The position numbers were made by a program, and so were the translations under genes. Shown here one piece after another: positions 1 through 64,000 of a stretch of 64,000 bases of DNA; positions within the stretch are counted from its first letter, which is position 1; each line of letters opens with the position of its first letter. Location of the stretch: NCBI GenBank assembly GCA_951406725.2, contig OX597833.1, positions 59,830,001 through 59,894,000 of the forward strand. The letters run 5' to 3'. The notes under the pieces are model-generated. The model made no database searches. It was not told the DNA's origin and was given only the letters and a program-made list of their open reading frames with translations. Source of the DNA: Octopus vulgaris (Eukaryota).

Positions 1-148
1 CCCGTCACTTAGCAGTTTGGCAAAAGCGACCGATAGAATAAGTACTGGGCTTACAAAGAATAAGTCCCGGGGTCAAGTTGCTCGATTAAAGGCGGTGCTC
101 CAGTATGGCCACAGTCAAATGACTGAAACAAGTAAAAGAGTAAAGAGT
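1..148 (+). mobile_element. SINE family A, 3' half (cut by window edge)
   Basis: Matches the 3' half of the ~400 bp repeat at 12064, 53582 and 60898, ending gactgaaacaagtaaaagag. Confidence 0.85.
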
Positions 149-217
149 ATTTAAGATGTTTCACACAAATAGTATAGGATGCATATTGACTCACTCATCT
201 TGGTACCATTCGAGAGA

Positions 218-560
218 GTTAGTTAGTTAATTTTTGGCTCAAAAATCAAAAAAAGCAAGGGGGACATGGAGTTATGTACAGGGTGGTGTTCATGTAAAGA
301 GTTCAGGCCACTAGTGGTCAAGGGAGACTTTGAACCGAGCGGTCGTCGGCATCTTCACCATCTCGTCCGGCAGCTTATTCCATGGATCCGCAACCCGGAC
401 GGAGAAAGACCCTCTCCTTCGATTGAGATGAAATCGTCGCAGATAGAGCTTTTTGGAGTGACCCCGCAGCCGACGCTCTGGAGCAGGAGTGAAGAACAGC
501 TCCTTCGAGAGGTTACACCTTCCGCTTATGATGTTGTGAGCAAGAATGAGATCACCACGG
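218..560 (-). mobile_element. 5'-truncated CR1/L2-type LINE 3' end (ORF2 C-terminus plus (TAAC)n tail)
   Basis: Minus frame 559-311 reads RGDLILAHNIISG...LRGHSKKL...FSVRVADPWNKLP, the RGD/RGH/F..RV...WN.LP signature of CR1-group ORF2 ends. A short tandem tail (gttagttagtta) lies at ~218. Confidence 0.85.
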
Positions 561-1130
561 AATACTATTTTGTTGTTAACTGATGCTTGGCAACAAATCT
601 GTCGACATTTCTAGAAGATGGAGAAAGAGAAGAAAAAAACTCCCATCCCAGTTGTAAGAGGTTAAAGGGTCTTTAGACAGTGACATCATTTTCAGATAAG
701 CAGATGGGGCATCTCAATGATTGTTCTACATGCTACTAAGAGAGGCAAGGAAAAAGGATGATAAATAATAAAATGAAAATAAAAATGTACAAATAGAAGT
801 AACACAGAATAATTATTATAAGGGAATCATAAAAAAAAAAGCAATAAAATGTAAAAGACATAGATACAAGCAGGACACAGAAAACACTCACACACATCAA
901 AGCACCTCATATATATATATGTGTGTGTGTGTATTTTTCAATGTGTACAAATAACAAGGGAAAAATGAATAGGTAGTTACCAGGGTAGCAAAAATTCACA
1001 TAAGTGCCAAGGATATTAAAGCCTACTTATAAAGGTAGAAATTCCAGGGTTAAGTGAAATATAAATTAAGAAAAGGAGTCAGATGTGTTTGACACCATTT
1101 CATAATTTATTCACACACACACATATATAT

Positions 1131-1277
1131 AGGCGCAGGCGTGGCTGCTTCCCAACCACATGGTTCCGGGTCCAGTCCCATGCATGGTACCTTGGGCAAG
1201 TGTCTTCTACTATGGCCTCAGGCCAACCAAAACCTTGTGAGTGGATTTGGTAGATGGATACTGGAAGAAGCCCGTCG

Positions 1278-1310
<33 letters not shown>

Positions 1311-1492
1311 TCTTGTGTGTGTCTGCTTGTTCCTCCACCATCGCTTGACAACCAATGCAGGTTTGTTTATGTCCCCGTAACTTAGTGGTTTGGCAAAAGA
1401 GACGGATAAAATAAGTACTAGGCTTAGAAAGAATAAGTCCTGGGGTTGTTTTCTTTGACTGACACTCTTTAAGGCAGTGCTCCAGCATGGCC
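1131..1492 (+). mobile_element. SINE family A (tRNA-like head, CORE-like ccttgggcaagt, internal (TA)n)
   Basis: Head aggcgcaggcgtggct with B-box-like gggtccagtccc; colinear with more than 15 other copies in the window. Confidence 0.85.
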
Positions 1493-1820
1493 AAAGATCC
1501 CCTTCGGTCATGAATGATCATGGGATTACACCTAGAAAGTTCCCCTCTGAAGCACAAGTCCGGGCAAGGCTTTTTGTGGAAGACCAGCGGTCGCCTTTGC
1601 ATACCAGCTTCCCCACTCCATGCCACTAATGTTATCCAAGGCAAAGGCAAAGGCCGGTACACCAGTGATGTTGCAACTCATTTCTACAGCTGAGTGAACT
1701 GGAGCAAGGTGAAATAAAGTGTCTTGCTCAAGAACACAACGCACAGCCTGGTCTGGGAATCAAACTCACAACATCACGATTGTAAGGTCATTGCCCTAAC
1801 CACTGAGCCATGCGCCTTCA
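1493..1820 (-). mobile_element. CORE-type tRNA SINE, family C
   Basis: Reverse complement matches 61804-62035. The segment cttgagcaagacacttt...cagttcactcagctgtagaaatg resembles the MIR CORE domain. Confidence 0.75.
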
Positions 1821-2189
1821 CATACATATACTCACACAAAGAACAGCTATGGAATTATATTTTAAGATTATAGTTGGCGGAAGTGGCGACGGTGGATTTA
1901 ATGTTGATGATAATGTTGTTATTGAAATCAATTTATTTCTTTCGCCAAATTCTATGAGAAATTTTCCCCTATTTACTGAATTCTCAATCAATAGAGAATC
2001 AGAATTAATTTGACCAAGTTTACACAGAAAACTGTTTTAATTTACTGTTCTTTGTTTTTATGGAAATTTCCTTGTGTCTCTTTGAACCGAGACCTTCACA
2101 GAAGGCAAGCCGTCTCAAAAGAATTATTGACCAACTTCAAGTTTCCATTTTTGGAAAACTACTCAAGTTTTTAGTTGAATCATTTGAAA

Positions 2190-2425
2190 CCTGAGTGGCG
2201 GCCTCTTATTGTTGACCACTCACCACCACCAGTCATCACACCATTGCCAACCACCACCACCATTACACCTTCCTCACTCACTGCCATCACCACAACCCCC
2301 ACCACTATCCTGTCACAACCACCACTCACCACAGCCACCATTCCTATTATCATCACACCATTCCCACTTACCACCACCCCACTTACCACCACCATCAACA
2401 TTTGCCTCCACCATCATCATCATCA
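2190..2425. repeat. Degenerate (CAC/CAT)n low-complexity tract
   Basis: Runs of acc/atc trinucleotides. Confidence 0.8.
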
Positions 2426-2589
2426 CTTACTGTTTTAACATCCCATGTCTGGTGTTGGAAGTAAAAAAAATTGCCATGCTGGTTTTAATTTGGGACTTCT
2501 AATGATTTGTAGACATGAGGTGCATGTGATGTAGAATCCTTCATCCAGATGAAATGAGACCTCAGATTGTATATTTTTTAGCCACAACC

Positions 2590-2715
2590 AAACTGACCCC
2601 TAACTGGCACAGACCTTTCTCGCACTGAGCCCTAACTTACACAAACCTCTGTAACACTGACTCCTGACATAGACATCTGTGACACTGACCCCCCACCTAA
2701 CTGATACTGATCCCA
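2590..2715. repeat. Degenerate ~30 bp tandem repeat (cactgacccctaact...)
   Basis: The actgac/actgag motif recurs about every 30 bp, five times. Confidence 0.55.
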
Positions 2716-2980
2716 AAGATTTAGGATTCTTCAGGTTTTGAACCCCTTGCAGACAGTCTGTGCTGTGCACTGGTATTAGGCCATTCAGTAATTACATAAT
2801 TTGTCATACAAGGAATTTTGCAGTGTATTTACCAATTCCTCTCTGTGTGGTATATTTGAAAACACAGGGCCACACAGAGCAAGACATTGCACTGCTCTCG
2901 CACACAGTGTTCCAATGCGGTCAGTACTTCTTCCCGTCTGCAAGGAGTTAAATATATAAACTTCAGTCTCAGCCCACCTC

Positions 2981-3149
2981 GGACTATGTTAAGACCAAAA
3001 ATTATTTACATCAAAAAGGCGCTTTTTTTCTATGAAAAATCCCTATTTTTTACGATTTTTTTTACTGCTGTGTCGCCATTTTTCGGTGTATTTCAACCAG
3101 AAAAATGTTCACTTAAAGAGAATAACAAGCTGCATAATGCAAAATTTTT
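2981..3149 (+). mobile_element. Internal fragment of the Helitron-like element at 3684
   Basis: Near-identical to 3841-4008. Confidence 0.75.
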
Positions 3150-3683
3150 AACATCTAGTTCTCCCCGTGTTGGTAGTTTTCATAGAAGTGGATAAACAAG
3201 TTATATTTCCTCTTGGTTTGGATGATAATCTACTGTTATAAATAATTTTACAGCTGTGACGAATAAGAATTTAGGTGAGTAAGATCTCGCTGGCCTGCCC
3301 TAAACCCAATGAAATACCTAGACTCAGGCTCAAACCTATAACTTATGGAATGGTAGGCAGTTCTGTACATTATCCATTCTGATACTTCACACATACATAT
3401 GTATGCAGGCATGTGTGTGTGTATGTGTGTTTTATATATACTCCTGTGAGTTAACATGTCATCCCTTGACGACAATGTGACCTTCATTTGACTAAGGTAT
3501 CTTTGGCCTGCTGAGCAGCTAGTGGAGTGCCCCTCGTTTAGATAATTACTGCTTCCAAGGTTCTGCTAGCTAGGAAACATATGTAACCTGGATTTTATCT
3601 GCTCCATTCCCTAAATTTGGATATATATATATATATATATATAAAGGCAGCGAGCTTTAATCTATATATTTAATTTATATATA

Positions 3684-4072
3684 TCTATGTATATAAAGCT
3701 GAAGTTGTCTGTGTGTGGCCGGTTTGGTAGCCTTCAACTAACACTGTCTCCTCCAAGACCCTGCGGTGCAAGTTGACCAAAATTGAGAGTATGATAGAAG
3801 AAGGCTTGCTCTTCCTTCTGTAGAAGAAAAAATTCAAATCGGACCATGTTAAGACCAAAAATTATTTACATAAAAAAGTGCTTTTTTTCTATGAAAAATT
3901 CCTATTTTTTATGATTTTTTGACTGCTGTGTCGCCATTTTTCGGTATATTTCAACCAGAAAAATGTTCACTTAAAGAGAATAACAAGCTACATAATGCAA
4001 AATTTTTACTTTTCAAAAATTCCAATTCTAAAGGGTCGAAGCAAACCTGAGCAATGCCGGGCGATACTGCTA

Positions 4073-4073
<1 letters not shown>
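3684..4073 (+). mobile_element. Non-autonomous Helitron-like element
   Basis: 5' A|TC start, 3' CTAG|T end preceded by a GC-rich hairpin-like stretch; same termini as 52961-53356. Confidence 0.75.
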
Positions 4074-4112
<39 letters not shown>

Positions 4113-4126
4113 GCAGTGAGCTTTAG

Positions 4127-4340
4127 TCATTGTTGCCGAGATACAGAGTGAATCGCAGAAGGTCCTCTACTTGCTTATAGAAAATGACTTCCAGGCCAGA
4201 TTCCATAAGTGGCAGAAACACTGGGACTGGAGTATCGCTATGCAAGGTGACTATTTCATAGGAGATAATCTTAAAACTTAGGTAAATAAGTTATTTTTTA
4301 TTAAACATAACTAGTCTGAGAACTCTTTGATGCCACCTCG
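4127..4340 (+). pseudogene. Mariner transposase C-terminal remnant with putative right TIR
   Basis: Frame reads EIQSESQKVL...ENDFQARFHKWQKHWDWSIAMQGDYFIGD*, matching the mariner W..RW..C....G.YFE end; terminates ...cacctcg|TA. Confidence 0.8.
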
Positions 4341-4976
4341 TATAGTATAAAAAACAAAACAAAAAAAAAAACACTGTATACTTTAAAGCTAGGTGAAACA
4401 AAATTGCCCTAGAAGTGAATGAGAATGAAATATACTGATATTTCACAGTATTTTCTGCTCATCAGTGCCAGATACTTGCCTCACTTCCAAAATGAATTCA
4501 AATTGCTAGTTAGATGTATATGCAGATAGGATAACATCTATCTGCTGATGTGTATATTGTATTGTTGAAGCTGGAAAAGCTTCACAAACTGTTTTGTATG
4601 ACTCTTCATCAGTTTTGAGCATTCAGAACAATTCAAAAATTTATAAGTATGTATAAGTGCTCATGATTGCCAACTCATCAATTAAACATTTGTAGTTGAC
4701 TGGGAAAATATTTTTCAAGATAATTGGGAATTGTTATATATAAAAGCAAACAGCTGTAATGGAAAATTATATAAACGTCAAGGGGAGTTGAATAAAGATT
4801 TTTTAAAAATTAGATATATAAAATGGATAGTAAAAAATTGTAGGGACTGGTATGAAAATATACAGAAATAAAATAAATCTTGTCAGAAGTAAGAGGTTGC
4901 AAGTTATTAAAATAGAATTAAGGTGAAAGTAAGAACTAGAAAATTATAATGTGAGTGAACAAGTAATAGATAAAAG

Positions 4977-4978
<2 letters not shown>

Positions 4979-5031
<53 letters not shown>

Positions 5032-5160
5032 ATGGGCTTCTTTCCGTTTTTGTCCACCAAATCCACTCACAAGGCTTTGCTCGGCCCAAGATGCCATTTA
5101 ATGGGACTGAACCATGTGGTTGGGAAGCAAGCTTCTTAACATGCAACCATGTCTGCACCT
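4979..5160 (-). mobile_element. (CA)n microsatellite plus degenerate family A SINE head
   Basis: About 25 CA units, then aaatccactcacaaggctttg...gggactgaaccatgtggttgg. Confidence 0.7.
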
Positions 5161-5161
5161 A

Positions 5162-5542
5162 CACTTGCGTCAGAAATTAATTAGCACTTCTCAAATTTCT
5201 ACATTAAATAGGTTAAATCAATTAACCTATGAGCTATTCAAAACGTCTTACGCGATGAGAAAACTTAGTATGGTGTGATTTCGGTCCTTGCGAGGCGCTA
5301 CCTATATCTATTAAACAAAGGAAGATTTGTCTGCATCCTGCACTCCAAGTTGTTGTTGCACTGCTATGTCAACATCATAAGGCTGTAGACTCTCAAACTG
5401 CTCTGCAAACAAAGTTACGTCATCGTTCTGCGCAACAGTGAACTCGCAACAAAGCAATAGTTCGAGATATGGCCACTAGGTGACAGAACATACCTTGAGT
5501 GAAGAGCAAATCAAGGGTGCTAATTAATTTCTGACGGTAGTG
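5162..5542. mobile_element. Tc1/mariner-type MITE
   Basis: 26 bp TIRs cacttgcgtcagaaattaattagcac / gtgctaattaatttctgacggtagtg, flanked by TA on both sides. Confidence 0.85.
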
Positions 5543-5564
5543 TATATATATATATAGATAGATA

Positions 5565-5740
5565 GATCGTTAGCCACTACGCACATTTTTTTCTCTCCTT
5601 GTTTTCTGTGTTCCTTTCTGTGGAAGAGCGTAGGCTCAAAACGTAAAAGACATTTTCTATTCCTGGGAGTTATGCTAATACATCTGTTTGTTTTGTACAC
5701 CACCTGTCTTCGTCTTTTGTTTTTTTCTGTAAACTTTCCC
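5565..5740 (+). mobile_element. Penelope-like short repeat P1 carrying a mutated hammerhead fold
   Basis: Homologous to 45158-45337, embedded in (TA)n; cttt-CTGTGGA-a-gagc-gtag-gctc-aAAAC-GTA-aaag at 5614-5649 with G12 changed to A. Confidence 0.65.
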
Positions 5741-6359
5741 TATATATATATATAAATTAAATTAGAGATAAAACCACTATTAGGCAAATCAAACTGAAAA
5801 ACATAAACCAAAACATAAAAATAGAAATAATTAATATAATATTCAAAATATATAGAATATAAAATTTTAAAATTTAAATTATTTAAATTTAAAATTAAAA
5901 TTATTAATTTATATTTATAAATTTTTATTTTTTATTTATTTTTTAAAAATTAAATATATATAACTATCAAAAGGTATTAAAAGCTTTAATATATATATAC
6001 ATACATACCTACATACACACAGATGAGTGGACATATATATATATGTAGGCTGCTGGAGGTTTCCACTGTTTTTTATAAACCACTCATTGCTTTCTTTCTA
6101 ACCTTCTAAGGACCCTAACCACAAGTAAAGGAAGTCCCTTGAGAGAATTAATAGATATGTAGTACATGTGAATCCAAAGGCACAGTTTTCAGAAACACAA
6201 CAGTGTTAATAGTGAATATGTTTGTTGCTCTTCAAACATGTTGTTGGATGTTGGAACTTACACTGGGCTTCTGTCAGTATCTCCTTCCCTTTTATCTGAC
6301 CCCAATCTTGACTGTTCCACCATGGGGCACCAATCACTCATCAGTCAATACTCTACTCC

Positions 6360-6570
6360 TGGGGGCCGGTAGAACCGTCAGAACATTGGACAAAATGCTT
6401 ACCGACATTTCTTCCATCTCTTTACATTCTGTTTTCAAACCTTGCCAAGGTCAACTTGGCCTTTCGTCCTTTTGGAGGTCAATAACATAAAAACCAGTCA
6501 GATACTGAGTTTGATGTAACTAACACCCTCCCCCCTAAATTTTTAGCCTTGTGCCAAATTTGAAACAATT
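6360..6570 (+). mobile_element. Degenerate SINE family B
   Basis: aggtcaacttggcctttcgtccttt central domain and tgaaacaatt(att)n tail. Confidence 0.65.
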
Positions 6571-6585
6571 ATTATTATTATTATT

Positions 6586-7072
6586 GAGTGAGAGAGCAGT
6601 TCATGCCATCAAAGTGACACTGGGGTAAAATATACGAAGCCCAATATACCCATCATGACTACCCGTCTGATAAGGGTACACCAGGCACATGCATCACAAC
6701 CATATGTGTGCGACATGGTGATCTCATATCAAGATAAACAGCACATGACCTTGCAGGTGGGGCCCAGTTAGAATTTTCTTCAGGTTGAGTAGCCCATCCT
6801 GCTCAAAAGGTCCATGAATAAGGGTTGTTTAAGGATGTTGAAAGAACCACCCATGTTTCCAGAGGTGAACTATTCAAACCTCAAAGAATCCCTCTCAACA
6901 CATGGCTATGATGCTCCCCCACTACTTCTGCTCGTGATCAGAGATGCACATATCGTCAGCCACTATGGGACATACTCAACTGGTTAAGGTCAAACAACTG
7001 ACAAGCAAATCTGTGGTATTGAGCAGAATATTTGCTGTAGCCCATCTTTTATACCAAGACAAAACAATGTAC
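6586..7072. mobile_element. ~490 bp non-coding insertion inside an (ATT)n tract
   Basis: Mixed-base sequence bounded abruptly by (ATT)n on both sides; no TIR and no ORF. Confidence 0.55.
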
Positions 7073-7099
7073 ATTATTATTATTATTATTATTATTATT

Positions 7100-7315
7100 T
7101 AAGATGGTGAACTGGCAGATATTTTATCATGCTGGACCAAACGCATAGAAGCATTTCATCCATCTATATGTTCAGAATTCAAATTTCACTGAGGTCAGCT
7201 TTGCTTTTCATGCTTTCAAGGTTGATGAAATAAGTACCAGTTGCGCACTGGGGTCAATGTAATTCATTAGCTCCCTCCCCCAAACTTCCAGGCATTGTGG
7301 GCTAATGTAGAAAGA
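7100..7315 (+). mobile_element. SINE family B, degenerate
   Basis: aagatggtgaactggcaga head; gaggtcagctttgcttttcat...taagtaccagtt domain. Confidence 0.7.
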
Positions 7316-7327
7316 GTTATTATTTCA

Positions 7328-7520
7328 GAATTTGGCACAAGGCCAGTGGTTTCGAGGGGAGGGGTTAATCAAAAACCATTGACCTCAGTACTTGATTAGT
7401 ACTTTAATTTTATTGATCCAGAGAGGATGAAAGGCAAAGAGGACCTTGGTGGGATTTGAACTCGGAATGTAGTCGGAACAAATATCACAAAATACTTTAA
7501 CCGATGGTCAAATAATTCTC
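7328..7520 (-). mobile_element. SINE family B, degenerate
   Basis: ggatgaaaggcaaag...tttgaactc is the reverse complement of the family B domain. Confidence 0.65.
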
Positions 7521-7568
7521 TTGGACTGTGATGGTATTGGTTATGGAGCAATAATTTCCTTCAGGACT

Positions 7569-7786
7569 AAGGCAGTGAGCTGGCAGAGTTGTTAGCACAT
7601 CAGGCAAAATGCTTAACAACATTTTGTCTGTCTTTACATTCTGAGTTCAAATTCTGCCGAGGTCAACTTTGCCTTTCATCCTTTCAGGATTGAAAAAATT
7701 AGTACCAGTTGAGCAGTGGGGGTCGATGTAATTGACTTATCCCCTCCCTCAAAATTTCTGGCCTCGTGCCAACATTTGAAACCAAT
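7569..7786 (+). mobile_element. SINE family B with 15 bp TSD
   Basis: atttccttcaggact is duplicated at 7554-7568 and 7787-7801. Confidence 0.85.
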
Positions 7787-8048
7787 ATTTCCTTCAGGAC
7801 TGTCGGACTGTCTTTCACCAAACATCTGGCTTTGGTGATAGGACTGAAGCGTGGGGGAGACAGAGCTGACTCTCAGGCTCTCTACTACCACCTTCACCAT
7901 AACCATCAGTACCACCTCCACCACGACCATCAACGCTGCCTCCACCACAACCATCAATGCCACCTCCACTATACATTGTTCGAGTGAATAAATATAGAAA
8001 TCTATTACATTTTTATTGATGTAACTTTTACTGCAAAGACTGGTACAC

Positions 8049-8082
<34 letters not shown>

Positions 8083-8102
8083 GTAATAATAATAATAATA
8101 AT
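8049..8102. repeat. (AAT)n microsatellite
   Basis: Direct reading. Confidence 0.95.
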
Positions 8103-8639
8103 GTTGCTAGAAAGTTAAGGGTAAGGCACAGAGTGTCACCAGTAACAATAAGGAGGTGGAGGAGAGAATTAATAACAATGGTAATTGTTGCTTCTTTAAT
8201 GAGATAAAAGCTGGAAGGAAAATGGAAATAAAGTGTGCATGTGTGTGTGTGTGTGTGTGTGTGTGGTGGGGAACAAATGTAGTGAATGTGAAGGGGGTGA
8301 TGGTGGCGGTGGTATGAGGAAGAGAGAACAGTCAGTTTTGCATTCATTCCCCTCTAGTTGTTGTGTAGCGTAAGCAAGCAGCCTGGTCAGTGTTACTCAC
8401 TGTACACCATTGAACGGTTATCGATTTCCTCCCCCTCTTCCTCTTCCTCCTCTGCCTCCTCCCCTTCCTCCTCCTCCGTTTTTCTTCCTTCCTCGCAGTG
8501 TTCAGTTTGAAGTAAAGATGTCAGTAAAACACAGACCTCATCATCCATGTTAACTCTCGGAACGTTCTGACATGGAGCTTTTTAACCGTGATGCGGGGGG
8601 GGGGGGATGTTTGCGGTGCGTGGAAGCGACACGCATGTG

Positions 8640-8804
8640 ATATGGTGTGTGTGTGTAACATGTGGTGTGTGTGTGTGCGGTTGTATGTAAGGTAGTGTGT
8701 CTGTTTGTGTATGTGTGTGTGTTGTGTGTGTGGTTGTATGTAATGTAGTGTGGTTGTTTGTGTGTGTGTGTGTGTGTGGTTGTATGTAAGGTAGTGTGTC
8801 TGTT

Positions 8805-8839
<35 letters not shown>

Positions 8840-9262
8840 ATGTGTGTGTGTGGTTGTATGTAATGTAGTGTGGCTGTTTGCGTATGTGTGTGTGTGGTTG
8901 TATGTAAGGTAGTGTGTCTGTTTATGTATGTGTGTGTGTGTGTGTGGTTGTATGTAATGTAGTGTGTATGTGTGTGTGTGTGTGTGTGTGTGGTTGTATG
9001 TAAGGTAGTGTGTCTGTTTGTGTATGTATGTATATATGTGTGCGTATGGAAATCCTGGAGCATTGTACCATGTAGCTTCATTGTGTTTTGGTGTATGCAG
9101 TGGGTGGTTGGTGTATGAATGTATGCATGTGTGGTATGTGTATAGGAAATCCTGGAGCATTTCGACATAGTCAGCTGTGTGTGTGTCCGTGTGTCCTTTA
9201 TACATCATCGTCATAGTCAGCTGTGTGTGTGTCCGTGTGTCCTTTATACATCATCGTCATTC
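8640..9262. repeat. Compound (TG)n-based minisatellite with short direct duplications
   Basis: ggttgtatgtaa(g/t)gtagtgtg unit recurs 7 times between TG runs; duplicated catagtcagctg...catcatcgt at the right end. Confidence 0.85.
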
Positions 9263-9562
9263 TATATCTGTACAGCTGTTTTCCCATGTTTGTATGGATT
9301 GGTGGATGGGTCTACTGCAGCATAATGCTTTTGTGTATGTCTGTGTGTGTGTGTCTGTGTGTCTGATTTTGGTTGGTTTAATATTATTCAACTATATCTG
9401 TCTCCTGTTTTCCTGTTAATAATTGCTAGTTATGTTTCTCATAAAATGAGGACTTGTATGTTTGTGTGTGCACACATACACACACACACACACATGTATA
9501 AGCACTTGTGTATATCACATACAGACGTGTGTGCATGTATGTATATATATATATATATATAT

Positions 9563-10075
9563 GTTCGGCAAAAGAGACCGATAGAATAAGTACTAGGCTT
9601 ACAAAGAATAAGTCCTGGGGTCGATTAGCTCGACTAAAGGCGGTGCTCCAGCATGGCCACAGTCAAATGACTGAAACAAGTAAAAGAGTAAAAGAGAGAA
9701 AAGAGTATATATATATATATATATAGGCACCTTGGGCAAGTGTCTTCTACTATAGCCTCGGGCCGACCAAAGCCTTGTGAGTGGATTTGGTAGACGGAAA
9801 CTGAAAGAAGCCCGTCGTGTATATATATATATATATTATAATAAGAGATATATATATATATGTGTGTGCGTGTATATTTATGTGTCTATGTTTGTCCTCC
9901 TAGCATTGCTTGACAACCGATGCTGGTGTGTTTACGTCCCCGTCACTTAACGGTTCGGCAAAAGAGACTGATAGAATAAGTACTGGGCTTGCAAAGAATG
10001 TCCCAGGGTTGAGTTGCTCGACTAAAGGCGGTGCTCCAGCATGGCCGCAGTCAACTGACTGAAACAAGTAAGAGT
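9563..10075 (+). mobile_element. Two tandem family A SINE pieces
   Basis: 3' half at 9563-9705, then a 5'-truncated copy at 9726-10075. Confidence 0.8.
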
Positions 10076-10083
10076 GTATATAT

Positions 10084-10135
<52 letters not shown>

Positions 10136-10420
10136 ATTAATCAATATAGGGTGGCAAAAAAAAATTTTGTAGAATTTTTTTTGCCACCAGCGGCCTAGTG
10201 GGAAAAAATTAAATAGTCATAGACCATTTATAAGTTCAACATCACAATCAAGGAACGGCCATAATAGGCCATTCACCCACTAGAAATAACAGCCAAAGCT
10301 TTAACCGCAAAATAACATTAATTCCGTAAACCAGGAGAAAATTAAAAAAACATTTACCAAACTGTTCTTGATTCATTCCTTACCATTTAACGGTTTGCTT
10401 TTAGAAGAATCTGCCTGTTG

Positions 10421-11389
10421 TATTACTGCTACATCATGCCTGATTGATTTTGCATGCGTGTGTGTATGTATGTATGTGTGTATGTATGTATGTATGTATG
10501 CATGTATGTATGCATGCATGTATGCATGTGTCTATGTATGTATGCATGCATGCATGTGTATATGTATGCATGCATGTGTCTATGTATGGTATTACTGCTA
10601 CATCATGCCTGATTGATTTTGCATGCGTGTGTCTATGTATGTATGTATGTATGTATGTATGTATGCATGTGTCTATGTATGTTTGTATGTATGCATGTAT
10701 GTATGTATGTGTGTGTGTGTGTGTATGTATGTATATATGTATGTCTGCATGTGTCTATGTATGTATGTGTGTATGTATGTGTCTATGTATGTATGCATAT
10801 GTATGTATGTGTGTATGTATGTGTCTATGTATGTATGCATTTGTATGTATGTGTGTATGTATGTATGTATGTATGTATGCATGTGTCTATGTATGTATGT
10901 ATGCATGTGTCTATGTATGTATGTATGTATGTATGTATGTATGCATGTGTCTATGTATGTATGCATGCATGCATCTATGTATGTATGTATGTATGCATGT
11001 GTCTATGTATGTATGCATGTATGCATGTGTATATGTATGCATGCATGTGTATATGTATGCATGCATGTGTCTATGTATGTATGCATGTGTCTATGTATGT
11101 ATGTATGTATGCATGTATGTATGTATGTATGTGTGTGTGTGTATGTATGTATATATGTATGTCTGCATGTGTCTATGTATGTATGTGTGTATGTATGTGT
11201 CTATGTATGTATGCATATGTATGTATGTGTGTATGTATGCATATGTATGTATGTGTGTATTTATGTGTCTATGTATGTATGCATTTGTATGTATGTGTGT
11301 ATGTATGTATGTATGTATGTATGCATGTGTCTATGTATGTATGTATGCATGTGTCTATGTATGTATGTATGTATGTATGTATGTATGTA
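10421..11389. repeat. Compound (TATG)n/(TGCA) satellite
   Basis: ~950 bp of tatg/tgca/tcta units; a unique ~42 bp motif is duplicated at ~10422 and ~10591. Confidence 0.9.
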
Positions 11390-11850
11390 TCACATCTGCT
11401 ATTTAACCTCACCTGGCTCCAAACTAAATTACCCTCACAAAGAAAGCTAACGTCCTCCACAAATAGTTCCTTTACAAACTCCCTGCATAAAAAAACAATA
11501 GAAGTACAAGAATAAAAGAAAAAAACTACCAAAGTATGTTATGTGGGTGGTGAGAGTGAATGGGGCTAATGAAGAAATAATGAAAACGCGACATAAACTG
11601 GAAACCTCTCATCGTCAGCAGCCTTATTAGATATCATAGTTTCAACACCAAAAGGCAGGACTGCTCCATGTTATAGTGTGAAGATTGTTTTAACGTGGCT
11701 TAGTGGGATGTATGTATATATGTATGTATAAGTGCATGTGTAAATGTGTTTATGTATGTGCTAGTATCTAGTATGTGTTAGTAATGTGTGTGTTTATCGG
11801 CAGTGTGTTGTTGGCGATTTCTTTTTTGTCTTTGGACTTTTCCCTTCCTC

Positions 11851-11885
11851 GTTTCTGATGAAGAGCTATGCTCGAAACATCAAAG
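11851..11885 (+). ncRNA. Minimal type I hammerhead ribozyme fold in Penelope-like repeat P2 (~11790-11965)
   Basis: ttt-CTGATGA-a-gagc-tat-gctc-GAAAC-ATC-aaa. Confidence 0.6.
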
Positions 11886-11996
11886 ACTCTCTTTTTACCG
11901 AGTGTCAAATTAATACATTCCTTGTGCATGTCCTCTTGTCTGTTATTGTTAATTTTAATGTTTATTTATTTAAATTGACTATATATACATACATAT

Positions 11997-12054
<58 letters not shown>

Positions 12055-12063
12055 TAGATAGAT

Positions 12064-12464
12064 AGGCGCAGGAGTGGCTGTGTGGTAAGTAGCTTGTTAC
12101 CAACCACATAGTTCCGGGTTCAGTCCCACTGTGTGGCACCTTGGGCAAGTGTCTTCTACTATAGCCTCGGGCCAACCAAAGCTTTGTGAGTGGATTTGGT
12201 AGACGGAAACTGAAAGAAGCCCACCGTATATATGTATATATGTATGTGTGTGTGTGTGTATGTTTGTGTGTCTGTGTTTGTCCCATCCAACATCGCTTGA
12301 CAACCGATGCTGGTGTGTTTATGTCCCGTCACTTAGCGGTTCGACAAAAGAGACCGATAGAATAAGTACTGGGCTTACAAAGAATAAGTTCCAGGGTCGA
12401 GTTGCTTGATTAAAGGCGGTGCTCCAGCATGGCCACAGTCAAATGACTGAAACAAGTAAAAGAG
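12064..12464 (+). mobile_element. SINE family A, full length
   Basis: Head, internal microsatellite and tail all present. Confidence 0.9.
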
Positions 12465-12750
12465 ATAGTCCAACCCATGCGAGCATGGACTACGGATATT
12501 AAATGATGACTAATGCCAGAAGTATTATTAATACAGAGAGGCAATCTTAATATCCTGCTTAACATGGATGTTGTGTTAGAACACCAAATACTGTGTTATA
12601 ATCTTGAGAGAACCTCTCTCATGGACCCATGGTGCATGAATGCACTGATATTTTATATTGTTGGGTGTCAGAACTGCCAGTTCAAGTGATTTTGCCATGC
12701 CCAAGCTCATCAGTAACAAGACACCTTGTAGCAACATAAACTGAATCTCA

Positions 12751-12944
12751 CTCTTTACTTGTTTTAGTCATTTGACTGTGGCCATGCTGGAGCATCGCCT
12801 TTAGTTGAGCAAATTGACCTCAGGACTTATTCTTTGTAAGCCTAGCACTTATTCTCTCGGTCTCTCTTTTGTCGAACTGCTAAGTTACGGGGACGTAAAC
12901 ACACCAGCATTGGTTGTCAAGCAATGTTGGGGGGAAAAACACAG

Positions 12945-12977
<33 letters not shown>

Positions 12978-13167
12978 GATATATATATATACATATACAT
13001 ATGTGCGATGGGTTTCTTTCAGTTTCCGTCTACCAAATCCACTCACAAGGCTTTGGTCGGCCCGAGGTTATAGTAGAAGACACTTGCCCAAGTTGCCAAG
13101 CAGTGGGACTGAACCCGGAACCATGTGGTTGGTAAGAGCTACTTATCACACAGCCACTCCTGCGCCT
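12751..13167 (-). mobile_element. SINE family A, full length
   Basis: Reverse complement of 12064-12464. Confidence 0.9.
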
Positions 13168-13182
13168 ATGAGGATAGAAAGA

Positions 13183-13301
13183 TGTTTACAGCACCTAGGT
13201 TTCCCAAGCGGTCACCCATCTAAGTACTAACTCGGCTCAATGTTGCTTAACTTCGGTGATTGGACGAGAACCGATGTTTTCAAAGTGATATGGCCGTAAA
13301 T
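13183..13301 (-). rRNA. Solitary full-length 5S rRNA copy (gene variant or pseudogene)
   Basis: Minus strand ATTTACGGCCATATCAC...CCGAAGTTAAGCAAC...GTTAGTACTTAGATGGGTGACCGCTTGGGAA...GTGCTGTAAACA, 119 nt, colinear with animal 5S. Confidence 0.9.
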
Positions 13302-13480
13302 ACTTCATTAATTTTGGTCACTTATCCCACCTACCATAAACTAATCTCACCATCAATGATAAATAGAATGTCGGTGTCTTTTCACAGACTGATATTGCAA
13401 ATAGCCAGCAAGCTTATTAAAAAGTCATTAATAGTGACAGAAGCAGTATTAATGCTAAATGGTAATCTTTATATACAACT

Positions 13481-13712
13481 TAAGGCGAGGTGGCAGAAAC
13501 ATTAAGCACGCCGGGCGAAATGCTTAGCGGTATTTCGTCTGCAGCTATGTTCTGAGTTCAAATTCCGCCGAGGTCAACTTTGCCTTACATCCTTTCGGGG
13601 TCGATTAAATAAGTACCAGTTATGCACTAGGGTTGATATAATCGGCTTAATCCGTTTGTCTGTCCTTGTTTGACCTCTCTGTGTTTAGCCCCTGGTGGGT
13701 AGTAAAGAAATA
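13481..13712 (+). mobile_element. SINE family B with 20 bp TSD
   Basis: ggtaatctttatat(a/c)caact at 13461-13480 and 13713-13732. The central gcctt.catcctttcggggtcgat...agtaccag resembles the MetaSINE domain (recalled, not aligned). Confidence 0.85.
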
Positions 13713-14003
13713 GGTAATCTTTATATCCAACTCAATGTGGATGTTGTGTTAGAATGCCCAAATACTGCATTATTTATCTTGAGAGAACTGCTCACAAGGA
13801 CTCCTGGTGCAATAAAAACATGATGTAAATATTGTTTTAATGCCATGGTGGAATATTTGTTGCTTTGCTTGGTGTGTGTAACATCATGTCATTGCCATTG
13901 CCCGTCAGCAGTGATAGACATCATCTCAGAAGTTCATTAGTGCCAGTCCAGTCACAACCATTATTTCCCAGTGCCGTGTGGCAATGGAGGATAAATCTAT
14001 TTA

Positions 14004-14314
14004 TCCGCTTTCATGCTTTTATGGGTTGGACGGTTCGACCGGTGGATCTAGGAAGCCAAAGGCTGCACCAGTCTGACCTGGCAGTTTTTCTACAGCTGGA
14101 TGCCCTTCCGTGCACGCACGTAAAAGCACCATCCGTGAGTGTGGCGGGTGTTTTACGTGCCACCTGCACAGGTGCCAGGCGAAAGCTGGCAACGGCCACG
14201 GAGTCGGATTGGCATTAGGAACGTGGCACCTGCCACGAAACAGCCAGTCGAGGCGGCACTGGCATCAGCCACAATTCGGATAGTGCTTTTTACGTACCAC
14301 CAGTCCAGGGGTCC
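14004..14314 (-). mobile_element. RTE-tail retroposon with 25 bp TSD
   Basis: tggcaat(g/a)gaggataaatctattta at 13979-14003 and 14315-14339. Confidence 0.8.
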
Positions 14315-14937
14315 TGGCAATAGAGGATAAATCTATTTACTTTCTTCTTTTTATGATGATATCCCCTCATCACTGCTTTTGCTTTTGTCTCAATCATCAG
14401 TTTTTATTCTTTACATTTTTGCCCCCCACCCCCAGTTCCTTTCTTGTACTTCTGTTATACTCTCATCACCATCCTTATATATTGATGTCCCCTAGTTGTC
14501 ATCCTGTCTTTCTTTCATGTCCTTTTGTCATCATTCTTTAGTCATCATCATGTCTTTCATCACTCAGTGTTCTACGTTTGATTTTCTATTTTTGTTATGT
14601 GTGTTTAATGAGAAAAAAGACAAGTAGTAGTTTGGCTGTTTATTTTTTGTTGTTGTTTTTTTCTCTTCATTCTTTGTCTTTATCTTCCTTTTCTTTCTCC
14701 CTTACTTTGCTCTACCCTTTCCTCCATCACTCCAGCTATTACTACACACACACACACACACACACACACTCCATGTGAACCAAACTTGTCCAACAATGAA
14801 GGAAGATAAAACACAACCTACAACACCCCGATCCTGATATGTCTAACAAAGTATATTCTCACAGATTGTGCCTTAACTCATTCTCGTTTCATGTTCAGAC
14901 ATTAGTTTTATTTACATAAAGATTGAATTGCAATTTA

Positions 14938-15134
14938 ATTACGGAGATGTACCTGCATAGCAAGTGATTTGATCTGAGATCGTGTGCTGAAACGAAAACA
15001 ATTGCAGTGTTTGTAAGCCATTTAAGAAACACACAAAAGCCGTTTGATTCACTTCAACATTTAAGTTTAATTTGTCAAAATATTTTCGTCGCTTTAAGAC
15101 CGCGACCTGTTCACTGACAAAAATCCGTGCTGCA
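14938..15134 (-). mobile_element. Penelope-like short repeat P5
   Basis: Left end is repeated at 44260-44329; contains a hammerhead fold. Confidence 0.6.
15071..15121 (-). ncRNA. Minimal type I hammerhead ribozyme fold, G3-C8 variant
   Basis: UUUGUCA-GUGAACA-G-GUCGC-loop-GCGAC-GAAA-AUAU-UU-UGACAAA: perfect 7 bp stem I, 5 bp stem II, palindromic stem III. Confidence 0.7.
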
Positions 15135-15352
15135 CCTGAGAAAGTAATAGTTAGTTCGTTACATATATGTACGTATGTATGTGTGTATGTATGTATGTAT
15201 GCACGCACGCATGTATGCATGTATGTATGTATGTACGTACGTACGCCTGTGTGTATGCAATTTAATTACAAGGAAACAAAGAAAAAAAAAATGAAAAAAA
15301 GAAATGTCCACCCCAGAACAAACTGTGTGTTCAGCTGCATCCTGTGGACATG

Positions 15353-15738
15353 GTGGAGGCGCAATGGCCCAGTGGTTAGGGCAAGGGACTCGTGGTCATA
15401 GGATCGCGGTTTCGATTTCCAGACCGTGCGTTGTGAGTGTTTATTGAGCGAAAACACCTAAAAAAGCTCCACGAGGCTCCGGCAGGGGATGGTGGTGATC
15501 CCTGCTGTACTCTTTCACCACAACTTTCTCTCACTCTTACTTCCTGTTTCTGTTGTACCTGTATTTCAAAGGGCCGGCCTTGTCACTCTCTGTGTCACGC
15601 TGAATATCCCCGAGAACTACGTTAAGGGTGCACGTGTCTGTGGAGTGCTCAGCCACTTACACGTTAATTTCACGAGCAGGCTGTTCCGTCGATTCGGATC
15701 AACCGGAACTCTCATCGTCGTAACCGACGGAGTGCTTC
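15353..15738 (+). mobile_element. tRNA-derived SINE family D, full length, 15 bp TSD
   Basis: A-box tggcccagtgg, B-box ggtttcgattt; catcctgtggacatg at 15338-15352 and 15739-15753. Confidence 0.9.
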
Positions 15739-16761
15739 CATCCTGTGGACATGACTGCGATAGCGTTGCCACGGAGAATGGCCAGCAGCACTTGCTGAAA
15801 CAGCTGTCCTACCTCGCAGGGCTTATTCCAACAGATTTCGTTTTATTTTTAACTGCTCTAATGTTCCTTCTGTTTTGGTAACTACAACCGGCTGACCATT
15901 GACTGCTCACTGACCAAATACTCTACATGTGAAGTACTTGGCAACAGTAATGTAGAAACAACACTGAAGAGAAATGTGATGGTGTTTGATAAGGAAAGAT
16001 GATTATCATTGCGGACTGTTTGCCAAAATCGAATCACTTGAAAACTCTGGCTGCTAACCACTTTATTGGCTCCTTAACTCTAAACAAAGCAGACATTAAT
16101 TAACCCTGCCTCCACCACCACTTAATTAATTTTGGACACTTATCCCGCCTACCATAAACTAATCTCTTATCTTGTGATTCCTAATCTCACTCAGTCTCTG
16201 TACCCAGCTAATTAGCACTACTGTGTGTATGCGTATTGAATCAATAGGAGAGCCTGTAGATTTACTTGAAGGAACGGTCAGATCACCCTCAAATCATTGT
16301 CTTTAATAGGAAGGAATTGTAGACTTAGATACGCTCGCAAAAAAAACAGGGTCTGCACTGTTGGAATATTTTTGAACATAAGTCTGCTCAATCGGGATTG
16401 TGTTAGAATGCCAAATACTGCATTATTTGCCTTGAGAGAACTGCTCACAAGGATTCCTGGTGCAATAAAAACATGTATATATTGGAGCTAAACACCAACT
16501 CTTGCATGCTCTTCAACACGGCTGTCACCTATGTTATTAGACAAGGTCTACCTCCATCACAAACTGTGTAGTTCTTGTTTAAATTCTCCTCTGTTACCTT
16601 GTGAAGACAGAAATATCCTGGTGAAGGATAAAACTTCTTGACTCTAATTGGTCAGCCAGCATCTGCCCATCGGTCTCAGTCGAACAAAGTGAACCCTATC
16701 AACAGACACAAGATGAATATATCCGTATGAGGTGTCTCAGTCATTGTATATATTTTGTTTT

Positions 16762-17157
16762 GTGGCACATAAAAAGCACCATCCAGATGTGGTTGATGCC
16801 AGTGCCCCTCTAACTGGCTCCTGTGCTGGTGGCACATAAAAAAAAGTACCATCCAAACATGGTCGATGTTAGTGCCCCTGACTGGCTCCTATGTTGGTGG
16901 CATGTAAAAAGCACCATCCGAACATGGTCGACGCTAGTGGGGGCCCCCCCCCCCGACTGGCTCCTGTGCCAGTGGCAGGTAAAAAGCACCCACTACACTC
17001 TCGGAGTGGTTGGCATTAGGAAGAGCATCCACCTGTAGAAACATTCCCAGATCAGATTGGAGCCTGGTGCAGCCTACTGGCTTGCTTAGATCTCAGTCAA
17101 ACTGTCCAACCCATGCCAGCATGGAAAGCGGACGTTAAACATTGACGATGATGATGA
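16762..17157 (+). mobile_element. RTE-tail retroposon with internal tandem module
   Basis: Repeated aaaagcacc modules, then ggttggcattaggaag...agcatggaaagcggacgttaaa and a (gat)n tail. Confidence 0.8.
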
Positions 17158-17626
17158 AACACCAAAATTAGTGCCAATATCTAGAGTAAGAATTCTTTCT
17201 ACTTCATTGACCTTATTATTTATTCAGGACTTCATGAAGACTATGAGAGAAAACTTGTTCTGATTAGTTGTTTGGTTGGTTCTAACTAAGCACTGGCTGA
17301 CACCACACAGTCACAGATGTAATGCTATGTGTCAGACTCATTACAGCAATAGGATTGTTGTGTTAGATTCCAGTGATTGGTGGCTATCTCTTGGCCTCAT
17401 TCCCCTTAAGGGTATAGAATTATATATTGGTTCAGATAGTGATATTTCGTGAAGAGGTTACAGAAAACCATTTTAAAAAGTGAAGGGAGAATATATAATT
17501 GTTTTGATTTCTGATGCTTTGTTATTTGACCATGGAGGAGCAAAAAGTTAGAATTGACTTTGTTGGGTTTTGAACCTAGAACACCAAAAACCAGTAAAGT
17601 ATTTTGGCATGCTGTCAGCTGTTTAA

Positions 17627-17846
17627 CTCTTTAGGATTCAAATTATTCTGTGAAATGCAATGCTTATTTATTAACATTGTCTGGCATTAATCATGCATTG
17701 TCTCATAGCTTTGAGATCTCAATGATGTGGTTGTTTATCTTTAGAATGATATTGTAGGGTGGGTGTGAAAGGCCAGATCTAGCTAATTTGAATACAAAAC
17801 AAGTAGAATATTCAGGCTGGATATGTCCAGATTAAATGCTAAAGGG
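17627..17846. mobile_element. Degenerate TTAA-type MITE (same family as 20583 and 31187)
   Basis: Colinear with 31187-31407. Confidence 0.7.
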
Positions 17847-18244
17847 TACCAAACCCACCAATTCCCTAGTAACTTGTTATTATGTTTAATAATGGCTGTA
17901 GCCTACCAGTGACTTTAGGGCTAGCGATGTCTTTAAAATGTGACTTTGTGCCAATGAAATAATATTTTCAAAGGATTACAATTTTAAAACCAAGTCATTT
18001 ATTCAAAAAAGTGTCACAAAATACTTTGTCACTTATTAGAGAAGCCCAGCTGTGCTACATCACATTGCCAAGAAGTGGAGCTATGTATGAGGACAAGGTG
18101 GGGAGACACATTACTCATCCCTGTCTTAAGGTCTTATGCATTAAGACTAACTTTGAGATTAATATAAATCAAAAGAGTTTCAATGGAGGCCACATGCCTC
18201 ATAAATAATATATGTATATATGAGTGAGAGGGAGAGAGATATGC

Positions 18245-18584
18245 TATGCTGGGGTGCCAACTTGAAGGGTTTTAGTCAAATGCATTGACCTCAGAACTTA
18301 TTTTTTAAAGTCTGGTACTTATTCTATCAGTCTCTTATACTGAACTGCTAAGTTATGGAAATGTAAACAAACTGACACTGGTTGTCAAGTGGCAGCGTGG
18401 AATAAACACAAATATACACTCGCAGACATGCAATGGGCTTCTTTCAGTTTACATCTATCAAATCCACTCACAAAGCTTTGGTTAACCTGGGGCTATACAA
18501 AGGAAGAACTTGCTCAAGGTGTCATACAGTGGGACTGAACCTGGAACCATGTGGTTGGGAGGAAAACTTCTTACCTCACAGCCC
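18245..18584 (-). mobile_element. Degenerate SINE family A
   Basis: aaatccactcacaaagctttgg...gtgggactgaacctggaaccatgtgg. Confidence 0.75.
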
Positions 18585-20100
18585 TGTTATAATAGAAATG
18601 AAAGAGTGAGGGGACACAACATTATAGCTGGTCAGACAGTGGATGTTATTCAACCCCGGTCACTGATTCAGTATTCCAGCATATATGTTGTAGGGGTGCT
18701 GGTGTTTACAATTACAGAACTAGGAACAAAATATCAGCAGAACACATTGCCTTTGCTACAGCTGTAGGCTAGTCCATCCTGTTCAGGCATTTGGATGCTT
18801 GGGCTGCCTGCTGGAGCCTAGCAGAAGGTATTTAAAGGGAAAAAATTTGACAAGGCAGTCAGTCGTCCGCTGTCGCTCGTTGACGCTACATCAAAGAGGC
18901 CAGGGAACAGAAGAAAGAAGACATGCACCCAACACCAGAGCTGAAGACACCTCTGAAAGAGGAGGCCCCGCCACGTCAAAACGGTAGAGGAGTAAGGGTC
19001 GAAACCAGACATGGTTCCTCCTGATGATGTCTTGAGCTAACTGGATCCTATAAAGGACCTGTTGTGGTAGCAGACCATGAAACACGGTTGAAATTCCTCC
19101 TACATTGTGTTGTATCCTTTTTTTTTCAAGGTTGTTGAGCAGGAGTTCTATGGATCCCTTTGATTACTATTTTATCCTATAGCCATTCAATGTTTAAAAA
19201 CTAGTTTTATAGAAACTTCATTCAAAATTCCTATTTGTTTTTCACATATTAACTTGTGAAGGTCGAACTATGTGAAACATTAAAGAAAGAAACCTAGAGG
19301 TTTCTTGCAGTACATACCAATACATGCATCTAAAGCAAAATTTTTTCAAAGACCTTCAAAATACTATTGTAGATCCTTAATTTAATATTTTGTTGTGAGG
19401 ACCCTCAAAAATCTTATATGGACCCCAATTAAGAACCACTGTTGTATAGTACAAGTGAAATTTGGTTGCTATTTCTTGTAGTTTGAGTATGGGGTGTTCT
19501 CTCATTTGTTGCAAGAGGTGTAGAAACCATGATACCAGTAATATTAAGAGGTGTGAATGGTGGGGAGAACTTGTGATGGTAACACAAGGTCAAGGGTCAC
19601 TATTTTTGAAGTCTCACTCTTGTGGTTTGACATTGTTGACAATACTGGATCCTTTTCCAGGGACAATATCTGGTCCTGTTTCCAGGGATCAGGCAGGTAT
19701 ACATGCACACACACACACACATATACATTTACACACACCTAGATACATACATGTCAGCATACACATTCACGCACACAAACCTACATACCTACATACAGCT
19801 ACACATGTACAAGTCAGAGACCAAGAGTTCTAAAGCCGAGTATCCCTTAGGGTATATGAGAAATTATGGGGTTGCATGAGATATCCAAAAGCCTTGGAAT
19901 TTAAAATAATCTCAACCAACCAAATTACAATGAGGGTAGCCCCATGCCTAATAAGTAATATTCATAGACATTCATGATGTATGTTGTTTGGTAGTCTTCT
20001 AAATATAGCTTTTCATCTGTTATCTGGCATCCATAAAATGTTACCCTTTATTTTTTGGCTGATGGTCTCCATTTATCTTACAATATAGTCCTCATAATAG

Positions 20101-20267
20101 GGGCAGATGTGGCTGTGTGGTTAAGAAGGCCATTTAGGAATGTATTTTTTTCCAGGTTCAGTTCCATTGCACATCTCCTTAGATTAGTGTGTTTTTTTTA
20201 CTATGACCTTGGGCCAACCAGAGTCTTGTGATTGGAATTTTGGTAGGCAAAAATTGTGTGGAATCCT

Positions 20268-20302
<35 letters not shown>

Positions 20303-20460
20303 CGTTTTTCCTCTAAGCTGTCTGACAACTGGTGTTGCTTTGTTTACATCTCCATAACTTAGTTCAACAAAAGGGGGCTTAAAAATAATATACTGTGGTC
20401 AATTTGTTTGACTTAAAGCCTTCAAGGCAATGCTCCAACAGGGCCATAGACTGAAACAAA
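20101..20460 (+). mobile_element. Degenerate SINE family A
   Basis: gtggctgtgtgg head, internal (TG)n, gactgaaacaa tail. Confidence 0.7.
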
Positions 20461-20582
20461 AAAAAGGGCATAAGTAAAAATAAGGGGCACTCCAACACTG
20501 CCTGACATAAGGTACACTACCAGAAAATATTCCCTCCTCCCCCACCACTGCACATTATTTTCTTTGAAGGTTTCATGTTTAA

Positions 20583-20803
20583 CCCTTTAGCATTTAAACC
20601 GGCCATATCCGGCCAAAAGTATTCTGCCTGTTTTATGTTCAAACTGGCCAGATCTGGTCTCTCACACCAACCCTACACTATTGTTTTAAAAATTAACAGC
20701 TACCTCATCAAAATCTCATAGCTACAAGGTAATGCATGATTAATTCAAAACAATGTAGATGAAGAAGCATTAATTTTGGCAGAATAATGCGAACACTAAA
20801 GGG
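20583..20803. mobile_element. piggyBac-type MITE
   Basis: TTAA|ccctttag ... ctaaaggg|TTAA. Confidence 0.85.
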
Positions 20804-21307
20804 TTAAAACAATTTAAGAGAGGTTATTGAAGTGGTTTCTTCTGCTTCATGGGAGGATTTCTACTCAGTGTAGAACATTCCTCAATTAGGCATGTCCTTT
20901 ATGGCCACCTTGACCCTCTGCTCCTTGTCCTACTTGGGTAACCAAGTTACTCCTCTAGTGACCCCCCCATAGGTGCTAGTGCTATGTAAAAAGCACCACA
21001 TAAAATAGCACCTGTGCTGGTGTTTCGTAGAAGACCACCCATCACGTATTAAACCACCTGTGTGTTAAATCGTTTGACCCATGTCAGCATGAAAAACAGA
21101 TGTTAAATGATGATGATGGTCTCCTGTGGCCCCTGTTTATAAGCAAATGAACTGTGCTTTTGTGACACCTCTTTACAACTAGGTGGCCTCTGCCTCTCGG
21201 TGGCACCTCTTTACACCCAAGTAGACTTGGCCACTGTTTGTTTAAATATTTTCTAAGGTCACAACATAACTGCTGACAGGATTTCAACTGTTGAATGTTA
21301 AAGGGAG

Positions 21308-21346
<39 letters not shown>

Positions 21347-21599
21347 TGTGTTCCCTTTGTTGGGTCAAGAGACACTGCGACCCATTTTCTTGCTCTTGTT
21401 TAGCCCCTGGCCACTACTACTGCTCCAAGAGATCTATCTGCAGTTACACATTCCAGATATGATCATCCTAGCAGAAACAGTGTAGTTAAGAGTACATTAT
21501 TCGCTCCTGCCTTTTAAGACAAAGTGTGATGTGAGGGAAATTTGGTTTCTATATCTAGCAGATAGAGGCTCTCCTATTGGATAAATTGTATTGTGGTTA

Positions 21600-22030
21600 T
21601 GGTGATAGTGGACTAGTGTTGTTGTTGTTGATGTAGTAGTTTGGGTGCTAGTGCTGTAGTGGTGAATACCATCACTACACTACTGCCGCAACAGCTCATA
21701 TGATCTTGTTGTTTGCAGTGGTAATGTAATCTAGTTGTAGTGGTGGTAGTAGTAGTAGTAGTATATGTTAGCATATAGTAGTAACGGTGGTGGTGGTGGG
21801 TGTAGTGATGCATGTAGCAGTGGTAGTGGTATAAATGGTAGCTATAGTGGTAGTGGTGGTGGTGATGGTGGTGGCAGCAGTAGTAGTGGTAGTAGTGGCT
21901 GTAGCAGTGGTGGCAGTTGTAGAAGCAGTGGTGGTAGTAGTATATGATAGTATATAGTAGTAATGATGGTGGTGGTGTTGGTGGTTGTAGTGAGATGTGT
22001 AATGTTGTAGAGGATGTTGTATGTAGTGGT
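21600..22030. repeat. (GTG/GTA) trinucleotide low-complexity tract
   Basis: Direct reading. Confidence 0.85.
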
Positions 22031-22119
22031 CACTTAATGTTTGTTGCAGTATTTGTGTTTATTAAACAACCTCAGCATCCTTTAGCACGTGACACTCCTC
22101 GCTGCTCCCCCCTCTTTCT

Positions 22120-22122
22120 ATA

Positions 22123-22157
<35 letters not shown>

Positions 22158-22162
22158 GCGTG

Positions 22163-22198
<36 letters not shown>

Positions 22199-22203
22199 TC
22201 GTG

Positions 22204-22238
<35 letters not shown>

Positions 22239-22283
22239 GCGTGTCTGTCTGTCTGTGTGTGTGTATATATATATATGCGTGTC

Positions 22284-22331
<48 letters not shown>

Positions 22332-22336
22332 GTGTT

Positions 22337-22380
<44 letters not shown>

Positions 22381-22384
22381 TGTC

Positions 22385-22419
<35 letters not shown>

Positions 22420-22426
22420 GCGTATC

Positions 22427-22461
<35 letters not shown>

Positions 22462-22468
22462 GCGTGTC

Positions 22469-22505
<37 letters not shown>

Positions 22506-22510
22506 GCGTG

Positions 22511-22551
<41 letters not shown>

Positions 22552-22553
22552 GC

Positions 22554-22589
<36 letters not shown>

Positions 22590-22594
22590 GCGTG

Positions 22595-22629
<35 letters not shown>

Positions 22630-22701
22630 GCGTGTCTGTGTGTGTGTATGTGTGTATATATACATACACATGTATGTGTGTATATGTATATATACATACA
22701 C

Positions 22702-22738
<37 letters not shown>
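22120..22738. repeat. Higher-order (TG)n(TA)n-gcgtgtc satellite
   Basis: About 13 units of (TG)n(TA)n joined by tgcgtgtc. Confidence 0.9.
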
Positions 22739-22739
<1 letters not shown>

Positions 22740-22847
22740 GCAACCCCCACTCCTCCCACTATAACAGTGTTTGCTTTCCAATACCATTGAAATGGTTTCT
22801 CTTCGCTTGTTACAGTGGTGGTGGTCATGGTGTGGCTGAATGTTGCT

Positions 22848-23018
22848 GTCGTTTAACCCTAGGTCAGTGCTGATCGAGCAGGGCTATCTCCTCCGCTAGA
22901 TCCATCTATCACACAACAATCCAGTGTCCTTCTATCCGTTTAGAGAAATGGTTTGAGGGGAGATTCGGCTGCTATTTTTAGCAAGTCGAGCAACCACTTT
23001 AGCGGCTCCCCTGATTGG
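22848..23018 (+). mobile_element. Dispersed repeat family E
   Basis: tttgagggRgattYggctgctattt motif, also at ~19455, ~21530, ~41405 (minus), ~41525 and 48250-48440. Confidence 0.55.
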
Positions 23019-23319
23019 CTTATCAGTGGTGGTGCTTCTGCTGGTGATGATGATAGTGATGATGGTTGTGATGCTGCTGGTGGTGTTGCTGATGCTGATG
23101 ATGATGATGATGAAGGCATTGATGCCGGTAGTGATGATGCTGGTGATGGCGATTGGCTGCTGCTGGCTGCCTGACTGCTGTGTGTATTATGTACCCCCCC
23201 CGCTCTCTGTTATAACTATTGATTGGAGACTGTCCCACTGCTGCTGATATATACCCCCCCTCATCATGTCCCCCATCGTCTCCTTCCTATATAAACATTG
23301 TAGACTATAGCTACACTAT

Positions 23320-23371
<52 letters not shown>

Positions 23372-23454
23372 TGTAGACTATATATATATATGTATAAGCA
23401 CGCATTCTACAATTACTACATAGTTACTGCTCACACGCACACATACACACTACA

Positions 23455-23525
<71 letters not shown>

Positions 23526-23543
23526 AAGACACGCATACATACG

Positions 23544-23578
<35 letters not shown>

Positions 23579-24105
23579 GTAAAGACACACGCTGACATAC
23601 GCGCACACATACACACACACACATATATATATATACAAAGACACGCATACATACGCGCACACACACACATATATATATATATATGCAAAGACACACGCGC
23701 ACACACACACACAGACACACGCTGTAATCTAACTGTTGACTCCACTTTGATCTCACATATCTCATTGAAACATCACACGCACATGCCTACACACACACTC
23801 GCATACTCGCACGCACGCACACACACACACACACAAGCACACCTCCTCCTTTCCCTCTACTTTCTTTTCGCTCCTATCTCTGTTTCTTTCCTCCTTTATC
23901 TTCTTCGCATTCTGTGTGTGCGCGCGTGTGCGTGTCTCTCTCTCTCAAAATATATTCTCTCTCTCTCTCTCTCTACGCATATATACGCTTCCGAGCTTCG
24001 TATAAATTCCCCCTCTTTTTGCCACAATAGACATCATCTTTTAAAGTATTAGTACACACATACAAGACACATAGTTACCAATTCACTCTCAATCGCACAC
24101 ACATT

Positions 24106-24140
<35 letters not shown>

Positions 24141-24210
24141 CCGCACACACTCACACACATTCACACACACACACACACACGTGCCCACACACACTCACAC
24201 ACATTCACAC
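23320..24210. repeat. (CA)n/(TA)n/(CT)n compound microsatellites
   Basis: Direct reading. Confidence 0.85.
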
Positions 24211-24329
24211 AGCTGTAAATATCTTTCCATGTAAATTACACACTAACAGCTGTATTGTGTACAAGTGTATGTGTGTGTGTCTGTGTGTGTATATGTTTAC
24301 GCGCGTGTGAGCGTGTGTACTCAAGTGGA

Positions 24330-24362
<33 letters not shown>

Positions 24363-24485
24363 GTCAATGTATGAGTGTATGTATGTGTTTGTTGATGTTG
24401 CTCTGTATATATTGACACAACAACAACAACAACGACAACAACAACATGAGTAATAATAATAAGGCAGGGAAAGTAGCTGACAAAA

Positions 24486-25636
24486 TCAGTTGAACTTTTG
24501 GTGGTTAGCGCAACATTGAGGGACGTAGGAGGATCTGTGTGTGCTCTCGCCGCTTACTCTACTGGTACTACGACCGACCGATGCCGTTCTCACGTACTCC
24601 TTAGTCTACAGCTGTGGCAGAGGCAACTCTCGTCTGCTCAGTGTCACTCGTACTCCTGTTGTACTCCGCTGCCGATACTCTCTTTGTTTTTCTTATGGTC
24701 AACTGCTGTGGTCGTAGTACTCTGCTGTAGTCCTGCTGCTCTCTTCCATTGTTGTATCTCTCTCACACACTCACATACACTCACACAAGCTATATATTAT
24801 ATACACTCAATACATACAACTGGCATTCTATTGTAGCATTATTTGCACACAAGATATACAGCACTCAGTCCGTTTCTGTACACACACGTACACACACTAT
24901 GTAACCCTGTATATATACATACATATATATACATATATATATACACACACACACATGCTGCATAATACTCAATACATAGGCTATAAGCTATATAACAGTG
25001 CATGCTCATAAACTCCAACCTATATGACACTACACACATTCAAACTCCAAGGCTATATAATGTTCTGTATATATAATATATATATAAAGAGTGCATTATA
25101 ACACTTTCAGTACAAACTTAATTCTCAATATGTAACCAATTAATAATAATAATAATAATAATAATGATAATAATTTAAAGGTATTGATTTTGGGATCATC
25201 TCTTACTGTTCAATTCTTTCTGAAAAATTCTGTTGTTGAAGATTTTTCAATTTTGGATTGGATATCCAGTTCACCTCCCAATTGATAAGAAGAACTCTCA
25301 GCTGTCTGTCACTTGTCACTGGAACTTTTTAGATTTTGGAATTTGGTAACCGCTCGTTACTGGAAGCCGAATATTCCTGGATTAGTTGCCATTTGTTAGG
25401 ACACTTTCGGTGATCCCTGGATTAGTTTACCAAAGTATTCGGATTACTTGCGACTGGCAGTTTTACATCATTTTACATCAGTCGTCATATTAAGCCAGTG
25501 AAAGTGGATTCTTGGATTCTTGCTGCCTTATTACCAAATGCTGTGTGTCCATGGATTAGTCACCAGTTGTTAGCAGAAGCTGTCTATTCCTGGATTTATT
25601 ACCACTTGTTACCATGGTACTGTGATAAACATGGAA
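24486..25636 (+). promoter_or_regulatory. Candidate promoter and 5' exon region
   Basis: Inr-like TCAGTT at 24486, CpG-rich unique sequence at 24500-24760, no SINEs; ends in accATG|gtactg and aacATGGAA|gtaaaa (weak donors). Confidence 0.3.
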
Positions 25637-25679
25637 GTAAAATGAATCTTTGTCTATGAGTTCCAACTATATACAGCTG

Positions 25680-25724
<45 letters not shown>

Positions 25725-26064
25725 TTCTCTGTGTTTCTTTCTCTCCCCATTTTCCTCCAGTCATCTTTCCTTCACATTTCCCTCCCAAAACTAGCCGGGA
25801 GGAAACTGAAGCCTGAAGCCGTGAGGACCCTTGTATATGATTGTGGGTGGGTATTCTTTCTTCTTGCCTTTCATTCCTGACCCCCAGAAACCAGGGTCAT
25901 CAATAAGTCTCCCCCCACCATCCATTTATCACCTTGATATCCCTTTTAATATCAGAATCCTCATCTTGGTGGCTCTGAAATATTATCCCAAGCATCTTAT
26001 TGACATCCAAGAATCCAGTCAGTGGCTGGCCAACAACAACAACAACGACAACAACAATGCTTGC

Positions 26065-26285
26065 TAATTCAGGCACAAGGCCAGCAATTTTAAAAGAAGT
26101 GGAATTAGTTGCCTACAGCAACCCCAGTACTTGACTGGTGTTTTATTTTATCGACCCCCCCCCAAGAGTCATGAAATGCAAACTTGACACTGATGTGATT
26201 TGAACTCAGAACATTAGGAATTAGTACAAATATTGTAGGGTATTTTGTCCAATTCTCTTAACCATTCTTACAATCCACTGCTCTT
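26065..26285 (-). mobile_element. Degenerate SINE family B
   Basis: ggcacaaggccagc...tttgaactcagaac. Confidence 0.65.
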
Positions 26286-26582
26286 TCATAATAATAATAA
26301 TAATAATAATAATATTAATAATAAAAAAATAACAACTGTTTTTCACTTTGACACGGAGCTATACATATTTAAAGAAGAGTATTATGATTGACTAAATGTA
26401 CCCTGGTACTTAACTTATTTCATTAATCTCTTGAAGGGTGAAAGAAGGAAAAGTAGGCCCTCTCCTCTTTGTAGGGTTGACACCTAGAATGCAAAGTGGT
26501 CAGAGCGAATACCACAAGGATTTTAGTCCCTATAATCTTTTACTTATCTGAACTGCATATACTCTGCATAGATTCCACCCCT

Positions 26583-26702
26583 ACCCCACTGGCTCTACCC
26601 TCACCCCACTGGCTCTACCCTCACCCCACTGGCTCTACCCTCACCCCACTGGCTCTACCCTCACCCCACTGGCTCTACCCTCACCCCACTGGCTCTACCC
26701 TC
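26583..26702. repeat. 20 bp minisatellite, 6 copies (accccactggctctaccctc)
   Basis: Six perfect units. Confidence 0.95.
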
Positions 26703-27112
26703 ACTCTGACTTAACCAACACTTTCTGTAAGCTATGGGTGTGAACCTACCCATAGACGCCAACAGAACCTGACAACAGCAAAAGAAGAATTTCCATGAAA
26801 GCCGCAAATGTTGTGTTTGTTGTGTTAACTTATCATTGTTGATGTGGTTGTGTTGTCGACAACAAGGGTTCTGCTGGTGGAGTGGTGCACCTCATGCTCC
26901 GACCACCACCGTTGCACTCACTGCAAATGACCAGCTGCAAGTTTCCAGGAATGTATGTACCATGAGACTTATTTTTATCGTTATTTTTTTTATATTGTTT
27001 TTGCTAATTTATCTTATTATTCTTGCCTTGTCTTTACCATTGACCAATGTCCATCACAGAATACCACTGTCCCCATCTACCCACCATTAATCACTGTTTT
27101 GCACTGTATGCA

Positions 27113-27260
27113 CAGGCGTGCTTGCTTCTCAACCACATGGTTCCAGGTTCAGTCCCACTGCATGACACCTTGGGCAAATCTCTTCTACTATAGCTTTGGG
27201 CCTAGCAAAACCTTTGGGTGGATTTGGTAGATGGAAACTGAAAGAAGCTCATCGTATATA

Positions 27261-27339
<79 letters not shown>

Positions 27340-27571
27340 AATATATGCATATATACATATATGTACATACCTACATATATATGTATATATATATATATAT
27401 ATATATGCTTATATGTGTAAGGACATCAAAAAAGCTTTGAACGAAAACATAAAAACAAAAACATAGAAAACAAACTTTTTTTGGAATAACGTAAAAAACA
27501 GAGAGATGAGACATGCAACATAAAGAATATGTGTGTGTGTATATATATATATATATATGCACACACACACG

Positions 27572-27602
<31 letters not shown>

Positions 27603-27812
27603 GTGTGTGTGTGTGTATCTTTGTATCTCAGCACCACTTGACTGGTGCCGGTGTGTTTACGTCCCCATAACTTAGTGGTTCATCAAAAGAACCAATAAAA
27701 TAAGGACCGTTCATTAAAAAAATAAGTCCTGGGATCGATGTATTTGACTGAAGTTCCAACATGGTTCTCCAGCATGGCTGTTGCCAAATGACTGAAAAAC
27801 TAAAAGATAAAA
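27113..27812 (+). mobile_element. SINE family A interrupted in its microsatellite by an A-rich insert
   Basis: Head 27113-27255, tail 27600-27812, foreign sequence 27410-27530. Confidence 0.75.
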
Positions 27813-27951
27813 GATATCCACTTCTATCATCCAATGTCCATTACTGCCCACCACCGCCCATCACTGTCCACATGGCCTCCCCTGTGCCCACCTGTGTTCT
27901 TCATTGTCATCCACTGTCCACCAAGATCCACCCCTATCTTCATTCTTTTAC

Positions 27952-28262
27952 CATTCTACAGGATATCCCTATTACTTTCTTAACATTCTACAGGATACCC
28001 CTATTACTTTCTAAGCATTCTACAGGTTACCCCTATTACTTTCTTAGCATTCTACAGGATACCCCAATTACTTTCTTAGCATTCTACAGGATACCCCTAT
28101 TACTTTATTAGCATTCTACAGGTTACCCCTATTACTTTCTTAGCATTCTACAGGTTACCCCGATTACTTTCTTAGCATTCTACAGGTTACCCCTATTACT
28201 TTCTTAGCATTCTACAGGATACCCCTATTACTTTCTTACCATATCACAGGATATGCCTATTA
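27952..28262. repeat. 32 bp minisatellite, ~10 copies (cattctacaggWtacccctattactttcttag)
   Basis: Direct tandem units. Confidence 0.95.
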
Positions 28263-28512
28263 CTCGTTCCTTTCTACAGGGTACCTCAATAATTTTGTCT
28301 TCTGTGTGTGTGTGTGTGTGTGTGTGAGACTATATATTGATGTGATTGCATGCTATTGTGTCTGCCTATGCTGATGTGCACATATATTTTGTGTGGGTGT
28401 ATATATTAGGTGCTTATGTTTAAATACATGCGTATGCATATGTGGCTGTGTCTATATATGTAGATGAGTGTCTATACATGTAGGTGTGTGTGTGTCTGTA
28501 TACATTGGTGAA

Positions 28513-28556
<44 letters not shown>

Positions 28557-28560
<4 letters not shown>

Positions 28561-28683
28561 CTGTAGAAACACTGCCAGATCAGACTGGAGCCTGGTGCAG
28601 CCTCCTGGCTTCCCAGACTCCAGTGGAACCGCCTAACCCGTGCTAGCACAGAAAACTGACGTTAAACAATGATGATAATGATA
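28557..28683 (+). mobile_element. RTE-tail fragment
   Basis: cagctgtagaaacactgccagatcagactgg...gttaaacaatgatga. Confidence 0.75.
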
Positions 28684-29505
28684 TATATATATATATATGT
28701 GTGTGGGAGTGTATGCATATGTGTGGGTGGCGAAAATGTATTTGTTCTTGTGTACAATTATCTGCCTGTCTATTTATGTTGGTATGTCTGTATATGCATT
28801 AATGTGCATATACATGCATAAGTTGTGTATATATATTGACTGTATGTATATGCATGAACGTGCATTCAGCTGAATATTCATGTATGTATGTACACAGTGG
28901 CCTATAAGTAGTGCTGTGTGTATAAGCAATGCAGGCATTGGTGGTACTGAAGCTCCAAAACCGAGTAACATCTTCTGGTGTGTTCTTGTGCTGCTCTCCC
29001 CTTACACACCTCCTTGCTGTCAAAAAACGGAATCAATATTCTATAAACACGGATCAAACGTGAACATTTCTGAGCGTGAAGTGGAAGACATTGATTTCCT
29101 GCCGCTGTTAGTCTCACATTGGTAGATTTAGGGCAGTTGGTGCAATACTAACCTACTCGCTTTCTCTTTCTCTCGTCTTTGCCAAATAATGAACACTTGC
29201 TGTTGAGTAAAAAAAAAAAAGAAAAGATCTATTAGCATTATTAATACCATTATTAATATTATTAATAATAATAATCTTACCAAGTATTGTAGAGGTGGCA
29301 AACAAAGCAGACCCTCATGTAATATTTAGTTTTGAGTCCAAGCCGTCTTAAGTAATTACATTTATCTGTCATTCCTCCAGAGCTGCACTAAGGTACCAGC
29401 TATATTCTAGGGTTCAGCCAAACCTACTTTCATGGGTTTGTGCTGATATGAGAAATTGTTGCTGTTGTTATCATTAGTGATAAGGCATGCTGGCAGAATC
29501 GTGAG

Positions 29506-29869
29506 GAATATTTTTTTTTGTGCAGAATCACCTCCCTCCAACAAGTCACCCTAACGAGACGTCTGCGTTGGCTGGGTCATGCCCTCCGTCGTCAACCAGG
29601 AGAATTCATCTACGAAGCAATTGCCCCAGCTCCCCTTCAGGGTTGGCGAAAGTGATGTGGTGGACAACGAAAAACCTGGCTGATGACAGTCAAGGCTGAT
29701 CTGGAACCCAACCTAGGCCCCCATTTCTACTGCGTTCGCCACTGGAATAAGGAGTAGTTAGAGATCATGCGGTCGTTAGCCTCAAATTGCCAAGTCTGGT
29801 CGGCGTTTGTGAGAGATGCAGCATTGAGGAGGAATGAAGCCAGCTCAACCCACCCCGGGTGAATGCTGC
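29506..29869 (+). mobile_element. 5'-truncated RTE-clade LINE (ORF C-terminus with stops), 18 bp TSD
   Basis: TRRLRWLGHALRR...WRK*CGGQRKTW; tgctggcagaatcgtgag at 29488-29505 and 29870-29887. Confidence 0.85.
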
Positions 29870-30435
29870 TGCTGGCAGAATCGTGAGCACACCAGGCAAA
29901 ATGCTTGGTGACATTTTGTCTGTCATTACGTCCCGAGTTCAAATTCTGTCAAGGTCAGCATTGTCATCCTTTTGGTGTAGATAAAATAACAGTTGAGCAC
30001 TGGGGATCAGTATAATTAATTTACTCCTTCCCTGAAATTGCTGGCCTTGTGCCAAAATTAGAAACCATTATTATTGTTATTGTTTTTGTTGTAGTTAAGG
30101 CGGTGAGCTGGCGGCAGAATCGTTAGCATGCCAGACAAAATGCTTAGTGGTATTTCATCCATCACCATGCTCTGTGATAAAATTCCTCTAGGGTCAACTT
30201 TGCTTTTAAGGGGTTGTAAAAACACCCAGTACACTCTGTAAAGTGGTTGGTGTTAGGAAAGGCATACAGCCATAGAAACTATACCAAAGCAGACATGAAC
30301 AGCCCTTCAGCTAGTCAGCTCCCGTCCAACCCATTCCAGCATGGCAACACAGATGTTAAATGATGATGATTATATATAATGATGATGATGCTAGCATGAA
30401 AAACGGCCGCTAAACGATGATGATGATGATGATGA
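29870..30435 (+). mobile_element. Cluster of family B SINE pieces and RTE tails
   Basis: Family B at 29870-30068 and 30097-30210; RTE tails at 30215-30435. Confidence 0.7.
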
Positions 30436-30667
30436 TGATATATATATATAAAATATTACAAAAAAAACCACCTTTTATCAATTCAAAATGAATAATTAAA
30501 TTACACCATCTAGAAAATTACATATAATAAAAAAGTTAAAATTAAAATAACAATTAAAAAGTAAGATTAAGTAAATTACAAAAATAATATAATGTATATA
30601 ATAGGTAGTATTTCAATTTGAATTCTTTTTCCTTATATGTATATATATATATATATATTTTCAAAAT

Positions 30668-30868
30668 ATGACCGCGTGTGTACTGTTGGCAATTTTTTTT
30701 CCTCTGTCTTCCCTTCTCTGGATCTTTCCATCTCCTATGTTTCCGACAAAGAGCTCCGCTCGAAACGTTGAACCCTCCTTCTTCCCTTCTTTCCTGAGCG
30801 TCCAATAATACTATATTTGTTCCACGTCCTCGCGTTGTTGTGTTTTTTTGTGCTTTCTTGTTTGGATC

Positions 30869-30872
<4 letters not shown>
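30668..30872 (+). mobile_element. Penelope-like short repeat P3 with degenerate hammerhead fold
   Basis: gttt-CCGACAA-a-gagc-tcc-gctc-GAAAC-GTT-gaac at 30739-30773; same layout as P1/P2; lies between (TA)n tracts. Confidence 0.6.
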
Positions 30873-30911
<39 letters not shown>

Positions 30912-31186
30912 ACGTATCATGGTATTGACCAGACCATCGGATATTGCTATAAGTCACTGGTTACAATGCACTTTGCATTGTTTTAGCTTTCAAATGACGC
31001 CACCCTCATGGCTGGGTAAGCAGACCAACATATAGATAAGTCTACATGCATGCATGCACACACCTACAAACACACACACAATAGGTTTTTGACTACTAAA
31101 TTTCACTCATAAATCATGGGCCCATCCTAGGTTATTAAGGTGCCATGCACTGGGATTGAACCCCCAGTAAAATCAGTACCAGTTAA

Positions 31187-31407
31187 CCCTTTAGTGTTTG
31201 CATTATTCTGCCAAAATTAATCCTTTTTTATCCACATTGTTTTGAACTAATCATGCATTATCTTGGAGCTATGAGATTTTGATGAGGTAGCTGTTAATTT
31301 TTAAAACGACATTGTAGGGCTGGTGTAAGAGACCAGATCTGGCTAGTTTGAACATAAAACAGGCAGAATACTTTTGGCCGGATATGGCCGGTTTAAATGC
31401 TAAAGGG
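31187..31407. mobile_element. piggyBac-type MITE, inverted relative to 20583
   Basis: TTAA|ccctttag...ctaaaggg|TTAA. Confidence 0.85.
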
Positions 31408-31939
31408 TTAAAATGGTGGTCGAGTCAGTTCAGAACCTCTCTCCCATCCTCCTTCCCCCTTCACTTAATTAATGAAAATATTGTTACTATTTGCTGTAAT
31501 AAACCAAGTTGATAAACGACATTGACTTTTCTCTGACTCAGCTGTTTCATTCAAATCCATGTTGGAATGAACTTAACATTTAAAGAATCCCGGATGTCCC
31601 ATGTCTGCTGCCCTTCCCCCCTGCACTTCTTTAAATCTCAGGAATCATAGTATTGATGGTTTCTTTATTGACTTCACCGATATTTCCACTTGGCACATTG
31701 CCTTCAGTAAAACTGGCAATTTGCCAGCCAAAGACTCATTCAACATTGTGCAACGCATACATGTTCAGGACCGGCAGCTCATTGTGGCTTTAAAGTGCTG
31801 GCTTAAGGGTCAACAATCTTTATTTATTGGGATGCAGTGCTGTTGGCATTGTACAGAATGTAGCTTTTCATTGGTCAACTCCACACATGCATAGAAAAAA
31901 GTACCATGTTTTGGACAAATTGTTTTTCCACACAGATTC

Positions 31940-32503
31940 TCCGTGCCGGTGGCACATAAAAAGCATCAACCGTTCGTGGCAGTTGCCAGCCTAGTCTGGC
32001 ACGTAAAAAGCACCCACTACACTCATGGAGTGGTTGGCGTTAGAAAGGGCATCCAGCTGTAGAAACACTGCTAGATCAGACTGGAGCCTGGTGCAGCCTT
32101 CTGGCTTCCCAGATCCCCAGTCGAACTGTCCAACCCATGCTAGCATGAAAAAGTGGTCATTAAAATGATTTTATACATACATACATATATACGTATATGT
32201 GGCACGTAAAAAGCACCGAACGTGGCCGATGCCAGCTCTGCCTTGACCGGCTTCTGTGCCGGTGGCACATAGAAAGCACCAACCGATCGCGGCCGTTACC
32301 AGCCTCCCCTGGCACCTGTGCCGGTGGCACGTAGAAAGCACCCACTACACTCACGGAGTGGTTGGCATTAGGAAGGGCATTCAGCTGTAGAAACACTGCC
32401 TGATCAGACTGGAGCCTGGTGCAGCCTCCTGGCTTCCCAGACCCCGGTCGAACCGTCCAACCCATGCTAGCATGGAAAACGGACGTTAAACGATGATGAT
32501 GAT
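31940..32503 (+). mobile_element. Two tandem RTE-tail retroposons
   Basis: 31940-32170 and 32200-32503. Confidence 0.8.
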
Positions 32504-32639
32504 GGTCGACTGCTCAACAGTGAAGTTGGGGATAGTTCAGTGATGTGAAGCAGAGTTTTTACGACTTATTCATGATTGAACTTATGACCAATAGGATCGG
32601 CAGCCCAATACCCTAACCGCATAGCTACTCTGCCTTAAT

Positions 32640-33085
32640 ATTGGTGCCAAATTTTGGCATAAGGCCTACAATTTTGGGGAAAGGGGAAAGTCGATTACAT
32701 CAACCCCAGTGCTCATCTAGTGCTTATTTTATTGACCTTGAAAGGATAAAAGGCAAAGTTGACCTTGGCAGGATTTGAACTCAGAATGTAAGGACAAGCA
32801 AAATACTGCTGAGCATTTTGCCTGGCATGCTAATGATTCTACCAGCTTGCCACCTCAATCTTTAATATTGGTTTCAAATTTTGGCACGAGGCCAGCAATC
32901 TTAGGGGAGGAGTTAAATTGATAGCATCAACTCCTGTGCTTGGCTGGTACTTTACTTCACTGACCTCAGAAGGATGACAGGCAAAGTCGACCTTGGTGGA
33001 ATTTGAACTCAGAACATGATGATGGATGAAATGCTGCTAAGCTTTCTGCCCAGTGTGTTACTGATTCTGCCAGTTTACTGCCTTG
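32640..33085 (-). mobile_element. Two tandem family B SINEs
   Basis: 32640-32856 and 32865-33085. Confidence 0.75.
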
Positions 33086-33322
33086 TAATTTAATATTGAG
33101 AGGAGATGGTCAGGTAAAGAGAGGATCTAACAAAATATTGATCTGGTCACAATGAACTTTGCATTGTTTTAGCTTTCAAATGATGCCGCCCTGCTGGCTA
33201 GGTGAACAGGCCAAATGTACACACACACACACACACACACACGTAAAAGTAAACATGCATACATACATTTAGTGATATATATATTTTTGCCTTTCAGTTG
33301 AAAAATTGGTAACAAGCCACCC

Positions 33323-33369
<47 letters not shown>

Positions 33370-33374
33370 TAGAT

Positions 33375-33790
33375 ACTTTTTTTCGTTCGGCGTCAACAGC
33401 CCTTCTTATCTTGTTTTTCCTTGTCCTGTCTTTTACTGTTTATAATTTGTACTGTCGTTACTGTCCTGTTTTTGTTACCTTTTTTTACCCCTCTGCGAAA
33501 AGATCTCAGAATTTTAATTGATTTGCTTTTCGCAGGAAGGAAAGTTTCTTGTCGAAGATACGTCTCGCTTTCACCTTCGAAATGTAGAGTAGATGAAACC
33601 ATAGCGACTGAAGAAAGGGTTTTTTTGTTTGTGTTAATTGTCCTGTACTCTATTTTTGTTGTTGTTTAAAAAAATGTCCAGTTCCTTTGGTTTGTGTCTA
33701 TGTGTTCGTTTCTCATTGTGTTCGACGTCTTTTTGGTGTCCTGTACCCCATATATGCGTGTATATGTACATGTAGAGGTAGGTACGTACA
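33375..33790 (+). mobile_element. T-rich Penelope-like repeat P4 between (TA)n tracts
   Basis: Strand-skewed T-rich sequence like P1-P3; internal inverted repeat ctgcgaaaag/cttttcgcag. Confidence 0.4.
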
Positions 33791-34590
33791 TATATCATCA
33801 TCATCATATATATGCATATGTTTTATTTATTAATATATTATATATATATATACACACATACATACATACATACATACATGCGCAGACACACACACACGCA
33901 CACACACAATTGGGTTTCTGCTTACAAATTACACTCATAAAACATAGGTCAATCCTAGGTTACTATCATATCATGTACTGAGATTGAACCAGCAGTGAAA
34001 TCAGTACCAGTAAGAGGGTAGTCAAAGTCAGTTCAGAAACCTTTTCTTCGTTGGAACTTGAAGGTCCACTTCAAGTTATCCGGTGTTAGTAAATATCCAT
34101 AATGCAGAGGTAAATTCTTTACAGGGTCCTCCACATGGATAAAAGTATATCCCAAGTGTGCATGTAATTACTTAATGAGATGTATATATAATTAGATTGA
34201 TGACTGATTAATCTCATTTCTGATATTGTGATCTCATCTTTAATACCATCATTGCTGTCATCGTTTTAACATTCACCTTTCCATGCTAGTATGGGTTGGG
34301 CATGTTAGCTTTCCTTTACAGGACAACACATATGCAAAAAAATGGATTTTCAATGTTTACTGGAATGGTATCACTATCAGAAAGGCGGTGAGCTGGCAGA
34401 AACATTAGCACGCTGGGCAAAATGTGTAGCCATATTTCGTCTGCCAGATCAGTGGCACACAGACCGATAGCTCTGAGTCGAGTTGTAATGAATCCCGGGA
34501 CACAGAGATCAGTAGCATGAATAGAACATACACAAATATAAAAGAATGGTGCAGTGAAGATGATGTTCCTGGTAAATTGGAGAGATAAAT

Positions 34591-34760
34591 AGGCGCAGGA
34601 GTGGCTGTGTGGTAAGTAGCTTGCTAACCAACCACATGGTTCCGGGTTCAGTCCCACTGCGTGGCATCTTGGGCAAGTGTCTTCTGCTATTGCCCCGGGC
34701 TGACCAATGCCTTGTGAGTGGATTTGGTAGACGGAAACTGAAAGAAGCCTGTCGTATATA

Positions 34761-34813
<53 letters not shown>

Positions 34814-35000
34814 TTGTGTGTCTGTGTTTTCCCCCCTACCGATGCTGGTGTGTTTACGTCCCCGTCAACTAGCGGGACTGCAGAAGAGACCGATAGAATA
34901 AGTACTGGGCTTACAAAGAATAAGTCCCGAAAGGCGGTGCTCGAGCATGGCCGCAGTCAAATGACTGAAACAAGTAAACGAGTAAAAAGAGTAAAAGAGA
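34591..35000 (+). mobile_element. SINE family A
   Basis: Full head and tail. Confidence 0.88.
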
Positions 35001-35449
35001 GATTGGCCATAAATTTAATTAAAACAAAACTATTAATTTCATAATTAGAAGTCATAAATACAAGTATGACTTCTGAAATAAAATTAGATTTTTTGTGAAT
35101 TTTTGTCTCATGCCGGTTCTGTGTGTGTGTGATTTTTCTTTTGTAGTTTGGCCTGATTAGTTCCAGGTGCTGAATAACAATAAAAACTAAGCTCACTGTT
35201 GAGAATAATTCTTAATTTACTGAGAGATTGAGTTAATGAGTGAATACTAATGAGACAATATTTTTTTGCTGTCCTGTTTGACAATATGTCACATTTAATA
35301 TACAACACATAATTTAGTCTATTGATTGCTGTCTGTTTTGGTGGTGGAAACTTTTTAAATTCCAAGCATATTTTATCTCAGGGAAGATAATCATTTTTGT
35401 TTTAGTACAATAGATTAATACTTTTGTAAATGTTGACTAGTTAAGTACA

Positions 35450-36290
35450 AATAGGTTTGGTGTGTTGATGTTGATTGGATAGTTGTATAGACACTGCATG
35501 GATGTTAATTGAGATAGCTATATAGACGCTGCATGGATGTTGACTGGATAGATATATAGACAGTGTGTAGACAGATTAAATATATATATATAAATCGAAA
35601 TTGATCAAAAATCAATGGAAATCGTAGTTGTGATACCAATGGCATGTAAAGGAACCATCCGAATGTGGCCGTTGCCAGCGCCGCCTCGACTGGCGTCCGT
35701 GCTGGTGACACGTAAAAAGCACCGTCCGATCGTGGCTGTTGCCAGCCTCGCCTGGCACCTGTGCCAGTGGCACGTCAAAAGCACCCACTACACTCATGGA
35801 GTGGTTGACGTTAGGAAGGGCATCCAGCTGTAGAAACACTGCCAGATCAGCTTGGAGCCTGGTGCAGCTTCCTGGCTTCCCAGACCCCGGTCGAACCGTC
35901 CAACCCATGTTAGCATGGAAAGTGGATGTTAAACGATGATGATGATGATAATGATAGAAACAATATGTAAATGCTGAAAAAATATATATATAGACGCAGT
36001 GTGTAGATTCTAAAAGAATATATATTTATATATAGATGCAATGAGTAGATGTTGGGAGACTAGATCTATAGGCACAGTGTGACACAGTGTGTAGACGTTT
36101 ACTGGATAGCTAGACAGAGTGAATAAGTAATGTCTGGTTAGGTATACAGGCATTGTGCAGAGGTTAGGCGGTTAGATTTATAGACGTTGTGTGGATGTTG
36201 ATTGGGTAGATGTATAAACACAGCAGTGTGTAGATGTTAACTGGATAGGTAGAAATGGTTTGTAGAAATAGACTGGATAGGTAGCTTTAT
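35450..36290. repeat. Degenerate ~35 bp tandem array interrupted by an RTE-tail element (35638-35950)
   Basis: gatgttgactggatag..tatagac units on both sides of the insertion. Confidence 0.7.
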
Positions 36291-37577
36291 GAGAACAGTT
36301 TGGCTATCCGACAACTACTTCCAGATCTATTAATAGGAAGGTTACTATACCAGAGAGTATATTGCCGATAAAATTTCATGGTGAAAAAGCAAAACAAAAC
36401 AACCTAAAAATAAAACAGTGACTAAAAGCAGTGAATTTTGAAACTGATTTAATGAGTGAAATAGCAAAGGTTTAGAAAGAAGTAGATCAGTATGGCATTG
36501 TTAAATACACACATTTACAACAGAATATGAATTTGTGTATATGTTAAAGAAGTGTGGCAGCAGGATTAAGGTGCCAGTTTCAATGTTCTAGAGCTTAAGT
36601 TTGACACAAATACATGACTGAAATTTTAGGGTATTTTTATAATATCCAGAGTCAAGTTAGATTTGGGAACAAACATTCAGTACAGGGATTTCAAACTGGG
36701 GCCCAGTGGACAGACTTTTATACCAACTGACAGACACATACAGACACACATTTGTGCATGCTATTGTATTTTATAAGATCGTCATCAGTCCTGTCTTTCC
36801 CTTATTCTTAAACGTAATATCAGCATTAAAAACCTTAGTACTATAATTTTAATCAATTGCCAAAACTAAAATGGAATCAAGTGATTTATTTGGAGTGAAC
36901 AAGGGAGGGAGTTGGTGCTGCGAGTTCAGAAGAAGGGGAGGTAATCCATGCAAAGGGAAGTAATCAACGTTATCTTTAAAACATTTGTTTAGTGTTGAGG
37001 AGAGAGAAATTATGAATGTATGACATTCATGGCTTTCTCTGGAGCTTTAGTTGTGTTTGAATAAATTGGCTTTAACTAGTTATTGATATTAGATCACAGC
37101 TCTTTTTTTTCTTGGCTGATAATTCTTTCATTAAGTAGATTTCATTGGTTGATTCAAAACTAAAGTATATTATAATAATAATAATAATTGTGTACAGTGC
37201 TCAGGTGCACTACAACTCATATTACTGGCATATATCAGCTCAAAAGATATTTAAGGTAACCCTAGAAGAGAAAATTACATGAATTAATGTTATAATATAT
37301 GCAGTCATGTTTGTTACCATATCGCCTTAATAATAATAGTAATTATAGTAATAATAATAATTATGGTAATAATGATTTATTGTGATGATAATTTTTTATA
37401 TAAATGTCAACGTCTTAAATAAACTTGAATCCTGGGAAGCTTAAAGAGAGGAACGTTGGTAGCTGTGACTTTCATATATTGCCAATAGGCATTAAATGAC
37501 ATCATGGTAAACTTAGACAATAGATAATTTCCATGTGGAATGTTAGTGACCCTGGATGGCAGTTGGGTACTACTTAA

Positions 37578-37672
37578 AGGCGAAGGTAAAGAATATGTAC
37601 ACCACGTAACAAGAACCCTAGCCCTTAACCTAAACCCTAAACACAGGGTGAACGTATTCTATACTTTCGCCT
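37578..37672. mobile_element. 95 bp MITE-like element enclosing telomere-like repeats
   Basis: 26 bp imperfect TIRs (22/26), acttaa duplicated on both flanks, core with cccta/ccttaa/cctaaa/ccctaa. Confidence 0.65.
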
Positions 37673-37759
37673 ACTTAAATACACAGGTCCTGAAGTATCT
37701 ACGTAACCCTAAAATTAACCCTAACGAGTGTGCACTGTAAAAACATATCGTTACATATG

Positions 37760-37988
37760 CTTCTTTATTACCCACAAGGGGCTAAACACAGAGGGGACAA
37801 ACAAGGACAGACATATGTATTAAGTCGATTACATCGACCCCAGTGCGTAACTGGTACTTAATTTATCGACCCCGAAAGGATGAAAGGCAAAGTCGACCTC
37901 GGCGGAATTTAAACTCAGAACATAACGGCTGACGAAATACGTCTACGCATTTTGCCCGGCGTGCTAACGGTTCTGCCAGCTCGCCTCG
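37760..37988 (-). mobile_element. SINE family B, young copy
   Basis: Reverse complement of 45659-45890. Confidence 0.88.
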
Positions 37989-38187
37989 TTACATAGATGC
38001 AACGGGACTTCTGTATTGAAGTAGTGCCGGCAGTTGCTCCAAGTATTAACTTGGACCGTGATGATCTAACTTGTGCCAGATAGTGACGACAGCGGTGATG
38101 TTTGATGATATTCGTGAGGGTATTGGCGATGGTAGTGGTGATCGCGTCGATAATGGGGTGGTAGTGGTGATGATGTTTACGAATATG

Positions 38188-38410
38188 TATTTCTTTATTG
38201 CCCACCAGGGGCTAAACACAGAGAGGACAAACAAAGACAGACAAACGGATTAACTCGATTATATCGACCCCAGTGCGTAACTGGTACTTATTTAATCGAC
38301 CCCGAAAGGATGAAAGGCAAAGTCGACCTCGGCGGAATTTGAACTCAGAACGTAACGGCAGACGAAATACGGCTACGCATTTCGCCCGGCGTGCAATCAG
38401 TTCTGCCAGC
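38188..38410 (-). mobile_element. SINE family B, young copy
   Basis: Near-identical to 37760-37988. Confidence 0.88.
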
Positions 38411-39040
38411 TGTTTATGAATATGGTAGTAACGGAGGTGGATTGTGGACACAGCTTATTGTGTCACCAAATCCATTTGAATAATATTACCACCATATTGC
38501 TTACCCAATGTGTCTACTTGTTAACAATTAATTGTTGATCCGTTAATTGCTAACTAACTTATTGACTGATTAATGCAGTAATTAACTGTTCAGTTTCGTA
38601 ATTAACTCAACGCAATTGACTGAAAACAAACCAGTAATATAATAAACATTCTAATGTACTCTTTTGTTAATGGTCGTAGGGAAATGTGTTGCGGAATTAA
38701 TATAGACCAAATAAATGGCACTATTTAGTTACAACCCCTTATATTCCATGTTCAAACCCTGCTGACTCCCACTTTGCCTGTTGTTCTTCTAGGGTTGATA
38801 AAATAAAAGATTGCAACACTTGTGACATGCTGGTTATTGTGTAACAGCGTAACATGGCCCCATTTTCATAGTTACACATGTGACCTAGAATGCAATTTAA
38901 TGTATAATGAAACATGGACTAATACATGTTGTACATTACCAATTTTTCTGGCAATTGATGATATGAGAGTCAAGATTGTGGTGTTCGCCAGGGTTGTCAC
39001 ATGGATTGTAGCATGACATAAGAGAGGTATAGTGCTAGAA

Positions 39041-39259
39041 CAGTGGTTTTCAACCAGGGTTCTTCAGAACCTTGGGGTTCCGCCAGTACAGTCCAGGGGT
39101 TCCGCAAGAAGTTACAAAACTGCTAAAATCGGCAGTAATTTTTAATTCTCCTGTGCAGATATGTGTGCATAAGACAATTAAATTATTGCACAGGGGTTCC
39201 TCGAGCCAGTGGAATGTTTCCTTGGGGTTCCGCTCCAGCAAAAAGTTTGAAAAACACTG
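39041..39259. mobile_element. hAT-type MITE, 8 bp TSD
   Basis: cagtggttttcaa / ttgaaaaacactg termini; tgctagaa duplicated. Confidence 0.9.
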
Positions 39260-39439
39260 TGCTAGAAGTAGTATCACAACTGAACATCACAACCGTGTTG
39301 CCTCACACAGAAAATGCAGGAGCTACTCAGAGGTATTGCAAGCTCTTCTGAAGGTGACTAAAGCATTGGGAACCCTTCTGTGTTTTCAACAGGTGTCTCG
39401 GGGTCAAATGCATTTCAAATGTTAGCTTGCATGCTTTAC

Positions 39440-39649
39440 CTGAGTGAAACAGCAAGGACTGAATCAGTCTTCACCTGCAGAGGGGGTCCATTTGCAGTCC
39501 CTTGGCAACCACAACCACCTTGAACTGATCTTAGCTGCTCTTTAGCCATGGCAGCTTTCTTTGATTCTTTGGGTTCTAAACCAGGAAGGGGCAACTTATA
39601 AGAAGTAGGCTGCATAAGACAATGGCTTATCATCAGGTGAGCCATTCTA
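39440..39649 (-). CDS. Candidate isolated 210 nt exon, product unknown
   Basis: CTAAT branch-like site, tttttAG acceptor, CAG|gtaaag donor, one frame open throughout, phase 2-2. Confidence 0.3.
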
Positions 39650-39799
39650 CTAAAAATATTAAAGTAATTTTTCATTAGCCATGCTACTGAGAAAGTCCTG
39701 CATGGGGCCTGTGAACTGCAGTTTGCCCATGACTGCTCTAAATCAATCTTCTGGAGGAAATAGTGCACCCATCATCATCATCATCATCATCTTTGTTAT

Positions 39800-40148
39800 T
39801 ATTACCTCAACCTTAGCGAAGGCAGGGGTATTATTTTCAGTTGTGTTTGTTTGTCCGTGGACAAGATATCTCGAGAACTGCTGGATGGATTTGGATGAAA
39901 CTTTCAAGGATTTTTGGCCGCCTGACTGGCACAATTTTGGGATCGATCTGCTACCAACAAGGATTCTGGATTATATTTCTTGTTTTTTTACTTAATTTTT
40001 GAGAGCGGTTGGGTTCATTTTCAGTATTCTCGTTTGTGAGAGCAGTCGAGTTTATTTCAGATTTTCTCATTTTAAAAGTTTATCTCTGGCTAATCATTGA
40101 GAGTATGTTGGTGATGCCTTGGTGAAGGTTTGCGCTCTCTGAGTGCTC

Positions 40149-40150
<2 letters not shown>
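39800..40150 (+). mobile_element. Helentron/DINE-like non-autonomous element
   Basis: ttacctc start, gtttgtttgtccgt microsatellite, subterminal ccttggtgaaggt and 3' hairpin gcgctctctgagtgc. Confidence 0.6.
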
Positions 40151-40184
<34 letters not shown>

Positions 40185-40186
<2 letters not shown>

Positions 40187-40560
40187 TAGTGTCTGTTTCC
40201 CTTGCTGGATTAGACGGTTTGACTAGGACTGGTAAACTGGAGAGCTGTACCAGGTTCCAGCCTGATTTGGTTTGGTTTCTGTAGCTGAATGCCCTTGTTA
40301 AGTCCAACCACCCTAAGACTGTAATGGATGCCTTTTACATGTCACCAACACTGGCCACCCCTACAATTTCACTTGGCTTGACATATCTTCTCAAGCACAG
40401 CAAATCGCCAAAGGTCACACTTATTTGTCATCACCTCTATGACACTCAGCATCTGAAGATCATGCTTCACCACCTTGTCCCAATGTCTTACTGGGTCTAC
40501 CTCTTCCACAGGTTCCCTCTGCAGTTAATGACTGGTACTTCTTTACGCAGCTGTCCTTGC
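40185..40560 (-). mobile_element. RTE LINE 3' end (ORF remnant plus 3' UTR)
   Basis: KDSCVKKYQSLTAEGTCGRGRPSKT (GRGRP..TW-like motif) contiguous with the RTE-tail sequence. Confidence 0.75.
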
Positions 40561-40694
40561 TGGAAAACTTGCTGTGGCAGCAGACCTCAGTAGGGAATGA
40601 GGCTGTATGCCACCTTTTGAAAAGAGTCTTGTTAACCAAGTACAGATATTTTGGCTTGTACACTGCAGACTAGCAATAGTGAACTTGTATACAT

Positions 40695-41076
40695 AGATGC
40701 AGGCATGGCTGTGTGGTAAGCAGCTTACTTCCCAACCACATGGTTCTGGGTTCAGTCCCACTGCGTGGCACCTTGGGCAAGTATCTTCTGCTATAGCCTC
40801 AGGCCAACCAAAGCCTTGTGAGTGGATTTGGTAGATGGAAACTGAAAGAAGGCCGTCGTATATATATATATATATATACATGTGTGTGTGTGTGTGTCTC
40901 TGTTTGTCCCCCCACCATTGTTTGACAACCAATGTTGGTGTGTTTACGTCCCTGTAACTTATCGGTTTGGCAAAAAGAGAAGGAGAGAATAAGTCCTGGC
41001 ATCGATTTGTTCGACTAAACCGGTGCTCCAGCATGGCCGCGGTCAGATGACCGAAACAAGTAAAAGAATAAAAGAG
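40695..41076 (+). mobile_element. SINE family A
   Basis: Full head and tail. Confidence 0.85.
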
Positions 41077-41974
41077 TAATATATGAATAGACATCTTCTC
41101 CTACACTCACTTCCACATGACCACCACAACATGGCAGAAATGAGTAGTTATTGGCTGTAAGTGCTTGACTATAGACAAATATAGTTGTCATGACAATAAG
41201 AAAATAGTGAAGTAATTACTAGATATACAACTAGACTACCATAATTAGTCATTAATGATTGGTAAAGTAGAACAGTTCTAGTAGCCACTCCTGTTGAATA
41301 TGGACTTCTAACTACTTGCTTCACTTAACTCCACCACCAAAACCACTAACACCAATAATGTAGAAAAAGTGAATAAGCTTCTATAGGGATGCTCAAGCTG
41401 TTAGAAATAGCAGCCAAATTCCCTTCTGATGGAAGGAGTTCCAGCTATGTCCGTCCATCTCATCTATTTGTATATTGCGACTATCTTATCCAATATATCT
41501 CTCCTTTTTGTTTTATGATGGTAGGGAGATTGGCTGCTATTTCTTCATTGGGAGAATCTTCACCTTCCTCATTTGTCGTTCAGTCTCTTCCTGCCATCAT
41601 CATCGTCATAATCTGTAGAGGGAAGAACAAGTTACCCATTTAGTTATTTCCCTTTATGTTTTGAGTTCCAACCCATTGAAGTCAAATTTATCGTTCCCAC
41701 TTCCTGGATCAATAAAAAACATACCAGTTATATATTGTAGGAAGTCAACATAATGGTGTGTTGCCTTCTGCTCTTGGTAAAAATAATTATTATTACATTG
41801 TCAGACCGCTAATTACTTGAGAGTATTCATTGATTGTAGGTAATTAGGTTGTCTTACTCCTAGTGTTTAACCAGCTTTGTGGATAGTCTGTTTTTGATGT
41901 TGATGGGTTTGGGGTTTTGGCCCTAAGTGGTTTTTTACTCCATCTGACAACAAATAAAAAAAGTAACCCTTTTG

Positions 41975-42210
41975 AGTCTTACTGACTCATAAAAGATGTT
42001 TTCCTGGTTTCCATGGCATATAAATTCTCCACTGGGACAGGCCATTGGTCTGTTGCAGAATTACTCATTTTTGCCAGCTGAGTGGACTGGGGCAACATGA
42101 AATGAAATGTTTTTGTTCAAAGACACAATGCATTGCTCAGTCCAGGAATCGAAACCACAATCTTATGATCTGGAGTCCTACATCCTAACCACTAAGCCAC
42201 ATGCCTCCAC
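41975..42210 (-). mobile_element. CORE-type tRNA SINE, family C variant tail
   Basis: cagctgagtggactggggcaac...ggaatcgaaacc...taaccactaagccac. Confidence 0.7.
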
Positions 42211-42327
42211 CTTACTATAAATAGGCTTCCAAGGGCTCTGTTTCCTGCTATGATAAGTCCCGGTGATAGAATCAGAGTTGGGCTAACATTTGAAATCAGA
42301 ATACACGGTCAGAACAAACGCTCCAGG

Positions 42328-43146
42328 CAGGGCCGGATTAAGACCCATAGAGGCCCTAAGCACTTAAAAGGTTTTGGTGCCCTCAGGCATATGTAAATGG
42401 TTCAAAATGTAAACAAAAATACTTCAAAATGTAAAAAATTGATAAACCATAAAATAAATTTTATTTTTCAAAATGAATCAAAATTCACAGTAAGATGGAA
42501 AATAATGTTTACTTTTGTATGCTTCCATTTTATTTATATTTGAAAAGTTTTCTCCTTTTTTTTTTTAATTGCAAAGTGTTTATGATATCATTAAAATTAA
42601 TTCTATGTAGAACTTCTGGTTCTATACTTAATAAAGATAAGGCATTACTCTTTTACTTGTTTCAGTCATTTGACTGCAGCCATGCTGGAGCACCGCCTTT
42701 AGTCGAGCAACTTGACCCCGGGACTTATTCTTTGTAAGCCCAGTACTTATTTTATCGGTCTCTTTTGCCGAACCGCTAAGTGACGGGGACGTAAACACAC
42801 CAGCATTGGTTGTCAAGCAATGCTAAGGGGACAAACACAGACACACATACATACATATATATATATACATATATACGATAGGCTTCTTTCAGTTTCCGTC
42901 TACCAAATCCACTCACAAGGCATTGGTCGGCCCGGGGCTATAGCAGAAGACACTTGCCCAAGATGCCACGCAGTGGGACTGAACCCGGAATCATGTGGCT
43001 GGTTAGCAAGCTACTTACCACACAGCCACTCCTGAAGTTTAAAGTGATTTCTTTTGTGCTGTAAACCATTTTCATTTCTGTGGTGCCCCTGTCCCTTGAT
43101 GCCCTAAGCACGTGCTTATTTTGCTTAATGGGTTAATCCAGCGCTG
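42328..43146. mobile_element. hAT-like MITE with a nested family A SINE (42647-43034, minus)
   Basis: cagggccggattaa / ttaatccagcgctg termini; flanks gctccagg / actccaga match 6/8. Confidence 0.7.
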
Positions 43147-43449
43147 ACTCCAGAGTATCAGGCTTGAGGACCCTTCACTGCTCAGTGAATCCCTTGCCCG
43201 CAGATTTATTTATTGGCCTTGAAAGAAGGAAAGGCAAAGTCGACCTTGGTAGAACTTGAACTTGGAGTTCAGAGAGTCAGAACAAATACAGCAACACATT
43301 GTCTCCTCTAATGACTCGGTTCATTTGACATTTGGAGTATCGAATTCTCGAGGAGAGTTATTTAGTTTTAGGTCCTTGTGATTCTGAGTTCAAATAACAG
43401 AAGAATTTATTGTGATTTTCACTCTCAGGAGGTCAGTAAAACAACCTAG

Positions 43450-43660
43450 AGTTCAGATAATCCACTGAAGTTAGCTCCTACACTGTAACGTACTGGGATT
43501 TAGATAATCTACTGTAGCTGACCATTACATTGTCATGTACTGGGGTTTAGATAATCTGCTATAGCTGGCTCCTACAATGTAATGTAGCTTAGATAATCTA
43601 CTGTGGCTGACCCCTACAATGTAATGAACAGGGATTTAGATAATCTATTATAGGTGCCCC
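43450..43660. repeat. Degenerate ~48 bp tandem repeat, 5 copies
   Basis: agataatc unit recurs five times. Confidence 0.75.
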
Positions 43661-44338
43661 TTATATTATTGTCAATGTAAGGACCAGATTTAATACTTTA
43701 TGCAGTTTAAATTTACTTCATATTTTGAGTTCAAATCCTGTTGAAGTCCCCCAGTGAGTGATAAACCATATACCAGTAATACGTTGTGTACCATTAATAT
43801 ATACATAATACTTTCATATATGTATATAGCATTCATATGTTAAAAATTACTTCCACAGAACTATGTGTATGTACACGTGTCTTTATATTATTGGTCTGTT
43901 ATTAGACCAGGATATGGACCCTTGCATGGAAAACCCAATCCTTCAAAACCTCCATGCTTCCTGAAATTTGCCAAAACTACACCTGATATCCCCCCGCCTC
44001 CATACGCATGCACACATGTATATCATGACTCATACACTGTTCACCTGCCTGACTTTTGTACATAATTCTCTGTACTGTACATGCACCTTTGATGAGTTGT
44101 AATGCACCTGAGTATTATATACAATAATTTCATTATTATGAGCAGTAAATGTAAAAACATCTACACAAACCTGAATGTAGGAAGGGGCTGATTTTATTGT
44201 TGGTTCTATCAGATAACTCATTGTTACATGTACATTCACACATGCATACATACATATATATTACGGAAATGTACTTGCATAGCAAGTGACCTGATCCGAG
44301 ATTATGTGCTGGAATGAAAATAATTGCAGCCACTACAC

Positions 44339-44356
44339 TATCTATCTATCTATTTG

Positions 44357-44439
<83 letters not shown>

Positions 44440-44538
44440 GTCTGTCTGTCTGTCTGTCTATATATCTATCTATCTATATATCTATCTATCTATCTATCTA
44501 TATATCTATCTATCTGTCTATCTATCTATCTATCTATA

Positions 44539-44593
<55 letters not shown>

Positions 44594-44625
44594 ATATCTA
44601 TCTATTTGTCTGTCTGTCTGTCTAT
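44339..44625. repeat. (TCTA)n/(TCTG)n microsatellite
   Basis: Direct reading. Confidence 0.95.
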
Positions 44626-44645
44626 AAATGATTAACAAAGATGTA

Positions 44646-44859
44646 CAGGTGTCAGTTCATTATGGTTGTTTCAAGTGATTCCTTTAATTGATTAACGAAA
44701 ACAATACATCACTTGAAAGAAACCATTCTCTTCAGATGACTGCATAAACTTCAAACATAAAGGATACAACTATTTCCTAAACATACTTGTTAAGGAAATC
44801 TGAAGAGAACGGTTCTTATAAAGGAATTGCTTGAAACAGCCATAATGAATTGACACCTG
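44646..44859. mobile_element. Tc1/mariner-type MITE
   Basis: TA|caggtgtcagttcattatgg...ccataatgaattgacacctg|TA, ~40 bp TIRs plus an internal inverted repeat. Confidence 0.85.
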
Positions 44860-45212
44860 TACATGTTTACTACTCATTTATATTTTATTTACCTGACCAG
44901 GAATCTGTACTTTGGAAATACTATAGAAAGTACCTTTATAAAAAGTACAGGTCTGAATTATGAAAAGCAGATATCTTTATTCAGCTGGGCTGCATTGTCT
45001 GCACACACGGCAGGAATATCAGGTACAAACACCCCTGCACAAAGCCTTGATGTTCACTATTCAATTAATATCGTTTGGGTGTGTGGATTATACTGAACTA
45101 GCAAGGTTCCTCAATCTAAGTACCTAATTCAACAGAGTTTTAATTATTTGCCATGATAGATCACTAGCCACTACACATTCTTTATTTTCTCTCCTTGTTT
45201 CTTCCTGTGTTC

Positions 45213-45248
45213 CTTTCTGTGGAAGAGCATAGGCTTGAAACGTCAAAG
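45213..45248 (+). ncRNA. Minimal hammerhead fold, A6U variant, in repeat P1 (45158-45337)
   Basis: cttt-CTGTGGA-a-gagc-atag-gctt-GAAAC-GTC-aaag. Confidence 0.6.
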
Positions 45249-45655
45249 ACTTCTTCACTTCCTGAGCGTTATACTAATACATCTGTTTGTTGTCTACACC
45301 ACCTGTCTTCGTCTTTTGTTTTTTTGTGAATTCTCCTTATATATATATACATACACACACATATACATAAATACACATGCATATATAAAATTAGAATTTG
45401 GGTGGAAGTGATAATTCGGTATTTTTTAAATATGAACAGGTCTTCTTCGCTTTCAGTAAATACCACAGCTGACACCCTCTATAATCAGCCCCGAGATTTG
45501 TCAAAACTAAAAATCTACCCCAGCTGAATTTGATCCCAGCAAAATAATTTAAACCACTACCCACTATATGTTCAATCGTGTTTGTTTAGTGTTGATTGTT
45601 GGAAGAAAGAGTACTCAATACCATGTTAGAGGTTAATGATATATTTTATTTTCGG

Positions 45656-46262
45656 ATGAAAGCGGCGAGCTGGCAGAATCGTTAGCACGCCGGGCGAAAT
45701 GCTTAGCGGTATTTCGTCTGCCGTTACGTTCTGAGTTCAAATTACGCCGAGGTCGACTTTGCCTTTCATCCTTTCGGGGTCGATTAAATAAGTGCCAGTT
45801 ACGCACTGGGGTCGATATAATCGACTTAATCCGTTTGTCTGTCCTTGTTTGTCCTCTCTGTGTTTAGCCCCTAGTGGGTAATAAAGAAATAGGTATTTCG
45901 TCAGCTGCTACGTTCTGAGTTCAAATCGCGCCGAGGTCGACTTTGCCTTTCATCCTTTTGGGGTCGATTAAATAAGTACCAGTTACGCACTGGGGTTGAT
46001 GTAATCGACTTAATCCGTTTGTCTGTCCTTGTTTGTCCCCTCTATGTTTAGCCCCTAGTGGGTAATAAAGAAATAGGTATTTCGTCAGCTGCTACGTTCT
46101 GAGTTCAAATCGCGCCGAGGTCGACTTTGCCTTTCATCCTTTTGGGGTCGATTAAATAAGTACCAGTTACGCACTGGGGTCGATATAATCGACTTAATCC
46201 GTTTGTCTGTCCTTGTTTGTCCTCTCTGTGTTTAGCCCCTTGTGGGTAGTAAAAGAAATAGG
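45656..46262 (+). mobile_element. SINE family B with triplicated body, single 16 bp TSD
   Basis: tatattttattttcgg at 45640-45655 and 46263-46278; units start at 45708, 45892 and 46076. Confidence 0.9.
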
Positions 46263-47256
46263 TATATTTTATTTTCGGTTGATTTCATCTCTTGCTGCTC
46301 TGACTTTCGTTGCAAGCGCATAAAGTTTCCAGGTAAGTTACGACTCCTATGAATCATAACTTGGCTGCAGACCCTGTGCACCCACCAGTGAAACTCATAA
46401 GTAACAAGAGACTGACAAAATGAGATAACACACACACACATAATGTATGTATGTATGTATATAAAATGGATATAATCGGTTGGATCATTTCGTTGCCCGA
46501 GAGGCAGTTTAGATCCTTTGTGTTCAGTGAAAGCTACTTATTGTGGTGGTGGCGGGGGGTGGCCTATATCATGTAACTGCTTCTCCTTCCCTTCTACTGT
46601 TGTCACTCACCGCCCTCCCTACAGAGCCCCTTTTTGTTGTTGTTGTTGTGCTCTGGGACGAGGTAGTGGTGGCGGGGGTCATGACGGTAACAAGGAAGAA
46701 AAGGTGGACTAAGCCTTTACACACGCATCTACACGCATGCACTGACACACAAATGCACACACACACACACACAGACACGCTGTGTGTGCGTATATATTTA
46801 TGTATGTATGTATGTATGTGTGCGCGTGCGTATCAACACGCACGTAGAAACTTCGTTTAACTGTTTCAATTGGTTTATCCCATGAACGACTTCGATCCAG
46901 TAACAGTTTGTGTTTGTGTCTGTTGCCATTCGATCGCCTCGTCTGCCAACTCCCAGGCTTTTACCTTCCCTGCCGCAGCTACAGCCACAACAACAACAAT
47001 AACAACACTAGTAGTAGTAGTAGTAGCAGTAGTAGTTGTGGTGCTGGTGGTAGTAGATACCCCGCTGTCGCTTTCAGTCGGGTACGTGACATATACACAC
47101 AAACATACCTACCTTGACTACCGTGTGTCTACTACTAATGGTGCTTAACGTGTCCGTCTGGTTAACTTGACCAACACTCGGGTCAATCCATTGTCCCAGG
47201 CTTATCACTAATGATCTGTTAAGAGAACAAGGCCCGGATCCCCCCTGGACGGCTCC

Positions 47257-47307
47257 ATGGCATGTCTCCATCTACGATTATGTCTACAGTTTAACATAAG
47301 AGGCATG
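47257..47307 (+). CDS. Candidate first coding exon end (MACLHLRLCLQFNIRGM, or only the terminal ATG)
   Basis: Consensus donor ATG|gtgagt at 47308, after ~450 bp of CpG-rich unique sequence. Confidence 0.4.
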
Positions 47308-47519
47308 GTGAGTGGGCAGGCAGCCCTTTCTTTGTTACCTTCATATTCTCAAACCACTTGGTTCCCTTCTCTATTTCTTCCATTGCTTTTCTCTCTCTCT
47401 CTCTTTGTTTTTGTCTCTCTCTCTCTCTATCTTCCTTTATTAAACACACTGTTGATTTTTGCTCTTCTATTTTGTATACGCAAAAAACTTTTTGTTGGCA
47501 TATATACACATTTACGTAT

Positions 47520-50557
<3,038 letters not shown>

Positions 50558-50629
50558 AGCGAAACATACTTTCTCTTATGAAATGACACTTCAGTATTGC
50601 TGTGTGTGTGTGTGTTTGTTCTTTTCTTT

Positions 50630-51099
50630 CATTCTTTGACTTGTTCCACTCATTTGACTGTGGCCATGCTGGAGCACCGCCTTCAAGGGTTTTAGTCGAA
50701 GAAATCGCTCCCGGGGTTTATTCTTTTCTAAGTCTAGTAATTTATTCTGTTGGTCCCTTTTGCTGAACCACTAAGTTACAGGGACCATAAACACACCAGC
50801 ATTGGTTGTCAAGTGATGGCAGGGGGACAAACACAGGCACACATACATACACACACACATACATACGTACATACATACATATGTACGTAAGTACATGAGT
50901 GTGTGTGTGTGTATATATATATACATATATATATATATACACATACACGGTGTCTCCATCTACCATATCAACTCACAAGGTTTTGGTCAGCCCAAGGCTA
51001 TAGTAGAAGACACTTGCCCAAGGTGCCATGCAGTGGGACTGAGCCTGGAACCATGTGGTTGGGAAGTAAGCTTCTTACTACATAGCCACGCCTGTGCCT
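50630..51099 (-). mobile_element. SINE family A
   Basis: Reverse complement of family A. Confidence 0.82.
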
Positions 51100-51105
51100 A
51101 GGTAT

Positions 51106-51144
<39 letters not shown>

Positions 51145-51147
51145 AAC

Positions 51148-51452
51148 ATAAGCAACAAGAATGAATCCGGTAATTTAGTACAATTGTTTCATACTACAAC
51201 ATTTTATTAAAAGCTGTAAATATTACACCAGATTTAAGATGCTGAGTACTCTTCAGCTAATTTATATAGGTTTTCCAATAATATAAAGATGTGATTAATT
51301 GATCTGAGAACTTTATATTATTGGAAAACCTATATAAAATTAGCTGAAGTTTACTCAGCATCTTAAATCTGCTGTAATATTTACAGCTTTTAATAAAATG
51401 TTGTAGTATGAAACAATTGTACCAAATTACCGGATTCATTCTTGTTGCTTAT
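51148..51452. repeat. Long inverted repeat (141/142 bp arms, 22 bp spacer), Penelope-like repeat P6
   Basis: 51148-51288 is the reverse complement of 51311-51452 with about 5 differences. Confidence 0.95.
51175..51260 (-). ncRNA. Type I hammerhead ribozyme fold with canonical core
   Basis: UUAG-CUGAAGA-GUACUCAGCAU...AUGUUGUAGUAU-GAAACAAUUGUA-CUAA. Confidence 0.75.
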
Positions 51453-51558
51453 TTTTTATTATAATCACCCCGCATATTTTTATGGGTAACACCATAAAAA
51501 ATTCTGGTTCATTTAAATTAAGTGCCATATTCATTTGAATCTAAATTGTTGCTGAACT

Positions 51559-51589
<31 letters not shown>

Positions 51590-52091
51590 CTGTTGTCAAG
51601 TAGTAGTGGTTGACAAATTCAAGAATAATGACACAATGACACACATATATACCTGGCTTCCTTCAGTTTCTGCCTACCAAACCCAGTCAGAGATTTGGTT
51701 ACCCCGGGGTCACAGTAGGAAACCCTTGCCAAAGTGTCATGCAGTGGGCCTTCATCATCCTCATCATTGTGTGGTGCCCCAGCTTGGCCACTGCTTTCGG
51801 GCTAAAACATTTTAAAGGATTTTAAGGATTGTTGAACATCCATTTTTCCATGCTGGCATGGGTTCGACAGTTTGACAGGTGCTGGTGAGCTGTCCAGATT
51901 CCAGTTGTCTGTTGGGGGAATAGTTTCTATGGCTGGATGCCCTTCCTAACACCATCTACTTTATTGTGCCACTAGCATTAGTGAGATCACCATGCAGCTC
52001 ACAAGATTACCAAACTAAAGGCAGAGACAGCTTTGTGCTCCAAGATTAGAGGGTTAAAGTATAATTTGTAACCAACTATATATATATAATC

Positions 52092-52292
52092 CAGTGCTTT
52101 TCAAACTTTTTGCTGGAGCGGAACCCCAAGGGAACATTCCACTGGCTCGAGGAACCCCTGTGCAATAATTTAATAGTCTTATGCACACATATCTGCACAG
52201 GAGAATTAAAAATTACTGCCGATTTTAGCAGTTTTGTAACTTCTTGCGGAACCCCTGGACTGTACTGGCGGAACCCTGGTTGAAAACCACTG
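52092..52292. mobile_element. hAT-type MITE, 8 bp TSD (same family as 39041, inverted)
   Basis: atataatc duplicated at 52084-52091 and 52293-52300. Confidence 0.9.
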
Positions 52293-52960
52293 ATATAATC
52301 CAATAGTTCATCACATGTCCATCTCCTAAAGAAGCAGTCGATCCTCCCTCTATTTTCACCTCACTGCCAAGTCTCCTTCCCTTTATAACAACAAAAGTTG
52401 GGGCAGGGGTGTGGCAGTGTTAGGTAAGTAGTATTTTACTGAACTGATACAGGCTACTGCCTTCTTAGACTCTAACACACATACGCACACACACTACTGT
52501 CATATGCAGTTTATTTATAGTATGGTGTGTGTGTGTGTGTGTGTGTCGTATCATGTGGTGGTGTAATGTGTATAGTTTGTTACCACTCTAGTTTATTTAT
52601 ACACAATACATGACAGAGTTATCTCACCTTTAACCTGTTTTAGTAGACCCTGTTTCATATGTGTGTGTGTATATATATATATATTTATATATAATACCCA
52701 ATCTTGAATCACTAGCTGTAAAATTTATCAGGGTATTCAACTCCTTAGGGGTGTTGAATATCTTTCTAGGATATCTAGTTCCTTGTGAGTCATCAGTTTA
52801 CAACCAATTTTGTTGCTTTGGACTGTGGGATGTTAGTAGTCAGTGTTATATGACGCTTTAGAAGCTTTGCTCATAGTGGCTCTGAACAGAACCTCAATTT
52901 TTAGGGGCCTTTTTTAGGACTCCTTGAAGGCCCTTCAGTCTTAATCCTTTCCTGATAATA

Positions 52961-53356
52961 TCTTTATATATAAAAGTGAAGTTGTGTGAGTGTCTGTCTC
53001 CTACGATTTAGATTCCTAACTACTCCCACATTTTGCGGTGCAGTTTAACCAAAACCGGGTATCTTATAGTCGTGATTCATATCGAGCCCTTCTGGGTATT
53101 AGCGCGCGTCTACAATGAGTCTACGATTTAAAAAATAATTTACCATCATTTTTTTCCATTTTAATGTATATTTTTTTTAATAAAGGGAAGTAACTCTTTA
53201 AAAATGTCTACGATGAGTCAACGATTTAAAAAAAAATTTACCATAATTTTTTTCCATTTTTAATGCATTTTTTGCTATTTTTGGGCTATAACTCTCTAAA
53301 AATGCTTTATAGTTATTTCCCTTACAAACCCGAGCAACGCCGGGCGATACTGCTAG
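52961..53356 (+). mobile_element. Non-autonomous Helitron-like element
   Basis: A|TC...cccgagcaacgccgggcgatactgCTAG|T. Confidence 0.8.
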
Positions 53357-53581
53357 TTTCTAATAAAATTTTCAAGGGTGTTCTTCGTCTGATGTTTGGA
53401 ACATAACAGAATGTTCTTACATAAAATTATGACAGCAGTTGTTAATTTCAATGTGAACAGTTTAAAAGAAAAAAAAAAATTTATATCAAAACCTTAGGTA
53501 TGGTCTCAGGTGTGTTAGTATCACAGGTTAAAAGGTAGGCCTTCTATTTGGAAACAAGATGTGGTGAAGATGTACACATAT

Positions 53582-53975
53582 AGGCGCAGGAGTGGCTGTG
53601 TGGTAAGTAGCTTGCTTACAAACCACTTGGTTCCGGGTTCAGTCTCACTGCGTGGCACCTTGGGCAAGTGTCTTCTACTATAGCCTCAGGCAGACAAAAG
53701 CCTTGTGAGTGGATTTGGTAGACGGAAACTGAAAGAAGCCTGTCGTATATATGTATATATATATGTATGTGTGTGTGTCTGTGTTTGTCCCCCTAGCATT
53801 GCTTGACAACCGATGCTGGTGTGTTTACGTCTCCGTAACTTAGCAGTTCGGCAAAAGAGACTGATAGAATAAGTACTGGGCTTACAAAGAATAAGTCCCG
53901 GGGTCGATTTGCTCGACTAAAGGCGGTGCTCCAGCATGGCCGCAGTCAAATGACTGAAACAAGTAAAAGAGTAAA
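53582..53975 (+). mobile_element. SINE family A, full length
   Basis: Head to tail. Confidence 0.9.
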
Positions 53976-54137
53976 TGTAGATACACACACACACATACAA
54001 AGGGACTGATGAACCTGAAGCCATGTAGCTGAGATGCAAACTTCTAAACCGCACAGCCATGCTTTTGTCATACCTGCATACATATTTTACATTGTGAATA
54101 TATGAGTGTGTGTGTGTGTGTGTGGTTGTGTGTGTAT

Positions 54138-54438
54138 ATCACCGTGACCAACCAGACAATCAGATGTTGCTACACTTCGCTGGTCACAATGCGCTTTGCA
54201 TTGCTTTAGCCTTCAAATAACGCCACCCTGCTGGCTAAGCGAGCAGGCCAACAGAAGAAAGAGTGAGAGAAAGTTGTGGCGAAAGAGTACGGCAGGGTTC
54301 GCCACCACTCCCTTGCTGGAGCCTCGTGGAGCTTTAGGTGTTTTCGCTCAATAAACACTCACAACACCCGGTCTGGGAATCGAAACTGCGATCCTACAAC
54401 CGCGAGTCCGCTACCCTAACCACTGGGCCATTGCGCCT
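54138..54438 (-). mobile_element. SINE with family D head and a different tail
   Basis: 54260-54438 matches 15357-15538; 54138-54255 does not match the family D tail. Confidence 0.8.
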
Positions 54439-54861
54439 GTGTATATGTATGTACATATTTCTGTGTGTGTACATATTTGTATGCTATGTGTTTATATAAT
54501 ATTTATCTGTACCTGTAATCTCCAGTACAGTTAGTTACGTCACTATCCACACATACAGTCTCAAAAGATTGGGGATTTTAGGTAGAGAAGGAAGCCACCC
54601 AACATAGGATTCTCAACCATTCCATTCTATGGTGTCCCTTCTCCTATCACTGACACTTTCTTTCACTGATGCCCCCTTTTTTTGTCAGCATTCTTTCCCT
54701 ATGTTTTGGAAAACATGGAAAAAAAAAAAAAAAGTTCAGCAGCTTATTTTAATCCTACAAAATCCTATATTGCACAATGGCTTCTTATCTGTATTTCATT
54801 GCATTATCCCATCCAGTATGTGACTCTTTCCAGATATTTACGTAAATCAGTGTGCTCTGTT

Positions 54862-55437
54862 CTCTTTTACTTGTTTCAGTCATTTGACTGCGGCCATGCT
54901 GGAGCACTGCCTTTAGTCGAGCAACTCGACCCCGGGACTCATTCTTTGTAAGCCCAGTACTTATTCTATCGGTCTCTTTTGCCGAACCGCTAAGTGACGG
55001 GGACGTAAACACACCAGCATCGGTTGTCAAGCGATGTTGGGGGGGGGGACAAACACAGACACACACATATATATATACATATATACGACAGGCTTCTTTC
55101 AGTTTCCGTCTACCAAATCCATTCACAAATCCATTCGGTCTCTTTTGCCGAACCGCTAAGTGACGGGGACGTAAACACACCAGCATCGGTTGTCAAGCAA
55201 TGCTAGGGGTACAAACACAGACACACAAACACATACACATACATACATATACATATATATAGATACATATATACGACAGGCTTCTTTCAGTTTCCGTCTA
55301 CCAGATCCACTCACAAGGCATTGGTCGGCCCGGGACTATAGCAGAAGACACTTGCCCAAGATGCCACGCAGTAGGACTGAACCTGGAACCATGTGGTTGG
55401 TTAGCAAGCTACTTACCACACAGCCACTCCTGCGCCT
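54862..55437 (-). mobile_element. SINE family A with internal duplication
   Basis: tcggtctcttttgccgaacc...accaRatcca is present twice. Confidence 0.85.
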
Positions 55438-55877
55438 ATTTAATTTTTTTTAATGGAAATTATTGAAGAAGGTGAGGACTTAATGAAATTAAGTTGGATC
55501 ACGGTGCAGTCATCATCTGGGCTGTGGTGGTGAGACAGAAAATCTTCGACTATGAGTCTAACCTTAATTTCAACTCCTCAAGTTGTAATTAAACTAATCA
55601 GCTATTTCTTATATCGATTGAAAACCCACAACAGACAAGAACTATGTGGAATATTCGGGCAGCTCTTTACAGCCCTGAACTGTTAAAGATTCAGTTTAGA
55701 GGCTGCTGCTATGTTGTTGAGGATTTTCTCATATTATTTATGAAAAAGTTACAAACAATTAAGTGTAAGATGAACCTATACAAAATTAAGTAAAAGGTTG
55801 TTTTAGTCAAACAATATTGGGGAAATTAACTAAAAGGAAATAAGGACTTCTTTGTTTACCAGTTGAAAATTTTCAGT

Positions 55878-55994
55878 GGGTTCAGTCCCACTGCATGGCA
55901 TCTTGGGCAAGTGTCTTCTACTATAGCCTTGGGCCGACCAAAGCCTTGTGAGTGGATTTGGTAGACAGAAACTGAAAGAAGCGCGTTGTATATT

Positions 55995-56055
<61 letters not shown>

Positions 56056-56164
56056 ATAAATATTAGGGAATCCAAATTTACAAGGAAAAATCAGATTTAA
56101 GATTGAATCCAATTTTATAGTAAAATATTGTTTGATTTGCATAATAGTGGTTTTGTCTCTAATT

Positions 56165-56215
<51 letters not shown>

Positions 56216-56433
56216 TGTGTGTGCATTTGTGTCTGTGTTTGTCACCCCAACATTGCTTGACAGCCGATGCTGGTATGTTTACATCCCCGTCACTTAGCGG
56301 TTCAGCAAAAGAGACCGATAGAATAAGTACTAGGCTTACAAAGAATAAGTCCTGGGGTCAATTTGCTCGACTAGAGGCGGTGCTCCAGCATGGCCACAGT
56401 CAAATGACTGAAACAAATAAAAGAGTAAAAGAG
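55878..56433 (+). mobile_element. SINE family A with AT-rich insert in its (TA)n
   Basis: Part of the 56050-56166 insert is the reverse complement of 5755-5795. Confidence 0.8.
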
Positions 56434-56794
56434 TCTGCAAACTTTATTGCCAATTCATTGCATCCATCTGATTCTACTTGCCAACCATCATCATCATACA
56501 GAGATCATAACATTCTTTTGATGCAGTTACAGTTTTGGCGCTTCGCCTCAATCCATTCACGCTGCAGAACACTGAGTTGTTATGCAGAACCCATTTTTAT
56601 CACATCACAACAAACAGATTATTATTCTTTTTTTTTATTTTGTGGCACAAAAGAAGCACAGAGCACAGTTTTTGTGTGTGTGCAACAGCCATCTGTCAAG
56701 TTTGTTTCGACTTTCCATTGTGATGTAAATGTTGAACAACTGTTAAATGGCCAATGTTTAGTTCTTCTACAGCCTCTCATTGTTTTATATGACA

Positions 56795-57348
56795 CTGTCT
56801 TGACTGGCTTCTGTGCCGGTGGCACGTAAAAAGCACCAACCGATCGTGGCCGCTGCCAGCCTCCCCTGGCACTTGTGCTGGTGGCACGCAAAAAACACCA
56901 ACCGATCGTGGCCGCTGCTAGCCTCCCCTGGCACGTAAAAAGCACCAACCGATCGTGGCCACTGCCAGCCTCCCCTGGCACCTGTGCTGGTGGCTCGTAA
57001 AAAGCACCAACCGATCGTGGCTGCTGCCAGGCTTCCCCTGGCATTTGTGCTGGTGGCACGTAAAAAGCACCAACCAATCGTGGCTGCTGCCAGCCTCCCC
57101 TGGCACCTGTGCTGGTGGCACGTAAAAAGCACCAACCGATTGTGGCCGCTGCCAGCCTCCCCTGGCACATAAAAAGCACCCACTACACTCACCGAGTGGT
57201 TGGCGTTAGGAAGGGCATCCAGCTGTAGAAACACTGCCAGATCAGACTAAGAGCCTGGTGCAGCCTCCTGGCTTCCTAGACCCCGGTCGAACCGTCCAAC
57301 CCGTGGTAGCATGGAAAACGGACGTTAAATGATAATAATGATGATAAT
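56795..57348 (+). mobile_element. RTE-tail retroposon with six tandem modules
   Basis: Six ggcacgtaaaaagcaccaaccgatcgtggc units, then the standard tail. Confidence 0.85.
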
Positions 57349-57769
57349 GTCTTAATAATGGCCCTCAACTGGTCACTATCAATCATGGACTTCATCGGTG
57401 ACCTTCTTCGTCTTCAAGACCGTCATCTTCACAAGAATATGTTTGACACCAGCTATACATACATTGATAGTCCCATGGTTAAATATTTGGTTGATATATG
57501 GAATTTCTGCTCCTTTGCATTCCGTTTTTAATTTGTACAATAAATTCTCTTGAATTTACTTTTCTCCCATCTTTAATTTGACAGCCTTTTAAATAAACAA
57601 GAATAAACAGTGAAAGTAAAACCCTTAACATCAATCAATAGACGGAAATGTGTGTGTTTAAAATATTGTATGGCATACAACATAGTTAAATAAAAAGTTT
57701 ATTCCAAGATAAACAGCAAAGTTTAAAAATAACAAAAAACTGCAACTAATTTTTGCACCAATGTTTTAC

Positions 57770-58045
57770 ACACACACACACACACACACACATGTATGTA
57801 TGTGTGTGTGTGTATGTGTGTATACATAGTGCTTCACTTGTTTAGTTGATATGAACCATTTTGATGCTGAAGCGCAGTTACAATATGTGTGTGTGTGTCT
57901 GTGTGTATATATATATATGTGTATATTGTATGTCTGTGTGTATATATATATGTGTATATTGTATGTCTGTGTGTATATATATATATATGTATATTGTATG
58001 TCTGTGTGTGTGTGTATATATATATATATATGTATATTGTATGTC

Positions 58046-58084
<39 letters not shown>

Positions 58085-59450
58085 ATATTGTATGTGTGTG
58101 TGTGCCTGTGTATATATATATATATATGTGTGTGTGTGTATGTATATTGTATGTGTGTGTGTCTGTGTATATATATATATATATATATGTATATTGTATG
58201 TGTGTGTGTCTGTGTATATATATTATATATGTATATTGTATGTGTGTGTGTGTGTCTGTGTGTATATATACATGTGTATATATATATGTGTATATTGTAA
58301 GTGTGTCTGTCTGTGTATATATATATATATATATGTGTATATTGTATGCATGTATGTGTCTGTGTATATTGTATGTGTGTGTGTCTGTGTATATATATAT
58401 ATATATGTGTATATTGTATGCATGTATGTGTCTGTGTATATTGTATGTGTGTGTGTGTCTGTGTATATATATATATGTGTATATTGTATGTGTGTGTGTG
58501 TGTCTCTGTGTATATTGTATGTGTGTATATATATGTGTATATATACGTGATGTGATGGTGGTGGTTTCTGTATGTGTATGAGTGGGTGTATATGTAGAGT
58601 GCACTGGTGGGTGGATGGGTGTGTTGTATGTAATTTATTGTGTATGCTGGTGTACATCCATGTATGTCTATCCTCCTCCTCCACCACCACCACAACCACC
58701 ACCACCACCATCATCATCACAGTTCATGCTTCTATCTAAATAGGGTGAAATCAGATCTGTCCGCCAGAGATTGGCGGCAAAAGCCATTCTTAATACATTA
58801 ACAATCAGCTTTTCTGTGTATTCCCTGTAGTGATGTAGGTTTACCCACCCCCCTCCGCTGGCAAATGCAAACCCGCCTCCACCCCCACCCCACCCCCGTT
58901 TCGCCCCACCCTCCCGGCTGCGGGGGGTGGGGTGGGTGGTATAAGATGTTGATCTCTACAGAAAGTCAACAAGTCTTCTTTGATAGCCATCTTATGAATG
59001 AAACACAGCAGCAAACACACAGGAACTGTGTGTTCTTTGACAATATTCCATCAACAGGCCACTACACTGTGTGTGTACGTGCAAGCATGTATGTGTGTGT
59101 ACCTGCATGCGTGTGTGTGTGTGTGTGTCTGTGTGTGTGTGTTTGTATCTGTTCTGTATTTGTATCGGATTGTGTGTGTATCTGTCTCCATCAGATTCTA
59201 TATGATTTTGTGTGTCTGGTTGATTGTGTGTATGTCTGTGTACTGGCACACGCCTGTGTGTGTGTGTGTGTTCTTGTCTGTGTGTGTGTGTGTTCTTGCC
59301 TGTGTGTGTACTGGCACATGCCTGTGTTTGTTTGTGTGTGTGTGTGTCTGTGTATGTACTGGCACACTTGTGTGCATGTGCATGTGTGTGTGTGGCTCTG
59401 TGTGAGATAGCGCCTGTGTGTCAGATAGCATACGTGTGCGTGTGTCTGCG
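57770..59450. repeat. Compound (TG)/(TA) satellites flanking a unique island (58720-59070)
   Basis: tatattgtatg unit in 57890-58540; TG-rich tract 59080-59450. Confidence 0.8.
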
Positions 59451-60756
59451 TATAATGTTCCATGTTAATTCTATTAAAAGAATATATTGCAATGTTTCTT
59501 TTCTTTTAATAACGAAAGACAGAAGCGACTGTGATTATTATGTCACCAGGTTAGTCACAACATGGCCGTTAGTAGTCAATAACTTGGTATTTGTGTCTTT
59601 ATTAAGGTTTGGAAAATTGCTTGACTCCAGTATGCTTGGCTGATGGCTGGTTCCACTCCTGCTTGTTCATGATCCACGCACCTCTACTGTAGTTACCATC
59701 ACATGTCCATATCACCACCACCACCTACCTACCTACCATCATCACATGGTCACACCACCATCCTCTAGCTACCCTTTCCTCGACTCCATAACCACCACTG
59801 CCACCACCATCATCCACCAGCATCACATGTCCATACTACCAACTACCTCTGCGTGACCTACCCCATGATGATGATGACGACGATGATGACGACAACCATC
59901 ACCACCATCCACTATACCATCGCATCGCATGCCCGGGGTCAACCCTGTTATGTTGTCTCGCCTCTCCTCTCTCTATGATGTAAGAATTGACAGACATGTA
60001 TTTACTGTTCCCTATTTTACATGTAAAATATTAGGTTGAGGTCACCACGAGGTGCCCCGCTTCCTTCCCCGTTACCTCTCATAAAACAGATGGAAATATA
60101 TAAAGCTTTGCAGAAAAACGCTATGAAAACAGCCCAGTTGTTTTTCTAGGTGTGTGTTTGAATAATAAAATAAATAGTTGTATTAATATTTCTCAATATC
60201 ATCATTATTAAAATCCCCCACCACCACCGTCATCATCATCATCATCGTCTTCATCGTCATTATTATTATTGTTTGTGTTCACATTCTATTTTGAGACATC
60301 TTGATTGAAGCTTGAGTCAAAAATAATGTTTTCTTTGATGTTGGGACATTTTTTCTTCTTCTCTTTTTTGTAGTCTGCTGCAAAACTTTATGTGAAGAGA
60401 ATAGTTTTATTGGATAGAACAGGGTGGGGATGATAAAGGCTGTTGGCTGGGTGGATGGATGGGTGGGTGGCTATGTGGTCGCTCAACAGGGTCTGTAATG
60501 TTGATTCTAATAGGGGCTCAAGGCCACACGTTTTGAGTAAGGAGAAATAGACCCAAATTCTTGACTGTTGCTCCATCATCTCTATCTTCAGAAAGATAAA
60601 ACAAGTTTCGTAGATGTAATAACCTCGCCATTTCTATATGTTCCTGCTTTACACAGTTTCCATCAGTATATTCTTTTGTCTCCAGGTGCCTCCATGTTTT
60701 GGGTATCACCAGTTACCGCAGCTCTTTTACTTGATTAAGTCAATAGACTATGGTCT

Positions 60757-61630
60757 ACCAACCACATGGTGCTGGGTTCAGTCCCACTGCATGGTACCTT
60801 GGGCAAGTGTCTTCTACTATAGCCTCGGGCCAACCAAAGCCTTGTGAGTGGATTTGGTAGACGGAAACTGAAAGAAGTTTACTCTTCCTAAATATAAAGG
60901 TGCAGGAGTGGCTGTGTGGTAAGTAGCTTGTTTACCAACCACATGGTTCCAGGTTCAGTCCTACTGCGTGGTACCTTGGGCAAGTGTCTTCTACTATAGC
61001 CTCGGGCCGACCAAAGCCGTGTGAGTGGATTTGGTAGACAGAAACTGGAAGAAGCCCGTCGTATATATGAATATATATATATATATATATGCGTCTGTAT
61101 GTTTGTGTGTCTGTGTTTGTCCCCCTAGCATTGCTTGACAACCGATGCTGGTGTGTTTATATCCCCGTCACTTAGCAGTTCGGCAAAAAAGACCGATAGA
61201 ATAAGTACTGGGCTTACAAAAGAATAAGTCCTGGGGTCGATTTGCTCGATTAAAGGCGGTGCTCCAGCATGGCCGCAGTCAAATGACTGAAACAAGTAAA
61301 AGAGTACTAAGGCGCCACCTTGAATGGTCTAGTCAAATAAATTGACCTCAGCACTTATTTTTTAAGTCTATCAGTCTCTTTTGCCAAACCGCTAAGTTAT
61401 GGTGATGTAAACAAGCAAATACTGTCATGCAGTGGTGGGGGACAAACATAAAGACATTCACACACACAGAGGAGATTCGACACAGTTTCCGTCTACCAAA
61501 TAAATTCATAAGACATTGGTTGGTCTAGGGCTTCAGTAGAAGATACTTGCCCAAGGAGCTATGCAGTGGGAATGAACCCAAAACCATGTGGTTGCAAAGT
61601 GAGCTTAACCTCACAGCCATGCCTATGCCT
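60757..61630. mobile_element. Family A cluster: 60757-60877 (+), 60898-61305 (+), 61310-61630 (-)
   Basis: Alignment by eye to family A. Confidence 0.82.
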
Positions 61631-61803
61631 ACAAATTTAGCCTCAGTCCCCCCTCCCAGCGTTACCAAAGCCAACATCCTTCAGTGGTTTTGTAAATATG
61701 GACATTTCTAACAGTAGTCAGTTCTTCCTAATGTTAACCACTTGATGGTGAGGTCATACTTTGGTTTGATCCAGGACAACACCTAATAGTTGTTGACTGT
61801 AGG

Positions 61804-62035
61804 GGTGAAGGCACATGGCTCAGTGGTTAGAGCGTCGGATTCACAATTATGAGGTAGTGAGTTCTGTTCCCAAACTGGGCTGTGTGTTGTGTTCTTGAGC
61901 AAGACACTTTATTTCACGTTGCTCTGGTTCTCTCATCTGTAGAAATGAGTTGTGACATCACTGGTGCCCAACTGTATCAGCCTTTGCCTTTTGCTTGGAT
62001 AACACTGTTGACATGGAGAGGGGAAGCTGGTATGC
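61804..62035 (+). mobile_element. CORE-type tRNA SINE, family C
   Basis: tggctcagtggttagagc A-box; cttgagcaagacacttt...ctcatctgtagaaatg CORE-like domain. Confidence 0.8.
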
Positions 62036-63066
62036 CTAGGAATCATAACCTAGGTGAGCCTGGTTCCCTTAGAATATCAGGAACTAACAGGCCAAAAGAC
62101 TTGCTTGATAGTTCTTCCCCTGAAGAATTCTTCTGCTGTTTGCTTGTCCCAGGGTGAGTTTGCATTTACTGTGGCATGGCAGGGAGTCAATTGAAACATC
62201 TATTTTGATGTCCAGTCTGTCCAAATGCCATCATTGAGAAAGCACATCTATGATAGTCAGACAATTATCTGCCCAGTTGCCACCAAGTTTTGGTTATATA
62301 TTTTGGTACATCAACAATCTATTTGCTGCCATTTCAGCCTCTCCATATACAACCCACACCAACGCAGTGGACATCAGTCACATCAATGTCATTAGTCAGG
62401 CAGATGTCCACCCACAGGCACCCCACAGTGGATATTAACCACATTTATAGGCCTTCCCTTCATAAATGTTAATCCCCCTCCTAACCTAACTTAGCACAAT
62501 AACTGAATCAACCAAACTGCTGTGAGACCAATCCTTCTCTGTTTCCGTAATAGTTGCCACATGTTTAAAGAAGGAATTCTTATAATGTGGTTTTTGAAAA
62601 TAGTTTTGAACTAAAACTTCAAGGAGACTGTTTTCGAAAATTTGATTTGGTGGTTTAATGAGGGGTCTGTTAGAGATAATGCAATTTCTGAAGAATTCAA
62701 CATCTTGGGTAGATTTCTAATGCTTCTATACAGTATTTGTTTATTCATTCTAAATTACTGCCATCATCATCATCGTTGTTGTTTTAACATCTAGTTTCCC
62801 GTGTTCATATGGGTCACTTGAAATTTGTTGAAGCAGACTTTTTATGGCCAGACGCCCTTTCTGTTGCCAACACTCACCTGTTTCCAACTGAGGTAATATT
62901 TCCCCATGATCAGACGTGTTTCACAGAGGAATGGAAACAAAGGGCATCTCTTGTGTCGTGGTGACACTTCTTTATGACTATCACACAATGTCAAGGCAAG
63001 TTGATAGTAACACTCCCCCTACCCATATATATATATATATATAAAAACCTTCAGTCACAAATGACC

Positions 63067-63367
63067 ATGTATGTATGTATGTATGTATGTATGTATGTAT
63101 GTATGTATGTATGTATGTATGTATGTATGTATGTATGTATGTATGTATGTATGTATGTATGTATGTATGTATGTATGTATGTATGTATGTATGTATGTAT
63201 GTATGTATGTATGTATGTATGTATGTATGTATGTATGTATGTATGTATGTATGTATGTATGTATGTATGTATGTATATGTATGTATGTATGATGTATGTA
63301 TGTATGTATGTATGTATGTATGTATGTATGTATGTATGTATGTATGTATGTATGTATGTATGTATGA
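63067..63367. repeat. Near-perfect (ATGT)n, ~300 bp
   Basis: Direct reading. Confidence 0.97.
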
Positions 63368-63368
63368 T

Positions 63369-64000
63369 GAGTGAACCGGAGCAACGTGAAATAAAGTGTC
63401 TTGCTCGAGATCACAACACACAGCTCAGTCTGGGAATTGAACTCACAACCTCACAATTGTAAGTCCAACACTCTAATCACTGAGCTATATGCCTTCACAT
63501 GCACACACTCATACACACACACAGACACGTATATACATATGACAGGCTTCTTTCAGTTTCCATCTACCAAATCCACTGACAAGGCTTTGATCACCCTGGG
63601 TCTATAGTAGAAGACTCTTGCCAGAGATGCCATGTATTGGGAACCTTGTGGTTGGGAAGCAAATTTCCTACCATTATATATTTCTTTACTGCCCACAAGG
63701 GGCTAAACACAGAGGGGACAAACAAGGACAGACAAACGGATTAGGTCGATTATATCGACCCCCAGTGCGAAACTGATACTTTATTTATCGACCCCGAAAG
63801 GATGAAAGGCAAAGTCGACCTCGGCAGAATTTGAACTCAGGACGTGATGGCAGACAAAATACGGCTACGCATTTCGCCCGGCGTGCTAACGGTTCTGCCA
63901 GCTCGCCGCCTTATCCTACCATTGTGGTGGAAGCACTCCGTCGGTAACGACGATGAGGGTTCCGGTTGATCCGAATCAACGGAACAGCCTGCTCGTGAAA
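63369..64000 (-). mobile_element. SINE cluster: C (63369-63498), A (63540-63672), B (63680-63912), D tail (63928-64000)
   Basis: Each is the reverse complement of a family defined above. Confidence 0.8.

Follow-up and report, generated by a model that had tools for sequence, protein, structure and literature searches.

A head-to-head Penelope-like retrotransposon insertion with opposed hammerhead motifs in Octopus vulgaris

The insertion and its two hammerhead motifs

The window considered here is a 64,000-nucleotide stretch of the Octopus vulgaris genome (contig OX597833.1, positions 59,830,001 to 59,894,000 of the forward strand), and all positions below are counted from its first nucleotide unless another locus is named. 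It contains a foldback that an earlier note on this DNA had placed at 51148..51452 (305 bp), with near-perfect arms of 141 bp. Arm alignment and folding energy bear out the existence of this structure. By self-alignment, the inverted-repeat arms lie at 51144-51288 and 51311-51456 and are indeed near-perfect, although they are 145/146 nt long rather than 141 bp; they differ by five mismatches (51147/51453, 51177/51423, 51228/51372, 51249/51351 and 51250/51350) and one indel, an extra A in the right arm. Folded as RNA, the foldback reaches -205.3 kcal/mol, compared with -49.4 +/- 4.4 kcal/mol for 100 shuffles (z -35), so that a read-through transcript is predicted to form the long hairpin that the note had envisaged. 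The inverted part is therefore real, but the whole insertion is larger, occupying 51143-51559 (417 bp), with a right arm that runs 102 nt past the inverted portion.

The left arm (51143..51288, minus strand) is an inverted, 5'-truncated pseudo-LTR (pLTR) that matches the family over 51288-51143 (family reference positions 816-960); it has the short, proximal type of end, a class found at reference 955-966, and no tail. The right arm (51286..51559, plus strand) matches the family over reference 789-1062 and is likewise a 5'-truncated pLTR, here followed by a tail and the long, distal type of end; 46 further matches to it include near full-length ones with 93-97% identity. What appears as a 22-nt 'loop' at 51289-51310 is family sequence as well, being the 5' extension of the right arm itself. 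The arms are joined through a 3-nt microhomology common to both at 51286..51288 (junction offset -3), and family sequence upstream of 51286 continues differently. The tail (51458..51559, plus strand) corresponds to the 5' UTR that separates the hammerhead from the beginning of the ORF in full-length elements, to judge by the layout of the elements L185 and L183/L184. The left target flank consists of (AT)n and then a few CA units (51110..51142), and the right one of (AT)n and then (AC)n (51560..51589); family arms end in (TA)n, and any target-site duplication would be unreadable in such a repeat. Contigs from four sequencing runs, compared with 51270-51550, leave 51270-51279 uncovered, and no listed piece lies over the junction; as contigs cannot show absence, this result says nothing for or against the palindrome. 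Almost certainly, the foldback is a single insertion of 417 bp in (TA)n, 5'-truncated and arranged head to head, that belongs to a Penelope-like retrotransposon (PLE) family.

The earlier note had recognised hammerhead motifs on opposite strands of the two arms, and both motif layout and covariation agree with it. The left-arm motif (51175..51260, minus strand, read from 51260 to 51175) is of the minimal type I, with CUGAAGA, GAAA and a GUA site, C3 at 51256, G12 at 51190, a 59-nt stem II, a 4-bp stem I and the stem III palindrome ACAAUUGU; cleavage is predicted after 51179. It had been called intact, and its 14-nt core is complete, with G10.1-U11.1, but it carries a minor allele at 51228 that disrupts one base pair of the hairpin inside stem II. 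The second motif (51340..51425, plus strand) differs at the three places named in the note: A9 is replaced by U (51350), position 10.1 at the base of stem II is U (51351), and a U>C change at 1.2 leaves a mismatch in stem I (51423). Of the hammerhead core CUGANGA / GAAA / UH, which is intact in 126 of 152 family arms, the left arm is complete and the right arm lacks A9. The conserved G10.1-C11.1 pair is absent from the locus, where it is G-U in the left arm and U-U in the right; over 152 copies the combinations are U-U in 117, G-U in 20 and G-C in 13.

No hammerhead reached the Rfam gathering score in the 64-kb window, nor did any appear up to E=10 in 51000-51600, and support for the motifs was therefore taken from covariation; Rfam matches to miRNA families were set aside as generic hairpin matches far below cut-off. 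In 15 aligned sequences of the family and its relatives, 92.8% of cells are paired and 10 of 23 pairs have two-sided change, the controls giving 0/500 for shuffles and 22-56% for slid structures, a test that leans towards a hammerhead since the structure was drawn from the same related sequences. Helices I-III are backed by compensatory changes in this alignment. The palindrome of stem III varies among copies yet stays self-complementary, as expected for a dimeric ribozyme. Dimeric PLE hammerheads are reportedly the subject of a paper by Lunse et al. in 2017. No second same-strand hammerhead copy was found within the 64-kb window, and because the motifs thus have no such partner, and would pair with the antisense arm if transcribed, neither hammerhead at the locus is predicted to be active. 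With the arms head to head, a transcript of either strand would contain the antisense arm before it reaches the ribozyme arm. The hammerheads are best understood as passengers from the pLTR, which would act as a dimer in a long element RNA.

The minimal type I hammerheads of metazoan PLEs, in the available text of PMC4209133, are similar in their short helix I, the palindromic 15.2-16.2 plus loop 3 and their location in the pLTR; the motifs here differ in a 59-nt stem II that contains an inner hairpin and in a 10.1-11.1 pair that is mostly U-U, compared with a conserved G-C. The same source describes, in Schistosoma, pairs of minimal hammerheads that lie on opposite strands at distances of 100-700 bp. 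Further motifs with a long stem II and a palindromic loop III were seen at L012:1010-1092(-), L017:557-640(+), L170:572-656(-), L196:2300-2379(+), L236:901-980(+), L005:1182-1269(-) and L104:3094-3179(-), and minimal hammerheads with long stem II recur over several repeat families of the genome. Elsewhere in the window, 18940-19095 (plus strand) holds one or two weak hammerhead look-alikes (CUGANGA ... GAAAC) whose stem I is imperfect and which may be the decayed motifs of a different family; 13183-13301 (minus strand) is a single 5S rRNA match of 98 bits, and 53108-53303 is a tandem pair of 98-nt copies, 79% alike.

The element family and its end classes

A 28-nt core pattern has 358 exact matches in the genome (0 for its control), giving a family of at least 358 copies, and a sister family whose pLTR is about 75% identical has 987 exact matches to a 25-nt pattern. 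The Penelope origin proposed earlier is borne out by the link of the family to an ORF of RT and GIY-YIG type. A C-terminal endonuclease (EN) frame was found upstream of family copies, and one ORF joins RT motifs with a C-terminal EN-type domain both in L185, where it is frameshifted, and in the sister elements L183 and L184, where frames of 976 and 984 codons are intact. L185 is laid out as truncated pLTR, tail, ATG, RT, Asn-rich linker, EN, 3' UTR and pLTR; over 450 aa its ORF shares 71% identity with the intact 976-codon frame of L183. Past its tail stretch, about 50 nt remain before the ATG that opens the RT-endonuclease ORF, and L183/L184 have the same layout. Direct pLTRs with hammerhead occur in L185 and, as repeats of 242-707+ nt with 98.9-99.9% identity, in L183, L184, L244 and L245, and the distance from pLTR to pLTR is 4.6-4.9 kb in the sister family and about 3.9 kb in L185. 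Pfam returned GIY-YIG only, as a weak match (E=0.023), and none for the L183 frame, while a PDB search with the element protein gave no match, so that the RT/EN assignment rests on the match of motifs to published Hydra features.

Two observations on these elements may be recorded separately. The sister PLE frames lie at L183:2290-5217 and L184:2296-5247 and include an Asn-rich linker, and many copies of this family stand in near-perfect palindromes. Directly before the ATG, L185:900-945 and L183:2330-2375 contain, by eye, branch-point-like and acceptor-like sequence, which may point to an intron in the 5' UTR like that of Drosophila Penelope.

The Hydra clade is described in the accessible part of PMC8557442 by DKT, CxCX5C, CxxC/CxH, RWK and a (TA)n target, with a generally small size (<3 kb), as a description and not as a strict criterion. 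In the octopus elements, DKG is changed to DKT (L185 and L183 proteins), and a CxCX5C linker and C-terminal CxxC plus CxH are present (L185, L031), with no CxxC inside the GIY-YIG core (by eye); the CCHH motif is absent from the EN of L185 and L031. The N-terminal motif is RWK in the sister elements L183/L184 and RWI in the sole main-family copy reaching that region, and the target is again a (TA)n tract. Judged by these motifs the family appears Hydra-like, sharing DKT, CxCX5C, CxxC/CxH, the (TA)n target, the missing core CxxC and the hammerhead with that clade, and RWK as far as the sister elements are concerned, although the sister family exceeds its <3 kb at about 4.6-4.9 kb with 976-984-codon frames (PMC8557442). 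A Neptune assignment was dropped, the motifs having fitted Hydra. Compared by eye with Hydra-1_Obim, which in the PMC8557442 supplement has a 7-bp stem II with an 8-nt loop instead of the 59-nt stem II and a differing protein start, this would be a new Hydra-like family, absent from the published Hydra entries that were compared.

Main-family arms were taken from the 30 loci nearest the left arm and the 30 nearest the right arm, with 87 drawn from the first 100 matches to the pattern on C1-C6, 3 more from similarity lists and 20 via a protein search; removal of duplicates and of arms ending before reference 930 gave 198 arms, 192 of them at at least 80% identity. Sister loci comprised the first 30 matches and 40 stretches from the first 100, mostly adjacent opposite-strand matches. 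One duplicate (L159, of L158) was dropped and L104 and L143 were omitted from some counts; the sample is not random, and the end class of the partner arm was never a selection criterion. L158/L159 (G000:C5:92.31-92.32 Mb) is the same foldback insertion present twice, about 5.9 kb apart, apparently through local duplication.

The 3' ends of the 198 arms are bimodal, being either short (reference 955-966) or long (about 1045-1062). Fifty of the 52 divergent main-family pairs unite a short with a long arm, the exceptions being L003, which is short+short with a tail displaced 232 nt by an insert, and the complex L121; singletons are short in 44 cases, long in 43 and other in 3. In the sister family all pairs (39/39) are short+long, one of which (L013) is also among the main-family 52, and L183 and the full-length dimer L244/L245 are likewise short+long. 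Adjacent arms (n=61) are divergent in 53 cases, convergent in 3 and on the same strand in 5, and the head-to-head layout, with differing inner breakpoints, recurs at about 90 loci of the two families. A similar short motif comes before each of the two types of end, and where the element continues the next sequence is TT/ATAAT, with which a (TA)n primer could pair. At the other extremity, a hot spot of 5' ends at reference 814-819 was dropped as a transcription start, being partly an alignment artefact of a T-run indel. The dimer L244/L245 (G000:C2:37616775-37628316) is about 10.5 kb long and consists of two full-length sister elements head to head, 99.5-99.9% identical over 4.9 kb; one is short-ended and the other long-ended, and one keeps a 981-codon frame.

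The inverted 5'-truncated pLTR layout with a one-sided tail is already published: the EN+ PLE insertions described in the available parts of PMC3846280 and PMC8557442 are alike in their head-to-head inverted 5'-truncated pLTR, a tail at one end leading into the ORF start, an AT-rich target and an Asn-rich ORF linker. The tail is 102 nt here and about 120 nt in the sister family, compared with 30-40 nt in those elements, and in the same sources it is optional or often one-sided, whereas the short+long pairing found here is near absolute.

Origin of the head-to-head layout

Scored at 554 common polymorphic sites in 41 pairs, the two arms of an insertion were discordant at 40; the expectation for random copies was 191. 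Discordance in the sister family was 51 against 221 expected, or 6 against 159 in a hand count without L218 and L231, in which pyrimidine-tract gaps dominate; sister arms differ at 97 of 13561 nt where 390 would be expected, and in 20 of the 39 pairs they are identical (counted by hand). Rare alleles were common to both arms in 9 instances and present in one arm in 108, and this mostly one-armed distribution argues against later homogenisation. Inner ends are no more than 10 nt apart in 11 of 29 sister pairs, compared with 0.97 by permutation (0/10000), a coupling that is weak in the main family (7/34 vs 3.7, P 0.06). The junctions mostly have 1-7 nt of microhomology or short inserts. Long-ended arms may run back through the 3' UTR and ORF (L012, L245), and the length of the 5' pLTR varies from 242 to over 707 nt, which together suggest that the template held more than one unit.

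The pairing of short with long ends, the shared subfamily alleles and the coupled inner ends point to priming from both target ends at two sites on one template, and we think it reasonably probable that reverse transcription was primed by each of the two cut target strands, at different sites of the same element RNA, a mechanism read entirely from end products. The element protein would cut both strands of (TA)n. Of the two 3'-OH ends, one would prime shortly before the beginning of the ORF, at the distal site, to give the tail-bearing arm, and the second about 35 nt past the hammerhead, at the proximal site, to give the short arm; both cDNAs would stop early and then join at a microhomology. 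The template would be one RNA, or transcripts of one source. In LINE-1 twin priming, two primers at one target site generate a 5' inversion with microhomology at the junction. The cDNAs in that case copy adjacent parts of the RNA, whereas here the same segment is copied twice, yielding a palindrome. Closer to the present elements, a PLE protein studied in vitro, PAc (Poseidon, Anolis), is described in the available text of PMC11167929 as cutting and extending both strands of an AT-rich target, with reverse transcription starting at two positions inside the RNA that border the tail, all as proposed here; the hammerhead is dispensable for insertion, and the protein belongs to another clade.

The most serious rival, which we regard as unlikely but deserving of real weight, is snap-back copying, in which the first cDNA, or an antisense RNA, folds on itself at a microhomology and is extended, perhaps annealing to the short cDNA of the other end; self-priming on an antisense template has been proposed for PLE inversions in the part of PMC3846280 available. 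It would yield arms that are nearly identical, and is in keeping with the coupled inner ends of the 11 sister pairs and with the perfectly palindromic centres of L195 and L217. The long arm extends further inward in 16/29 sister and 20/34 main-family pairs, about twice as often as the short arm, which suits snap-back copying and counts against priming from both ends, and the locus in the window also fits, with its long arm further inward, 3-nt microhomology and 22-nt loop. The short arm, however, is the one further inward in 8/29 sister and 10/34 main-family pairs, where each arm has sequence that the other lacks (the inner part in one, the tail in the other), so neither arm is a pure copy of the other. 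A hybrid of snap-back copying with both ends primed is possible.

We consider it distinctly improbable that both ends were primed on two RNAs or two pLTR copies, the differences between arms then reflecting two parents. Three of the five arm differences at the locus fall on common-allele sites, compared with 41 of 173 overall (a binomial probability of about 0.09, calculated by hand). In the left arm, G10.1 together with a run of three A marks a different subfamily, whereas all 25 of the copies nearest to the right arm have U10.1 and 21 of them the extra A, so that two parent copies keep some probability at this particular locus. Two further pairs, L162 and L173, are discordant at several sites, the sister pair L231 has several true substitution differences between its arms, and the modelled PLE protein is a dimer (PMC11167929). 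Set against this is the low overall discordance in both families, with or without the two gap-dominated sister pairs, and for two free RNAs the strict short+long pairing and coupled inner ends would call for a further assumption; a pair of transcripts from a single source locus would be indistinguishable from one RNA. The per-pair discordance, judged by eye, did not clearly favour derivation of one arm from the 5' pLTR and of the other from the 3' pLTR.

If both target ends are indeed primed on one RNA, inverted Penelope insertions in general might reflect obligatory twin priming, involving two target ends, two fixed sites and one RNA of more than unit length (multimeric, or a circle made by the hammerhead). 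We offer this broader proposal tentatively, at somewhat less than an even chance. Were it true, a short arm and a tailed arm would be copied from the same template in every inverted insertion, and the L244/L245 dimer would be the complete form of which the 417-bp insertion is a stub.

Ribozyme decay and significance

The earlier note had suggested that the plus-strand ribozyme was disabled because it is sense to a host transcript. A functional dsRNA hairpin in such a transcript, serving as an ADAR or Dicer substrate with its sense hammerhead disabled by selection, seems to us very improbable, even though the fold is very stable, PLE copies yield small RNAs in a rotifer (PMC3846280, in the part available), and both derived changes of the right arm, at A9 and in stem I, are at ribozyme positions. 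Comparison of the arms with the family upheld A9>U and the stem I U>C as derived in the right arm, but not U10.1, which had been taken as derived too: U is the family majority (118/152 copies, and 25/25 of the nearest copies of the right arm) and ancestral for the subfamily of that arm, which makes the G10.1 of the left arm the odd one and, for that site, is the outcome that the note had named as refuting its idea. A9 is kept in 147 of 152 arms, and its change to U is private, the pattern carrying it having one exact genome match. The C in stem I is derived relative to the 25 nearest copies, yet it is a family allele (19/184) that is elsewhere accompanied by a compensating G in 14 of 19 cases.

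Rates of damage across the family tell against selection in the same way. Rare alleles number 31/2372 at the 14 core positions and 309/19039 at other positions, a core lesion is present in 26 of 152 arms, and the 25 pairs spanning both ribozymes divide into 12 with both intact, 12 with one damaged and 1 with both damaged. Core lesions at about the background mutation rate, and one-sided in 12 of 25 pairs, indicate ordinary decay, and the proposed disablement is not supported. As raw counts, core lesions are somewhat more frequent in long arms (13/550) than in short arms (7/606), a difference that tells against the preferred account of priming from both ends. Common polymorphisms occur at 0/14 core positions vs 24/113 others (Fisher P 0.07), and the core looks constrained in source elements and free to decay after insertion. 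The arms at the locus have diverged at 6/145 positions (about 4%), equal to the family mean of 225/5595. As for a host gene, 150 frames scanned of 327 candidates gave 0 Pfam matches, in a scan by which short or unannotated exons would be missed. Single minimal hammerheads, finally, were uncleaved in vitro in the available text of PMC4209133, which would leave little to select against.

Least credible of all is an assembly artefact or a MITE/foldback DNA transposon: palindromes in simple repeats do assemble poorly and (TA)n hides a target duplication, but there are 6 positions that distinguish the arms, whose outer ends are unequal, the layout is repeated at about 90 loci of two families with variable inner breakpoints, the sequence is linked to an RT ORF, and the fixed symmetric TIRs of such transposons are absent. 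A non-LTR retrozyme, which according to bioRxiv 10.64898/2026.07.22.740005 consists of head-to-tail tandem units, each with a hammerhead, was also rejected, adjacent arms being divergent in 53 of 61 cases and on the same strand in 5.

The locus is thus probably a real but ordinary insertion, one among hundreds of decaying copies, and ordinary debris rather than an RNA switch. Taken singly it is of little weight; as a class, such insertions bear on how PLEs form tandem and inverted structures, the origin of which is named as an open question in the available text of PMC8557442. A literature search that left out most subscription papers, including the tail-defining reviews, found no published statement of a strict short+long rule or of PLE twin priming. 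Natural material well suited to the study of PLE inversion is available in the young sister family, which has intact ORFs and 987 core matches or more, and the pairing of short with long ends, the common source of both arms and the coupling of inner ends yield predictions that are testable in the existing in vitro PLE system.
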